Shown here: piece by piece, positions 1 through 64,000 of the stretch | How positions within the stretch are numbered: the first letter of the stretch is position 1 | Layout: each line of letters starts with the position of its first letter | Sequence record: MK524178.1 | Length of the DNA stretch: 64,000 nucleotides | Reading direction: 5' to 3' (one strand) | Origin: Escherichia phage PHB12 | The notes under the pieces: model-generated | Databases searched by the model: none | Told to the model about the DNA's origin: nothing | What the model saw: only the letters and a program-made list of their open reading frames with translations | Translations under genes and position numbers: made by a program

Positions 1-1
1 C

Positions 2-52
2 AGCCTTGGTAAGAACGCTTACTTCCGCCGTGTATATGTAAAAGGCATCTAA
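2..52 (+). CDS. 23: major capsid protein gp23, C-terminal fragment (partial, starts outside window)
   Basis: Translation ...SLGKNAYFRRVYVKGI* matches the T4 gp23 C-terminus; followed by a strong hairpin terminator. Confidence 0.85.
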   Translation, partial: SLGKNAYFRRVYVKGI

Positions 53-76
53 TCTTAATTGATTAAATCTTATTTT

Positions 77-100
77 GGGAGACTTCGGTCTCCCATTTTT
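77..100 (+). terminator. rho-independent terminator after gene 23
   Basis: GGGAGAC-TTCG-GTCTCCC hairpin followed by ATTTTT. Confidence 0.8.
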
Positions 101-104
101 GGTT

Positions 105-374
105 TTATTTCTGTGCAATTTCGATGTAAGTTTTCAAAATATTTTGCCAATTAGGCATACCTTCTTGGACGTATGCTGGGGAGCCGTCTTTGTTTTTGAA
201 TGATGCAAGTTTATCAGTGGCCCAATAACCTTTAGCTCGAGCTTCAGAATCAACTTTCATCCATACTTTGTTGAAGGCATTACCATTAACTTTTGCACCA
301 TATTTTTCTACTAACTTAACTGCTTCAGCTTCCAGAACTTTTAAAGTATCTCGTAAGAAACGGGCTTTAGTCAT
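105..374 (-). CDS. hypothetical early protein (89 aa) between genes 23 and 24
   Basis: Minus-strand ORF with its own upstream early promoter and SD (GGAG); no recognisable domain. Confidence 0.6.
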   Translation of the reverse strand: MTKARFLRDTLKVLEAEAVKLVEKYGAKVNGNAFNKVWMKVDSEARAKGYWATDKLASFKNKDGSPAYVQEGMPNWQNILKTYIEIAQK

Positions 375-404
375 TTTGTTTACTCCTCTGTAGTTGATAA
401 GTTT

Positions 405-434
405 ATAGTATCACATACCAAATACGTTGTAAAC
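405..434 (-). promoter_or_regulatory. T4-type early (sigma70) promoter for the 89-aa ORF
   Basis: On minus strand GTTTAC - 18 nt - TACTAT, about 30 nt upstream of the ATG. Confidence 0.6.
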
Positions 435-440
435 AATCTT

Positions 441-448
441 TATAAATA
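441..448 (+). promoter_or_regulatory. late promoter (TATAAATA) for gene 24
   Basis: Exact TATAAATA 28 nt upstream of the gene 24 ATG. Confidence 0.75.
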
Positions 449-475
449 ATCTATATCACATAAGGAAAAAATGCA

Positions 476-1756
476 ATGAGTAAAATCCAAAAATTATTGC
501 GTGAATCTACAACGTCTACTAGCAACTCAATTGGTCGCCCAAATCTCGTTGCTTTGACTCGCGCTACGACTAAATTAATATATTCTGACATTGTAGCAAC
601 ACAAAGAACTAATCAACCTGTTGCTGCTTTTTATGGTATCAAATATCTTAACCCAGATAACGAATTCACATTTAAAACTGGTGCTACTTATGCAGGCGAA
701 GTTGGATATGTAGACCGAGAAAAAATTACTGAGCTCACAGAAGAATCAAAAGCCACACTAAATAAAGGCGATTTTTTCAAATATAATAATATCGTCTATA
801 AAGTGTTAGAAGATACACCGTTTGCAGATATTCAAGAAAGTGATCTAGAATTAGCTCTTCAGATTGCAGTCGTTCATTTAAAGGTACGGTTATTTTCAGA
901 TGCAGCGGTAACAAGCAAATTTGAAAGCTCTGGTAGCGAAATTTCTGATGCAAGATTCCAGATTAATAAATGGCAAACTTCGGTCAAATCTCGTAAACTT
1001 AAAACTGGTCTTACGGTTGAATTAGCGCAAGATTTGGAAGCGAATGGATTTGATGCCCCTAACTTCTTAGAAGATTTGCTTGCTACTGAAATGGCCGATG
1101 AAATTAATAAAGATATTCTTCAGTCTTTAATTACTGTATCGAAACGTTATAAAGTTACTGGAATTACTGACACCGGATTTATTGACTTGAGCTATGCATC
1201 CGCTCCAGAAGCAGGTCGTTCATTATATCGAATGGTGTGTGAAATGGTATCACACATTCAAAAAGAGACAACTTATACTGCAACGTTTTGTGTAGCCTCA
1301 GCTCGTGCAGCTGCTATTCTTGCTGCTTCCGGTTGGTTAAAACATAAGCCAGAAGATGACAAGTATCTTTCACAAAATGCTTATGGATTCTTGGCAAATG
1401 GATTACCTCTTTACTGCGATACCAACAGCCCGTTAGATTATGTTATTGTGGGTGTTGTAGAAAATATCGGTGAAAAAGAAATTGTAGGGTCCATCTTTTA
1501 TGCTCCATACACTGAAGGAGTAGATTTAGATGACCCGGAACATGTTGGTGCATTTAAAGTTGTAGTTGATCCAGAAAGCTTGCAACCGTCTATCGGATTA
1601 TTGGTTAGATATGCTTTATCAGCAAATCCTTACACAGTAGCAAAAGATGAAAAAGAAGCGAGAATAATTGATGGTGGGGACATGGATAAAATGGCAGGAC
1701 GTTCAGACTTGTCTGTTTTACTCGGTGTTAAATTGCCTAAAATTATTATAGACTAA
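476..1756 (+). CDS. 24: capsid vertex protein gp24
   Basis: 426 aa; N-terminus and length match T4 gp24 (gp23 paralogue). Confidence 0.96.
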   Translation: MSKIQKLLRESTTSTSNSIGRPNLVALTRATTKLIYSDIVATQRTNQPVAAFYGIKYLNPDNEFTFKTGATYAGEVGYVDREKITELTEESKATLNKGDFFKYNNIVYKVLEDTPFADIQESDLELALQIAVVHLKVRLFSDAAVTSKFESSGSEISDARFQINKWQTSVKSRKLKTGLTVELAQDLEANGFDAPNFLEDLLATEMADEINKDILQSLITVSKRYKVTGITDTGFIDLSYASAPEAGRSLYRMVCEMVSHIQKETTYTATFCVASARAAAILAASGWLKHKPEDDKYLSQNAYGFLANGLPLYCDTNSPLDYVIVGVVENIGEKEIVGSIFYAPYTEGVDLDDPEHVGAFKVVVDPESLQPSIGLLVRYALSANPYTVAKDEKEARIIDGGDMDKMAGRSDLSVLLGVKLPKIIID

Positions 1757-1762
1757 TAAAAA

Positions 1763-1783
1763 GGGACCGTAAGGTCCCTTTTT
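1763..1783. terminator. bidirectional hairpin terminator between gene 24 and rnlB
   Basis: GGGACC-GTAA-GGTCCC flanked by A-run and T-run. Confidence 0.8.
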
Positions 1784-1785
1784 CG

Positions 1786-2784
1786 TTATGATACTAATTC
1801 AATCCATGCAGGACGCAGAACATCTTGCACCATTCGGACTAATTCTTTCTTAACAAGATTCGGATTATCAGATGACGTTAATACAATACCTTCACGAGAA
1901 GTTTCTTCCAGAATATCTTGAACAGTTAATCCCATCACTTTGCCAAAATCTTTTGGTGTTACAGTCCCAATCTTAGAAATCACGTTATTAACACGATTTA
2001 ATGTAACATAACAAGCTAGAACATCAAGCAAGTTTTTGTCAATTTCGGTTAATGGTACCTGAGTTTTAATAGGCTTATCAGACTTTTTCTTTTCACTGAA
2101 TTTAGAGTTCTTGCACTTAATAGCTACACGAGTACCGTTTGGCAGCCATTTAGGGAAACAAGGCTTCAGAACATAACCTTCTGCTGTATTATCGCCAATA
2201 ACATTAGCATCAAATACACAATTATTTGCTTCTACAAGGTCTTCTGACGCAGTAGCATTATAAGCGGCTAAGACTGAATCAAGGTCATTTGGAATCATGA
2301 TAAGAGAATCAAATGTTCCACGACCAAGCATTGGTGCCATTTTAAAACCGAATTCATTACAGAAATCTTGCATTTCGTAATCGGTCAAATACGTATTATC
2401 ACCACTTTCTGTATTGATAAGGATATCGAACACATAAAAATCTTTTTCACCGTAGTCAACACCTTTCTGGATTCCACCACCAGCGAATTCACCGAATACT
2501 TGATATGATACTGCTCGATCTGCGTGCATTAATTCCTGAACGGCTTTAATAGCTTTATCATACTTCTTGAGTACGATTTCATAGCCGTAAAAATCTTCTG
2601 CTGGAAGAATAGGGCCTGTGCGCTTGGCGCATGTGACGTTGTCACGTTCAATTATTAACGAGAAGTTGGTCCCATGGATTTTCTCACGTGCTACCCAAAC
2701 ACCAGTAGTCAAACCATTAGTGTAGAGTTTTTCAATAAACTTAGAGTTGTAGTGGTTTTCAAGACTGCTGTATTTCTTAAACAT
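1786..2784 (-). CDS. rnlB: RNA ligase 2 (RnlB)
   Basis: 332 aa; ligase motif [10 protein letters not shown] (KxHGxN-type) and C-terminus ...[11 protein letters not shown] match T4 Rnl2. Confidence 0.95.
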
Positions 2785-2872
2785 AAATCACCATTATAAA
2801 TAATATCAAAATAATTAGCAGAGACTCTATCTCTGGTCCAATGTTTAATTTGAATGGATAGAACCTAGATTC

Positions 2873-2898
2873 ATTATACCATCAAAAAATGTAAAGCA
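2873..2898 (-). promoter_or_regulatory. MotA-dependent middle promoter candidate for rnlB
   Basis: Minus strand aTGCTTTA (MotA box) - 13 nt - TATAAT. Confidence 0.5.
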
Positions 2899-2900
2899 TA

Positions 2901-3152
2901 CTAGAACTTGATTTCTATCCAGTGCCCATCACGCTGGTCGTGATTAATTTTGTACTGAAAGCCGTTATCACGGAACCACTGGCCGATTTGCTCGGTGATA
3001 GTTAAATCATTCTTTGACGGATAGTATGTAAATTGTGTCTGGCCTTTGTCAGCGGCTTTCTCTGCCATAACAGAGAAGTTAGTAATAAAATCTTTCAACA
3101 AATTGGCTTTAGTGGCCAGGGCCCTTTCTCTTAATTCCTGTGCAAAACTCAT
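2901..3152 (-). CDS. hypothetical protein (83 aa)
   Basis: ORF in rnlB-hoc interval, same strand as neighbours. Confidence 0.6.
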   Translation of the reverse strand: MSFAQELRERALATKANLLKDFITNFSVMAEKAADKGQTQFTYYPSKNDLTITEQIGQWFRDNGFQYKINHDQRDGHWIEIKF

Positions 3153-3349
3153 TTCTTCACCTTTTTGTTAATCAAACGTTTACGGTATACAACTTTTTCT
3201 TTTGCTTTAAACTTTGACCGAGCTGTCTCGGCTTTAGTCCATAGTAATCCAACTTCTTTAGGTTGTAAACCGATTTTTTGAGCAATTTCTACGAATGAAA
3301 ATCCCGCCTCATGTAATGTATAAACTTCAACTTCAGCTCTCATAATCAA
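3149..3349 (-). CDS. hypothetical protein (66 aa)
   Basis: ORF overlapping the downstream gene by 4 nt. Confidence 0.55.
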   Translation of the reverse strand: MIMRAEVEVYTLHEAGFSFVEIAQKIGLQPKEVGLLWTKAETARSKFKAKEKVVYRKRLINKKVKK

Positions 3350-3410
3350 TCCCGTATTATTTGGTTTGTGCCATTATATACATCAATCTCAAGACGTGTT
3401 TGTATGCTTT

Positions 3411-3437
3411 AAAAACGAAGAAAGGGGCCGAAGCCCC
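3411..3437 (-). terminator. hairpin terminator after hoc
   Basis: GGGGC-TTCG-GCCCC on minus strand followed by TTTCTTCGTTTTT. Confidence 0.7.
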
Positions 3438-3443
3438 TTACGA

Positions 3444-4574
3444 TTATGGATAGGTATAGATGATACCAGTTTCTAAAGCAGTTTTATGAATGATGTATCC
3501 ATTACGTGATTCTTGAACATCAACTTCTGGATAGTCTTTCATCATCTTCTGAAGGGTGTAACGATGCAGGTAATATTTACTATCTGGGTCGTCAGTTTTC
3601 CAATCTTTACCTTCTTCAGTCATTTTTTGGATTTCATCCATAACCCACCAACCGCACCAGATATAAGCTGAAGTACGATGTGGAAGAGGATGAACATAAG
3701 GTAATTCACCTTCTGATTCCGGAGCAACTTTATCAGTTACCTGAACTTGACCTGTTGTTTTAACTGTTTTGCTATCATAGTCAGTTGCTGTAACGACAGC
3801 AGTAACTTCAATAGTTTGACTTCCAACAGATGAGGTATCAATAGTATATACGTTAGTTGACCCTTCTACAGGAGAAGAATCTTTCTTCCACGAGTAAGTA
3901 ATTTGTGCTGCGTCAGGTGCGCCAGTAACATTAGCAGTAAATGTAGCCGAAGCATCTTGCTGAACGTTAATAGAAGGAGGAGTCAATGCAATCTGTGGAT
4001 TCATTGTCTTCTTATTAACCGTCAATGATACTTCATTAGAAGTAACGCTCAGTGCATCATAATCTGTCGCTGTTACTTGAGCTACACACTTGATTTTTTT
4101 AACTCCGCTTGTAGTAGGAGTGTAATTGAATGTAGCGCTAGTTGCTTCGCTCACAGGAGAACCATCTACATGCCACTGATACGTAGCAGATGCGCCTGGT
4201 GGTTGAGAAGCTAAGGCCGCAGTAAATTGAACTGGGGTTCCAATTACTCCAGCTGAAGGACTATCAGGAGTTACAGCTAAGGTAGTCGTCTGTGTCTTGT
4301 TTTGAACTGTGATAGTTGTAGTAGCTTCTGCTGTTTCAGCATCAGAATCAGGAATAGTATTTGTTGCAACTACCTTAATAGTCTTTTGACCGGCAGGTCC
4401 TTTTAATACATAATCAAAAGTTGCTTCAGCTCCATCTTGTGGAACATTATCTACAGTCCAAGCATATGTAATAGGTCCATCTCCAGTTTGACCACTGGGT
4501 GTAGCAGTAAACTGCTTGGTTTCATCAATAACTCCTGTTGGTGTTTTAGGAGTTATATCAACTGTAAAAGCCAT
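3444..4574 (-). CDS. hoc: Hoc, highly immunogenic outer capsid protein
   Basis: 376 aa; N- and C-termini match T4 Hoc (MxFTVDITPKTPTG ... ALETGIIYTYP); Ig-like repeats. Confidence 0.95.
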   Translation of the reverse strand: MAFTVDITPKTPTGVIDETKQFTATPSGQTGDGPITYAWTVDNVPQDGAEATFDYVLKGPAGQKTIKVVATNTIPDSDAETAEATTTITVQNKTQTTTLAVTPDSPSAGVIGTPVQFTAALASQPPGASATYQWHVDGSPVSEATSATFNYTPTTSGVKKIKCVAQVTATDYDALSVTSNEVSLTVNKKTMNPQIALTPPSINVQQDASATFTANVTGAPDAAQITYSWKKDSSPVEGSTNVYTIDTSSVGSQTIEVTAVVTATDYDSKTVKTTGQVQVTDKVAPESEGELPYVHPLPHRTSAYIWCGWWVMDEIQKMTEEGKDWKTDDPDSKYYLHRYTLQKMMKDYPEVDVQESRNGYIIHKTALETGIIYTYP

Positions 4575-4583
4575 AAGTTATCC

Positions 4584-5252
4584 TTATTTTAATGTTACGA
4601 AAGAAGAATTACGAGATTCACGAATTAGAACTGATCCATCGCGATTAATATAATAAATTAAGCTAAATAATGTTTGGTGAGCAGAAGCATGCACAAAACT
4701 AGTTGGGCGAGATTTCCAATCTGGGGTTTCGGCTATCCATTGATAAATCCACCAAGGAACAGTAACATATCCTGGGGCTTTGCCTAATTTAATGAGTGTA
4801 GGACTAAAATTTTCAGGCAGAACAAATTTTACTTCTTTATTTACCTCTGCCTCAGGCTCTTTTTCAGATTCAACAACCTGTGTAATTGCTTCTTCGAATT
4901 TATCATGGTCGAATTCTTTTTCTTGTTCGACAACTTCTAATACTTCAACTTGTTCTGTTGGAGAATCAAACAACAGAATAGCTTCTTCTTTAACTTCTTC
5001 GTTGGTGAAATTAACACCGTCTACATCATCTGCGGCAGTAATTAAATCGGTGATAGATAATCCATCAGTTTCAGGTAATGGTTCATCAGCCAGTGCGTTA
5101 AGAGCTTCTTCGATATCAATAACAATATTGTCGAATGATTTTGTTTTCTTAACACTAATGCCAAATTGTTCCGCATATTCAAACAGTTTAGCTTTGGCTT
5201 CCTTTTTATCAGAAAGAGCACGTAACTCTTCAATATAGTCTTTATCGATCAT
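4584..5252 (-). CDS. inh: Inh, inhibitor of prohead protease
   Basis: 222 aa; position and length match T4 Inh; acidic middle, conserved C-terminus. Confidence 0.85.
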   Translation of the reverse strand: MIDKDYIEELRALSDKKEAKAKLFEYAEQFGISVKKTKSFDNIVIDIEEALNALADEPLPETDGLSITDLITAADDVDGVNFTNEEVKEEAILLFDSPTEQVEVLEVVEQEKEFDHDKFEEAITQVVESEKEPEAEVNKEVKFVLPENFSPTLIKLGKAPGYVTVPWWIYQWIAETPDWKSRPTSFVHASAHQTLFSLIYYINRDGSVLIRESRNSSFVTLK

Positions 5253-5265
5253 GGTATTTCCTCAT

Positions 5266-5273
5266 TATAAATA
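5266..5273 (+). promoter_or_regulatory. late promoter (TATAAATA) for uvsW
   Basis: Exact TATAAATA 30 nt upstream of the uvsW ATG. Confidence 0.7.
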
Positions 5274-5302
5274 TAACTATATTTATTACATGGTAATTTG
5301 AC

Positions 5303-6817
5303 ATGACTGACATTAAAGTACATTTTTATGATTTTAGTCACGTGCGCATTGAATGCGACGAAAGTACGTTTTACGAACTTCGTGACTTTTTTAGTTTTGA
5401 AGCTGACGGGTATAAATTTAACCCAAAATATCGCTATGGGCAATGGGATGGTAGAATTCGACTTTTAGATTATAACCGTTTGTTACCATATGGACTTGTA
5501 GGACAAATAAAAAAGTTCTGTAACAATATGAGTTATTCTGTATGGATTGACCCTAAAATCTTTGAGACAGAAGACCTTACCAGGGAAGATTTTGACGCAT
5601 GGCTTTCTAAACAAGAAATTTATTCGGGCAATTCCAAAATCGAACCACATTGGTATCAAAAAGATGCAGTATACGAAGGACTAGTTAATCGTCGTCGAAT
5701 TTTAAACCTTCCGACATCAGCAGGTAAATCACTAATCCAAGCACTTTTAGCTCGATATTATCTAGAGAACTATGAAGGTAAAATTCTCATTATCGTCCCT
5801 ACAACAGCATTGACAACCCAGATGGCTAATGATTTTGTTGATTATCGCTTGTTTAGTCATTCGATGATTAAGAAAATTGGCGGTGGTGCTGATAAAGCAG
5901 ACAGAGATAAAAACGACGCTCCAATTATTGTTGGCACATGGCAAACAGTAGTTAAGCAGCCTAAAGAATGGTTCTCTCAGTTCGGTATGATGATGAATGA
6001 TGAATGCCACTTAGCAACAGGCAAAAGTATTTCTTCAATCATCTCAGGATTAAATAATTGCATGTTTAAATTCGGTTTATCTGGCTCATTAAGAGACGGA
6101 AAAGCCAATGTAATGCAGTACGTAGGTATGTTCGGCGAAATCTTCCGTCCTGTTAGCACGTCTAAATTAATGGAAGACGGACAGGTAACTGAGCTTAAGA
6201 TTAATAGTATTTTCCTTCGTTATCCGGACGAATTCACTGTTAAATTAAAAGGTAAAACATACCAAGAAGAAGTTAAAATTATTACCGGACTAAAACGACG
6301 TACAAAGTGGATTGCTCAACTTTCAGTCAAATTGGCTAAGAAAGACGAGAACGCCTTTGTAATGTTTAAACACGTTACACACGGTAAAGAAATATTTGAA
6401 GCTATTAAAGAGCTTGGATACGAAAAAGTTTATTACGTATCAGGTGAAGTTGATACTGAAACACGTAACGCGCTTAAAGTCATGGCAGAAAATGGTAAAG
6501 GCATTATTATTGTCGCATCATATGGAGTATTCTCTACTGGTATTTCAGTCAAGAATCTTCATCATGTTATTTTCGCCCATGGTGTTAAATCAAAAATTAT
6601 CGTACTTCAAACCGTAGGTCGCGTGCTTCGTAAGCATGGTTCTAAAGCTGTTGCTACAGTTTGGGATCTCATCGATGACGCAGGTGTAAAACCTAAATCA
6701 TTAAATACTAAAAAGAAGTATACTCATCTTAATTACTTGTTAAAACACGGTATTGATCGTATCCAACGTTACGCTGATGAGAAATTTAACTATGTAATGA
6801 AAACAATTAATTTATAA
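5303..6817 (+). CDS. uvsW: UvsW DNA/RNA helicase (SF2)
   Basis: 504 aa; Walker A LPTSAGKS, DECH box, helicase C-terminal motifs. Confidence 0.95.
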   Translation: MTDIKVHFYDFSHVRIECDESTFYELRDFFSFEADGYKFNPKYRYGQWDGRIRLLDYNRLLPYGLVGQIKKFCNNMSYSVWIDPKIFETEDLTREDFDAWLSKQEIYSGNSKIEPHWYQKDAVYEGLVNRRRILNLPTSAGKSLIQALLARYYLENYEGKILIIVPTTALTTQMANDFVDYRLFSHSMIKKIGGGADKADRDKNDAPIIVGTWQTVVKQPKEWFSQFGMMMNDECHLATGKSISSIISGLNNCMFKFGLSGSLRDGKANVMQYVGMFGEIFRPVSTSKLMEDGQVTELKINSIFLRYPDEFTVKLKGKTYQEEVKIITGLKRRTKWIAQLSVKLAKKDENAFVMFKHVTHGKEIFEAIKELGYEKVYYVSGEVDTETRNALKVMAENGKGIIIVASYGVFSTGISVKNLHHVIFAHGVKSKIIVLQTVGRVLRKHGSKAVATVWDLIDDAGVKPKSLNTKKKYTHLNYLLKHGIDRIQRYADEKFNYVMKTINL

Positions 6818-6842
6818 GGGCTTCGGCCCTTAGGAGATAAAA

Positions 6843-7076
6843 ATGGTACTTGAATTTAAACAATTTTTATACGAAGCATCTATTGACGAATTCATGGGTA
6901 AAATTGCTAGTTGTCATACCTTAGAAGGGCTTGAAGAATTGGAAGCTTATTATAAGAAACGTATAAAAGAAACGGAATTAAAAGATACAGATGATATTTC
7001 TGTCAGGGATGCCTTAGCAGGTAAGCGTGCCGAACTTGAAGGCGATGAGGATGAGGATGAGGAAGAAGACTTCTAA
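6843..7076 (+). CDS. uvsW.1: UvsW.1-like acidic protein
   Basis: 77 aa, acidic C-terminus, SD AGGAG upstream; position matches T4 UvsW.1. Confidence 0.8.
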   Translation: MVLEFKQFLYEASIDEFMGKIASCHTLEGLEELEAYYKKRIKETELKDTDDISVRDALAGKRAELEGDEDEDEEEDF

Positions 7077-7132
7077 TTAAAAAAGGCCCGACCTTTTTGG
7101 AAGGGCCAAAAACCATAGGCAAAAAGGTAACA

Positions 7133-7300
7133 CTATAGTAAAAGTTGGGTTTCGTTCAATTGCTCTTCTGAACTTTCTGAAACCGGCAATTGTTGGACAT
7201 AATTATAACAAGGACCAGGATGTGCTGGTCCTTTGTCTGTTTCAACAACCAATGCAGAATCGATTGGAGTTTTACAGACAACACAAATCTTATCTGACAT
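7133..7300 (-). CDS. small Cys-containing protein (55 aa), not in supplied ORF track
   Basis: ATG with strong SD (GGAGG); MSDKICVVCKTP...GPCYNY has CxxC plus a downstream Cys; late promoter upstream. Confidence 0.5.
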   Translation of the reverse strand: MSDKICVVCKTPIDSALVVETDKGPAHPGPCYNYVQQLPVSESSEEQLNETQLLL

Positions 7301-7329
7301 GATTGCCTCCTAAGTTGAAATTACATATC

Positions 7330-7337
7330 TATTTATA
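7330..7337 (-). promoter_or_regulatory. late promoter (TATAAATA on minus strand)
   Basis: Exact match overlapping the stop of the upstream ORF, 30 nt before the 55-aa ORF. Confidence 0.55.
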
Positions 7338-7557
7338 CAACTCGCATGCACATATCGATACCCATATCTTTTGTATAAAAATACTCATCGATGTACCCAG
7401 CAAACTTCCCTTTAATATAAAGGACGTCTTCGCCACAAGGGTGGTCTGCCAGAATACGAATATCCTGACGACGTAGACGATACTTTTCCATTAAGAATTT
7501 AATTTCAGTTTCAAATTCTTCATCATTATTAAAGGCATCTTCAATCGAATAACGCAT
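7333..7557 (-). CDS. hypothetical protein (74 aa) downstream of uvsY
   Basis: ORF whose start overlaps the uvsY stop. Confidence 0.6.
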   Translation of the reverse strand: MRYSIEDAFNNDEEFETEIKFLMEKYRLRRQDIRILADHPCGEDVLYIKGKFAGYIDEYFYTKDMGIDMCMRVV

Positions 7558-7970
7558 TATTGACCCGCTTCAAATTCTCGCATATCCTGGATATGTTTAA
7601 GTGCAAAACTACGAGACTTAACTGCGTCAAGTGCACCACTACAGAACTCAAGTAAAATTCCCCAGTATTGTAAAGTAGTCTCTATTTTAAGCACATCTTT
7701 ATCTGCAGCCAGGACAGTTTTCATTTCAGATTTCTCGTATCGGTCCATACTGAATTCATCACCGTCACCTCGTCCCGAGTAGTAGTCTAATCTTGCTTTT
7801 AGAGCAGTTTTCTTCTGAGTCTCTATACGCAACATTTCTTTACGAATAAATGAGTGCTTACGTAGCCATTTGCTGTATAACTTAACATTATTCGCCGTCT
7901 CATATTGCAACTTTGTCATATCAATAGCTAAGTCTGCGTCTAACTCTTCCTGTAAATCTTCCAGCTTCAT
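7557..7970 (-). CDS. uvsY: UvsY recombination mediator
   Basis: Start set at internal Met (MKLEDLQEEL..., 137 aa) matching T4 UvsY; the track start at 8051 is an in-frame extension. Confidence 0.92.
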   Translation of the reverse strand: MKLEDLQEELDADLAIDMTKLQYETANNVKLYSKWLRKHSFIRKEMLRIETQKKTALKARLDYYSGRGDGDEFSMDRYEKSEMKTVLAADKDVLKIETTLQYWGILLEFCSGALDAVKSRSFALKHIQDMREFEAGQ

Positions 7971-8025
7971 AATGTTCTCTCTTTTAACTAATAATCTCCC
8001 GGCTGTATCGGAAGGACCTAAAACC

Positions 8026-8050
8026 ATTATACACAGGTTGCCTTGAAGCA
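8026..8050 (-). promoter_or_regulatory. MotA-dependent middle promoter upstream of uvsY (position of T4 oriF)
   Basis: Minus strand aaTGCTTCA - 12 nt - TATAAT, inside the 3' end of gene 25. Confidence 0.65.
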
Positions 8051-8449
8051 TTACACTCTATTGCTTGACGCTAACTGAAGTTTAATTTGTTCAATATCGT
8101 CAGGGTTGTCTACGACCGAAAATCTAATCTCTACTATAACCGTATAGTCATCATATACTGGCGTTACACTTACAGAAAGTTTATCGATGCGTGGCTCATA
8201 GTTACGAACAGCTGCCTGTATATTACGCTCAATCGTATCGGCTGTAAGTGGTGTCATGTTCTCGAAAAGTTCGTCGACCAAATCGCATCCAAATTCAGGG
8301 TCGAAGGGGCGTGAGCCTTTTCTAGTTGTCACTATGCCAAGAAGACTATTTTTAATAGAACGAAGTCCTACAGAACGAGCAACGTCCTTGTTCCAATCCA
8401 TACGCATTTCTGGGTCGATATCTGAATAAAGTTTATTGATATTAGACAT
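8051..8449 (-). CDS. 25: baseplate wedge subunit gp25
   Basis: 132 aa; matches T4 gp25. Confidence 0.95.
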   Translation of the reverse strand: MSNINKLYSDIDPEMRMDWNKDVARSVGLRSIKNSLLGIVTTRKGSRPFDPEFGCDLVDELFENMTPLTADTIERNIQAAVRNYEPRIDKLSVSVTPVYDDYTVIVEIRFSVVDNPDDIEQIKLQLASSNRV

Positions 8450-9075
8450 TATAGTAACTCAAAGAATTCTTTGAGGCCTCGTATTGTGTGAACGTGTGAC
8501 GCCCCACATTTGGGACATTTAATAGGGGTTGCCAGATAAATTGATGGCGATACTAAAAGATTTTTAATATTGATCATGTCATCTTCTGTTATAAGGCCGT
8601 AAAGGCCGTTTATTTCTGCTTCAGTTAAATCTTCAACAGGGATGGACTCTCCATTGACAAAAACGGCCTCAATACATGAAGCAATCATTAATGCGATATT
8701 TTTATCGTCAAATAATTTAGGTTGACGGAACTTAATTTTAATACCGCTGAACGAATACCAGGGATCGGCCTGTTCATCTAATTGAGTGTGCAATAAATTC
8801 ATATAGACTTGAAATGAATGCCCACAGGAACAATTCCAGGTGTGTTCTTGATTCACTTCACCTAATGAATGTGCCCACAGATTTACCAGCAATAACTCGG
8901 CTTCTTGTTTAGTCAAGTTTTTAGCGTTAGAGCAATTAGTGATAATATTGTTCACTGCTGATTCAATAGTACCGGTAGCCCGCGCACCAATGAGTCCTAA
9001 ATATTCTTTTAAAGTAAAGGCTCTACAATTCACTTCTTTATCGCCTAAACGTACGGTAAACGTATATTTGTACAT
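8449..9075 (-). CDS. 26: baseplate hub subunit gp26
   Basis: 208 aa; length and position match T4 gp26. Confidence 0.93.
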   Translation of the reverse strand: MYKYTFTVRLGDKEVNCRAFTLKEYLGLIGARATGTIESAVNNIITNCSNAKNLTKQEAELLLVNLWAHSLGEVNQEHTWNCSCGHSFQVYMNLLHTQLDEQADPWYSFSGIKIKFRQPKLFDDKNIALMIASCIEAVFVNGESIPVEDLTEAEINGLYGLITEDDMINIKNLLVSPSIYLATPIKCPKCGASHVHTIRGLKEFFELL

Positions 9076-9093
9076 GTTAACTCCTTTATTGTG

Positions 9094-9101
9094 TATTTAT
9101 A
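9094..9101 (-). promoter_or_regulatory. late promoter (TATAAATA, minus strand) for gene 26/25
   Basis: Exact match; overlaps the divergent plus-strand late promoter. Confidence 0.7.
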
Positions 9102-9105
9102 AATA
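9098..9105 (+). promoter_or_regulatory. late promoter (TATAAATA) for gene 51
   Basis: Exact match 18 nt upstream of the gene 51 ATG. Confidence 0.7.
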
Positions 9106-9122
9106 ATAGAAAAGGAGTAATT

Positions 9123-9875
9123 ATGGCTAATATAATTCGTTGTAAATTACCGGATGGTGTTCATCGTTTTAAGCCGTTCACTGTGGCGGATTATAGAGAC
9201 TTTTTACTAGTTAGAAATGATATCGAACATCGTTCGCCGCAAGAACAAAAAGAAATAATTGCCGATCTGATTGATGATTATTTTGGCGAGTACCCTAAAA
9301 CATGGCAACCATTTATATTCCTGCAAGTTTTTGCAGGCTCTATAGGCAAAACAAAAGTTCCCGTTATTTTCACTTGCCCTAAATGCTCTAAAGAAAAAAC
9401 TGCACCATTTGAGATATATCAAAAAGAACTAGTCGAACCTGAACTTGATGTTGCTGGTATAAAAATACGTTTTTCTTTCCCAGAAAAGTTTTATGACAAT
9501 AAAGCATTAATGATAAGTGAAAACATAAAAGAAATATATTATAATGATGAATGGTACCCATGGAATGATTTGACTGAAGAGAACCAAATCCAAGTAATAG
9601 AAGCAATAGACATTGACTCACTCGAAAAGGTTATTGCTTCTATGAATCCTATTAATTTGACCCTTAGATTAGGTTGTTGTGAACGTCATGTTAAAACATA
9701 TACTGATATCTTAGAGGTTTTTAAATTGTTAGTTAACCCTGATGAGATTTTTACATTCTATCAGATAAACCATTCACTAGTAAAGAGTCAATACACATTG
9801 GATTCTATTATGCAAATGATTCCTGTTGAACGTGGTATTGCTTTAACATTAGTAGAAAAGGACCATAAAAAATGA
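9123..9875 (+). CDS. 51: baseplate hub assembly catalyst gp51
   Basis: 250 aa; position between 26 and 27. Confidence 0.92.
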
Positions 9876-11044
9876 CAGTATTCCAACGTCCAGGATATCC
9901 TAACTTAAGCGTTAAATTATATCAAGATTATTCGGCTTGGCAAGAAAATAGATATGTTGAACTCGCAGCAACAATAACAACTTTAACCATGCGAGATTCG
10001 CTATATGGAAGAAATGAAGGGATTCTTCAATTTTATGACACTAAAAACATCCACACTAAAATGGATGGTAGACAGATAGTCCAAATCTCTGTTTCAAATT
10101 CAAACACACCTCTTCAAGTTAGAACTCGAATTTATGGATGTAGACATTATTCTGTGTCTGTGGACTCAAAAGGTGACAATATTATTGCAATTGAGCTTGG
10201 AACAATTCATTCTATAGAGAACCTTAAATTTGGGCGACCATTCTTCTCAGACGCAGGAGAATCTATACGTGAAATGTTAGGTGTCATATATAAAGACCGT
10301 ACGTTAATTACTCCACCAATAAACACTATTAATGCTTATGTTCCTGATATTCCTTGGACAAGCACATTTGATGATTATTTGGCATATGTCAGAGAATTAG
10401 GACTTGCTACAGCGAGTGATAAGTTCGTATTCGTATGGCAAGATATTTTAGGCGTAAACATGATTGACTATGATACTCTTATTGGTCAGGAAGGCATTAA
10501 GATGATTGTAGGCGAGCCAAATACTGTAGGTCAGTATATTCAAGAGCTTGAGTATCCATTAGTATGGGATTTCACCTGGATGACTAAAGCTAACCAATTT
10601 ACAAGAGACCCTATTAAAAACGCCACGGTATTCGCTCATTCATTTTTAGATACATCTATTCCGGTTATTGTTACAGGCGATGGTGATAATGCTATTCTTG
10701 TGTCAAGATCAGGTGGATATTCCGAAATGACCTATCGTAATGGATTTGAAGAAGCAAGTCGTCTTCAGACAATGGCTCAATATGACGGATATGCTAAATG
10801 CACTACTACAGGTAATTTTAACATAACGCCTGCCACTAAAATTATATTTGTTGACCAAAAGAACCAATTCAAATCCGAATTTTACGTGGATGAAGTTATT
10901 CATGAGTTATCAAATAACAACTCACAAACTCATCTGTACATGTTTACCAACTCAATGGTGTTAGAACCTGTTAACCCAGTTAAGGTTAAAAATGAACTTA
11001 AATCTGATTCTACCTCTAAAGAAAATAATTCTACCACAGTCTAA
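9872..11044 (+). CDS. 27: baseplate hub subunit gp27
   Basis: 390 aa; ATGA overlap with gene 51. Confidence 0.95.
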
Positions 11045-11525
11045 TAAAAAGGTAATGATTCCCAAATTAGGGCTAAAACATTATAATCTTTTAAAGGATG
11101 TTAAAGGTCCTGACGAAAACATGAAAATCTTAGCTGATTCTATTTGTAAAAATATGAGTCCCGCGGATTTTGATTTTGCATGTCTACACATATTGGAATT
11201 TAATAACAAACTTAAGTCTGAAGTTGAAAAAGATGGATTCACTTATAAACTAGATGACGTCTACGTATGCCAACGAACAGAATTCCAATTTCAAGGTAAT
11301 ACTTTTTATTTTAGACCACCAGGCAAATTTGAACAATTCGCTACAATCAGTGAAATGCTATCAAATTGCTTAATAAAAGTTAATGACGAAGAGAAAGAAA
11401 TTTCTTTCCTTGAGATGCCTGCTTTTGTAATCAAATGGGCAGAAGACCTTTCGACAACTATTGCTATTCCAGGCCCTAATGGCCCTATTAAGGGTATAGC
11501 AGAAATTATTGGATTGCTTGAATGA
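10992..11525 (+). CDS. 28: baseplate hub distal subunit gp28
   Basis: 177 aa; overlaps 3' end of gene 27 as in T4. Confidence 0.9.
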
Positions 11526-13294
11526 AACCTGAAGAAATGAAATCCATGCGTAGAAATAAGGTCATTGCCGATAATAAACCACAAAAAGTAGCTGCAACAG
11601 CAGCTACTGATTCATTAGAAGCATTGAATAACATTTCATCAAAACTAGACGATGTCCAAGCCGCGTCTGAACTCACATCACAAAGTGTAGAAGATAAAGG
11701 CAATGGAATTATTGAATCAATTGGAGACTTAAAGAATTCGACAGATAATACTGCTGAAGGCACAGAGCTTATCGCAGAAGTTATTGAAAAACAAACTGAA
11801 GTCACTAAAAGTATAAACGAAGTTTCTAGTGCAATAAGCTCTAAGTTAGACCGATTAGCTACATTATTAGAGCAAAAATTACAAACATCTACCGCTATTC
11901 AAAATACAGGAGGCACCTCTCTTGAAGTAATTGAGAACGCAATACCTGTTAAAGTGGTTGAGAATGAAACTTCTGATGAGCTGTTTAAAGCATTACCTAC
12001 ACCTGAAAAGATTGATAATAAGCCAGACGAAGATTTCTTCCCGGCCCCGGTTCAAGAAAGTGCTAATTCTACTTCCGATTCTAAAGGTGGAATTAGCTTT
12101 AAATTGAGCGATAAAATTGCAATGCTCACCAAAACAGTTCAAACCGGGTTTAATAAATCAATATCAATTTCAGACAGAATTGCTGGAATGCTTTTCAAAT
12201 ACACTATAACGGCTGCTATTGAAGCAGCAAAAATGGCCGCACTTATTCTTGGTATTGTTATCGGTATTGATTTATTGATAGTCCATTTCAAATATTGGAC
12301 AGACAAGTTCACTTCTGCCTGGGATTTATTTGATGAAAACTTTACTAAATTTTCTGATGAAGCTAAAGAATGGGGTAAATTCTTAAGTGATATATTCACT
12401 TCTATTGACTCTATAAAACAATTGTGGGAAGCTGGAGACTGGGGTGGTTTAACCGTTGCTATTGTCAAAGGTGTAGGAACAGCATTAATGAACTTAGGTG
12501 AACTAATTCAATTAGGAATGGCTAAACTCTCCGCGTCTATATTGCGTGCTATAGGTTTTGGTGATACCGCAGACGAAATAGAAGGACGTGCTTTGGAAGG
12601 ATTCCAAGAAACTACCGGGAACAAATTAAAGAAAGAAGACCAAGAGAAAGTCGCTAAATATCAAATGAAGCGTGACGATGGGGAATTAGGAACCGTTTCC
12701 AAAGGTCTTGATATGTTACAACGCGGCAAAACATTCGTTACTAACTGGGTTCGTGGTAATGACAATAAAGAAGAGTTTAGTACAAGCGATGAGCGTGCTG
12801 CGGAATCGGCAAAATTAAAAGAGTTACCTGAAGAGGAACGTAAAGAGGCATATATAAAAGCTAATGAAACTCGTGCTGCACTGGTTAGATTTGAGGATTA
12901 TATCGATAAAATCGATATGACTAATCCGGAAAATGCTAAAAACGTCGAGAAGTCTTATGCCGATTTAAGTAAACTTATTAAAGACCCTGAACTTAATAAA
13001 ACTCCTGTTGTTAAAAAGGAATTAGATGCTAGATTTGAAAAGCTAAATAATAAAATGGCTGAAGCCAAAAAGGCTCAGACAACAGTTAAGCCTGAATCTT
13101 CGACTAAATCTCCTGAAGCAAAACAAGTTCAGTCAATAGAGAAAGGGCGTGCTTCTGAATCTAAACAACAGCAACCGGTAGCGGCGATTAGTAACACAAA
13201 TAATGTCGTCAAAAAGAATACCGTAGTCCAGAATATGACCCCTGTAACAAGTACAACGGCTCCTGGAATTTTCCATGCCACCGGTGTTAATTAA
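11522..13294 (+). CDS. 29: baseplate hub subunit / tail length determinator gp29
   Basis: 590 aa; matches T4 gp29 length and position. Confidence 0.93.
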   Translation: MKPEEMKSMRRNKVIADNKPQKVAATAATDSLEALNNISSKLDDVQAASELTSQSVEDKGNGIIESIGDLKNSTDNTAEGTELIAEVIEKQTEVTKSINEVSSAISSKLDRLATLLEQKLQTSTAIQNTGGTSLEVIENAIPVKVVENETSDELFKALPTPEKIDNKPDEDFFPAPVQESANSTSDSKGGISFKLSDKIAMLTKTVQTGFNKSISISDRIAGMLFKYTITAAIEAAKMAALILGIVIGIDLLIVHFKYWTDKFTSAWDLFDENFTKFSDEAKEWGKFLSDIFTSIDSIKQLWEAGDWGGLTVAIVKGVGTALMNLGELIQLGMAKLSASILRAIGFGDTADEIEGRALEGFQETTGNKLKKEDQEKVAKYQMKRDDGELGTVSKGLDMLQRGKTFVTNWVRGNDNKEEFSTSDERAAESAKLKELPEEERKEAYIKANETRAALVRFEDYIDKIDMTNPENAKNVEKSYADLSKLIKDPELNKTPVVKKELDARFEKLNNKMAEAKKAQTTVKPESSTKSPEAKQVQSIEKGRASESKQQQPVAAISNTNNVVKKNTVVQNMTPVTSTTAPGIFHATGVN

Positions 13295-13302
13295 GGATTA
13301 TT

Positions 13303-14412
13303 ATGATTAGTGTAAAAGAAATAGTAGTAGATGCAAAGGATTTAAATAAAGCAATCCCAGTCTCAGAAAGTGCCGGGCAAAGCACTAAAACCGAAACAAC
13401 TACTAAAACTTATGTTGCTCAATTTCCTACAGGAAGAGCAGCCGGAAATGACTCCACAGGAGACTTCCAGGTAACAGACCTTTATAAGAATGGATTATTA
13501 TTTACCGCGTACAATATGTCTGCACGCGATTCAGGATCCCTCAGGAATTTACGTCCGGCATACGCCGGCACTTCATCTAATGGTATCATATCAGATTTAA
13601 CTGATAATGTGAAAGATGCAGTGACTAAATTCTCTAATGGGTTGCTTCCTGCCGGAGCTAATAAACCTACTATAAATAAAACTCCTGTTGCTAATATACT
13701 TTTGCCACGTTCCAAATCTGACGTTGATACAACTTCACATCGTTTTAATGATATTGGTGATAGCCTTATTACTAAAGGTGGAGGTACTGCTACGGGTGTT
13801 TTAAGTAACATTGCTTCTACTGCAGTTTTTGGTGCATTAGATTCTATTACTCAAGGGCTTATGGCTGATAATAACGAACAGATTTATACGACTTCTCGTA
13901 GTATGTATGGCGGTGCTGAGAACCGTACTAAAGTCTTTACATGGGATTTAACCCCACGTTCAACTGAAGACCTTATGGCTATTATAAACATTTACCAGTA
14001 TTTTAACTATTTCTCATATGGTGAGACTGGTAAATCACAGTACGCCCAAGAGATTAAAAGTTATTTAGACGAATGGTACCGTTCAACGTTTATTGAGCCT
14101 ATGACGCCTGATGATGCAGTAAAAAATAAGACATTGTTTGAAAAGATTACTGCGTCATTAACAAATGTATTAGTTGTAAGCAACCCTACAATTTGGATGG
14201 TTAAAAACTTTGGTTATACGTCTAAATTTGATGGATTAACTGATGTATTTGGCCCATGCCAAATTCAAAGCGTACGTTTTGATAAAACTCCAAATGGACA
14301 ATTTAATGGTCTCGCTGTTGCTCCTAACTTACCGTCAACATTTACGTTAGAGATAACAATGCGAGAAATTATTACATTAAACCGTTCTTCACTTTATGCG
14401 GGGACTTTCTAA
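13303..14412 (+). CDS. 48: baseplate tail tube cap gp48
   Basis: 369 aa; position after gene 29. Confidence 0.92.
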   Translation: MISVKEIVVDAKDLNKAIPVSESAGQSTKTETTTKTYVAQFPTGRAAGNDSTGDFQVTDLYKNGLLFTAYNMSARDSGSLRNLRPAYAGTSSNGIISDLTDNVKDAVTKFSNGLLPAGANKPTINKTPVANILLPRSKSDVDTTSHRFNDIGDSLITKGGGTATGVLSNIASTAVFGALDSITQGLMADNNEQIYTTSRSMYGGAENRTKVFTWDLTPRSTEDLMAIINIYQYFNYFSYGETGKSQYAQEIKSYLDEWYRSTFIEPMTPDDAVKNKTLFEKITASLTNVLVVSNPTIWMVKNFGYTSKFDGLTDVFGPCQIQSVRFDKTPNGQFNGLAVAPNLPSTFTLEITMREIITLNRSSLYAGTF

Positions 14413-15374
14413 TGTACTCTTTAGAAGAATTTAATAACCAAGCTATAAATGCAGATTTCCAACGAAACAATATGTTTAGTTGTGTATTTGCTACTACACC
14501 ATCGACCAAATCGTCTTCACTAATTTCGTCAATTGGTAGTTTTGCTTATAATAACTTAGGGTTGGATTCCGATTGGCTAGGATTGACTCAAGGTGATATC
14601 AATCAGGGCGTAACAACCCTGATTACAGCAGGAACACAGAAATTAATTCGAAAATCAGGTGTAAGTAAATATCTGATTGGAGCAATGAGTCAACGTACGG
14701 TACAAAGCTTGTTAGGCGAGTTCACAGTAGGATCTTATCTGATAGACTTCTTCAATATGGCATATAATAATACAGGTTTAATGATTTATTCTGTAAAAAT
14801 GCCTGAGAACCGATTATCTTATGAAACGGATTTCAACTATAACTCCCCGAACATCCGAATTACCGGCCGTGAAATGGACCCGTTAGTAATAAGCTTTAGA
14901 ATGGATTCCGAAGCATCTAACTTTAGAGCAATGCAAGACTGGGTAAACTCAGTCCAAGACCCTGTAACAGGTCTTCGTGCTTTACCACAAGACGTCGAAG
15001 CAGATATTCAGGTTAATTTACATGCACGAAATGGTTTACCGCATACCGCTGTCATGTTCACTGGATGTATTCCTGTTAGTGTCTCTTCTCCTGAGTTAAC
15101 GTATGATGGTGATAATCAGATAACAGTTTTTGATGTAACATTTGCTTATCGCGTTATGCAATCAGGTGCTGTAAATAGACAGGCTGCTTTAGAATGGCTG
15201 GAATCAGGACTTATTAGTAGTGTTTCAGGAATGTTTGGAAATAACCAGAATGATTCTGGCCTAGGAAGTGCAGTATCAAGACTTTCTAGATTAGGTGGGA
15301 CCGCTGGAGGTGTGTCTAATATAAACACATTGACAGGTGTGGTGAATTCTGCGTCAAGAGTTTTAGGACTATAA
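14412..15374 (+). CDS. 54: baseplate tail tube initiator gp54
   Basis: 320 aa; ATGA-type overlap with gene 48. Confidence 0.92.
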   Translation: MYSLEEFNNQAINADFQRNNMFSCVFATTPSTKSSSLISSIGSFAYNNLGLDSDWLGLTQGDINQGVTTLITAGTQKLIRKSGVSKYLIGAMSQRTVQSLLGEFTVGSYLIDFFNMAYNNTGLMIYSVKMPENRLSYETDFNYNSPNIRITGREMDPLVISFRMDSEASNFRAMQDWVNSVQDPVTGLRALPQDVEADIQVNLHARNGLPHTAVMFTGCIPVSVSSPELTYDGDNQITVFDVTFAYRVMQSGAVNRQAALEWLESGLISSVSGMFGNNQNDSGLGSAVSRLSRLGGTAGGVSNINTLTGVVNSASRVLGL

Positions 15375-15380
15375 GAAAAA

Positions 15381-15400
15381 GGGAGACGTTGTCTCCCTTT
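15381..15400. terminator. bidirectional hairpin terminator after gene 54
   Basis: GGGAGAC-GTT-GTCTCCC flanked by A-run and T-run. Confidence 0.75.
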
Positions 15401-15406
15401 AGGGGT

Positions 15407-15700
15407 TTATTTACGGAATGAAAGGAATGCTGGTGCTCGGAATGGAGTATCATCTTTAGAGTATTTAACTAATACGACCATTGGTACCTCTGTTTCTAAA
15501 TGACCTGTCACTACACCGATAAAAATTTGATCAGTGTGTTCAGGGTCACGAAAGTTTTTAAGAGGTTCCATAGCAATATGGAATGCACCTGGGAATACTC
15601 GATTCAATTCGTCAATCACAGCTTCGTTAAAAGCATCATCCGCTGGGATAACATCTTCAACTACTAGTTCCTGACCATTAAAGCGAAGCATAGATTTCAT
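15407..15700 (-). CDS. hypothetical protein (97 aa) downstream of alt
   Basis: Start set at internal Met with SD GAGGA; the track start at 15772 overlaps alt. Confidence 0.55.
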   Translation of the reverse strand: MKSMLRFNGQELVVEDVIPADDAFNEAVIDELNRVFPGAFHIAMEPLKNFRDPEHTDQIFIGVVTGHLETEVPMVVLVKYSKDDTPFRAPAFLSFRK

Positions 15701-15758
15701 AACGTTTTCCTCATGTTGTTGATGGAATGATAGTATCACACATCCATGTGTTTGTAAA

Positions 15759-17846
15759 CTATCCTTGGACAAATTTAAACGGAACTGATTCTAAATCCAT
15801 TAAAGATGCTAACAATTTCAATCCTTTAGGAGCACTAGTTTTTTCTACAAATGAAGAGAACGATACCGGCTCATCCGATTCGATTTCACCCGTCATAGCA
15901 ACCACCTCGCCTGTTTCCATGAGAACATCACCATCGTAAATGACAGCTTCATCCAACTGGTCTGAGGACATGACTTCAGCTTGAATAAATTTAAGGTTGG
16001 ATTCTAAACCTGCACCAGTGTCAGATGACGCATCTGTAATTTTATTTATCTGCAAGAGAATGCCTCTAGGCAAAATAATTTCTTGCTCGTTAGGGTGATT
16101 ACTCAACTGTCCCGGATAAATCACGTTAACTTTATGAGCGCCATCAATAGCCCATCCAACGTTAACACGGATTTGTTCTGGTGCATGCATAGCTGTTCTT
16201 ACTTGACTAGGAGAAATAGTAACACCTTCGTCGTTATTATCAATGTTAAGCTCTTTGCGAACTTCTTCAGGAGCAAGTCCAAGGGCAACGTTCTCTTTAA
16301 ACCCACCGAAAATAATAGGAGCTAGTGAAGTGGAAACATAGTTTCTGAAGTAGAATACCTTATTTTTAACCATTGCTTCGTAAATAGGCATTCTGATAGA
16401 CTGAGCTCTATATAACGTTAGTCCTTCAGGTAAACGGTCTCCATTTAAAAACGCCGAATCAAGACCATCAATAGCGCGTTTAACTTCATCTTCATCTGCA
16501 ACATCGTAAAAATCTGGTTTATAACGACCTAACAACATATTATTGATATCGGTATACGCAGAAGAGGCATATTCACGAATAGCTCGTTTTTCAGCAACAG
16601 AGTATTGTTTAGGGTCCCGATTCATTGTTATATTAAAGGTGCCTCTAGCCGATTCTCGTGCATAAGTATACATCACATTAGACAAGAACGCTGATTTGCG
16701 TTGTTTCCAAGTTTTTTCAGATACTTCAGCTAAAACGTCGTCGGCCAGTTGGAAATTATCACGTCTAAAATCTTCAAACCATTCGTCTTTAATAGAGTCT
16801 GCAATTTCATTTGCAGCTTCAACAAAAGCAGCTAATGCTTTAACAGATGTTGTTTTTTCAGTTTTAATTTTCTTAGCAAACTTTTCTAAAGTTGGTTTAA
16901 TAACACCACCATAAGAAACTTCATCAGCAAATCTAAAGGATTCATCAATGCGATTATAAATCTTATTTTCGATATCAGCAACTAAAGTGCCTTTTGCTGT
17001 GGACGATGCTTGGGCTAGTACGATTTCATATGCTTCAGGAAGTAATTCAGCTGTAGCTGGGCCGCTAACTTCTTTAGCAGAATTTTCGTATTTCTGGAAT
17101 AACTCACCTTCTTGACGGTCAGCTTCTAAAGATTGACTTGCTGCAATAGCACGACGAGAAATTTTAGTACGAGCAATAACAGGCTTATCTTTACGTTTTT
17201 CTTCTACCGCAGCAATAGAACCAGCGATAGCCGTTTCTTTGGTGACCTTTTCGCCAGTCTTTTTACTCACATAAACTTCGCCAACATCAGAATCTACTTT
17301 CGTGTACAACTCTGTGTTAATGTTAGGGATGCCTTTAATATCTTCAATGTTAGCATTTTTACGAACCATCATCACATAGGTGTGTTTACCTGTGAATTGA
17401 TACATTGCCGACAATACTTTAAAACGGCCACCGGTTTTAGTAGAAACTAAACGAGCAAGAAGAGTTTGAAGTTGTTGTCCACGTCCTTTCAATTTCTTGG
17501 TAGGGAATCGGAACAGAACTGCATCCATACGAAGAGCTTTAACTTGTTCATATACTGTATTGAAAATGGTGTTGATTGCATCAATAGGAGCAGGACCAAG
17601 GCCATTTTTCAATTCAGCGAGATTACCCTTTTCAGACAGACTCATAATAACAACATGAGCGTATTTGTCGCCAAGTTTAACTTGTTTTACAGCATCGCCT
17701 TCAGAAAGGTAAGAGAATAAGCGAACTACGATGTTTGTATCAATATCACCAATCTTCCAGACTTGTGGAACTTTAGCTTTAGGGTTCAAATTGACGACAG
17801 GAAGACTGCCTTCAGATTCAAACACTTCATTTAATTGTTCAGACAT
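15759..17846 (-). CDS. alt: Alt ADP-ribosyltransferase (packaged)
   Basis: 695 aa; conserved ART core (LPEGLTLYRAQS, YEAMVKNKVFYFRNYVSTSL) and C-terminus as in T4 Alt. Confidence 0.93.
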   Translation of the reverse strand: MSEQLNEVFESEGSLPVVNLNPKAKVPQVWKIGDIDTNIVVRLFSYLSEGDAVKQVKLGDKYAHVVIMSLSEKGNLAELKNGLGPAPIDAINTIFNTVYEQVKALRMDAVLFRFPTKKLKGRGQQLQTLLARLVSTKTGGRFKVLSAMYQFTGKHTYVMMVRKNANIEDIKGIPNINTELYTKVDSDVGEVYVSKKTGEKVTKETAIAGSIAAVEEKRKDKPVIARTKISRRAIAASQSLEADRQEGELFQKYENSAKEVSGPATAELLPEAYEIVLAQASSTAKGTLVADIENKIYNRIDESFRFADEVSYGGVIKPTLEKFAKKIKTEKTTSVKALAAFVEAANEIADSIKDEWFEDFRRDNFQLADDVLAEVSEKTWKQRKSAFLSNVMYTYARESARGTFNITMNRDPKQYSVAEKRAIREYASSAYTDINNMLLGRYKPDFYDVADEDEVKRAIDGLDSAFLNGDRLPEGLTLYRAQSIRMPIYEAMVKNKVFYFRNYVSTSLAPIIFGGFKENVALGLAPEEVRKELNIDNNDEGVTISPSQVRTAMHAPEQIRVNVGWAIDGAHKVNVIYPGQLSNHPNEQEIILPRGILLQINKITDASSDTGAGLESNLKFIQAEVMSSDQLDEAVIYDGDVLMETGEVVAMTGEIESDEPVSFSSFVEKTSAPKGLKLLASLMDLESVPFKFVQG

Positions 17847-17882
17847 AGTGTTTTCCTTTTAGTAATAATTTATATTTATGCC

Positions 17883-17902
17883 AAAAAGAGCCCGAAGGCT
17901 CT
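17883..17902 (-). terminator. hairpin terminator
   Basis: AGAGCC-TTCG-GGCTCT on minus strand followed by TTTTT. Confidence 0.7.
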
Positions 17903-18090
17903 TAATCCACAATCGGGAGCAAAGTACGATAAACTTCAAAATTAGGGCCTTTTTCGTACATATCAAAATTGTCCATAAAAATATGATAGGAATCGTTATT
18001 AGGAAAATCTAATACAATTTGTGAACAAGAGGTGGAAACATCACTACCGTCTTTATTAGTGACAACTACTGTTTCTAAATAAGCTTTCAT
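17902..18090 (-). CDS. hypothetical protein (62 aa)
   Basis: Start set at internal ATG forming TAATG overlap with the gene 30 stop. Confidence 0.5.
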   Translation of the reverse strand: MKAYLETVVVTNKDGSDVSTSCSQIVLDFPNNDSYHIFMDNFDMYEKGPNFEVYRTLLPIVD

Positions 18091-19583
18091 TATAAACCTG
18101 TCTGGGACCACGGTCCAAATACGTCTTCAAATGAATCCGCTTCTGTTTTATCAAAACGGAACCCTTTAATAATTGGAAGGAAAATACCTACAGTGCCTTC
18201 ACGGCCTTTAGAATGAACCCAACCATTACATTCACAATCAGCGATACGTCCGATTAATTTACCTTCACGAGCTTCGGTCATTAATCGTTCACGGTCCAAA
18301 TCATGACGCTCGTCTAAAGGAATAAGAACCTTTACACCGTCAACTGTTTTATGAGTTGTATCTTTAAACCCTGAACCACAATCGGTTGTAATACGACGAC
18401 AACGTGATACGAGTTCGACACCACCTAATTTGTTAGGGTCTTTAGAGTGTTCATAGTATCCTACAACTTCTAAAGCGATATCAATAACTTCTTTAAATTT
18501 AATTAGGTTCTTAGAGCGTTTGTTTTCCCAATATGAATCACGGTTTTTAAGGATAATACCTTCAAGACCTTGGTCAACATATTTTTTATAAACCAATTTA
18601 GCTTCATCAAGATTACGAACTAACTGATTTTCAATTGGCTCAATTCGCTTAAAGCCTTCAGCCATATTTTCAAGAGCAGCAAAACGAACATCATATTTCT
18701 GACCTTTAATTTTGCCATCAGAATAGACTTCATCTAAAGGAACATAGTCCCAGGCTTGAAGAACCATACCTTCCGCTTCTTTAGGAGAAATAGTCCCTTG
18801 AAGAGATTTATTTGCTAAACCATTTGAAGTGCTACGGTCTGCAACTTGTACTTCTTCAGATTCTTCATTATCACCAAATAAGAACGACAGGTCATTTCCT
18901 GAGCTCACAGCCTTTTTAATATCAAATGAATGATAAACTAATTCACCGTCGATTAAAACCCCATTAGGGTGTCTTTCTCGAGCTTCTTTAGTCATTTCCA
19001 TTAGTTCATCCGCTAATAGAGTAAGACCATAGTATTCGTTACCGGCACGAGAAAAGAATTGAACACCGTCATCGCGAACTTCAGCGAAACAACGAGCACC
19101 ATCTGCTTTTAATTGGGCAAATGCGGGCCATTTAATATTTTTAGTAATCAATTTCTCATCATATGCAGATGCTAACATCTGTGGTTGCAATTGAATAAGT
19201 CCAGGCCACACCTTATTCGCGATAGACACTGAAGCACCTACTTCAAGGTCGCGCATCATTACACGACGAAGGACTTCTACATCATCAGGTTTACCGTCAG
19301 CGATATAACCCATGAGCTCTTTAATTGCGGCATTACCAGTTAGTTTACGAGTGGCTAATGTGAACTCAATAAAATCCAACATGTCATCTAATTCAAGAAG
19401 ACCATATGCTTGAGACCTTTCACCCGGTCCTGGCCATTTCTTAATATAATACTGGATACCACGTGCATATGTTAAACGATACACACGTTCAAGTAATTTG
19501 TTGTCCTTATTTTTCTTAAGGATTTCTTGTTTTGTTTTAGTAGAACCGATCGCAGCTATTTGGTTTAAAATATCTAAAATCAT
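18090..19583 (-). CDS. 30: ATP-dependent DNA ligase gp30
   Basis: 497 aa; ligase motif I (FAQLKADGARCF) and overall match to T4 DNA ligase. Confidence 0.96.
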   Translation of the reverse strand: MILDILNQIAAIGSTKTKQEILKKNKDNKLLERVYRLTYARGIQYYIKKWPGPGERSQAYGLLELDDMLDFIEFTLATRKLTGNAAIKELMGYIADGKPDDVEVLRRVMMRDLEVGASVSIANKVWPGLIQLQPQMLASAYDEKLITKNIKWPAFAQLKADGARCFAEVRDDGVQFFSRAGNEYYGLTLLADELMEMTKEARERHPNGVLIDGELVYHSFDIKKAVSSGNDLSFLFGDNEESEEVQVADRSTSNGLANKSLQGTISPKEAEGMVLQAWDYVPLDEVYSDGKIKGQKYDVRFAALENMAEGFKRIEPIENQLVRNLDEAKLVYKKYVDQGLEGIILKNRDSYWENKRSKNLIKFKEVIDIALEVVGYYEHSKDPNKLGGVELVSRCRRITTDCGSGFKDTTHKTVDGVKVLIPLDERHDLDRERLMTEAREGKLIGRIADCECNGWVHSKGREGTVGIFLPIIKGFRFDKTEADSFEDVFGPWSQTGL

Positions 19584-19849
19584 TTGATGTCCTCGATTTT
19601 GGTTACGGTTCTATTATAAGCCACTTCATCTAGAAGCGATTTCAGCGTTTTCTGATAAGTGGTAATCCATTTACCTAGACCTTCAACATAATATTCTGAA
19701 ATGTAGATGAACCCTTGTTCAACACACTCTTTAAATATTTCTGCATCTTTTACTGAACGAAACATTGGCCAGTCTCGAAAGAACATGTTAACGTGACCGT
19801 AGTCACGCGTTGTGTTTTTGCCATCTGTAATATCATGAACTACAAACAT
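19580..19849 (-). CDS. hypothetical protein (89 aa), 30.1 position
   Basis: ORF overlapping the gene 30 start by 4 nt. Confidence 0.6.
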   Translation of the reverse strand: MFVVHDITDGKNTTRDYGHVNMFFRDWPMFRSVKDAEIFKECVEQGFIYISEYYVEGLGKWITTYQKTLKSLLDEVAYNRTVTKIEDIK

Positions 19850-19858
19850 AATTAACCC

Positions 19859-20674
19859 TTAACAATTTGTAGACCAAGTCCATTTAGACGAATCTAAAGG
19901 AAAGTTTTGAATCGTCCACCATGGCTGCATATCGGTTGGTCCTGGGGTTCGCCAGGTATACGGATTCGACGGACCGCCAATTTGATTAGGCCATGCACCT
20001 GGACTTGTTGTACCAGATTCTTTAAGCAAATCCGCCAATCGTTTTAAAAGGTCTTCACGATCTGAATCTGAATTATGCTCGGGTGGAACCAAACGAGATT
20101 CAATATCATCCCACGTGTGTACACGTTGTGCAGTACGAGGAATGGCATCACGTTCACCACGAGCCAACCAATAAATCGGTACATTAAGAATTTCTGCTGC
20201 ATGGTCACAGTGATGAGCTAAATCGTCAACGTAACAAATCACGTTATATTTTGTTTTAGCTAGTTCGAATAATTGTTCCTTTGAAGAATCATGACCACAC
20301 ATCATTACTTCAGAAAAGGCACCTGGGAACAAAGCATTCAAATTAAATTGTCTATTCAATCGAGCATCAATTGAATCACCTAGCGCCGTCACGGCTACAA
20401 AATTATAGTCTTCTTTTAATTTATTGATAACTCGAAGAGCATCCGAATAAGGCGCTAAGTAACGAATAAAATCAGAGCGATTATATTTTTCTATTAATTG
20501 TTTACCGAGGTTATCGTCGGTATTGAATAGTTTACCAGGAGAAATAAATTTTTCGTCCTGAATCATTTTTAAAATATGTTCTAATGGAAGATTATATTTT
20601 TGGGCAAAATAAGGAAGTCCAGATTGCCAGCTTAAACATACACCATCAATATCAGTCAAAATAGTAGGTTTCAT
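19859..20674 (-). CDS. HAD-superfamily hydrolase-like protein (30.2 position)
   Basis: 271 aa; N-terminal HAD motif I ILTDIDGV and later VDDLAHH; Trp/Pro-rich C-terminal tail. Confidence 0.65.
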   Translation of the reverse strand: MKPTILTDIDGVCLSWQSGLPYFAQKYNLPLEHILKMIQDEKFISPGKLFNTDDNLGKQLIEKYNRSDFIRYLAPYSDALRVINKLKEDYNFVAVTALGDSIDARLNRQFNLNALFPGAFSEVMMCGHDSSKEQLFELAKTKYNVICYVDDLAHHCDHAAEILNVPIYWLARGERDAIPRTAQRVHTWDDIESRLVPPEHNSDSDREDLLKRLADLLKESGTTSPGAWPNQIGGPSNPYTWRTPGPTDMQPWWTIQNFPLDSSKWTWSTNC

Positions 20675-21129
20675 AAAGAGTCTCTTAATAGGTTTAACAC
20701 ATCAATAAATTCAGCTTCGGTTAGTATTGTATCATCTTTTGTTAGGTGGCTGGCCATGCTGTGCTTCAAAATTTTTCCTTTAGAGGCTTGTAAGGCATCA
20801 CGAAACCCCTTGTTTTGGATCGCGGCTTCAAAATATGCATTTGTGTATAATTCTTTCCACGCTTCAGAGTATCTTGAAAATGGAACTCCTAACCAGAAGA
20901 GAGTTCCACGGTCCTGAGCTCTTGCATAAGACCTTCCAGCTTGCTGTGCAGCCAATCCAGACATCCCAAATATGCGTCTTTGCTGTTCAACATTTTTCAC
21001 CTTACATCCTTGGAGAAATCCTTCAAGTCCTCCGAATTGAATACCATCCATAACGAAAGGCCATTGAGCAAAGTTACTTAATGCACATGACGGCCATTTG
21101 AAATTGCTTCTTATTTCTAATTCAGACAT
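20671..21129 (-). CDS. NADAR (YbiA-like) domain protein (30.3 position)
   Basis: 152 aa from ATG (the track start at 21138 is GTG); LSNFAQWPFVMDG...EGFLQGCKV aligns with the YbiA FSNFAAWP...HYFQAQKF motif. Confidence 0.6.
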   Translation of the reverse strand: MSELEIRSNFKWPSCALSNFAQWPFVMDGIQFGGLEGFLQGCKVKNVEQQRRIFGMSGLAAQQAGRSYARAQDRGTLFWLGVPFSRYSEAWKELYTNAYFEAAIQNKGFRDALQASKGKILKHSMASHLTKDDTILTEAEFIDVLNLLRDSL

Positions 21130-21340
21130 CTTTAACACTTATAATTTCAACATCAGCCCAATGGCCGTATCCAGGTATACGGTCTTCGATAGATAAATTT
21201 CCATCATTTTTAGGCATTTTAATTGACGTAACGTATGGTTCTAAACGGTTTTCTGCATAATATGGAAAAACGTCTGTTACACGATAAGTAACTTCGATCA
21301 TTTCCGTACCTAATAATTTCTGAATCAATTTCTTAAGCAT
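21122..21340 (-). CDS. hypothetical protein (72 aa)
   Basis: ATG with SD GAGGA. Confidence 0.55.
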   Translation of the reverse strand: MLKKLIQKLLGTEMIEVTYRVTDVFPYYAENRLEPYVTSIKMPKNDGNLSIEDRIPGYGHWADVEIISVKDV

Positions 21341-21341
21341 A

Positions 21342-21536
21342 TTATCCTCGCTTTAAACATTTGATTACAGACAGTTCACCACCCATGCGAACGTCTTCAG
21401 TTCCATCGACCCATAAGACGGTGTAGGCTTCTTTAATAATAACATTACCTAATTTAAAAGCAGGTAGAACCTTTGAAATCATTCCAGGAATACCTACACC
21501 TTTTAACTGGACTGTTTGTGATAAGAATAGTTGCAT
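21342..21536 (-). CDS. hypothetical protein (64 aa)
   Basis: TAATG-coupled to the upstream ORF. Confidence 0.5.
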   Translation of the reverse strand: MQLFLSQTVQLKGVGIPGMISKVLPAFKLGNVIIKEAYTVLWVDGTEDVRMGGELSVIKCLKRG

Positions 21537-21823
21537 TAGAACCTCATCTGAAAGCCATGGGATTTAACATTACCACCATAGATGTCAGAGGTATTGACTT
21601 CACGGGCGACACTTGGGTCGATATTGATGTCACGGTTGAGCTTAGTGATTGCTAGGGTATCACGTCCATTAACAGTACGGAATTCTACCGGGCATACAAC
21701 ATCAGCATAAGCCTTAATAGATTCACGAGTAGGTTGTTTGTCGGCAGGAACATCTTTACCAGCTTTAGAGAAAACAACTTCACAGAAATTTTTACGAGTA
21801 TCAAAATAAGTGGTCATAAACAT
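21536..21823 (-). CDS. hypothetical protein (95 aa)
   Basis: Start set at ATG with SD GAGGA, downstream of a terminator hairpin that the longer track ORF would cross. Confidence 0.55.
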   Translation of the reverse strand: MFMTTYFDTRKNFCEVVFSKAGKDVPADKQPTRESIKAYADVVCPVEFRTVNGRDTLAITKLNRDINIDPSVAREVNTSDIYGGNVKSHGFQMRF

Positions 21824-21838
21824 AATATTTTCCTCAAA

Positions 21839-21854
21839 GGAGGCCGAAGCCTCC
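21839..21854 (-). terminator. hairpin terminator
   Basis: GGAGGC-TTCG-GCCTCC followed by TTTGAGG. Confidence 0.6.
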
Positions 21855-21864
21855 ATTTTTAAGA

Positions 21865-22230
21865 TTAGATATCAAATTCGTTAAGAACTACATCAAAGAT
21901 TGCTTCGAGATGTTCAGGTTTAGCTCGATTGCTCAGGATGTGACGAATCCAAGTTTTTACCAGAAGCTTACGATTAACACCGTTCCAGCAAGGATGGGTA
22001 CCTAAATTACGTTGACGGAAATCGTCATCTAATGCAATTTTGAAGTTGGAACCTTCCATCGTGATTGAAACCGTGATGCCATTTTCAAATCGCATATAAA
22101 CGTAATTAGGAGTCATATACTGCTCAATTTCGCATACTGAACCGTTATTATGCTTCCATAAGCAAATTGTATCGATAGAACCAGCAATACCGTTAGAAAC
22201 ATATTTACGTTCGAAGTTGATGTAGTTCAT
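21865..22230 (-). CDS. hypothetical early protein (121 aa)
   Basis: Preceded by an early promoter and SD GGAGAATAAA. Confidence 0.6.
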   Translation of the reverse strand: MNYINFERKYVSNGIAGSIDTICLWKHNNGSVCEIEQYMTPNYVYMRFENGITVSITMEGSNFKIALDDDFRQRNLGTHPCWNGVNRKLLVKTWIRHILSNRAKPEHLEAIFDVVLNEFDI

Positions 22231-22304
22231 TTTATTCTCCAGATGTTTAAGTTGTTTGTTGGTACAGGTCTATAATAACAAAACCTGTACCAAAGTAAAC
22301 ATTT

Positions 22305-22676
22305 TTATTTGATTTTTGTCCACTTAGCTGAATCAATAACACCTTTTGCTTTAATCTTCTCGATTAATGTCTCTGCGCGATTTCTGGCATTTTCGTACCA
22401 TACAACATCTTCAGAGTAACCAGTTTCTTCATCTTCGTAAGTTTTAGAACGAATACAACCATAAACTGTAGAATTCAGACGGTAAATTTCACCAGTGAAA
22501 AAGTTTTCGATTTCGATATGATAACAAAAATCGTCTGAAGGGCCATCAGGAGTTGTACAATAAACTACATCACCTTGAACCGAACGAACCATCCACTGTA
22601 ACTCGTTAACAACTTGAGATTTATATCCATCATGGTCACGGCATTTAATTGTAGCATTTAAATTGATAGTGTTCAT
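22305..22676 (-). CDS. hypothetical early protein (123 aa)
   Basis: Preceded by a near-identical promoter/SD module. Confidence 0.6.
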   Translation of the reverse strand: MNTINLNATIKCRDHDGYKSQVVNELQWMVRSVQGDVVYCTTPDGPSDDFCYHIEIENFFTGEIYRLNSTVYGCIRSKTYEDEETGYSEDVVWYENARNRAETLIEKIKAKGVIDSAKWTKIK

Positions 22677-22774
22677 TTTATTCTCCGGTTGTTTTATTGA
22701 TTAGGTAGTACAAGTCTATAGTAACACATCCTACAGGAGAGTAAACATCTTTTTAAACTTTTTCTGCCCTAAAC

Positions 22775-22800
22775 GCACAAAAGGGAGACCGAAGTCTCCC
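22775..22800 (-). terminator. hairpin terminator
   Basis: GGGAGAC-TTCG-GTCTCCC followed by TTTTG. Confidence 0.75.
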
Positions 22801-22805
22801 TAAAA

Positions 22806-22985
22806 TTATGCAACAACCTTTCCAAAACGAGAAGCATCATCTCGAAGAACTGCACGTGCTCTGCGCATGATCTTCTCAACTGTTTGATTAATACGAGAGT
22901 TCGACCCACGCTTGTATCCAGCGCGTTTAGAGGTACCATCAACTTTCTTTTCAACTGCTTTCTTTGCTTTAGCTTGTTTTGCCAT
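22806..22985 (-). CDS. small basic protein (59 aa), not in supplied ORF track
   Basis: MAKQAKAKKAVEKK...; ends just before the terminator hairpin, unlike the overlapping 61-aa track ORF. Confidence 0.5.
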   Translation of the reverse strand: MAKQAKAKKAVEKKVDGTSKRAGYKRGSNSRINQTVEKIMRRARAVLRDDASRFGKVVA

Positions 22986-23249
22986 TATAAATTCTCTTTA
23001 AATGAAAATGCAGGACTTATTGACATTGCCTGCGCAAGCCCTCAAGGGGAACATAGGTTTCGGATATTTAACGACAGGATAACTATAAACCTCGTCATCA
23101 TACCGACCACGACTTAGACAGATAACCTTTTTCTGACGCGTGATAGTACAAAATACATTCAAGAGGTACACCGTAAAATTGTTGGGGTCTTAAAACTATA
23201 ATGATTCGCAAATCATTAATCAGACAATTCGACGGCTCCTCGATTTAAC

Positions 23250-23498
23250 TTACTTAAGGGTAATAACAAAATGACGAACTGCTTTACGTGCGGCAGAAGC
23301 CAGAGGCTTAGCATATTTCAATTCATCTTTAGCTTCCAGTTCAGCGGCCAAAGAAGCCTGAGCAGGATTCAGATGTTTGAAATAACGCAGGATTTCAAGA
23401 GCTTCGGCTTCAACATCAATGGATGCACCATAGTTTTCATGACCGTTATTCCATGCGTTGCGTTGCAGTTCAAGAGCGTGTTGTAATTGTTTAATCAT
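23250..23498 (-). CDS. rIII: rIII lysis-inhibition accessory protein (probable)
   Basis: 82 aa, immediately downstream of gene 31 as in T4; late promoter upstream. Confidence 0.75.
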   Translation of the reverse strand: MIKQLQHALELQRNAWNNGHENYGASIDVEAEALEILRYFKHLNPAQASLAAELEAKDELKYAKPLASAARKAVRHFVITLK

Positions 23499-23614
23499 TT
23501 TAAAGTCTCAATTCGAGATAATATTTAGTAGCCACGTTCGTCTGAATTTCACCTTCTTTCGACAAGTCTCTCAGTTGTAGGCTACCGCTTAGAAGAGTGT
23601 TCTCTTCATATAGT

Positions 23615-23622
23615 TATTTATA
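23615..23622 (-). promoter_or_regulatory. late promoter (TATAAATA, minus strand) upstream of rIII
   Basis: Exact match immediately after the gene 31 stop. Confidence 0.6.
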
Positions 23623-23955
23623 TCACTTATAAAGGCACGGAATAGCTTTATAGTGGCATGTTACGAATTTCTGTTTAATTTCTTTAGGTTGTTTAAGACC
23701 TAAAGCCACAAATGGATGCGGAACATTTCGAATTTGTCCAACTGGTAGTGGAGTCAAATCACCGACTTCAACAAAACCTTCAGGAACATCAGGACCTACA
23801 GAATGAACTACACATAGTTCAGGAACTTCACCTTGAACACGTTTACCAATCACAAGTCCTGATTCGGTAACTTCTTCATCACCTGCTTGAGCTGGTTCAG
23901 AAACCAGAATGACATATTCACCAACAGCACGAATTGGGAGTTGTACTTCAGACAT
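23623..23955 (-). CDS. 31: co-chaperonin gp31 (GroES-like)
   Basis: 110 aa; matches T4 gp31 length and position. Confidence 0.92.
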
Positions 23956-23985
23956 CTTATTTCCTTGTTGTTTGACGATAGATTA

Positions 23986-24010
23986 ATAATACCATACTAT
24001 TCGTAAAGCA
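23986..24010 (-). promoter_or_regulatory. MotA-dependent middle promoter for gene 31
   Basis: Minus strand tATGCTTTA - 12 nt - TATTAT. Confidence 0.6.
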
Positions 24011-24012
24011 TA

Positions 24013-24321
24013 TTACATAAGAAGCAAACGTTCTACCGGAGTACCATCAACTGAAATTACTTTATCAAGGCGGAAAGAACGCCACTGACCTAACTTGGTG
24101 TCGAATGCTCGAACTGATTCACGAGGTTCATAACGAACTTCTGTTGCCGGATTGTTATTTTCATATTTGACTTCAAGTTCATCGCGCGAAGCAAACATAG
24201 TGCGTACCTCGCCGTTAGCCTTTTCAAATACAACACAATGAACGCCTACAGACAGAATAGTTTTAATACGTTCACGAAGAACCATAGTTTCTTGTTCAGT
24301 TAAAATCATATTATTCACCAC
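24013..24321 (-). CDS. hypothetical protein (102 aa), 31.1 position
   Basis: ORF between cd and gene 31. Confidence 0.65.
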   Translation of the reverse strand: MVNNMILTEQETMVLRERIKTILSVGVHCVVFEKANGEVRTMFASRDELEVKYENNNPATEVRYEPRESVRAFDTKLGQWRSFRLDKVISVDGTPVERLLLM

Positions 24322-24892
24322 AAAAGTTTCGGATTTGTTCCCAATTCAGAGAACGAAGATTATTGCGAGAGTACTGAATTACTTCAATACCGGCTTGTTT
24401 TAGAATGTCTGCCCAATTTTCAGGAGATCGATCATATAATTCTGCGTATACAACCTTTTTAATACCTGACTGCGTAATAGCTTTAGTGCAATCAGGACAT
24501 GGAGAAAGTGTCGTATATAATGTAGCACCTTCAATAGAATTACCTTTACGAGCTGCAAACAAAATTGCATTCAATTCTGCATGGATTTCGTTATTAGCAG
24601 ACCATGCACTATGAGCCGCTCGATGTTCTTTAGCCAAAACAAAATTATCTGCCCGTCCAAATGCTGTAGTGCCTTCTTTATGGCCAGCAACGATGACCGG
24701 GCTTGGTTTATTCTTCAACCAACCATTTTCAGATGCATGTTCACAACAGTTAACGCCACCGGCCGGTGAACCATTATATCCAGTAGAGATAATGCGTCCA
24801 TCTTTTTCAATGACGGCACCAACTTTCCATGAACAACATTTTGATTCTTGAGAAATCAAATAAGCAATTTGAAGATATGTGCTAGCTTTCAT
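24311..24892 (-). CDS. cd: dCMP deaminase
   Basis: 193 aa; zinc-binding HAELNA and SPCPDC motifs; matches T4 Cd. Confidence 0.94.
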   Translation of the reverse strand: MKASTYLQIAYLISQESKCCSWKVGAVIEKDGRIISTGYNGSPAGGVNCCEHASENGWLKNKPSPVIVAGHKEGTTAFGRADNFVLAKEHRAAHSAWSANNEIHAELNAILFAARKGNSIEGATLYTTLSPCPDCTKAITQSGIKKVVYAELYDRSPENWADILKQAGIEVIQYSRNNLRSLNWEQIRNFCGE

Positions 24893-25884
24893 TATTGAAC
24901 CTTATTAATATAAGTTAACAGCTCTTTAGTTTGTTCCCAACTGATGCACGCATCGGTAATGGAAACGCCATAGGACATATTATCAGAAATTTTTTGATTT
25001 CCTTCATGTAGGAATGATTCTATCATAATTCCTTTGACCAAATCATTAGCTGCTAAATTTTTACCAATACCAATTTGATTGCTATAATACCCATCAGCGT
25101 TTGCATGGCTACAGTCAACCATTACATAATGATTCAGACCTAATGCACTTGCTTTGTTAGAAGCTTCTTGAATATCAGAAGAATGATAGTTCGGGCCGTT
25201 AGTCCCGCCACGCAATACGATATGCGTATTCTGATTACCTTCAGCTTCAACAATGCCTACAGTACCATCGACATCCATACCCATATACCGATGAGGCCAG
25301 GCGGCACTATACATCGCGTCTGTAGCTACTTTAATAGAACCATTGGTTGCGTTCTTGAAGCCTACGCACATCGGTAGACCTGAAGCAATTTCACGATGTG
25401 TCTGACTTTCAGTCGTACGGGCGCCAATAGCAACCCATGAGAAAATACCAGAAAGATACTTAATCGTGAATGGGTCTAATACTTCAGTTGCTAATGGAAG
25501 TCCCATACGTAGAAGTTTACGACACAATGTTCGTGCAACTATAAGACCGTGGTTCATATCAAAACTTCCGTCAAGATATGGATCATTTACAAGACCTTTC
25601 CAACCTACGGTAGTTCGAGGCTTTTCAAAATAAACGCGCATCACTAACAGAACATTAGGAAGACGAGTTTGAAGTTCAGCCAGACGTTTGCCGTATTCAA
25701 CAGCAGCAATAGGGTCATGAATTGAACAAGGACCTACAACAATAAGTTTGCGTGGGTCTTCACCGTTCATAATCGAATTAACTTGTTCGCGATGAGAAGC
25801 CACTTGTGATGCGTAAGCTTCTGACAAAGGAATAATCTCAGCCAGTTCTTTTGGAGAAATAAGTTTTCTGACGACAGGTAACAT
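24892..25884 (-). CDS. 3-deoxy-7-phosphoheptulonate (DAHP) synthase, class I (AroF/G/H-like)
   Basis: 330 aa; VVGPCSIHDP, MRVYFEKPRTTVGWKGL, AIGARTTESQTHRE; SD TAAGGA; stop overlaps the cd start. Confidence 0.88.
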   Translation of the reverse strand: MLPVVRKLISPKELAEIIPLSEAYASQVASHREQVNSIMNGEDPRKLIVVGPCSIHDPIAAVEYGKRLAELQTRLPNVLLVMRVYFEKPRTTVGWKGLVNDPYLDGSFDMNHGLIVARTLCRKLLRMGLPLATEVLDPFTIKYLSGIFSWVAIGARTTESQTHREIASGLPMCVGFKNATNGSIKVATDAMYSAAWPHRYMGMDVDGTVGIVEAEGNQNTHIVLRGGTNGPNYHSSDIQEASNKASALGLNHYVMVDCSHANADGYYSNQIGIGKNLAANDLVKGIMIESFLHEGNQKISDNMSYGVSITDACISWEQTKELLTYINKVQ

Positions 25885-26004
25885 AACAATCCTTAGGAGA
25901 TATAAAAAGATTCTGATTCAACAATACCTTTAACCGGATTAGACAGGCTAAGTTGGTAGTGCTCAGATTTATGACCATTCTCGATAGTAATGAGATAGCT
26001 CTCA

Positions 26005-26241
26005 TTATAGTGTTCCATATACTCGAGTTGCTTCAACAAGACCATCACTGCCTAATTTAAGATTAGTAATTTGGTCACCATCTTTAGGATTAACGATTAT
26101 GAGAAAAGAACGTGGAGATTCTTGAATAACTCGTAATGTTGCATCCTGGAAACGTTCAGACACTTTATTGATGAGTGCTTGAGCGAATTCTTTTACTTTA
26201 ATCTGAAATTCGTGTACTGTAATTGGATTTTCACTTAGCAT
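26005..26241 (-). CDS. hypothetical protein (78 aa)
   Basis: ORF preceded by an early promoter (GTTTAC...TACGAT) and SD GAGGA. Confidence 0.55.
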   Translation of the reverse strand: MLSENPITVHEFQIKVKEFAQALINKVSERFQDATLRVIQESPRSFLIIVNPKDGDQITNLKLGSDGLVEATRVYGTL

Positions 26242-26298
26242 TTCGATTTCCTCATTTTGGTTAGAGACATCGTATCACAACTCTACTGTGTTGTAAAC

Positions 26299-26574
26299 TT
26301 AAATTGCAAAACATTTAATTTCTTGTGAATCGAAATCAACTTCACATTGAATTACTAGATCAGCGTCAAGTCCAAACACAACAATCACATGAGCCGAGCT
26401 TGGCAACAGTGTAACAGACACAGAATCCACTTGGTCGGGCACCAGCGTATTCAAAACGTAGAGTAGTTCAGAGTGAATCTTAAGCTCGGTGGCCGTATCC
26501 GGCTTATCAAAGAAATGATTTGCGATAATCTGGCTAAAAACGACCTTTACAATTTCAGAATATTTAGGGAACAT
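26299..26574 (-). CDS. hypothetical protein (91 aa)
   Basis: ORF in cd-pseT interval. Confidence 0.55.
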   Translation of the reverse strand: MFPKYSEIVKVVFSQIIANHFFDKPDTATELKIHSELLYVLNTLVPDQVDSVSVTLLPSSAHVIVVFGLDADLVIQCEVDFDSQEIKCFAI

Positions 26575-26581
26575 AATTACC

Positions 26582-26806
26582 TCAGTGTACAGTATTTACT
26601 TTAACTCGAACAACAAATTGCTCGGTCGGTTCGCCTACAGGAACAAACTCTACATGATATTCGCCTTTGTAACGAGTATTCAAGTCGTTACGAATTTCAG
26701 TAAGCTTGTTGATTAATGTAGAACTCATATTAAGTCCCACTAGTTTACGAAGCATTTTGTATGCTTCATCTTCGATTTCATGATGTTTATCGTACATAGT
26801 TTTCAT
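26582..26806 (-). CDS. hypothetical protein (74 aa)
   Basis: ORF in cd-pseT interval. Confidence 0.5.
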   Translation of the reverse strand: MKTMYDKHHEIEDEAYKMLRKLVGLNMSSTLINKLTEIRNDLNTRYKGEYHVEFVPVGEPTEQFVVRVKVNTVH

Positions 26807-26977
26807 TTAACCATTCAATTGCCTGGTCGACGTTATCAAATATACTGCCGTCCAAACGTTCTTCATGCTCATAGTCCAGCACATCAATACCGAACTGTCC
26901 ATTTACTAAAGGCCAGGCTACAAACAAATATTCTTTATGCTGTTCGATGGCCTCAATCACTTCATATAATCGTTTCA

Positions 26978-26978
<1 letters not shown>
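26787..26978 (-). CDS. hypothetical protein (63 aa)
   Basis: ORF immediately downstream of pseT. Confidence 0.5.
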
Positions 26979-28064
<1,086 letters not shown>

Positions 28065-28065
<1 letters not shown>

Positions 28066-28364
28066 TATTTTATTCCTAAGAAAGTTTCAAGAATACGAAT
28101 GTTATGCTCGCGCCGGTCTTTATTAATTTCAGCAACGTTTTTATTAATTGACGTACTTCTAACGTTTGAAGAAATAAATTTAATCATATGACTTTTGAGT
28201 TGTTGCAAATCCAGCCCTTTTTCTTTAGCAGCTTTACGAAGAGCTTTACCTGCTTTATCTAGTGCCTTTGCTGCATCTTTGTCATAATTGACAAGTGACA
28301 TTCCGTGGCAGATATCAATATACTCATCAGATCGTTTGATGTAAGTCTCTAGTAATGTTTTCAT
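28065..28364 (-). CDS. hypothetical protein (99 aa)
   Basis: ORF with an early promoter upstream. Confidence 0.55.
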
Positions 28365-28392
28365 TTAGATTTCCTCAATTATCCATAGGAGC

Positions 28393-28422
28393 ATTATACT
28401 CTGCTCCCGAGAGTTTGTAAAC
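28393..28422 (-). promoter_or_regulatory. early promoter inside a stem-loop
   Basis: Minus strand GTTTAC - 18 nt - TATAAT; -10 flanked by inverted repeat GGAGCA/TGCTCC. Confidence 0.65.
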
Positions 28423-28646
28423 TATTTTACTAAAGATTCGATATACTCATGAAGAGCTTTAGTTGCTACTGCCCACTTATTCTGATATTCATTTTTCAGA
28501 TTAGCACGAGACTGAACTAACAAGCGGTCATTAGTCGGAGGCAAAGATTCTAATCGTTGAATCTGACGGCCATAAATCATAGCCGCCATTTCAGAGTCAT
28601 AGATAAGTCCTTTAAGGTATTCATGCTGTTCTTTAGTCATTGACAT
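28422..28646 (-). CDS. hypothetical protein (74 aa)
   Basis: ORF upstream of the spanin pair. Confidence 0.55.
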   Translation of the reverse strand: MSMTKEQHEYLKGLIYDSEMAAMIYGRQIQRLESLPPTNDRLLVQSRANLKNEYQNKWAVATKALHEYIESLVK

Positions 28647-28927
28647 TTTTCCTCTTTTAAACCACTACGATAATAACATATCATAGTCTTCTGGTCATGT
28701 ACATATCTTTTTACGTCGTTTAACCAGATACGAAATTCTTGAGAGTCTTCAAACGGCATTCCAACCCACGGATTACCATCAATAACCTTTACTTGCCATT
28801 TCTGGTTATATTCACCAATAGATTCAGGCCATGGCGGATGTAAAGTTTCTTTAGGGCTTAAGGGCACATCCTGGGCACATCCGGTTAAAATGCCAATAGA
28901 TAATACAACTGCGGTTAATTTAATCAT
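28637..28927 (-). CDS. o-spanin (outer-membrane lipoprotein, Rz1-like; PseT.2 position)
   Basis: 96 aa; signal peptide with lipobox ILTGC, Pro-rich mature part, C-terminal Cys. Confidence 0.7.
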   Translation of the reverse strand: MIKLTAVVLSIGILTGCAQDVPLSPKETLHPPWPESIGEYNQKWQVKVIDGNPWVGMPFEDSQEFRIWLNDVKRYVHDQKTMICYYRSGLKEEKCQ

Positions 28928-29280
28928 TCTGAGAGCTTCCTGAGGTCTTCTGCAAAGGAATCGAAGGACCTGTTGATTTGTTTTTCGACCAATCCTGGTT
29001 TACTTGCCACCACGTTCTTCTTCTTCGAATCCTTACGGAGCTTTTCATTTTCGGCCTTAAGTTGGTCAACTAAAACACGGTTCTTATAAGTCATTTCTTC
29101 GATTGACTGATATTGAACCTTGAAGTCGTCTAATACTTTAGCATTGTTTTTAGCGGTCTCTTTGACAGAAGCTAATTCAGTATTCAACGAATCAACTTTG
29201 TTGTTTAAGACAACTATTGTTACCGTAGAAACTAGAGCAAAAGCCGCTACTATAGCATAAATCGGATTTACTTTAAGCAT
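28924..29280 (-). CDS. i-spanin (inner-membrane, Rz-like; PseT.3 position)
   Basis: 118 aa; N-terminal TM helix then coiled-coil; 4-nt overlap with the o-spanin gene. Confidence 0.7.
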   Translation of the reverse strand: MLKVNPIYAIVAAFALVSTVTIVVLNNKVDSLNTELASVKETAKNNAKVLDDFKVQYQSIEEMTYKNRVLVDQLKAENEKLRKDSKKKNVVASKPGLVEKQINRSFDSFAEDLRKLSE

Positions 29281-29768
29281 GTTTTAATAATCTCAATGAT
29301 TTCATCTCGGGATAATCCATTGATAAGAACGGTTTTAGGACCATCACACTGGATTTTGTACGATTCAAACAATACACACAACTCTTCTGCTGTATGATAC
29401 GGACTTGAAATTCCGAGGCGGTTGAATTTGTCGGTAAGAGGGTCGCAAATAATGTAGAATTTTATACCTGCGATATGTACGTTTGGTTGACTAATATTAA
29501 TGAACACATTAGCGTCATATTTAGTCAAATTGTTTTGAAGAAATTCTACCATGGCATTAACTGCTTCTGGCATCGCTTCACGTTTCTCTTCAGCGTAACG
29601 TGTTGAATATTCCTTTTGCTTTAACTTCTTTTTAAGATTTTTGGCCAGTGTAACACGTAGGTCAGTAAGATAACCAACTGGACGTCCTTTCTTAAAGACT
29701 CGGATTCCATCTGTAGAATCACCAAATGCTGCCACAACCATATCGTTAGTAATCAATTGCATATTCAT
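29268..29768 (-). CDS. alc: Alc (transcription terminator on C-containing DNA), probable
   Basis: 166 aa from internal ATG with SD GAGGAG; position between rnlA and the spanins as in T4. Confidence 0.75.
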   Translation of the reverse strand: MNMQLITNDMVVAAFGDSTDGIRVFKKGRPVGYLTDLRVTLAKNLKKKLKQKEYSTRYAEEKREAMPEAVNAMVEFLQNNLTKYDANVFINISQPNVHIAGIKFYIICDPLTDKFNRLGISSPYHTAEELCVLFESYKIQCDGPKTVLINGLSRDEIIEIIKTCLK

Positions 29769-29798
29769 AATTTTCTCCTCGTGATGTTGATAAAAGCT

Positions 29799-29828
29799 AT
29801 AGTAACACCATCCTTGGTGTTTGTAAAC
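29799..29828 (-). promoter_or_regulatory. early promoter upstream of alc
   Basis: Minus strand GTTTAC - 18 nt - TACTAT. Confidence 0.55.
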
Positions 29829-29830
29829 CA

Positions 29831-30964
<1,134 letters not shown>

Positions 30965-30980
30965 TCAGTTAGTTTTTTAA

Positions 30981-31010
30981 ATTGTACCACAATCCTTGTG
31001 GCGTGTAAAC
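30981..31010 (-). promoter_or_regulatory. early promoter upstream of rnlA with palindromic spacer
   Basis: Minus strand GTTTAC - 18 nt - TACAAT; spacer contains CCACAAGGATTGTGG. Confidence 0.6.
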
Positions 31011-31420
31011 TACTTTTTCTTATGTTGGATATTCCAAGGCGGGTTGAACTTTTTGATAAAAAGCGGTTCTTCAAGGTCCATTGTTGCGATAGTCATTGAA
31101 CCAAGTTCGTTGGTGACTGAAAGGTCAAAACATTGGCGGGCCCAGAATTCAACCTTTTTGCCTTGCATTAAGGCATCCAAAATCATAAGTGATTTTCTTG
31201 AATCTGAAGTCTGGTCTTTTCGATTTATGGCTGTTCGATAATAGTTAATGCGTTTCTTTAAATTCTTGGTTTTACCAATATACACAAGCTCGTCATCTAT
31301 AGCAATAGCGTATATGACATTTTTCTTATTAGGGACATCAACTGTTTTAATTGTTGCATCTTCTAATAGCTCCAATTCTGTATATTTAATAAAGGAATAT
31401 TCGGCGGCAATATCTTTCAT
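31010..31420 (-). CDS. denA: endonuclease II (GIY-YIG family)
   Basis: 136 aa; near-identical to T4 DenA (VIYAIAI..ELVYIGKTKNL.KRINYYR ... NPPWNIQHKKK). Confidence 0.93.
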   Translation of the reverse strand: MKDIAAEYSFIKYTELELLEDATIKTVDVPNKKNVIYAIAIDDELVYIGKTKNLKKRINYYRTAINRKDQTSDSRKSLMILDALMQGKKVEFWARQCFDLSVTNELGSMTIATMDLEEPLFIKKFNPPWNIQHKKK

Positions 31421-31442
31421 AATAAAGTGGGACCGAAGTCCC
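31421..31442 (-). terminator. hairpin after nrdB (terminator or attenuator)
   Basis: GGGAC-TTCG-GTCCC followed by TTTATT, immediately before the denA ATG. Confidence 0.55.
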
Positions 31443-31446
31443 GTCC

Positions 31447-32622
31447 TTAGAAATATTTTTTGTATGAATTGATTACATTTTGGTCTACATCATTATCAAT
31501 TTGTGCGACAAGATAAGAACTGATTTCAACTTCCTGAGGAGCTGCTTGAACTAAATCAGAGTTCAGATATTCACGAATCCAAGGATACGGATGCTTGGTC
31601 GGAGCATCAGTGATTGGGCATGGCAAACCACACTGTTTCATACGAGACACAGTCAAGTAATCAACAAAAGCACACATACTCTGCGTATTGATACCTGGAC
31701 ATGTACCATCTTTAAAGAGGTGTGCAGCCCATTCCTTCTCTTGACTATTTACTTCCATAAAAATGTCAACTGCTTCTTGTTCACATTCTTTAGCAATTTG
31801 AACCCACTCATCACCATCAGTACCAGATTGAAGTTGACGGATAATGTACTGAGTACCCTTGAGGTGGAGTTGTTCGTCACGAGCAATGAACTTCATAATC
31901 TTTGCATTACCTTCCATAATTTCCATATTTTTATGGAAGTTGAAAGTACATGCAAATGATACGTAAAAACGAATAGCTTCTAAGGCGTTGATAACATGTA
32001 AACAGAGATAAAGAGACTTCATTAAATCACGCTTGGTGTTAAACATTATTTCTTCGTACATCTCAATATCATTCTGCTGGCATGAGCCTATTGAACACTC
32101 ATAATCTTCCTTAGCATTTTCCCAATGACGAGTCTTGACTAGAACATCATCGTAATATTTACCTATTGATTCAGCTCGTTTCATGATTGCTTCGTCTAAT
32201 ACAATCTCATCAAATACTTTGGATGGATCGGTATAAAGATTTCGCATAATATGAGTATACGAACGAGAGTGAATAGTTTCACTGAATGTCCATGTTGCAA
32301 CCCATGTATCTAATGAAGGGTCAGAAATCAGTGCCATAAGTACAGCAGATGGGGCCCTGCCTTGGATAGAATCCAATAATGATTGATACTTAAGATTGTT
32401 TGTAAAGATGTCCTGTTGGAACTGAGGAAGCTTATTGAACTGCGCAGAGTCCAACATCAAGTTTACCTCTTCAGGGCGCCAGAAAAATGACAAGGATTTT
32501 TCTATAAGTTCTTCAAAAACTTTATGACGCTGAATATCGTAACGTGCGAGACCAAGACCAGAACCAAAGAACATCGGTTCATTCAAAACATCGACTTGTT
32601 GTGTGTTAAAAACTGTACTCAT
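31447..32622 (-). CDS. nrdB: ribonucleotide reductase beta subunit (intron-less)
   Basis: 391 aa continuous ORF; di-iron RNR small-subunit motifs. Confidence 0.96.
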   Translation of the reverse strand: MSTVFNTQQVDVLNEPMFFGSGLGLARYDIQRHKVFEELIEKSLSFFWRPEEVNLMLDSAQFNKLPQFQQDIFTNNLKYQSLLDSIQGRAPSAVLMALISDPSLDTWVATWTFSETIHSRSYTHIMRNLYTDPSKVFDEIVLDEAIMKRAESIGKYYDDVLVKTRHWENAKEDYECSIGSCQQNDIEMYEEIMFNTKRDLMKSLYLCLHVINALEAIRFYVSFACTFNFHKNMEIMEGNAKIMKFIARDEQLHLKGTQYIIRQLQSGTDGDEWVQIAKECEQEAVDIFMEVNSQEKEWAAHLFKDGTCPGINTQSMCAFVDYLTVSRMKQCGLPCPITDAPTKHPYPWIREYLNSDLVQAAPQEVEISSYLVAQIDNDVDQNVINSYKKYF

Positions 32623-32675
32623 TATATTTTCTCACTTAGTTTAACTCATCCATGAGTAAATTATAATCAAAAGTC

Positions 32676-34931
32676 TTAAAGCTTACAAGCAGAACAATCT
32701 TCAGCTTTAGGTGTTTCTAATTCGTAGTCATCTGTACCTGACCCGTCGCGAGTGTTATGATAGTAGAGATTTTTTCCGCCAAAGTACCAGAAGTAAAGCA
32801 GATCGTCAAGCATTACTGACATTGGCACTTTACCTTTCTCAAATACTGCAGGGTCATAGTAAGTATTAGCAGAAGCAGATTGGCATACCCATTTCAACAT
32901 GATAGCAACTTGGGTCAAATAAGGTTTATTACCTTTCTTAGCAAGTTTCCACGCGTAGTCGTAAAGACCCATGTTATGTTCTATATTAGGAACAACCTGA
33001 CGGAAGTTGCCTTCTTTAGATTCTTTAATACTTACTGGGCCGCGTGGGGGCTCAATCCCGTTTGTAGAGTTTGATACTTGACTGCTTGACTCACAAGGCA
33101 TGAGTGCAGACAACGTTGAGTTACGAATTCCGTGTTCTTTGAGTTCAGCTCGAAGTTCTTCCCAGTCACAGACGTAGTTCGGGGCTGCAATTTGGTCAAT
33201 CTTTTTATTGTACCAGTCGATAGGTAATTCGCCTCTAGACCATTTAGTGTCTGAATAATACTCGCAACATCCTTTTTCTTTGGCGAGTTTGATTGAAGCT
33301 TTGATAAGGCCATATTGCAATCTCTCAAACAATTCATGAGTCAAATCGTTAGCGTCTTCATATGAAGCAAAGTTAGAAGCTAACCATGCAGCATAGTTCG
33401 TCACACCGACACCGAGATTTCGTCGCTTTTTAGCTTTTAAAGCTTCTGGAACCGGATAATCTTGATAGTCTAACAGGTTATCAAGTGCACGTACTTGTAC
33501 TTCAGCAAGTTCATTAATTTTATCTTGGTCTTGCCAATCAAATTTATCTAATACAAAAGCAGATAACGTGCATAAACCAATTTCAGCATCAGGACCATTC
33601 ACATCATTAGTTGGAATAGCGATTTCACAACATAAGTTACTCTGACGAATTGGAGCTTTTTCACGAATAAACGGAGTGTAGTTATTCGTGTTATCAACAA
33701 ACTGTGGATAAATTCGAGCAGTACCAGAACGTTCAGTCATGAACAATTCAAAGAGTTCTAGTGCTTTGATTCTTTTCTTTCTGATTGTTGGGTCTTTTTC
33801 AGCTTTCTCATAAAGCTCACGGAATTTATCTTGATCTTCAAAGAATGAGTAATATAGTTCGCCTGACATTTCGTGAGGGCTAAATAAAGTAATATAATCA
33901 TTTTTACCAAGGCGTTCCATCATAAGGTCATTAATCTGAATTCCGTAGTCCATATGTCGAATACGGTTTTCATCCACACCTTTGTTATTTTTCAGAACTA
34001 ATAGGTTCTCTACTTCTAAGTGCCACATCGGATAATACGCTGTAGCAGCACCACCACGAATACCGCCTTGAGAACAAGATTTTACTGCGGTTTGGAAATG
34101 TTTCCAGAATGGAATAACACCTGTATGTCGAACTTCACCCGTACCGATCTTAGAACCTTCTGCACGAAGCATACCAACGTTGATACCGATACCAGCTCGT
34201 TTAGAAATATATTCAATAATTGATGCTGAAGTTTTGTTAATAGATTTTAACGAATCACCGGCTTCAATAACTACACAACTAGAGAACTGGCGAGTTGGAG
34301 TACGAGCACCTGCCATAATTGGGGTTGGCAATGAAACTTGATGAGTAGAAACGGCATCATAAAAACGAATAATATGTTTCAAACGGTCATGAGTTTCGTC
34401 TTGGTGTAAGGCCATGCCAATAGCCATGATAGCAAACTGTGGAGTTTCATAAATCTTCCCAGTTGTTTTATCTTTAACTAGATATTTTTCTTTAAGCTGC
34501 ATAGCACCAGCATAAGTCAGGTCAAAGTCTCGTTCATGTTTAATCTGTGAATCTAGATAAATGATTTCTTCTGCCGAATATTGAGACAACAGCTCAGGGT
34601 CGTATTTGCCTTCATTAACACAGTAAGAAATATGGTCGATAAAAGCAGGCGGTTCAAACTGCCCATATACATCTTTACGAAGTGCAAACATTAGCCCTTT
34701 GGCAGCGACATACTGATAATCAGGTTCTTCGACAGAAATCAAGTTAGCTGCAACTTTAATACAAATCTTCTGAATATCTTTGGTGCTCATCCCGTCAACA
34801 AGATGGGTCTTAATTTCTTCGTACAATTCATATGGGTCAATTTGTGTTCCTTCACACTGCCAAGTTAAGACTTGAATAATTTTCTGTGCATCAAAATTTT
34901 GGGATACCCCACTGCTCTTAGTTACTTGCAT
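32676..34931 (-). CDS. nrdA: ribonucleotide reductase alpha subunit
   Basis: 751 aa; class Ia RNR large subunit; C-terminal CxxC tail. Confidence 0.96.
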   Translation of the reverse strand: MQVTKSSGVSQNFDAQKIIQVLTWQCEGTQIDPYELYEEIKTHLVDGMSTKDIQKICIKVAANLISVEEPDYQYVAAKGLMFALRKDVYGQFEPPAFIDHISYCVNEGKYDPELLSQYSAEEIIYLDSQIKHERDFDLTYAGAMQLKEKYLVKDKTTGKIYETPQFAIMAIGMALHQDETHDRLKHIIRFYDAVSTHQVSLPTPIMAGARTPTRQFSSCVVIEAGDSLKSINKTSASIIEYISKRAGIGINVGMLRAEGSKIGTGEVRHTGVIPFWKHFQTAVKSCSQGGIRGGAATAYYPMWHLEVENLLVLKNNKGVDENRIRHMDYGIQINDLMMERLGKNDYITLFSPHEMSGELYYSFFEDQDKFRELYEKAEKDPTIRKKRIKALELFELFMTERSGTARIYPQFVDNTNNYTPFIREKAPIRQSNLCCEIAIPTNDVNGPDAEIGLCTLSAFVLDKFDWQDQDKINELAEVQVRALDNLLDYQDYPVPEALKAKKRRNLGVGVTNYAAWLASNFASYEDANDLTHELFERLQYGLIKASIKLAKEKGCCEYYSDTKWSRGELPIDWYNKKIDQIAAPNYVCDWEELRAELKEHGIRNSTLSALMPCESSSQVSNSTNGIEPPRGPVSIKESKEGNFRQVVPNIEHNMGLYDYAWKLAKKGNKPYLTQVAIMLKWVCQSASANTYYDPAVFEKGKVPMSVMLDDLLYFWYFGGKNLYYHNTRDGSGTDDYELETPKAEDCSACKL

Positions 34932-35227
34932 ATGTCCTCTATATTAAATTCATCTTTAAAAAGTTTATTAACCACTAGAGCTATTATATCACCATGACAG
35001 GCTTTTGGTTTACATGTGCATCCTAATCGCATCCCACGTAAAGGTTCAAGATGAGCTTTTGTGATTTCTCCACTTCTAATTCTTTTAATAAAATCCTTTT
35101 TGAAAAGCTCAATAGCTTCTTCTCGAGAAGAGGCATCCTTGCCTACATAATTTCCCCAGAATGTGCCACGATGAATATTAACATCAAAATCTGATTTGTA
35201 TTTATTCACTACGCGGCATATTTTCAT
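34922..35227 (-). CDS. hypothetical protein (101 aa), nrdA.1 position
   Basis: ORF overlapping the nrdA start. Confidence 0.65.
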   Translation of the reverse strand: MKICRVVNKYKSDFDVNIHRGTFWGNYVGKDASSREEAIELFKKDFIKRIRSGEITKAHLEPLRGMRLGCTCKPKACHGDIIALVVNKLFKDEFNIEDICK

Positions 35228-35445
35228 GTTACGTCAACCTCAAACCAACAGTCATAAACATTATCCAAAAGATTATGCTTATTATATTCATACACCTTTG
35301 TAACAGAGAGAACTCTCTCTTCAAAGCCGTCAACATTAATTGTCTCAGTTTTAATAGGGAGCTCAAGAGGATTAGCATTATAAAGTTCAGCTAACACCTT
35401 TTTACTACCATGTCCTTTACGAACAATACGAATATTGATACCCAT
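35224..35445 (-). CDS. hypothetical protein (73 aa)
   Basis: ORF, 4-nt overlaps with neighbours. Confidence 0.5.
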   Translation of the reverse strand: MGINIRIVRKGHGSKKVLAELYNANPLELPIKTETINVDGFEERVLSVTKVYEYNKHNLLDNVYDCWFEVDVT

Positions 35446-35693
35446 TAGTTACGTTCCAATTCTTCGTATTCTTTAGGTGTCAAGACTGTGATATCGAAAT
35501 AAACCAACGGTTCTTTTTCTATACCGTAACCACCACAAAATTCACGATATTCATAAATTCGTTCATGTGAATAGCAAATGAATCGTTCACCTTTAACTGT
35601 GATTTCACTATTCGGTGAAGGGATATCCAGTTCGGTAGGATTTTTCATTTCAAAAATTGTGGTGCCATATGAATTAATAAAACGTAAAATCAT
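35445..35693 (-). CDS. hypothetical protein (82 aa)
   Basis: ORF immediately downstream of td. Confidence 0.5.
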   Translation of the reverse strand: MILRFINSYGTTIFEMKNPTELDIPSPNSEITVKGERFICYSHERIYEYREFCGGYGIEKEPLVYFDITVLTPKEYEELERN

Positions 35694-36554
35694 TTATACC
35701 GCCATTTTAGCTTTGATAGTTGGATGAGATTCGTAATTTTTAAGAACGAAATCAGAATGTGTCATCGTTCCAGTAACCCAGTCCATTTGGATTTTTGTAG
35801 GCCAATTCTCAAAATTACTAGGCCAATTAATTTCAAGAGAACATAACTCTTTAGGTTCACGACGAAGAACTTCTTTGCATTGCTCTACATGATTGCTGTA
35901 GATATGCGTATTGCCGCCTGAGAACACTAAATCACCTGGGATAAGGTTACACATCTTCGCTACAATATGCGTCAAGGCAGCGTACGAGGCGATGTTGAAC
36001 GGCAGGCCCAAGAAAACATCTACACTGCGTTGATACCATTGTAAATCAAGATGTCCATTACGCACATTAAATTGATAGAACATATGACAAGGAGGAAGAG
36101 CCATTTGGTCAATTTCGGCAGGGTTCCATGCAGAAACTATTTGTCGACGATCATTAGGAAGAGCTTTAATACGGTCGATAGTTTTGACCAATTGGTCTAC
36201 ACCACCAAAATCACGCCATTGCTTACCATAAATAGGACCAAGTTCGCCGCTATGATATCCAAGGTCTTTTGCCTGATTTTCGTAGTTATCGTCCCAAATA
36301 GTTTTACCTTGAATAAGACTACCATGAGTACGAATACGCAAATCATTAACATTGGTAGAACCAGACATGAACCATAATAGCTCTGCAATACAAGCTTTCC
36401 ATGCTAATTTCTTAGTTGTTACTGCAGGAAATCCTTTAGTAAGGTCCCATCGCAATTTAGTTCCGAATAGAGCAATAGTGCCGGTACCTGTACGGTCGTC
36501 TGTTTCGTAGCCATTTTCTAAGATATCTTTAATCAAATCTTGATATTGTTTCAT
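35694..36554 (-). CDS. td: thymidylate synthase (intron-less)
   Basis: 286 aa continuous ORF; active-site region ALPPCHMFYQF. Confidence 0.96.
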   Translation of the reverse strand: MKQYQDLIKDILENGYETDDRTGTGTIALFGTKLRWDLTKGFPAVTTKKLAWKACIAELLWFMSGSTNVNDLRIRTHGSLIQGKTIWDDNYENQAKDLGYHSGELGPIYGKQWRDFGGVDQLVKTIDRIKALPNDRRQIVSAWNPAEIDQMALPPCHMFYQFNVRNGHLDLQWYQRSVDVFLGLPFNIASYAALTHIVAKMCNLIPGDLVFSGGNTHIYSNHVEQCKEVLRREPKELCSLEINWPSNFENWPTKIQMDWVTGTMTHSDFVLKNYESHPTIKAKMAV

Positions 36555-36569
36555 TTAACACCTATATAA

Positions 36570-36917
36570 TCAATACGGTTTAGCATCAAATTTTCTTTCG
36601 ATTTCAGGCGTGAAATATAGTTCTTTACCACGCTTAGAAAAGCGACCGATAATATGATAATTATTTTCGTCGAATGTGATATTACCGAGGTCCATAGCTT
36701 TTAACCAATCATCAATACTTCTGTGCAGTTTTATATCAAAATTCCAGTATTGAGAACTATTACCACGGATACTACAAGCAGATTCGGTAAAACAACTACT
36801 ATAAATCTTGTCTTTAGGAACTACTAATTGATAGACGCCTTTAATAAACTGAGGACCTTGCCACTTTGGCTGTTTCGCATCTTCTTCTAATAGAATAGGG
36901 TAATAATTAAAATTCAT
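36570..36917 (-). CDS. hypothetical protein (115 aa) inserted between frd and td
   Basis: ORF filling the frd-td junction; ATG start 20 nt after the frd stop (the track start at 36929 is GTG); no recognisable motif. Confidence 0.55.
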   Translation of the reverse strand: MNFNYYPILLEEDAKQPKWQGPQFIKGVYQLVVPKDKIYSSCFTESACSIRGNSSQYWNFDIKLHRSIDDWLKAMDLGNITFDENNYHIIGRFSKRGKELYFTPEIERKFDAKPY

Positions 36918-36937
36918 ATTTTCCGCCACGTGTTATT

Positions 36938-37767
<830 letters not shown>

Positions 37768-37775
37768 ATTATCTC

Positions 37776-38111
37776 CTAATATAAAGGATCGGGAACATAT
37801 CCACTAGCTTTAATCATTTTAATTAACGTTAACATTCCTTTATTAACTGCTCGTGAGATTTCATCAAAAACTTCATCACTAAAAAGTTCTAACACACCCT
37901 TCTGAACTTTTAATTTACAACCAACAATTTCGTCATCGCCTATAGTAAATTCGTTTCCGCCAATTCCACCGAAAAACTTAATCACGCCAGTTAACTGTCT
38001 TCCACGAGAATATGGGTCGTGTGATAAAGTAATATGAGTCACCCCAGGTACAGTTTTAAATTGGCAGCGAATGTTTACTTGGGAAATTCCAGTTACATGA
38101 ATGACAGACAT
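37776..38111 (-). CDS. hypothetical protein (111 aa), frd.2 position
   Basis: ORF. Confidence 0.55.
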   Translation of the reverse strand: MSVIHVTGISQVNIRCQFKTVPGVTHITLSHDPYSRGRQLTGVIKFFGGIGGNEFTIGDDEIVGCKLKVQKGVLELFSDEVFDEISRAVNKGMLTLIKMIKASGYVPDPLY

Positions 38112-38121
38112 AATATTTTCC

Positions 38122-38379
38122 TCAAACAGACTTTTTCACAATTTTCCAATCAGCTTTAAACTGTTCAACATCAGAATGGTAAATCCAGAATCCTGCGCTT
38201 TCTCCATCCTCATAAAGAGGGCATCTATCACATTCATCTTCCCATCCCATATCACGTAAAGCTTCTTCAGCTTGTTCAAGGAGTTCAGCGTCTTTACCAA
38301 CGATGTTGAAGTACCATTTACCTCTAACTTCAGAATCTTTGATGCTCTGGCGTTGCAATCTCATTTTATTCTCCTTCAC
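38122..38379 (-). CDS. hypothetical protein (85 aa), frd.3 position
   Basis: ORF with an early promoter in a stem-loop upstream. Confidence 0.55.
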   Translation of the reverse strand: MKENKMRLQRQSIKDSEVRGKWYFNIVGKDAELLEQAEEALRDMGWEDECDRCPLYEDGESAGFWIYHSDVEQFKADWKIVKKSV

Positions 38380-38425
38380 TTTTATTTGATAGGGCTACTA
38401 TAACATAGCCCTATCTTGTTATAAA

Positions 38426-38818
38426 CTACTTTTTAAAAGTTTTTTGCAAAAGTTTGATGATTTCGTCGACGTTGGTTTCATCTACGATACAATGTATTTT
38501 TGTTACACCTAAAGCTATACCTTTGTTAGTAGGTTGAGACTTTACTAAATCTACCTCAGTAAAGTATTTGAACTCATCATAATAAATCTCAAAGTAAGTT
38601 TCAATTTCACCAGCGGCAGAACATACAGTACCGTCTTCCATAGTTACACTTACTACGTTTGGCGTATCGCTATCATAATCAGGTTCCATTCCGTTTACAA
38701 CAAAACTAGGCCCGTGGAGTTCAATCAATTTTAACATCTTAGCGTTATTGTGTGGTGCTTCTTGAACAAAGTCGTCTTTAAACAAAGGGTTAATGATATA
38801 AGATTTTCCGATTTCCAT
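38426..38818 (-). CDS. hypothetical protein (130 aa)
   Basis: ORF with early promoter (GTTTAC-17-TATTAT) and SD GAGGA. Confidence 0.55.
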   Translation of the reverse strand: MEIGKSYIINPLFKDDFVQEAPHNNAKMLKLIELHGPSFVVNGMEPDYDSDTPNVVSVTMEDGTVCSAAGEIETYFEIYYDEFKYFTEVDLVKSQPTNKGIALGVTKIHCIVDETNVDEIIKLLQKTFKK

Positions 38819-38902
38819 TTTGATTTCCTCATGTTGTTGATAGAACTATAATATCACATCTAGAGAAGAAGTAAACAACTTTTTTGGCAATTTACAGATA
38901 CT

Positions 38903-38925
38903 CAAAAGGGAGACCGAAGTCTCCC
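38903..38925 (-). terminator. hairpin terminator after gene 32
   Basis: GGGAGAC-TTCG-GTCTCCC followed by TTTTG. Confidence 0.8.
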
Positions 38926-38931
38926 AATTTA

Positions 38932-39831
38932 TTATAGACCAGCTAACAGGTCATCGAGGTCGCCATCGTCAGAAGACGAGGAACTCATGAAGTCATCTTC
39001 AGTTTTTGCAGAACTAAAGGCTTCCATGTCTTTATCAAAATCGTCAAGGTCAGAAGCAACTTTATCTGCAACAGAAGCTGCTGCGGCTGCTGCACCACCA
39101 AGAGCGGCAGTACCAAGAACTTGATTAAATTTAGTATTCAATTCTTCAAACGATTTGAACTTATCTTTAGAAGTCATTTCAGAAAGGTCAACCATTTGTT
39201 CGAACAATTCTTTCTGGAAAGATTCATCATCAATGTTTGGAATCGCAGATTGATTCAGGAATTTAGATTCGTCGTAGTTACTAAAACCAGAAACCTGTTT
39301 AACTTTCAGCACAAAGTTAGCACCTTCCCATGGGCAAGTTACATCAACGGGAGTTTCACCCATTTCAGTATCGACTGCAATCATTGCATTGATTTTGTCC
39401 CAAATCTTTTTACCAAAACGGTATTTGAATACTTTACCTTCATTATCTGGAGCTTGTGGGTCTTTAACAACCAGGATATTAGCCCAATAAGAAGTTTTAC
39501 GTTTCAGTTGAGAATATTCTGTTTTGTTTGTATTGTACAGATCATTTTTACTAATGTACTGACATACCGGACAAGAGTCATAATCGCCGTGTGTAGATGA
39601 ACAGGTTTCAATATACCATTTACCGTTTTTCTTGAACCCGTGGTTAACAAGAATTGCAAACGGAAGTGCGTCATCTGTTTTTGCCGGCAGGAAACGAATT
39701 ACCGCTTGACCATTACCGGATGCATCGAGTTTCAGCTTCCATTCACCTTTATCTTCTGAAGAGAAACCTTTGTTACCATTCAGTTTAGCCATCTGAGCTG
39801 CGAGGTCTGCGGTACTTTTACGTTTAAACAT
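38932..39831 (-). CDS. 32: single-stranded DNA-binding protein gp32
   Basis: 299 aa; zinc-binding region ([14 protein letters not shown]), acidic C-terminus; matches T4 gp32. Confidence 0.96.
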
Positions 39832-39859
39832 TTTATTTGCCTTTATTTAGATTATTAAT

Positions 39860-39905
39860 TAAATTTTACAGTTGGTTGCTACGACACTTATACCTCGTAG
39901 CTGGT
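39860..39905 (-). promoter_or_regulatory. gene 32 translational operator (leader hairpin/pseudoknot plus AU-rich tract)
   Basis: mRNA-sense GCTACGA-10 nt-TCGTAGC hairpin followed by an unstructured AU-rich leader before the ATG. Confidence 0.6.
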
Positions 39906-39911
39906 ATGTTT

Positions 39912-39919
39912 TATTTATA
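39912..39919 (-). promoter_or_regulatory. late promoter (TATAAATA, minus strand) for gene 32
   Basis: Exact match upstream of the leader hairpin. Confidence 0.6.
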
Positions 39920-39948
39920 AAGTAATTTTAACACACAAGAAATAAAGC

Positions 39949-40602
39949 TTAATACTTACATGATTTGATTGTTTCTATGAACAATTTCTTAGCAGCATTT
40001 CCATCGATTTGAAGTATTTTTCGATATGCCTTTAATTTGGTAGAATAATTTTGCCAGACTAAGTTATCGGTGAGTTCGTCGTGCTTATCTATAATATTCA
40101 AAAATGAGTCCAACAATAAGAAAGTCTCAAATGAAATTATATTGCTTTGTAGCAATTTGAATATGTAGCTCGACTGAACGTTGTTATTATAATCAAATAT
40201 CTCTTGAAGCGCACTAACTTCAACTTTCTTACTGAAATAGTAGATGTTACGTACGTCTTCAGCAAACGTCTCCTTGGCTTGTTTGAGACGTCCAATATAT
40301 TCCCTATAGAAAACTAATGCATCAGCGTCTGATATCTCACCAATCCATGCGTCTTGGTTAGCAACTAAGTTGCTTATGAATATCAAGGTGAGTTCCTTCA
40401 ATTTATATTTCTCTGCTAGTTTTTCAAAGAAATATTTATCTCGGCGTTTTTGATACGCATTATCCGAAACACGCATGCACCAGTTATATTTGATTACGTC
40501 ATACCGACCACCAAAGTGGTTTTTGCACATCAAGTATAGTTTATATACTGATTTACCGTTAATATAACGTTCTCCGTCAGGAGGCATGCGTATTTTAATC
40601 AT
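39949..40602 (-). CDS. 59: helicase loader gp59
   Basis: 217 aa; near-identical to T4 gp59 over its length. Confidence 0.95.
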   Translation of the reverse strand: MIKIRMPPDGERYINGKSVYKLYLMCKNHFGGRYDVIKYNWCMRVSDNAYQKRRDKYFFEKLAEKYKLKELTLIFISNLVANQDAWIGEISDADALVFYREYIGRLKQAKETFAEDVRNIYYFSKKVEVSALQEIFDYNNNVQSSYIFKLLQSNIISFETFLLLDSFLNIIDKHDELTDNLVWQNYSTKLKAYRKILQIDGNAAKKLFIETIKSCKY

Positions 40603-41278
40603 AGTTCCATCCAGGCCATTTTGAAGATTTAAGTCTATACGTAACTAGAGATGCAGAAATATTAAAAACATCCGAAACTTCTGTGCATGATGAGTATTTT
40701 ATACCATCAATAATTATAGGTTTTTGTTTTTTAATAGTTCTTTCTTTAGAATGCGGCTTTGAATTTGCTATTCTAAGAGCTTCTTTGGTTGAATCAGGCA
40801 TCGGCTTATTCGTTTTTCGCCCTTTTCGGACTTTACTCAAAGCTAATTTATGAGCTTCAGATAGTTTCTTACCCTTATTAGGGGATGGTATTTTTCTTTC
40901 TAATCTGGTTTTAGATACTTTAGCCTTAGTCTCTTCAGATCTAGGTTTACCTAATTTAGAAAGTGAAATAGCCCTTTTAGCTTCATCACTTTGTTTTTTA
41001 CCAGGGCCACCTTTACCACCGGGAACTAAGTTATAAGTATCAGTTCGCAAAACAAAATCTTCATTAACCAATTCTGCTTCTTTTTTATAGGCGTCCTTGT
41101 CATTATCATATTCATAAAGAATTTCGGTATAAAAATTTTTTAGTCCATATTTAGCTTTGGCCGCTAATATAGCGCGGCCTGATCCAATATACCAATCTTT
41201 CTCTTTATGTTTTTTGTGTACGCCTATATAAATTTTACCATTTATTTTATTGGTAGTTTTATACACAACGTATTTCAT
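40595..41278 (-). CDS. GIY-YIG homing endonuclease (Seg/I-TevI-like), free-standing
   Basis: 227 aa; GIY-YIG module (VYKTTNKINGKIYIGV...YIGSG), NUMOD3-like repeats, I-TevI-like C-terminal DNA-binding end (ISASLVTYRLKSSKW). Confidence 0.85.
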   Translation of the reverse strand: MKYVVYKTTNKINGKIYIGVHKKHKEKDWYIGSGRAILAAKAKYGLKNFYTEILYEYDNDKDAYKKEAELVNEDFVLRTDTYNLVPGGKGGPGKKQSDEAKRAISLSKLGKPRSEETKAKVSKTRLERKIPSPNKGKKLSEAHKLALSKVRKGRKTNKPMPDSTKEALRIANSKPHSKERTIKKQKPIIIDGIKYSSCTEVSDVFNISASLVTYRLKSSKWPGWNYD

Positions 41279-41613
41279 AATAAGAAATCTAACGTATTAG
41301 TTTTTTCACCACGAGCAACTGATGGGCGAAGCATGTTTTCGTCAATTGCTTCGCTTGTAATTTTTTCAACAATTCCTGTAGGAATAAATTTAGCAAATTG
41401 TGTTTCTGGAATAGAATTTTCTTCCAAGAAAGCAGTTGTTGCTTCTAAATAAGACATACCAAATTGTTCAACCATGGATTCGATAATGAATCCATTTTCT
41501 TGTCGGTCAAGCAATTTAGCGATATCATCTTTATCGTGTTTTACTGCTAATTCTTGTTCAGATAAACCGGCCTCATCAACCGGTTTAATATCACTTAGTG
41601 AAAACTGTGTCAT
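41275..41613 (-). CDS. 33: late transcription accessory protein gp33
   Basis: 112 aa; matches T4 gp33. Confidence 0.93.
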   Translation of the reverse strand: MTQFSLSDIKPVDEAGLSEQELAVKHDKDDIAKLLDRQENGFIIESMVEQFGMSYLEATTAFLEENSIPETQFAKFIPTGIVEKITSEAIDENMLRPSVARGEKTNTLDFLL

Positions 41614-41860
41614 AAAGCTCGACTACCTCTTCGTTTTCAGCTTCAAATTGGTCACGAGCGTCTTTATGATAAAGAGCTAACAAACGATTAAACATTTTTC
41701 CATCGACGCCAAGCTCTTCTTTAGCACGAGTACGAATGTCTTTAATCAGTTCATTATAACCAGAAATTTTAAGTTTGTTATCGGAAGCTTCCTTGACTAG
41801 TTTAGCCAGTTCTTCACCATGCACATCTTGATTAAATTCAACTGCTTCTTTCTTAGCCAT
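41591..41860 (-). CDS. dsbA: double-stranded DNA-binding protein DsbA
   Basis: 89 aa from internal ATG with SD GAGGT; the track start is an upstream extension. Confidence 0.85.
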   Translation of the reverse strand: MAKKEAVEFNQDVHGEELAKLVKEASDNKLKISGYNELIKDIRTRAKEELGVDGKMFNRLLALYHKDARDQFEAENEEVVELYDTVFTK

Positions 41861-41867
41861 GTTTACC

Positions 41868-42785
41868 TCAGAATTCATTAATTACACTTGTTAATTTAGA
41901 AAGACCAGATTTTACAAAGTATGAATAAATCTTGCCTTTAGGTTGTGGTTGATATGAGTTATAATACTCTATAATGGTTGAAGCAATATTATCAGGGATA
42001 TAATCAAAATCAATGAGAACCAAATTTTCTTGATACCGTTTATATTCTTCTGCACTTAATAATACTTCAGCTTGAGAACGGTCATTGGCAATTGCTTCAA
42101 TAATCGTTGTTTTCATGCTTGGAGTTCGTTCGCCTTCAACTCGAGTAAACCAGAAATCACCACGAACTCGAACAGACGCAACACCGTCTTTACGGTCGCC
42201 TTTAAGAATTTTAGTCATGCAATCAATTTCGGCAGAACCATTCTTAATTTTAACCCATTTTTTCTGTGGTGGCGACCACTGTTTAACGTTAGGATATTTG
42301 TGTAATTGTGTAAAGTCACCATCTGATGCAACAATACACACCTTATGACCAGCTAATGACAAATATTTAGTTAATACACCGATATGGTCATCCGCTTCGT
42401 ACTTGTCAATATCCATTACAACGTATGGCATGTATTTCTTAATCTCATCAACAACTTGACGGAGTGCAGTAAAATATCCTTCCCAATCCCACTTTGAAGC
42501 TTCACGATCAGTTTTACGATTTTTCTTGTAATAGTAAGCAAAGTCACGACGCCAATAACCTGAAGTAGCATTATCCATACACAATACAAATTTTGTATAG
42601 CCTTGCTTACGGAACATCACTACGTTTTTACGAATTGAATTCAAGATTACATGGCGAACCATCGGAACGGTAATTTTATCACCATCTTCAAAGTTGTTTA
42701 ATGCAGCTGCCAATGCAATGTTACTAAAGTCAGCAAGCGCAATACCTTCTTTGTAATCTTCATCCAACATCATTTCTAAATCCAT
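41868..42785 (-). CDS. rnh: RNase H / 5'-3' exonuclease
   Basis: 305 aa; FEN-family motifs; matches T4 RNase H. Confidence 0.95.
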   Translation of the reverse strand: MDLEMMLDEDYKEGIALADFSNIALAAALNNFEDGDKITVPMVRHVILNSIRKNVVMFRKQGYTKFVLCMDNATSGYWRRDFAYYYKKNRKTDREASKWDWEGYFTALRQVVDEIKKYMPYVVMDIDKYEADDHIGVLTKYLSLAGHKVCIVASDGDFTQLHKYPNVKQWSPPQKKWVKIKNGSAEIDCMTKILKGDRKDGVASVRVRGDFWFTRVEGERTPSMKTTIIEAIANDRSQAEVLLSAEEYKRYQENLVLIDFDYIPDNIASTIIEYYNSYQPQPKGKIYSYFVKSGLSKLTSVINEF

Positions 42786-42863
42786 ATGAACCTCTTGTTC
42801 AGTTAGTCAACTTAGACCATAGTAACATACTAGTTCGAAAGCGTAAATAGTCTTTTACTCATT

Positions 42864-42871
42864 TATAAATA
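42864..42871 (+). promoter_or_regulatory. late promoter (TATAAATA) for gene 34
   Basis: Exact match 35 nt upstream of the gene 34 ATG. Confidence 0.7.
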
Positions 42872-42905
42872 GTAAAATAGAACACATAATGATAAGAGGA
42901 CTACC

Positions 42906-45900
42906 ATGGTTGACATCAAACGTAAGTTCAGGGCCGAAGATGGTCTTGACGCAGGCGGTGATAAGATAGTTAACGTTGCGCTTGCTGACCGCACAGTTGG
43001 CACCGATGGCGTGAACGTTGACTTTTTGGTGCAAGAAAACACCGTACAGAATTATGACGAGACGCGCGCGTATACAAAAGATTTTATTGTTCTTTATGAT
43101 AATCGTTTTTATCAAGCTTTAAGCGATATTCCAGCTCCGGCAGGCCCTTTCTCTTTGGCTAAATGGAAGGCAACTCGTACAGATGCAGAATGGATTACAG
43201 TTCAAGGCGGAGATTTCCAATTATCAGTAGGTAACTCTATTGCGGTTGATACTTCAGCTGGCACTGATATTAATTTCACTTTGCCTCAAAATCCTTTAGA
43301 TGGCGATACAGTTATTTTGTCTGATATTGGCGGTAGAGTAGGCTATGTAAAAGTTCAAATTACTGCAGCGGCTCAAAGTATTGTAAACTTTAGAGGACAA
43401 CAGGTTCGTTCAGTTTTAATGACGCACCCAAAATCTAAAATGGTCTTCATTTTTAGCAACCGCCTATGGCAAATGTATGTTTCTGATTACGAACGTAATG
43501 CAGTCACAGTAACTCCTGCTGCGCCATATCAAGCGCAACCTAATGATTTTATCATTCGACGTTTTACATCAGCCGCTCCTATTAATATTACATTGCCTCG
43601 TAATGCTAATAATGGCGATATTATTAATTTAGTGGATTTGGACAAATTAAACCCATTATATCACACAATTGTCAAAACTTACGATGATACAACTTCTATA
43701 CGAGAAGCTGGTGTTCATGTAGCAGAAGGACGTAATACTGCGGAAGCATTCTTTGTTTATGATTCTGCCAATAGTTTATGGCGTGTTTGGGAAGGTGACC
43801 AGAAATCTCGTTTACGTATAGTTCGTAATGATACTGATTTACGCCCTAATGAAGAAGTTCTTGTTTTTGGAACTAATAATGATACAATCTCGACGGTAAA
43901 TCTTACTTTGCCTACAGATATTTTGTCTGGCGATACTGTTAAAATATCGTTGAATTATATGCGTAAAGGGCAAACTGTAAAAATTAAAGCTGCTGAAGGC
44001 GATACAATTGCTAGCAGTATTTCTTTATTACAGTTCCCAAAACGTTCGGAGTATCCACCTGATGCACAATGGGTTTCTGTTAGTGAGCTAGAATTTAATG
44101 GTGATACTTCGTATGTACCTGTACTTGAGTTAGCTTATATAGAAGATTATTCATCTGAAACAAAATATTGGGTAGTTCAACAAAACACCGTAACCGTCGA
44201 ACGAGTCGATGCATCGAGCAATACCACTCGAGCTCGTTTAGGTGTTATTGCTCTTGCTTCTCAAGCGCAAGCAAATGTCGATTTAGAAAATGCTCCTGGT
44301 AAAGAACTGGCTATTACTCCGGAAACATTAGCAAATCGTACAGCAACTGAAACTCGTCGTGGTATTGCTCGTATTGCAACAACTGCACAAGTTAACCAGA
44401 ATACCGATTTTGCATTCCAAGACGACTTGATTATTTCTCCTAAGAAATTGAACGAACGTACAGCAACTGAAACCCGTAGAGGTGTTGCTGAAGTTGCAAC
44501 TCAGGCTGAAACTAATGCTGGAACAGATGACACCACTATTATTACTCCTAAGAAATTGGATGGCCGTCAAGGTTCTGAAGTTTTATCTGGTATTGTAAAA
44601 TACACATCTACGACTGGTACTACAGCGGCTACTGTTCGTGGTAATGCTGGGACTAACGTTTATAACAAAGCCGTAGATAATTTAACTATTTCTCCAAAGG
44701 CTCTTGACCAGTATAAAGCTACCCCTACTCAGCAGGGTGCAGTAATTCTTGCTATTGAAAGTGAAGTTATCGCTGGCGAATCACAAGCTGGTTGGGCTAA
44801 TGCTGTAGTGACCCCTGAAACTCTGCATAAGAAAACTTCTACTGATGGACGTATTGGTTTAATTGAAATTGCTACGCAAGCAGAAACTAACACTGGAACT
44901 GATTATACTAGAGCAGTAACGCCTAAGACGTTAAATGATAGGAAAGCTACGGAAGGATTATCTGGCATAGCCGAAATTGCTACGCAAGTTGAATTTGATA
45001 CTGGAACTGATGATACTCGTATCTCGACTCCACTGAAAATTAAAACTCATTTTGATTCTTCTGACCGTACCAGTGTTAATTCTGATTCCGGACTTATTGA
45101 AGAAGGAACCTTGTGGAACCATTATACTCTTGATATTTCTAAAGCAAATGAAACACAACGTGGTACACTTCGCGTAGCTACTCAGGCAGAATCTAATGCC
45201 GGAACTTTAGATGATGTTCTTATTACTCCTAAAAAACTTTTAGGGACTAAGTCCACTGAAACGTCTGAAGGCGTGATTAAGGTTGCTACTCAGGCTGAAA
45301 CTGTAACAGGAACTTCTGCTAATACTGCTGTATCACCTAAGAATTTAAAATGGATTGTCCAGAATGAACCAACATGGGCTGCTACTACGGCAATTCGTGG
45401 ATTCGTTAAAACTTCATCTGGTTCTATTACATTCGTTGGTGACGATACTCAAGGTAGTACCCAGGACCTGAATCTTTACGAGAAAAATAGTTATGCTATT
45501 TCTCCATATGAATTAAACCGTGTACTTGCTAACTATTTGCCATTGAAAGCTAAAGCCGTAGATAGTAATCTGTTAGATGGTCTAGATTCTCTTCAGTTCA
45601 TCCGTAGAGACATCGACCAGACGGTTAATGGTTCTTTAAGTCTTACTAAACAGACCAACCTGAGTGCTCCTTTAGTATCTACAAGCACTGCTTCTTTTGG
45701 TTCCGAAGCATCTGTTACTCGTAGATTAACTCTTAATGACTCTAGTGGTTCCGAAATAGTTTTCACTAAAGGAACTCAATCTCTTAGTAATAAAGAGAAT
45801 TTCGTTGTTAGAGCATGGGGTAATAGCGCTACAGATGGTGCCCGTGATACAGTATTTGAAGCGGGTGACGAAACCGGATACCATTTCTATTCTCAGCGCG

Positions 45901-46739
45901 CTTCTGATAATAAAGTATCATTTAATATTAATGGAACACTTTATTCAACAGGCATTGTTTCTACAAATGGATTAAACGTTACAGGTTTTTCTACCTTTAC
46001 CGGGCCTATTAGTGCTACAGGCGAAATTGTTTCTAGTTCTCCTATTGCATTCAGAGCTATTAACGGTAACTATGGTGTTATGCTTTATAACGCTGGTAAC
46101 AGTTCTTATATTGCATTAACTAACTCAGGTGACCAGACCGGGACGTTTAATAACTTACGCCCGATCACGATTAACAACGCCACAGGCTTAGTTCGTCTTG
46201 ACAATGGTGTTCAAATCACAAGTGGTGCAACAATAACTACCGGTGGGTTAACTGTAAATAACAGGATTATTTCTAACGGCGTTAAAACTGCCACGGTTTA
46301 TACCGATAAACCAACAGCTTCTACTGTAGGTTTTTGGTCTATTGACATTAACGATTCTGCCGTATATAGCCAATTCCCTGGATACTGGACGCGTGATAAC
46401 AAAGGTAACCGTGACCAAGAAATTAAATATCCTGGTACTTTGACTCAATTCGGTAATAGCTTAGATTCGCTTTATCAGGATTGGATTTGTTATCCTACAG
46501 GTGCAAATGGCGGTAGTATTCGTTATACTCGTACCTGGCAGAAAAATAAAGATGCTTGGACTTCATTTGCAATGGTATTTGATAGTGGCAACCCACCTTC
46601 ACCTAGCGATGTCGGTGCTATCCCGTCTGATAATGCTGTTATTGGAAACCTTACTATTCGAGACTTCTTACAATTAGGAAATGTGAGAATTGTTCCGGAC
46701 CCGGTTAACAAAACAGTTAAATTTATATGGGTTGAATAA
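42906..46739 (+). CDS. 34: long tail fibre proximal subunit gp34
   Basis: 1277 aa; N- and C-terminal regions match T4 gp34. Confidence 0.96.
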   Translation: MVDIKRKFRAEDGLDAGGDKIVNVALADRTVGTDGVNVDFLVQENTVQNYDETRAYTKDFIVLYDNRFYQALSDIPAPAGPFSLAKWKATRTDAEWITVQGGDFQLSVGNSIAVDTSAGTDINFTLPQNPLDGDTVILSDIGGRVGYVKVQITAAAQSIVNFRGQQVRSVLMTHPKSKMVFIFSNRLWQMYVSDYERNAVTVTPAAPYQAQPNDFIIRRFTSAAPINITLPRNANNGDIINLVDLDKLNPLYHTIVKTYDDTTSIREAGVHVAEGRNTAEAFFVYDSANSLWRVWEGDQKSRLRIVRNDTDLRPNEEVLVFGTNNDTISTVNLTLPTDILSGDTVKISLNYMRKGQTVKIKAAEGDTIASSISLLQFPKRSEYPPDAQWVSVSELEFNGDTSYVPVLELAYIEDYSSETKYWVVQQNTVTVERVDASSNTTRARLGVIALASQAQANVDLENAPGKELAITPETLANRTATETRRGIARIATTAQVNQNTDFAFQDDLIISPKKLNERTATETRRGVAEVATQAETNAGTDDTTIITPKKLDGRQGSEVLSGIVKYTSTTGTTAATVRGNAGTNVYNKAVDNLTISPKALDQYKATPTQQGAVILAIESEVIAGESQAGWANAVVTPETLHKKTSTDGRIGLIEIATQAETNTGTDYTRAVTPKTLNDRKATEGLSGIAEIATQVEFDTGTDDTRISTPLKIKTHFDSSDRTSVNSDSGLIEEGTLWNHYTLDISKANETQRGTLRVATQAESNAGTLDDVLITPKKLLGTKSTETSEGVIKVATQAETVTGTSANTAVSPKNLKWIVQNEPTWAATTAIRGFVKTSSGSITFVGDDTQGSTQDLNLYEKNSYAISPYELNRVLANYLPLKAKAVDSNLLDGLDSLQFIRRDIDQTVNGSLSLTKQTNLSAPLVSTSTASFGSEASVTRRLTLNDSSGSEIVFTKGTQSLSNKENFVVRAWGNSATDGARDTVFEAGDETGYHFYSQRASDNKVSFNINGTLYSTGIVSTNGLNVTGFSTFTGPISATGEIVSSSPIAFRAINGNYGVMLYNAGNSSYIALTNSGDQTGTFNNLRPITINNATGLVRLDNGVQITSGATITTGGLTVNNRIISNGVKTATVYTDKPTASTVGFWSIDINDSAVYSQFPGYWTRDNKGNRDQEIKYPGTLTQFGNSLDSLYQDWICYPTGANGGSIRYTRTWQKNKDAWTSFAMVFDSGNPPSPSDVGAIPSDNAVIGNLTIRDFLQLGNVRIVPDPVNKTVKFIWVE

Positions 46740-46747
46740 GAGGTTAT

Positions 46748-47872
46748 ATGGAAAAATTTATGGCAAGGTTTGGACAGGGATACGTCCAAACGCCGTTTTT
46801 ATCGGAAAGCAATTCAGTTAGATTTAAGCTAAGTATAGCGGGTTCATGCCCGCTTTCAACAACTAATCCGTATATTTTGTTCCAAAACGAGCCTTTAGGG
46901 TTGCAGTCTTTTGGTATTGGGCTAAATGTTAGGGTGATAAATCCGGAAAATGGAACTATAGTTGATAGTAAATTATACAATTTTGCGCCTACAAATAATG
47001 CGACTTCAGCTGCATTTATTTCGTTTGTTAATACATACGCGGATAATTTCATTTTCGCATTTATTTCTAATAACAAATTTAATTTGCCGCCAGAAATAAT
47101 TGAATGGTTTAAAGCTGCTGGGAGTTCAGTTATACCGTCAATTGAAGTTGCTAGTCTTGTTGATATTTCATATTCAGCGTTTTATGTTTCAGGTAAAAAT
47201 ACTATTGCATTAGAACACATAAAATACAGTAATAAGAAAACAATTTCTGATTACGCAACTCCATTAGATATTGTATATGACTCTATTGCTGATATAGGTG
47301 CTACCGGCTATCCTAGACGTACATATGAAGCTCTAGAAACGTTTTTATCTCCTGTTGGAAGAACTAACAATGAAATAAAAAGGATGCCTACATCATCCCT
47401 TGTTACTCCTATCGCAAACTATGGATTAAAGCCTACTGATTTTCTTTATTTGAAATTTCAATTAATGGCTGATGAAGAATTATTAGAGGAAGGAACCACA
47501 AGACTTTCAATTCGTTTCTTTAAGTCTCCATCTAGCTCTCCTATATCATCTAAAGATATAAACTTTGATGGAACTGCCGGGGAGTGGAAGCTATATGAAG
47601 AATACGTTGAAATACCAGCTGAAGCTGATGGCTTTACAGTATATTGTTACCGTACGGCCCCAGTCGGTCAAGGTGGACTAAGAAATGTTATTTTCACTGA
47701 AGTATCATGTAACGGAAGTATAGCAAAACCCGCCGAGTTTGGTATAAACGGTATTCGTGTTAATTACATTGATGAATCATTAACAGGTAATGATATAATG
47801 GACTTGCCTACTCAGTTATCTAACGACACAGGTAAGGTATTTGGGCAGGAATTTAAAGAGTACACAGAATAA
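46748..47872 (+). CDS. 35: long tail fibre hinge connector gp35
   Basis: 374 aa; position and length. Confidence 0.9.
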   Translation: MEKFMARFGQGYVQTPFLSESNSVRFKLSIAGSCPLSTTNPYILFQNEPLGLQSFGIGLNVRVINPENGTIVDSKLYNFAPTNNATSAAFISFVNTYADNFIFAFISNNKFNLPPEIIEWFKAAGSSVIPSIEVASLVDISYSAFYVSGKNTIALEHIKYSNKKTISDYATPLDIVYDSIADIGATGYPRRTYEALETFLSPVGRTNNEIKRMPTSSLVTPIANYGLKPTDFLYLKFQLMADEELLEEGTTRLSIRFFKSPSSSPISSKDINFDGTAGEWKLYEEYVEIPAEADGFTVYCYRTAPVGQGGLRNVIFTEVSCNGSIAKPAEFGINGIRVNYIDESLTGNDIMDLPTQLSNDTGKVFGQEFKEYTE

Positions 47873-47873
47873 A

Positions 47874-47893
47874 GGAGACTTCGGTCTCCTTTT
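47874..47893 (+). terminator. hairpin terminator after gene 35
   Basis: GGAGAC-TTCG-GTCTCC followed by TTTTC. Confidence 0.75.
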
Positions 47894-47897
47894 CGCG

Positions 47898-47905
47898 TAT
47901 AAATA
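47898..47905 (+). promoter_or_regulatory. late promoter (TATAAATA) for gene 36
   Basis: Exact match 26 nt upstream of the gene 36 ATG, SD AAGGAG. Confidence 0.75.
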
Positions 47906-47931
47906 CTTTAATATTAATAAGGAGACACGAA

Positions 47932-48588
47932 ATGGCCGATTTAAAAGCCGGAAGTACAGTTGGTGGTTCCGTCATATGGCATCAAGGCAATTTTCCTTTA
48001 ATGCCAGCTGGCGATGACATCCTATATAAAACATTTAAATTATACACCGAATATAACAAGCCAAAAGCGGCTGATAACGATTTCGTATCTAAAGCAAATG
48101 GTGGGACATATCTCAAAAAGGTAATCTTTAACGAAGGTGTTGCAGTCAAAACAGCAGATGACCAAACGAATGGTATTTTTTCTGGTGGTGGTGACGCCGC
48201 GACATTCGACCAAACAAACATGGATATTGTTTCGTGGTATGGTATTGGGTTTAAATCATCTCAAGGTACAGGTGAAAGAACTGTTGTAATTGATACTCGC
48301 ACCGGTAATATAAGTTCTAAAGGCGTTATTGAAGCATCTCAATTCAGAGCCACAACGTTAGCACCTTTAAATAATTACGACCTTACTCGCAAAGATTATG
48401 TTGATAGTCAAATAAATACAGTTAATGCTAATGCAAACAGTCGTGTACTCCGTTCAGGAGATACGATGACCGGTGCGCTAACCGCCCCAAACTTTTTCTC
48501 ACAGAATCCTGCATCTCAACCCTCGCATGTTCCACGATTTGACCAAATTGTTATTAAGGATTCTGTTCAAGATTTCGGCTATTATTAA
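47932..48588 (+). CDS. 36: long tail fibre distal connector gp36
   Basis: 218 aa; position and length. Confidence 0.9.
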   Translation: MADLKAGSTVGGSVIWHQGNFPLMPAGDDILYKTFKLYTEYNKPKAADNDFVSKANGGTYLKKVIFNEGVAVKTADDQTNGIFSGGGDAATFDQTNMDIVSWYGIGFKSSQGTGERTVVIDTRTGNISSKGVIEASQFRATTLAPLNNYDLTRKDYVDSQINTVNANANSRVLRSGDTMTGALTAPNFFSQNPASQPSHVPRFDQIVIKDSVQDFGYY

Positions 48589-48596
48589 GAGGACTT

Positions 48597-51500
48597 ATGG
48601 CTACTTTAAAACAAATACAATTTAAAAGAAGCAAAACTGCAGGAGCACGTCCTGCCGCTTCAGTATTAGCCGAAGGTGAATTGGCTATAAATTTAAAAGA
48701 CCGCGTACTTTTTACTAAAGATGACCAAGGAAATATCATTGATCTGGGTTTTGCTAAAGGCGGTAGCATTGACGGGAATGTTATTCATATAGGAAATTAT
48801 AATCAAACTGGTGATTATACTTTAAATGGCACTTTCACTCAGACAGGTAATTTTAATTTAACTGGTATTGCTCGAGTAACTCGTGATATTATTGCCGCCG
48901 GGCAGATTATGACTGAAGGCGGTGAACTTATTACAAAAAGTTCAGGTACAGCACATGTTCGTTTTTTCGATGGCAATAGCCGCGAACGTGGCATTATCTT
49001 TTCGCCAAATAATGCTGGAGCGACCACTCAGGTAGTTAATATTCGCGTACAAGATTATGCCGCTGATAGCGAAAGCATTTATGCGTTTTCAGGCAACGGT
49101 GTATTTTCTTCACCTGAAGTATCGGCACGGAAATCTATTTCGTCTCCACAAATTCTGACCGATAAAGTTATTACAGATGGGAAGAAGACGGGCGATTATG
49201 ATATATCTTCATTATCAAATAACACTCCATTGGCAGAAAGCGAAACGGCTATTAACCACCTCCGTGTTATGCGAAATGCTGTAGGAGCAGGTATTTTCCA
49301 CGAAGTTAATGTTAATGACGGAATAACCTGGTATTCCGGAGATGGACTTGACACTTATCTTTGGTCGTTTAACTGGGCCGGTGGATTGAAAGCCGGTCAT
49401 TCTATTTCTGTAGGTCTTCCAGGCGGCCCTAAAGGATATTCTGAGTTAGGAACGGCCTCAATTGCTCTTGGTGATAATGATACCGGATTAAAATGGTATC
49501 AAGATGGTTATTTCTATGTAGTAAACAATGGTACGAGAACTTTCCTTTATAGTCCTGAATCAACCGTAAGCCTTAGAAAAATGGTTATGGGTTATTCTGT
49601 AAATGGCAATGATTTGACTACTCCTCCGACTGAAAACTATGCTTTGGCTACTGTTGTTACTTACCATGATAATAATGCGTATGGTGACGGTCAGACTCTT
49701 TTAGGATATTACCAAGGCGGTAATTATCATCACTATTTCCGTGGTAAAGGTACTACAAATATTAATACTCACGGCGGTTTATTAGTCACTCCTGGTAATA
49801 TTGACGTTATTGGTGGTTCTGTTAATATTGATGGTCGTAATAATGCTTCTACGCTGATGTTTAGAGGTAACACAACTGGTAGCAGTTCAGTTGATAATAT
49901 GACTATCAACGTTTGGGGTAACACCTTTAGTACAGTAGATGGTTTTCGTAAAAACGTGATGGAAATATCTGATGCTATTGGTTGGATGCATTATATTCAG
50001 CGCAATAAAGATAATACCATTGAGGCTGTATTAAATGGACAACAAACTATTAACGAAAATCTTGTTGTTAAAAAAGATATTTTGGTTGATAGAGCGGTCC
50101 ATACCGCAGGCGAAATTACTACAAGTGCTGTTAACGGGCTCCGCATCTGGAACAACGATTATGGCGCCATTTTTAGACGTTCGGAAGGAAGTCTTCATAT
50201 TATTCCTACTGCATTCGGTGAAGGCATGTCCGGTGATATTGGCCCACTTCGCCCGTTTAGTTTGGCTTTAGATACTGGTAAAGTTACTATTCCAGATTTA
50301 CAATCAAGTTACAATACGTTTGCTGCTAACGGTTATATTAAATTTGTTGGTCATGGAGCGGGTGCCGGTGGATATGATATTCAATATGCCCAAGCGGCTC
50401 CTATTTTCCAGGAAATTGATGATGATGCTATAAGCAAATATTATCCTATTGTTAAACAGAAGTTTTTAAACGGTAAATCCGTTTGGTCTTTAGGTACTGA
50501 AATTAATTCGGGTACATTTGTTTTACACCATATCAAAGAAGATGGATCACAAGGACATACATCTCGTTTTAATCAAGACGGTACTGTTAACTTCCCGGAT
50601 AACGTTCTGGTCGGCGGTGGCGAAGCTGCTATTGCTCGTAATGGTAATATTTTCTCGGATATCTGGAAAACGTTTACTTCAGCAGGAGACATTACAAATA
50701 TTCGCGATGCAATAGCTACTCGTGTTGCTAAAGAAGGCGATACGATGACCGGCACTCTTTGGATTAATAAAGATGCTGCTGGAATAGTTCTTAATCCTCC
50801 TTTGTCTAGTGATTCATCATTTATTCGTTCTGATACGGCCGGGGCCAATAATTGGTATATTGGTAAAGGCGGTGCCGACAATGGTCTAGGTTTTTACAGT
50901 TACATTACACAAGGCGGTGTATACATAACAAATACCGGTGAAATATCGCTTTCTCCTCAAGGACAAGGAACATTTAATTTTAATAGAGACCGCCTTTATA
51001 TAAATGCTAGTCAATGGGTTGCACATAAATCTGGCGCTTGGGGCGACCAATGGGGCTTAGAAGCTCCTATATTTGTGGATTTTGGTGGTGTCGGTAATGA
51101 TAGTTATTATCCGATTATCAAAGGAAAATCTGGTATTACCAATGAAGGATATATATCGGGTGTAGATTTCGGTATGCGTCGTATTACTAATACATGGGCC
51201 CAAGCTATTATCCGTGTTGGTAACCAGGAAAGCGAGTCGAACCCGCAAGCTATCTATGAATTCCACTCTAATGGCACTTTTTATGCTCCGAGCTTACTTA
51301 AGAGTAACAGAGTATCGGCTGGTGGTGGTGACCCAGCATGGGGCAGTCCTTGTATTGTATTAGGTGACAATGATACCGGATTTCTTTGGGAAGCAGATGG
51401 TATTTTCAACGCATATGCAAACGGCCAAGGCGTATTCAGTTTTAGAGCTGGTCTCGCACAAACGTTCGGTAACGTTAACTTCCACTGTAACGCCGGTATG

Positions 51501-51863
51501 TATGTTCGTGATAACATTGATGTTAACGATGTTTATATCCGTTCTGATATTCGTTGTAAGTCAGAAATTAAGCTTATTAAGAACGCTCAAGAGAAATCTA
51601 AACTCTTAGGCGGCTATACTTATCTGCTTAAAAACCCTGTTACAGACGAAGTTAAACCGTCTGCAGGTTTAATTGCTCAGGAAGTTCAAGAAATATTGCC
51701 TGAACTTGTTTCTGAAGATAAAGAGACCGGCTTACTTCGTTTAAACTATAACGGTATTATCGGTTTAAATACTGCTACTATCAACGAGCATACTGACGAA
51801 ATCAAGGAATTGAAATCTGAAATTGCTGAATTGAAAGCATTAATTAAATCATTGATAAAATAA
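48597..51863 (+). CDS. 37: long tail fibre distal subunit gp37 (T2-type, with C-terminal chaperone domain)
   Basis: 1088 aa; conserved N-terminus MATLKQIQFKRSKTAGARP; C-terminal 106 aa carry the self-cleaving chaperone signature. Confidence 0.93.
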   Translation: MATLKQIQFKRSKTAGARPAASVLAEGELAINLKDRVLFTKDDQGNIIDLGFAKGGSIDGNVIHIGNYNQTGDYTLNGTFTQTGNFNLTGIARVTRDIIAAGQIMTEGGELITKSSGTAHVRFFDGNSRERGIIFSPNNAGATTQVVNIRVQDYAADSESIYAFSGNGVFSSPEVSARKSISSPQILTDKVITDGKKTGDYDISSLSNNTPLAESETAINHLRVMRNAVGAGIFHEVNVNDGITWYSGDGLDTYLWSFNWAGGLKAGHSISVGLPGGPKGYSELGTASIALGDNDTGLKWYQDGYFYVVNNGTRTFLYSPESTVSLRKMVMGYSVNGNDLTTPPTENYALATVVTYHDNNAYGDGQTLLGYYQGGNYHHYFRGKGTTNINTHGGLLVTPGNIDVIGGSVNIDGRNNASTLMFRGNTTGSSSVDNMTINVWGNTFSTVDGFRKNVMEISDAIGWMHYIQRNKDNTIEAVLNGQQTINENLVVKKDILVDRAVHTAGEITTSAVNGLRIWNNDYGAIFRRSEGSLHIIPTAFGEGMSGDIGPLRPFSLALDTGKVTIPDLQSSYNTFAANGYIKFVGHGAGAGGYDIQYAQAAPIFQEIDDDAISKYYPIVKQKFLNGKSVWSLGTEINSGTFVLHHIKEDGSQGHTSRFNQDGTVNFPDNVLVGGGEAAIARNGNIFSDIWKTFTSAGDITNIRDAIATRVAKEGDTMTGTLWINKDAAGIVLNPPLSSDSSFIRSDTAGANNWYIGKGGADNGLGFYSYITQGGVYITNTGEISLSPQGQGTFNFNRDRLYINASQWVAHKSGAWGDQWGLEAPIFVDFGGVGNDSYYPIIKGKSGITNEGYISGVDFGMRRITNTWAQAIIRVGNQESESNPQAIYEFHSNGTFYAPSLLKSNRVSAGGGDPAWGSPCIVLGDNDTGFLWEADGIFNAYANGQGVFSFRAGLAQTFGNVNFHCNAGMYVRDNIDVNDVYIRSDIRCKSEIKLIKNAQEKSKLLGGYTYLLKNPVTDEVKPSAGLIAQEVQEILPELVSEDKETGLLRLNYNGIIGLNTATINEHTDEIKELKSEIAELKALIKSLIK
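51543..51860 (+). other. C-terminal intramolecular chaperone / autoproteolytic domain of gp37 (peptidase S74-like)
   Basis: SDIRCKSEI...GLIAQEVQEILPELV...coiled-coil tail, typical of endosialidase/T5 fibre chaperone domains. Confidence 0.75.
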
Positions 51864-51868
51864 TAAAA

Positions 51869-51882
51869 GGGCCTTCGGGCCC
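51869..51882 (+). other. stem-loop after gene 37 (no T-run)
   Basis: GGGCC-TTCG-GGCCC, followed directly by the gene 38 SD. Confidence 0.5.
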
Positions 51883-51893
51883 TGGAGGTTTAT

Positions 51894-52673
51894 ATGGCAG
51901 TAGTAGGAATCCCTGGTTGGATTGGGACCTCAGCCGTTGCTGAAACGGGTCAAAGATGGATGACGGCTGCTTCAAGGGAACTTCGTTTAGGAAACCCTTC
52001 ATGGATGTCCCAATTCGCGGGCCGTTCAAGAGAAATAATTCATACACTTGGTGCAGACCATAACTTTAACGGACAATGGTTCCGTGACCGTTGCTTTGAA
52101 GCTGGCGGCGCTCCTATAGTGTTTAATATCACCGGAAATTTGGTATCATATAGTAAAGATGTTCCATTATTCTTTATGTATGGCGATACACCAAATGAAT
52201 ATGTTACTTTGAATATTCATGGTGGAGTTCATATGTGGGGACGAGGTGGTAACGGTACTGTAAACGGAAACCCAGGCACAAATGGCGGCGATGTAATCCA
52301 AAATGATATCGGCGGAAGACTTCGTATTTGGAACTATGGCGTTATTGCATCAGGCGGTGGCGGTGGTGGTGCAGTGTCATTACAGAATAGCTGGGCGCCA
52401 AATGCTACAGCAGGTGGCGGTGGTGGTAGACCATTTGGCATCGGCGGAGGTGGCGTTAATTGGCCAGGTGGTAATGCTAGTTATGACGCCCCGGGCGGTG
52501 CCGGTTACACTTCCCAATTCGGCGGAGGCAATGGCGGTGATGCTGGCGCTTGGGGCGGAGATGGATGGGGTAATCACTTATCTAGATCTGGCGGTGGTGC
52601 TCCTGGCAGAGCAGTATTCGGAAGTTCACCGTCATGGGGTGCTACAGGCACAATCTACGGCTCCTGGATTTAA
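51894..52673 (+). CDS. 38: receptor-recognising adhesin gp38 (T2/T6 type)
   Basis: 259 aa; conserved N-terminus [11 protein letters not shown] and C-terminal glycine-rich motifs separated by variable segments. Confidence 0.88.
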
Positions 52674-52691
52674 ACGATAATACCTCTCAAT

Positions 52692-52699
52692 TATAAATA
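52692..52699 (+). promoter_or_regulatory. late promoter (TATAAATA) for holin t
   Basis: Exact match 19 nt upstream of the ATG, SD GGGAGG. Confidence 0.7.
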
Positions 52700-52718
52700 T
52701 TGATAAATGGGAGGTAAT

Positions 52719-53378
52719 ATGGCAGCACCAAAAGTATCATTTTCGCCTAGTGATATTTTATTTGGGTTGCTAGACCGCATTTTCAAAGATAACGCCTCTG
52801 GAAATATTCTTATTTCAAGAGTTGCTGTTGTAGTTCTTTTGTTCCTAATGGCACTAATATGGTACAAAGGGAATATTTTTATGGATTATTACGTGAGGTC
52901 GAAATATGATACTTACACAGAAGTAATTCAAAAAGAAAGAAATACACGATTTGAATCTGCGGCTTTAGAACAACTACAAATAGTCCACGTCACATCAAGG
53001 GCGGATTTTAGTTCGGTGTATTCTTTCAGACCTAAAAATCTAAATTATTTCGTCGACCTTATTGCGTATGAAGGTAAGTTACCTAGCACAGTAACTGAAA
53101 AATCTATGGGAGGATTTCCTGTTGATAAAACGACAGCAGAATATTCGGTCCATTTAAGTGGACTTCACTTTACTTCTAAAACAGATTTTGCTTTCTTACC
53201 TACCAAATCAAAAACTCCGGAACTGGCGTATATGTATAGTTGTCCTTACTTCAATTTGGATAACATATATGCTGGAACTGTTTCTATGTATTGGTATAAG
53301 GGGTCGGATGTGTTAAATGAAGAACGCTTGGCTGCAATATGCAACCAAGCAGCAAGGATATTAGGGCGGGCTAAATAA
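52719..53378 (+). CDS. t: holin T
   Basis: 219 aa from internal ATG (MAAPKVSFSPSDILFG...), one TM helix, large periplasmic domain; matches T4 T. Confidence 0.93.
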   Translation: MAAPKVSFSPSDILFGLLDRIFKDNASGNILISRVAVVVLLFLMALIWYKGNIFMDYYVRSKYDTYTEVIQKERNTRFESAALEQLQIVHVTSRADFSSVYSFRPKNLNYFVDLIAYEGKLPSTVTEKSMGGFPVDKTTAEYSVHLSGLHFTSKTDFAFLPTKSKTPELAYMYSCPYFNLDNIYAGTVSMYWYKGSDVLNEERLAAICNQAARILGRAK

Positions 53379-53651
53379 TTAGTTGTTAGAATACATCGTC
53401 AAATGGCGATAAATATTTTCAAAACCTTCATTGAATTCACTAATCAGTGTTTTCTTTTCTTCGGCAGTTAAATTTGTAATTAGTTTTCTGAACGAATTCT
53501 GATTTAGCTGCCGACCATCTTTTTTAATTCCAATCTCATTCAAGAATCCGATGAAATTTGCTCGGTCTTCAACAATATCTTCCCTCGAGAATTTAATCAA
53601 AATAGAAGCAACAGTAATAATTTCACGTACAATTTCAATATCTTTATTCAT
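53379..53651 (-). CDS. asiA: anti-sigma70 protein AsiA
   Basis: 90 aa; near-identical to T4 AsiA (MNKxIxxVREIITVASILIKFSREDIVE). Confidence 0.95.
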   Translation of the reverse strand: MNKDIEIVREIITVASILIKFSREDIVEDRANFIGFLNEIGIKKDGRQLNQNSFRKLITNLTAEEKKTLISEFNEGFENIYRHLTMYSNN

Positions 53652-53685
53652 ACCGTTTTATTCATTCCATTTGGTTGATACGAGT

Positions 53686-53715
53686 ATAGTACCATTAACA
53701 ATGTTGATTGTAAAC
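53686..53715 (-). promoter_or_regulatory. early promoter for asiA
   Basis: Minus strand GTTTAC - 18 nt - TACTAT. Confidence 0.6.
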
Positions 53716-53859
53716 AGCTTTTTCTACACTTTTAACGTAATCAGTGTAGTCTTCCTGTTCATACGAGTGTAAGGCTAAGAACGTGGCTAATAGTTCATTA
53801 TAGACTAAAGCCTCACGCTCACGTTCGGCCTCTACTACGTTCTGAAGATTATGACTCAT
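53695..53859 (-). CDS. hypothetical protein (54 aa)
   Basis: Internal ATG with SD AAGGA; the track start at 53913 overlaps the upstream ORF. Confidence 0.4.
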   Translation of the reverse strand: MSHNLQNVVEAEREREALVYNELLATFLALHSYEQEDYTDYVKSVEKAVYNQHC

Positions 53860-54148
53860 ATTGTTCCTTATAACTATCAATGTAGTCCTGTATGTCAAAG
53901 AACGACATTTCATATTCTAGGACATTAAGAGCCCGTTCTTCAGTATAGTCAGAACCAAAGACGATAGTGATTTCACCAGGCTTCATATGATTGAAATCGA
54001 CACTAAAAGGAATACGAGAACATACTTCGTCTGCCATATCTACGATAACACTACGACACACTTCTCGGTTAACCTGATAAAGCTCTGCAAGTTCTTCGCA
54101 ACGAATAACAAGTTCAGTGGCAGGATTTTCTTTGATTTTAGTAAACAT
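53849..54148 (-). CDS. acidic protein (99 aa), Arn-like candidate
   Basis: Strongly acidic ORF next to asiA at the position of T4 arn; no motif-level confirmation. Confidence 0.45.
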   Translation of the reverse strand: MFTKIKENPATELVIRCEELAELYQVNREVCRSVIVDMADEVCSRIPFSVDFNHMKPGEITIVFGSDYTEERALNVLEYEMSFFDIQDYIDSYKEQYES

Positions 54149-54222
54149 AGTCTTTACCCTTATGTTTTTGTTTGCGTTTAGATTGAAGTTCTGATTTCTT
54201 CTTGTCCTTATGAACAGAAGCC

Positions 54223-54450
54223 TTATTGAAATCGTGTTTTGCTACAAGATTGTTCATAATGATTTATAACCTCACTTAAACATTTATCGGTAAAAGAAAA
54301 CTTTTTAGCCACAGAACATTCGATAATGTGTTCTTTCAAATCTTTAGAGTCAGTATAACCCATCTCAGTAATAAAGTGGCGAATTAAAGCTTTATTCTTA
54401 TCATTAACAGAATTAAAATAATCTGCTTTAGAATCAATTATTCTCATCAT
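54223..54450 (-). CDS. hypothetical protein (75 aa)
   Basis: ORF. Confidence 0.5.
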   Translation of the reverse strand: MMRIIDSKADYFNSVNDKNKALIRHFITEMGYTDSKDLKEHIIECSVAKKFSFTDKCLSEVINHYEQSCSKTRFQ

Positions 54451-54715
54451 CTAATTTCCTTAATTGATATTGCAACGAGCTAATAATTTCTTCGTTCATT
54501 TTAATATACATGTCACGCAAGAAAGGTTTTAACCCATCACGAATAATTGCTAACGTATCACCTTTACATAAATTAACCAAATAAGGATGGTCTAAAGCAT
54601 CCCAACCAGGCTGATTAGCATACATACCATAGTTTTCTTCCATCATATGATTAAGGCGTTTGATATCTTGGATACGTGATTCAATAGCATCTTTCTGGAG
54701 TTGTTTAATATTCAT
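54434..54715 (-). CDS. hypothetical protein (93 aa)
   Basis: ORF. Confidence 0.5.
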   Translation of the reverse strand: MNIKQLQKDAIESRIQDIKRLNHMMEENYGMYANQPGWDALDHPYLVNLCKGDTLAIIRDGLKPFLRDMYIKMNEEIISSLQYQLRKLDDENN

Positions 54716-55176
54716 TAATAAAGGTCCTCTGAATAAAGTTCTTTCTCACTTCCGCCACGTTCAATACGTACCTGACCAGCATACGTTGCAATAACCATTG
54801 CTTCTTCACGTGTCCAGTAATTAGAGTATTGGTCAATAAAGCCTTGGTCGTCGCCACAAACTTGTTGCGAGACTAATTGAGGACCAACTATGTCAAGTAC
54901 TTCAGCCATATCTTTAGAGTAATGACGAACTCCAGGAATAACCAGAGTTCCACCACTCTTCAATTTAAACCTATTAGCTGCACATACTATAACACGTTGA
55001 ACTTTTTGGTCATTATTCCAATAGCACGTTTGCCAACAGATTTCAGGAACTTCATTCATTATATCATCAGCAGAATAATTATAACCGTAGGACTGGAATT
55101 TTTCTGCTAGACTTTCAGGAGTCTCACGAGACAAGGCCAAATCTAATAGCTCTAAACGTTCTTTAAATGATTTCAT
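54715..55176 (-). CDS. hypothetical protein (153 aa)
   Basis: ORF; possible Rossmann-like core (VIVCAAN...GDDQGF), family undetermined. Confidence 0.55.
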
Positions 55177-55502
55177 TTAAACCATTCCTTAATACGTTGC
55201 CAAATAGATTTTTGTGCTTGTTTATTTACACCAATCGAACGAATAACCGGTTGTGACTGCTGATATTCTTTATAATCTTCTTTATAGATTTCGTAAGCTG
55301 CATCAACAAATGAACTGATCGCTGCCATGTAGTTTTTACGAAGGCCGAATGGTGCGTCATTATTTTCACGAATAATCATATATTGGCCTGCTTTAATCTT
55401 TACAATTGTCCCTAAATAAGCCCCGTGGTACCAAATATCCCATCCTTCCTGAGTAGGTTCTGCACATTTACGAAGTTCGTTAATAACATTCAGCTTATTC
55501 AT
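55173..55502 (-). CDS. hypothetical protein (109 aa)
   Basis: ORF immediately downstream of motA. Confidence 0.55.
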
Positions 55503-55512
55503 TATGTATTCC

Positions 55513-56145
55513 TCACAGTACGTTAGTTACAAGGGTAATGATTTCTTTGGACACATTAGGGAAGTCAATGTAAGTATATTTACCACCGATCTTAATCTTA
55601 ACATCATTTTCAAGAGAAGTAAACAGCTTTGATTCAGTTTCTGACATGTTGTATGCAAAGATTCTAAGAGAACCATTTCGACGAATTTCGATCTGACGAA
55701 TACCTAGAACTCGTTTTGCAAATCGAACTTCCAAGTTACTACGGTTTTCACCAATTTCTTTAACTTCAACTTTATCTTTAATATTTTCAAAAACAAAGTT
55801 TGCTAGTTCATGCATTTCAGGAGTAACTCCACGTGCTTTTCTGGTGTTACGTTTCTGAAGAAGTTCTGGAGCATTTTCTTGGGCAAAGAGGTCTGCAGCT
55901 TTTTGGATAATATCCATTGCTTCGCCTGTTGCTATAAGTCCATCACCAGATTTTTCGACTAAACCTTTCTTAATCAATACACCAATGTTAGAGTTAACAA
56001 CCGATGCATTGTATTCCGCTTCCAGAGCTTCCCGGACATTGGCAGCAGTGGTGAAGTTGTTCTTAATGATATAAACCATTATTGCAGCAGTTTTTTCATT
56101 CAGAGCGTTTTCGGAAGCTTTGATGATGTAAGTAACTTTAGACAT
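55513..56145 (-). CDS. motA: MotA, activator of middle transcription
   Basis: 210 aa; matches T4 MotA. Confidence 0.93.
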   Translation of the reverse strand: MSKVTYIIKASENALNEKTAAIMVYIIKNNFTTAANVREALEAEYNASVVNSNIGVLIKKGLVEKSGDGLIATGEAMDIIQKAADLFAQENAPELLQKRNTRKARGVTPEMHELANFVFENIKDKVEVKEIGENRSNLEVRFAKRVLGIRQIEIRRNGSLRIFAYNMSETESKLFTSLENDVKIKIGGKYTYIDFPNVSKEIITLVTNVL

Positions 56146-56204
56146 TTTATTTCTCCAATTTGGTTGTTTTGTTTTGATAGGTCTATAATATCATGTTTGA
56201 AGCA
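56137..56204. repeat. 68-bp direct repeat, copy 1 (promoter/5'UTR/start cassette of motA)
   Basis: Identical to 56458..56525; similarity extends about 9 nt further with 2 mismatches. Confidence 0.9.
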
Positions 56205-56213
56205 AAAGTAAAC
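56185..56213 (-). promoter_or_regulatory. early promoter for motA
   Basis: Minus strand GTTTAC - 17 nt - TATTAT, inside the repeat. Confidence 0.6.
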
Positions 56214-56250
56214 TTTATTTTGGGCTCTTTTTCAAAAGCCCTGGTAAAAT

Positions 56251-56466
56251 TTACAAACTCATTTCTTTAATAAGGCTAATAAGTTTTGCCTTTTTAGAAC
56301 GAAGCTTTTCTAAATGATGTCCATTTGAACCGCGAACCACTAAAGAATTGATTTCAACTTCTAAGAAATTTAATTCTTCAACAAGTGCTTTACGTGGAGC
56401 ATTCATACCAGGTTTAACTTTACCGAAACGAGTAGTTGTGTTTTGGGTTAATTTCATTTTAGACAT
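56251..56466 (-). CDS. hypothetical basic protein (71 aa)
   Basis: ORF starting MSK from the duplicated cassette. Confidence 0.55.
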   Translation of the reverse strand: MSKMKLTQNTTTRFGKVKPGMNAPRKALVEELNFLEVEINSLVVRGSNGHHLEKLRSKKAKLISLIKEMSL

Positions 56467-56525
56467 TTTATTTCTCCAATTTGGTTGTTTTGTTTTGATA
56501 GGTCTATAATATCATGTTTGAAGCA
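56458..56525. repeat. 68-bp direct repeat, copy 2
   Basis: Identical to 56137..56204. Confidence 0.9.
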
Positions 56526-56534
56526 CATGTAAAC
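56506..56534 (-). promoter_or_regulatory. early promoter for the 71-aa ORF
   Basis: Minus strand GTTTAC - 17 nt - TATTAT. Confidence 0.6.
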
Positions 56535-56553
56535 TGTTTTGTGAGAAAAATGC

Positions 56554-56575
56554 ACAAAAGGGAGCCGAAGCTCCC
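56554..56575 (-). terminator. hairpin terminator after gene 52
   Basis: GGGAGC-TTCG-GCTCCC followed by TTTTG. Confidence 0.75.
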
Positions 56576-56651
56576 TAATCATGTTTGTCCAACCAATACA
56601 GCCAAATCACTAGTGCAGCTATTGCACCGAGAAATCCTAAGGCTAGGGCAC

Positions 56652-57977
56652 TCAAAGTGCCTCCAAGTCTTTAGTGTACTCTGTCACAACATCAGTAGAC
56701 TTCCAATACTCATTTTCTTCTTTCTTAGCTTTAGCTTCTTCTGCTAGTTTACGTGCTTCGTCGGAAGTGATATGGAAGATGTTAAGGCCTACCAGTTTAT
56801 CGACATGTTCTTTATACATTTCGATTTGTGCTAGCTCTTCAGTCAAAGCTTTACGAGTCTTGCCCTGAATCACAATTTCACCTGTAATAACTTTTTTGAT
56901 GAAGTGTGCCTTAGCAAAAGCCAGTTTAAATGCTTTTTCAGATTCAAGGATTTTGTTGTCAATACGTTTCTGAACGTAAGTCTTACGGACTTCAACAAAA
57001 TCTTTGATTAAGTCCACTACGTTATCGTAGACAGCTAATTTACCCTTTTCATTAATCACTGTGATGTTTTGTGAACGACGTTCGATGAGACTAAAATCTT
57101 TCATGATTTTTTCATGACGTAGCTCTTCATCATCAGGAAGCGAGTACTCTTTACGGAACTTCACCTTAAACCCAAAGCCGTGTTCACCACAATCATCTTC
57201 CCATGAGATTAGACCTTTGTCTTCCAGCGGGTCAAGAACCTTACTCACATACGTTTCACGGTCAAATTTATATGGGATTTCAGTTATCTGCATTTGAGTG
57301 CGAGATGTGAACTTATATGTTCCGTGAATCTCATAACGCCCATCAACTTCATGTACTTCACCACGGAATTCCGGGAATTCAACTTTTGGCTTAGTGACAT
57401 TTTTACCTTGAAGAGCTTGTAATACAGCCTTTTTGACTGATTTAAAACTATGAGGCAGAATATTTGTTGCGTAACCGGTTGCAATACCGGAGACACCATT
57501 CAAAAGAACTGTTGGAATAATAGGAAGATAGAATTTTGGTGGAATGTGTTCTTTATCTTCATGAGCTGGAGCATATTCAGTATCTTTATATACGTTATAG
57601 AAATTTTTACTTACACGAGCAAAAATATAACGAGACGCTGCAGCTTTTTGGACTGTTCGAGAACCAAAGTTGCCTTGGCCATCTAACAGTGGATAGTTGT
57701 TGTTCCATGTGTTAGCCATCAATGCACCTGCATCTTGTGCAGAAGATTCGCCATGGTGATAACCTAAATCTGCAACACCACCTGCAATTGACGCAAGTTT
57801 ATGAAATTTTTCTTTATTACCACGAGCCAAATCTAACGCACGATGAACCACAAAACGTTGAACCGGCTTAAATCCATCAATCATGTTTGGGATTGCACGG
57901 TTTTCAACGGTGTACATCGCATATGCTAAGGCTTCGTTATCAATAATACTTTTTAGATTACGAGAATTCAATTGCAT
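56652..57977 (-). CDS. 52: DNA topoisomerase II medium subunit gp52
   Basis: 441 aa; matches T4 gp52 throughout. Confidence 0.96.
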   Translation of the reverse strand: MQLNSRNLKSIIDNEALAYAMYTVENRAIPNMIDGFKPVQRFVVHRALDLARGNKEKFHKLASIAGGVADLGYHHGESSAQDAGALMANTWNNNYPLLDGQGNFGSRTVQKAAASRYIFARVSKNFYNVYKDTEYAPAHEDKEHIPPKFYLPIIPTVLLNGVSGIATGYATNILPHSFKSVKKAVLQALQGKNVTKPKVEFPEFRGEVHEVDGRYEIHGTYKFTSRTQMQITEIPYKFDRETYVSKVLDPLEDKGLISWEDDCGEHGFGFKVKFRKEYSLPDDEELRHEKIMKDFSLIERRSQNITVINEKGKLAVYDNVVDLIKDFVEVRKTYVQKRIDNKILESEKAFKLAFAKAHFIKKVITGEIVIQGKTRKALTEELAQIEMYKEHVDKLVGLNIFHITSDEARKLAEEAKAKKEENEYWKSTDVVTEYTKDLEAL

Positions 57978-57981
57978 ATTT

Positions 57982-58122
57982 TCACCATATTAATGAACGA
58001 ATAGCCATTATAACATCTGAAATGAAAAGCACTACTTGGATTAGTCCAAACATCACACCATAGTACAGAACCGTAAGCAACAACAAGAGCCCGAAGGCTC
58101 CTGCTAAGATTTTCTTAATCAT
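57982..58122 (-). CDS. small membrane protein (46 aa), not in supplied ORF track
   Basis: MIKKILAGAFGLLLLLTVLYYGVMFGLIQVVLFIS... two hydrophobic segments; TAATG-coupled to the upstream small ORF. Confidence 0.5.
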   Translation of the reverse strand: MIKKILAGAFGLLLLLTVLYYGVMFGLIQVVLFISDVIMAIRSLIW

Positions 58123-58268
58123 TACTCGCCTTTTAATACGTTAAGAAGAGCTAAGACCGCTAATGTACCTTGTGACACCGCCTGTTGAAATACTGTTGTT
58201 TCGCCTGTAACTAAAGTATTAATGAATAAAAACGACCAACACAATAATGCAATAATCCATGTTACCAT
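58122..58268 (-). CDS. small membrane protein (48 aa), not in supplied ORF track
   Basis: MVTWIIALLCWSFLFINTLV...LAVLALLNVL; SD GAGGT; at the position of T4 ac/stp between ndd and 52. Confidence 0.5.
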   Translation of the reverse strand: MVTWIIALLCWSFLFINTLVTGETTVFQQAVSQGTLAVLALLNVLKGE

Positions 58269-58289
58269 TTTAATTACCTCAAAAATAAA

Positions 58290-58316
58290 TTAAAGGCCTA
58301 TTAAGCTAGGCCTATA
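58290..58316 (-). terminator. hairpin terminator after ndd
   Basis: AGGCCTA-6 nt-TAGGCCT followed by a T-rich tract on minus strand. Confidence 0.55.
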
Positions 58317-58320
58317 TAAA

Positions 58321-58767
58321 TTAATAACTCTGCAGAATGAATTTGAAATTATCTGCCAGAAGACGGTTCATTTCAGTGAGTGTTTGATATTCTGATGTAT
58401 GGTTGCGAGTGAATGCCAGAGCCAATTGACCTTTACCATAACCGGTGGTCAGTGGTTTCATGTTCTTAGCTGCAACAAAGATTACATCATATTCGATATT
58501 GTTAGTGCCCATTGTACGGGCTAGTTGCGAACGGCCTTGACGAATGTGAGAAAGAATTGCATCCAACCCTTGTTTAGAACGTTGGCGTCCTACAAAGAAT
58601 CGTGCTGCCACTTGACGCCAATCAGACGAACCTTTAACAAAGAAGTAAAAACCTTCACGAGAACGAAACTCTTTAGAAACTTCAGAACCGTATTCGCCAT
58701 TACGAACTACTGCAACAACTTCACCGCCAACTGCCAGAAGGTCTTTACGAGTTAAATATTTGGACAT
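58321..58767 (-). CDS. ndd: nucleoid disruption protein Ndd
   Basis: 148 aa; conserved core FYVGxQRSKQG...LSHIRQxRSQLART...[22 protein letters not shown] as in T4 Ndd. Confidence 0.9.
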
Positions 58768-58811
58768 GCTAATTTCCTCAATTGATTAATGTTTTTGTAA
58801 TCCATGAGAGC

Positions 58812-58840
58812 ATTATACTCTGCTCTCAAGAGTTTGTACA
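58812..58840 (-). promoter_or_regulatory. early promoter for ndd inside a stem-loop
   Basis: Minus strand TTGTACA - 17 nt - TATAAT; -10 flanked by GAGAGCA/TGCTCTC. Confidence 0.6.
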
Positions 58841-58843
58841 ATT

Positions 58844-59044
58844 TTATTCGGTTATATCAGAACGTTCAAAAAGCTCTTCAACAGTTAAACATTCGGTGTC
58901 ATCCTCAATAAAGAATCGGGTCCAACACGTTGGGGCGATGCAGTTATGAGTTTGTCCGGCTATAGAAGCTACACGAATAAGCTGCTGGCCATTATTCAGG
59001 ACAAATTTTTCACCAATTTCAACATCTTTAAAAAGCTTAGCCAT
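58844..59044 (-). CDS. hypothetical protein (66 aa)
   Basis: ORF with an early promoter upstream. Confidence 0.5.
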   Translation of the reverse strand: MAKLFKDVEIGEKFVLNNGQQLIRVASIAGQTHNCIAPTCWTRFFIEDDTECLTVEELFERSDITE

Positions 59045-59104
59045 TTTGTGTTCCTCTTGTTTTGATAGGACTACTATACCATAATCCTACTGTGTTGTAA
59101 ACAA

Positions 59105-59212
59105 TTAAATTACATTAAAATATGTTAAAGCCAACCATGTTCCAGTGAACGAACATGCGATGTAAAAACCTGTATCGCAAATTGTTCTTAGTACAATAAG
59201 TGCATTTTTCAT
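59105..59212 (-). CDS. possible small protein (35 aa), not in supplied ORF track
   Basis: ATGA-coupled to the upstream micro-ORF; SD GAGGT. Confidence 0.3.
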   Translation of the reverse strand: MKNALIVLRTICDTGFYIACSFTGTWLALTYFNVI

Positions 59213-59295
59213 AAGTACCTCAATACAATTGAAAATATTATACAAATCATAGGGATACTAAGCAACCATATTCCGATCCACATTTTAGAGCTCAT
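59209..59295 (-). CDS. possible small hydrophobic peptide (28 aa), not in supplied ORF track
   Basis: MSSKMWIGIWLLSIPMICIIFSIVLRYL; ATGA-coupled on both sides. Confidence 0.3.
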   Translation of the reverse strand: MSSKMWIGIWLLSIPMICIIFSIVLRYL

Positions 59296-59555
59296 ATCTC
59301 AACTTCCGCGAGTTCCATATATCCTTTGTTGATAACCTCTTTAAGGTCTTTAGAAAGAATAACACCAAAATGGTCGTTCATATGCCCATTAACCAGACGA
59401 GTTATTTCGGCTTCAGATGACATATAAGGCACGTCTGAGTCCCAATGAGATAGGCCTAAATGGGTATAAATCATCCCTTCATCATCTGCGGTGTTGTACA
59501 TTGAAACAAATTCGCCTGTTACTTTATGTTTTGCGTAGAAAAATTTAAATTTCAT
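59292..59555 (-). CDS. hypothetical protein (87 aa)
   Basis: Start set at internal ATG with SD AGAGGA; the track start lies inside the promoter -10 region. Confidence 0.5.
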   Translation of the reverse strand: MKFKFFYAKHKVTGEFVSMYNTADDEGMIYTHLGLSHWDSDVPYMSSEAEITRLVNGHMNDHFGVILSKDLKEVINKGYMELAEVEI

Positions 59556-59623
59556 GATGCTATCCTCTTTTAGATAGGACCACTGTATCATAGTCCTACT
59601 TAGTTGTAAACACTTTTATGAAA

Positions 59624-60181
59624 TTAAAGATGAAGATACCACCCGTTGTAGTTGCTCTTGCGGACGATTTTCTTTAGGTCTTCATGGTCTCCCACGAACT
59701 TTATAGAATAAGAGAAGACGTCAGGTGAGGTTTCTTTGACATCCAATATAATAATGCAATCTGCGACTCGATGGTTCAAGAAGGGCCCTATATTGATTCC
59801 ATTACCACCCGGATAATCACCGCTGTATCCTGTGGTAACCGAAATCCATTTAGAATCTATCTGGTGTGTCTTGACTTCTACACGAATTCCGCAATACTTG
59901 GGATGGGCTAACACGTCCCATGCATACGTGTATGGGTCTTCTACGTCTTCAATACCTTTATTAACGTATCCGTCTAGCCAATTTGCTACTACATACTCTG
60001 CAAAGACCGCAACCTTACAACGTCGAACTACATCTTCTTTGTTTTGGCCAGGATTTTGGCTCAGGGAATACCGAGCAGTGTCAGCAATCTTCACCTTCAT
60101 TTCACTAGTCAAAAACTCATTCGACAGGATAAATGTCGGAAGATTCTTCAGTCTCAACAGCCCCAAGTTCGTCTTTACCAT
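59624..60181 (-). CDS. denB: endonuclease IV (DenB), probable
   Basis: 185 aa from internal ATG; position between ndd block and rIIB as in T4. Confidence 0.7.
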   Translation of the reverse strand: MVKTNLGLLRLKNLPTFILSNEFLTSEMKVKIADTARYSLSQNPGQNKEDVVRRCKVAVFAEYVVANWLDGYVNKGIEDVEDPYTYAWDVLAHPKYCGIRVEVKTHQIDSKWISVTTGYSGDYPGGNGINIGPFLNHRVADCIIILDVKETSPDVFSYSIKFVGDHEDLKKIVRKSNYNGWYLHL

Positions 60182-60404
60182 AGATACCTCTGATGTGTAG
60201 TTCACCAAAATAAATGCGGTCACCTTCTTCAAGATATTCTGCATCTACAGGCGGAATTTCAATAACAACTTCGTCGCATTCTAACCAGCCGTAGTGTGCA
60301 TCACCAGGATGTTTTACCAATTTAGCACAATAAACTGATTTACACTTATGATGACCACGAAGATTAGCAATTTTGGATTCTGATACGTCAAATGGATGAA
60401 TCAT
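60117..60404 (-). CDS. hypothetical protein (95 aa)
   Basis: Start set at ATG with SD AGGGG directly after the rIIB terminator (the track start is TTG upstream of the hairpin). Confidence 0.5.
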   Translation of the reverse strand: MIHPFDVSESKIANLRGHHKCKSVYCAKLVKHPGDAHYGWLECDEVVIEIPPVDAEYLEEGDRIYFGELHIRGIYGKDELGAVETEESSDIYPVE

Positions 60405-60414
60405 AATTACCCCT

Positions 60415-60439
60415 AAAGAAAAAGGGGACCGAAGTCCCC
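60415..60439 (-). terminator. hairpin terminator after rIIB
   Basis: GGGGAC-TTCG-GTCCCC followed by TTTTTCTTT. Confidence 0.75.
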
Positions 60440-60444
60440 AATTA

Positions 60445-61380
60445 TTATTCTGCAAATAATTCAGTAACGTCTGAAATTACTTCATAACGACAAGTACGCA
60501 TCTTAGCATCACCATAGTCAACTGGGATAGATACAACATCACGTGGATGAACTTTAACCTTAACAACTTTATCTGAGCTAGAACCAAAGTAACGAATATA
60601 TGATTTAGCACAAACATGTAGACCACGGGAACAAGTTTGTGTATCATCATCGTTAACACGAGTACGAGGCATTGAAACAACTTTACCAGGCGAGTTATCA
60701 AATGTGCCACTATAACAATCTAAATAGTCTTTACGAACTACTTTCCACGCATAGAAATGCCCATCTTCAGTGATTTCAATATCGTTTGCAACCAAGAAGT
60801 CGAATAAACGTTGTACAGCTTTTTCGCTTGGGTTTTCTAACAGGTTTTCAAGGAACGGCAGATAGAATTTAAAGTCTTCGCCTTTTTCCATGGAATCAAT
60901 AATACGATTAACCAGTCCTGAACGAATTTCTATACCTTGATAAAATAAACTACCACCTTCAATAGTAACATTACCATCAACAAACTTAGTAATAGCTTTC
61001 TTGATGTTAATAAGTTCGACAGCTTTACTAAGGTTTCCTGCGACCAAATTAGCTTTAATTTCTTCAAAATTTGCATGACTCGATGGGGTCGCATTGTATG
61101 CTACGCGTCCTTCAATGATTGAAATAAATTTAGATGACGCGTTCCATACGATTTCTGGACGATGACCTGTAATAATAGGTTCATTATTTTCTGGGACCTG
61201 TTCTTCGTCTTCAAATTTAGCTGCTTTCTCTTCAGCTTTAAAATTCTTAACAATCTTACGAAGAGTATCTGTTGAAATGTCGAAGTAATTGGCAATTTCT
61301 TTACGGGTCCATTTGCCTGATTTGACCAGGTTGTAAGCTTCTAACTGTTCTTCTTGGGACAAGCATTTGATATTGTACAT
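60445..61380 (-). CDS. rIIB: rIIB
   Basis: 311 aa; matches T4 rIIB (MYNIKCL..., conserved C-terminal half). Confidence 0.93.
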   Translation of the reverse strand: MYNIKCLSQEEQLEAYNLVKSGKWTRKEIANYFDISTDTLRKIVKNFKAEEKAAKFEDEEQVPENNEPIITGHRPEIVWNASSKFISIIEGRVAYNATPSSHANFEEIKANLVAGNLSKAVELINIKKAITKFVDGNVTIEGGSLFYQGIEIRSGLVNRIIDSMEKGEDFKFYLPFLENLLENPSEKAVQRLFDFLVANDIEITEDGHFYAWKVVRKDYLDCYSGTFDNSPGKVVSMPRTRVNDDDTQTCSRGLHVCAKSYIRYFGSSSDKVVKVKVHPRDVVSIPVDYGDAKMRTCRYEVISDVTELFAE

Positions 61381-61389
61381 AATGTTTCC

Positions 61390-63603
61390 TTATTTGGCCG
61401 CTTCCACGGCCTTCATGAATTTAACGATTTGAGCGACCTGTTCTTTAGAAAGAGTACCACGTCGTCCCATGTATTCTGACACAATATGATAATTGGTTTC
61501 AAATTCAATAACCATTTTATCATCATTATCGTAAGCATTATCTTTAAGCTTATCGAAAATTTTAGCACACAATTCTAACTTCCTGTTCAGGTCTCTGTTA
61601 TCAGCACCTGCGAATCGATTCCATCCCCAACGATTATTTACTGTTGAAAGTTTTGCAAAATCTTTACTGATTTCTTTGTTCTTAGAGCTAAAATACTTAC
61701 TGAGGAAGTTAAGCTCTTCATTACGAGTAATATGATTCAAATAAGGCTGTGCTCTACGACTTGGTGATACATACTCATCATAATCCACTTTATCAATTAG
61801 CGTAATATAGTCATTAATTGATTTTTCGAACAAGCATTCTACTTCACCAAGTTTACGAACTTTCTTAGCAATCTGTGGACGGACTACAGTGAACTCTTTA
61901 ATACCTGACAAATCAGCAATACGGGTCAAGAAATTAGAATCATAGTTCAACCAACCTTTATCCGCGTCAAGACATTCAGCGTTAGAACGATTACGAATTA
62001 CAACATAACCTTGGATTTCATCAGCTTTACCGGCCGGAATAAAGAGATCTTCTGATACCCAAACATCGTTTTCATTCTTAAAGAACCGATGAGCACTTGG
62101 GGATTTAGGACGAGGCTGCGATGAACGTTCTTTAACTTCAATCCACGGTTTAACTAATGCAAGAATTTCAGAGGTCTTATAAAATTTAAGGCTATCACCA
62201 GCGAAAATAACCTTTAATCGTTCTAGAAGTTTCATTGCAACTTCATCTTCCGGATTAACGAATAATACGCTACTACCCCATCCGGAAGGAACCTTATCAA
62301 CGAGTGTTGATGCATCGGTGGAAGTCAAAGCATCGTTCAGAGCACGCATCATTGGTACACGGCCTTTCACATCGTCAATAACAATATCAATATGCTTACG
62401 ACTAATACCTAGCAGGCTATTAATTGAAATAGTTGAAGACGAGCTTCCGCTTTCACGAATACGACGAAGTCGTGGGTCTGAAACGATATCATATACAACG
62501 CCAAGGTTGCACCATTCAGGTCCCATTTTAAAACGTTTGTACAACTCAGAATAAGTTAGCTGTTCTTTAGAATATTTCAGTGATTCAATATTAGAACCAG
62601 CTTTTTCCATGTATTTACGAGCAGAGTAACCAAGAGAATCGATTTCACGGAATACATGACGTGGATATTCACAATCAATCCATTTCTTAGAATCTTCAGC
62701 AAATAATTTTGCATCGATTTCTGCAACACGTTTATGGATATTTGCTACTGTACGTTTATCAAATGACAATGCTTCACGAGACGGGGCTACATCTAGTTCA
62801 CCCATAGGGAATTTAATATAAGCTGTAGTGCATCGCGTCATCATCCATGTTTGTTCTTTAATAACACTTCCGATTGGATATACAATACCACCATAAACAG
62901 CCATGATATTACCACGTTCACCCCATGGAGCTTCCTTGGCCAAATATACATCATCGAATTCCTGGAAGTATTTGATATCTTTAACACCACGAACTTCTGC
63001 AATATCGCCGAGAGGACGCATAACATAAGCAATTTCGGATGCGAACTTTTCAAAATCTTCCGGGTTAACAGGCACAACTACTTCAACGCCGGTCCGGTCA
63101 TCAGGACCCATCTTATCTACAAAGGTTGGCTTAATCTGTGGACCTGTGTCATCTTGATAAATTACATAACCACGAACTTCACCGTTGTGATAAGACGTAA
63201 GGTTAAACGTATCGGTATATGCTAGTGGAGCTTTAGAACCGAGTCCGAATCCACCAATGAAATCGTTACTCGATGTTTTAGTTGAAGCAAAATATGAGTT
63301 ATAGATTCCTGGCTCTTCATCATTACCTCGAATGGTGAAATCACTCATACCAGGACCAAAGTCTCGAACTACAAAACGTGGGTCTAAACGACCTGGAGCC
63401 TGAACAATAAACTTATCAGTGCAACCATTAAGAATTTGTCCATCGATACAGTTTGTGATTAATTCACGTACACAAGCCAATTCTTTGTTTGTATAAAGGT
63501 CATTAGACAAAATCTTATAAACTTTGCTATTGCCTTGAATAGTAAATGCTGTGCTCTTACCGCCTGAACCAATAATCGTTTCTTTAGCCGTTTCAATAAT
63601 CAT
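61390..63603 (-). CDS. rIIA: rIIA
   Basis: 737 aa; N-terminal GHKL-type ATPase-like region; matches T4 rIIA. Confidence 0.95.
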   Translation of the reverse strand: MIIETAKETIIGSGGKSTAFTIQGNSKVYKILSNDLYTNKELACVRELITNCIDGQILNGCTDKFIVQAPGRLDPRFVVRDFGPGMSDFTIRGNDEEPGIYNSYFASTKTSSNDFIGGFGLGSKAPLAYTDTFNLTSYHNGEVRGYVIYQDDTGPQIKPTFVDKMGPDDRTGVEVVVPVNPEDFEKFASEIAYVMRPLGDIAEVRGVKDIKYFQEFDDVYLAKEAPWGERGNIMAVYGGIVYPIGSVIKEQTWMMTRCTTAYIKFPMGELDVAPSREALSFDKRTVANIHKRVAEIDAKLFAEDSKKWIDCEYPRHVFREIDSLGYSARKYMEKAGSNIESLKYSKEQLTYSELYKRFKMGPEWCNLGVVYDIVSDPRLRRIRESGSSSSTISINSLLGISRKHIDIVIDDVKGRVPMMRALNDALTSTDASTLVDKVPSGWGSSVLFVNPEDEVAMKLLERLKVIFAGDSLKFYKTSEILALVKPWIEVKERSSQPRPKSPSAHRFFKNENDVWVSEDLFIPAGKADEIQGYVVIRNRSNAECLDADKGWLNYDSNFLTRIADLSGIKEFTVVRPQIAKKVRKLGEVECLFEKSINDYITLIDKVDYDEYVSPSRRAQPYLNHITRNEELNFLSKYFSSKNKEISKDFAKLSTVNNRWGWNRFAGADNRDLNRKLELCAKIFDKLKDNAYDNDDKMVIEFETNYHIVSEYMGRRGTLSKEQVAQIVKFMKAVEAAK

Positions 63604-63615
63604 ATTTTTCTCTCA

Positions 63616-63816
63616 TCACAAGTTACGTTTAAAAATTTCTGCTACTTCAAGAAGTTCTTCTTTAGTAGCTGTATCGGTTTGTATTTTATATCGAATTTCC
63701 TTAAAGCGTTCTTTAAAGGCTTCAGCTGACTCGATATCAAAAAATCTTTGGATAAGCCGGAATTCCCGGAGCACCGCTTTATCAAAAAGGTCCAAGTCCA
63801 CGTTATATGTTCTCAT
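63616..63816 (-). CDS. hypothetical protein (66 aa), rIIA.1 position
   Basis: ORF immediately upstream of rIIA. Confidence 0.6.
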   Translation of the reverse strand: MRTYNVDLDLFDKAVLREFRLIQRFFDIESAEAFKERFKEIRYKIQTDTATKEELLEVAEIFKRNL

Positions 63817-63841
63817 AATATTCTCTTCAGTAGATTCCTAG

Positions 63842-63892
63842 GGCACTATTACTAAAGACCATATAATCTATCATCTTATGTGTAATAGTGCC
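63842..63892. repeat. 11-bp perfect inverted repeat with 29-nt spacer
   Basis: GGCACTATTAC ... GTAATAGTGCC; spacer contains TATAAT (plus) / TTATAT (minus). Confidence 0.85.
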
Positions 63893-63908
63893 TCAGGCGA
63901 TTCAGGAT

Positions 63909-64000
63909 TTACGCTGTGAAGATTTTATCCCACATCGCAACAACTGCATCTCGGTTATACTTCTTCCATACTGCTTCAGCACGTTTAACTCGAGCTTCGT
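63909..64000 (-). CDS. 3' end of upstream gene, probably topoisomerase II large subunit (gene 60/39), partial
   Basis: In-frame coding ...EARVKRAEAVWKKYNRDAVVAMWDKIFTA* running off the window edge; identity inferred from synteny only. Confidence 0.4.
   Translation of the reverse strand, partial: EARVKRAEAVWKKYNRDAVVAMWDKIFTA

Follow-up and report, generated by a model that had tools for sequence, protein, structure and literature searches.

The two small overlapping genes between ndd and gene 52 of Escherichia phage PHB12 are very probably RB69-type orthologues of T4 ac and 52.1

Two very short, overlapping open reading frames (ORFs) occupy the interval between ndd and gene 52 in the 64,000-nucleotide stretch of Escherichia phage PHB12 DNA analyzed here (sequence record MK524178.1; hereafter, the window). 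We conclude that these ORFs are very probably the Mosigvirus (RB69-type) orthologues of the T4 genes ac and 52.1, arranged as the coupled string ac–52.1–52, in which Ac would raise the level of dye in the infected cell and gp52.1 would be a membrane protein. An original prediction had described the two ORFs accurately and had read them as ac and stp. That interpretation is half right and thus partly supported; the upstream ORF is ac, and the downstream ORF is not stp. The locus holds little for discovery, as the pair has been annotated since the RB69 record AY303349 was made and both families have been described. Its practical value lies in annotation, in that the gene adjoining gene 52 is 52.1 and not stp, and the only leverage that the window itself provides is a second, diverged Ac allele for comparison.

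All genes of the locus (ndd, ac, 52.1 and 52) are located on the minus strand, and the region is 97–98% identical to the Mosigvirus genomes (RB69 group, T4-like) vB_EcoM_SQ17, SF, HX01 and JS09. The upstream neighbor is ndd, encoding the nucleoid disruption protein (58321–58767; PF06591, E 4.3e-89; phrog_1102), which is labelled Ndd in HX01, SQ17 and RB69. Downstream of ndd, a 52-nt non-coding spacer (58269–58320) leads to ac (58122–58268; 48 codons, ATG start), the ATG of which is preceded at a distance of 8 nt by the Shine-Dalgarno sequence GAGG (58277–58280), as read from the sequence. The 52.1 gene follows (57982–58122; 46 codons, ATG start), and its start is fused to the ac stop; the plus strand at 58120–58124 reads CATTA and the coding strand TAATG, such that the TAA of ac and the ATG of 52.1 share one base. 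Only 4 nt (57978–57981) separate 52.1 from gene 52 (56652–57977), which encodes the medium subunit of topoisomerase II (PF00521, E 8e-78; phrog_551, E 4e-217). The tandem arrangement of two TAATG-coupled ORFs of 48 and 46 residues between ndd and gene 52 is confirmed, as are the predicted coordinates and overlap. A Shine-Dalgarno sequence had been proposed for each ORF; the GAGG of ac is such a sequence, whereas AAGGCGAG, located upstream of 52.1 and ending 3 nt before its ATG, is a weaker match.

The T4 interval between ndd and gene 52 comprises three small genes, in the transcription order stp (26 aa), ac (51 aa) and 52.1 (46 aa), while that of PHB12 comprises ac and 52.1 only. The gene order ndd–(stp)–ac–52.1–52 is common to Tequatrovirus, Mosigvirus, Gaprivervirus and Klebsiella- and Yersinia-infecting relatives. 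The extent of the overlap between ac and 52.1 differs elsewhere, with an ATGA-type overlap of 4 nt in HX01 and SQ17 and an overlap of 8 nt in T4. Directly after ndd, some relatives (three loci) carry a gene for an additional predicted membrane protein of 51–59 aa (phrog_5941), an insertion that shows further turnover of small membrane-protein genes at the ndd–52 locus. Other short hydrophobic ORFs were observed nearby. One, of 26 codons with a TTG start (56575–56655, minus strand; MSALALGFLGAIAALVIWLYWLDKHD), begins within gene 52 and shares 4 nt with the stop of that gene; another small membrane-protein gene below the 60-aa cut-off, it is annotated as a hypothetical protein in HX01 and occupies the position of T4 motA.1. 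Two more are present upstream of ndd.1 (59105–59295, minus strand), encoding 28 aa (phrog_8851, ‘outer membrane protein’) and 36–46 aa (phrog_18561); both are annotated in HX01, and they are part of the ndd.2–ndd.6-like cluster of small envelope proteins.

Profile and pairwise comparisons furnish the identity of both ORFs. The window Ac matches phrog_2501 over residues 2–48 (E 5.6e-22, with 2.2e-25 for T4 Ac against the same family) and BLASTP pairs it with T4 Ac over 35 aa at 34% identity (E 3e-7; overall range 28–34%). It is a 96% match to the RB69 Ac, annotated as ‘Ac acridine resistance protein’ and ‘ac’ in AY303349. A Pfam-A scan returned no match for the window Ac; close relatives carry a precomputed PF26944 assignment. 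The downstream ORF shares 74% identity with T4 gp52.1 along its full 46 residues, covers the 46-position model PF24129 (DUF7396) with its residues 1–46 (81.1 bits against a cut-off of 27; E 6.5e-23), and joins T4 gp52.1 in phrog_3595 (E 1.8e-23). For both proteins, NCBIfam and PADLOC scans yielded noise only. That Ac and gp52.1 might be paralogues of each other was also considered and rejected at an hhalign probability of 0.2%.

The pair is already known and named, because the RB69, HX01 and SQ17 records annotate ac and 52.1. In the RB69 record AY303349, ac (147 nt) and 52.1 (141 nt) likewise share one base, HX01 and SQ17 annotate the same pair with ac one codon longer, and the RB32 record remarks of its own ac that it is ‘more similar to RB69’. 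The notion that these genes had been overlooked does not hold; both are annotated in RB69, HX01, SQ17 and other records.

Both products are strongly hydrophobic (GRAVY 1.16 for Ac and 1.81 for gp52.1) and their AlphaFold2 models are all-helical, as had been anticipated. The Ac model, computed from a 24-sequence alignment, is a helix-turn-helix hairpin with helices at residues 2–21 and 24–45 (mean pLDDT 87), and the turn is placed at G22–E23, inside a conserved TGE. Spanning the turn and the start of the second helix is the conserved polar motif TGETxVFxQAxxQG. Six residues are invariant among the 24 sequences, namely W11, T18, V26, Q29, Q33 and G34; Gly34 aligns with Gly38 of T4 Ac and is not invariant among the most distant family members. 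The window Ac shows the family pattern of 47–52 aa, two hydrophobic helices, a short polar turn and the signature S/T-V-F/I-x-Q-A-x-x-Q-G, and its gene has the family position, following ndd (and stp, in genomes that have it) and running directly into 52.1 with an overlap. A word-indexed search recovered 26 clusters of the Ac family, and those with named sources derive from T4-like phages or enteric hosts, with the exception of one Enterococcus faecalis record. An exhaustive profile search recovered nine 50%-identity representatives among 1.84 billion proteins, all of 48–52 aa and all with the same motif. As judged from these searches, the Ac family is tiny and phage-restricted. No informative outgroup for Ac function is available, because the relatives are few and all are 48–52 aa proteins with the same motif. 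Among solved-structure chains, neither the Ac nor the gp52.1 family profile found a match at E values up to 10.

The gp52.1 model is one continuous helix from residue 2 to residue 45 (pLDDT 97). This predicted helix of ~44 residues would be too long for a simple single membrane span, and a tight hairpin would also fit, given the basic residues near either end (KK at positions 3–4 and R42) and an invariant YYG at positions 20–22. The YYG belongs to an invariant YYG...QVVLFISD core, encoded directly upstream of the topoisomerase gene 52. We envisage gp52.1 as a helical membrane protein of 46 residues, extremely hydrophobic and highly conserved, that would be made by re-initiation at the ac stop codon. 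The T4 deletions sa-delta-9 and GT7, which remove 52.1, ac, stp, and ndd through denB or rIIB, are viable; 52.1 is therefore non-essential in T4. The sa-delta-9 mutant also loses the T4-induced stimulation of phosphatidylglycerol synthesis, the deletion spanning about a dozen genes.

The length of an ORF is by itself no evidence for a gene at this locus, because many spurious ORFs of 40–78 aa are found in the same few kilobases. Substitution patterns indicate that both ORFs are under purifying selection. For ac, comparison with RB69 gave a dS of 0.28 and a dN of 0.018 (dN/dS ~0.06), and comparison of RB32 with YenP8 gave a dS of 0.67 and a dN of 0.08; between allele types dN is high, at 0.4–0.7. 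For 52.1, 24.8 of 32.8 synonymous sites and 18.2 of 105.2 non-synonymous sites differ from T4, and dN/dS against diverged relatives ranges from 0.07 to 0.18. Profile matches, a conserved position in five genera and purifying selection together uphold the claim that the ORFs are real genes for small membrane proteins. In the supplement of a T4 omics study, the transcripts of 52.1, ac and stp are classed as early. The final column of that list reads ‘none’ for 52.1 and ac, which we take to mean that no protein class was assigned; interpreted in this way, the supplement contains no proteomic detection of either product.

The 52.1 gene also carries nucleic acid signals within its coding sequence. 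Codons 6–14 encompass an RNA hairpin (58081–58106, minus strand) with an 11-bp stem and a C(UUCG)G loop, which folds at −16.5 kcal/mol (z −3.15); of 1000 synonymous recodings, 996 are less stable. Comparison with 1000 recodings that preserve the peptide showed an excess of native stability in the 5′ third of 52.1 in six of seven lineages (z −3.3 to −4.7) and none in the rest of the gene. Other lineages fold differently in the same place; T4-type sequences form two shorter hairpins and one Klebsiella phage has a third solution. Over 14 distinct T4-type sequences, the 13 pairs of the hairpins make up 182 pair cells, every one a standard pair; 6 of the pairs vary, one of them by a C-G to U-A double change, and the covariation is thus consistent, if limited. 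The hairpin is annotated as a rho-independent terminator in phage SA79RD and may serve as a terminator or stabilizer for the early ndd–ac transcript. Further downstream, codons 31–39 contain a putative MotA-type middle promoter for gene 52 (58007–58031, minus strand), with TGCTT at 58031–58027 and TATAAT at 58012–58007. No part of 52.1 is more conserved than the one that holds the match, TGCTTTT-N12-TATAAT; nine diverged sequences share its GTGCTTTT core without change, even at third-codon positions, and the SA79RD record places a T4-like middle promoter at this position. Scans of the entire window with Rfam and for tRNAs gave no hits.

A second hairpin is present in the spacer between ndd and ac, where a terminator-like match (58294–58313, minus strand) consists of AGGCCU-N6/8-AGGCCU followed by UUUAAUUUAUUUUU. 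It folds at −11.4 kcal/mol, a stability not significantly greater than that of shuffled sequences (z −1.5 to −1.6), and is labelled a rho-independent terminator in SA79RD. In T4-type phages, the counterpart is a C(UUCG)G hairpin with which stp closes, directly ahead of the ribosome-binding site of ac. The same stp-less spacer with the AGGCCU hairpin was observed at seven loci besides that of the window.

Two other readings of the pair have to be weighed against its assignment as ac and 52.1. According to one, the pair is T4 ac and stp, and one of the peptides activates or modulates the host PrrC anticodon nuclease. Stp of T4, a peptide of 26 residues that starts MSNFHNEH, is hydrophilic and basic and belongs to phrog_6763; neither window ORF matches phrog_6763. 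In a tblastn search of the whole window with Stp, the best E was 0.14, away from the locus, and no stp was found. The ORF adjoining gene 52 is the 74%-identical equivalent of gp52.1, and the 52-nt ndd–ac interval contains no ORF. All eight Mosigvirus-type loci compared (the window, HX01, SQ17, RB69, SA79RD and three more) have a 52-nt non-coding spacer in the place of stp. Loci of Tequatrovirus, Gaprivervirus and Dhakavirus do carry stp, which 707 phage records contain in total. The gp52.1 identity, the phrog_6763 assignment and the tblastn result refute the reading as ac and stp, which has position on its side, as T4 stp does sit between ndd and ac, and which is almost certainly wrong. The alignments to T4 Ac and Stp that the original prediction had put forward as a check thus succeeded for the former and failed for the latter. 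The predicted link to PrrC activation does not apply because the second gene is 52.1 and stp is absent; the predicted link to acridine sensitivity and the host membrane is reasonable, as one ORF is an ac orthologue. Without stp, RB69-type phages would not be expected to set off the PrrC anticodon nuclease through Stp. In a separate observation, weak Stp-like tblastn matches were obtained in five records of non-T4-like phages of siphovirus size (~50 kb); that of Escherichia phage vB-EcoS-XT34 reaches 64% identity over 25 aa (E 1e-3), and chance or a transferred stp-like peptide are both possible.

According to the other reading, the 52.1 frame encodes no functional protein, and its conservation stems from the embedded hairpin, the MotA-type middle promoter and the gene 52 ribosome-binding site. 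The selected hairpin in the 5′ third and the GTGCTTTT-N-TATAAT in the 3′ half, invariant across genera, are what such a reading would call for, and the ORF is left unannotated in many GenBank records and has no proteomic class in the T4 omics supplement. The coding pattern argues otherwise. None of the 21 distinct sequences, drawn from five genera, interrupts the frame or departs from its length of 46 codons; variable sites number 25, 14 and 36 of 46 at the three codon positions, with synonymous sites near saturation and dN ~0.2. Between Mosigvirus and T4, the hairpin region is wholly changed in sequence and structure and still encodes a hydrophobic helix. The protein retains 17 invariant residues, some of them outside the promoter hexamers, and every lineage couples its start codon to the stop of ac. 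We consider it highly improbable that 52.1 lacks a protein product, and we return to the assignment of the pair as genes for two membrane proteins, Ac and gp52.1.

What is known of Ac function comes from T4. According to a preprint (bioRxiv 10.1101/2025.06.30.662393), ac is defined genetically by deletions, insertions and the G38R substitution, which lead to acriflavine resistance; wild-type ac renders infection acriflavine-sensitive and its loss renders infection resistant in T4, T2 and PP01, and T4 with ac deleted plates on acriflavine. The preprint also reports that Ac of T4 expressed from a plasmid makes uninfected E. coli ~3 logs more sensitive to acriflavine and sensitive to ampicillin as well, and proposes that membrane-located Ac impairs AcrAB-TolC, a proposal repeated in a 2026 PNAS paper (PMC13250531). 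By homology with T4, Ac of PHB12 would insert into the inner membrane as the predicted two-helix hairpin, and its presence would cause acriflavine and other cationic planar dyes to reach a higher steady-state level in infected cells; wild-type phage would therefore be dye-sensitive and ac mutants resistant. The most likely route would be interference with an export or exclusion function of the inner membrane, with AcrAB-TolC as the proposed target, and dye sensitivity would be a side effect of Ac. The dye phenotype predicted for PHB12 derives from homology with T4 Ac, to which the RB69-type Ac is only 28–34% identical. The name ‘resistance protein’ for Ac is a misnomer.

Two alternatives to interference with export bear on the mechanism. 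Ac might instead make the envelope permeable to dye, by influx or a membrane lesion and without blocking an efflux pump, as in the proposal of Silver (1964, 1967), cited in the preprint, that an early, energy-dependent membrane modification raises acriflavine uptake. A minimal two-helix hairpin is a form typical of small membrane-perturbing proteins, and the ampicillin sensitization described in the preprint is as compatible with a general barrier defect as with pump inhibition. However, the preprint authors favor efflux inhibition, and the accessible part of their text reports no growth defect in the absence of dye. We regard a permeability lesion as possible, on the less probable side, and interference with efflux as somewhat more likely to be the mechanism of Ac. 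That Ac and gp52.1 tether the phage topoisomerase to the membrane or modulate it, with acridine sensitivity arising by topoisomerase poisoning, would be in keeping with the tight string of ac, 52.1 and 52 (a 1-nt overlap and a 4-nt gap), with the label ‘membrane-associated’ for gp52 in the RB32 record, and with the acriflavine resistance that mutations in the topoisomerase genes 39 and 60 also confer (Miller et al. 2003, as cited in the preprint). Plasmid-borne Ac sensitizes uninfected E. coli, in which there is no phage topoisomerase; gene 52 has its own middle promoter inside 52.1, as annotated in SA79RD; and an unrelated protein can fill the position of ac while gene 52 stays the same. A topoisomerase-directed role is thus very unlikely, and interference with an inner-membrane export function remains the route that we favor.

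The position of ac upstream of 52.1 is a swappable slot. It is filled either by Ac (phrog_2501) or by a two-helix protein of 53–55 aa (phrog_9347), never by both, as found when ten loci (L008, L009, L015 and L020–L026) were set against four (L003, L005, L007 and L010). The phrog_9347 protein is the occupant in Dhakavirus and in some Gaprivervirus, and both occupants occur within Gaprivervirus; either one overlaps the 52.1 start. The possibility that phrog_9347 is a diverged Ac was rejected at an hhalign probability of 0.3%. Coupling and adjacency are the only ties between gp52.1 and Ac; gp52.1 may act in the membrane together with whichever protein occupies the slot. A variable occupant beside an invariant gp52.1 would fit a two-component membrane complex, the variable subunit of which tracks a variable host target. 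The hairpin, the promoter and the swappable slot suggest a compact, dual-coded module of regulation and host interaction, with gp52.1 as the partner of the slot occupant and with a 52.1 hairpin that may end or stabilize the early ndd–ac transcript just upstream of the gene 52 middle promoter. We put this module forward tentatively and think it rather unlikely as a whole; it leaves the verdict on ac and 52.1 unaltered. A literature search found no description of an Ac–gp52.1 complex or of a role for the 52.1 hairpin.

Taken together, the pair can be placed among known systems. T4 Stp, the 26-aa PrrC activator of phrog_6763, shares with the pair its neighborhood only, lying between ndd and ac in T4; it resembles neither ORF in sequence, it is hydrophilic and basic where the two ORFs are hydrophobic, and its gene is missing here. 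E. coli AcrZ, an inner-membrane protein of 49 aa and a single helix that binds AcrB and adjusts the range of its substrates, resembles Ac by functional analogy only, in being a very small helical inner-membrane protein connected with AcrAB-TolC, a connection that for Ac is a proposal. AcrZ has one helix whereas two are predicted in Ac, and AcrZ assists the pump that Ac is proposed to impair; no sequence relationship between the two was found, the Ac profile having matched no solved structure at E up to 10. Ac of T4 and RB69 (phrog_2501; PF26944) is the close comparison for the upstream gene. Ac of the window has 48 aa against 51 aa in T4, with two hydrophobic helices and the central SVFxQAxxQG, including the glycine mutated in the acriflavine-resistant variant of T4; it is encoded between ndd/stp and 52.1 with its stop overlapping the 52.1 start, and it stands at 96% to RB69 Ac. 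It differs from T4 Ac in its identity of 28–34% only, in an N terminus that is four residues shorter, and in a C terminus that reads KGE where T4 has ND, and the overlap with 52.1 is therefore 1 nt (TAATG) and not 8 nt. For the downstream gene, the counterpart is T4 gp52.1 (PF24129, DUF7396; phrog_3595), likewise of exactly 46 aa, 74% identical, with YYGVMFGLIQVVLFISDVIMA unchanged, and likewise immediately upstream of gene 52. The difference is concentrated at residues 7–18, which are AGAFGLLLLLTV here and GYSLALAALLVA in T4, and the RNA hairpin at these residues is one 11-bp stem in PHB12 and two short stems in T4.
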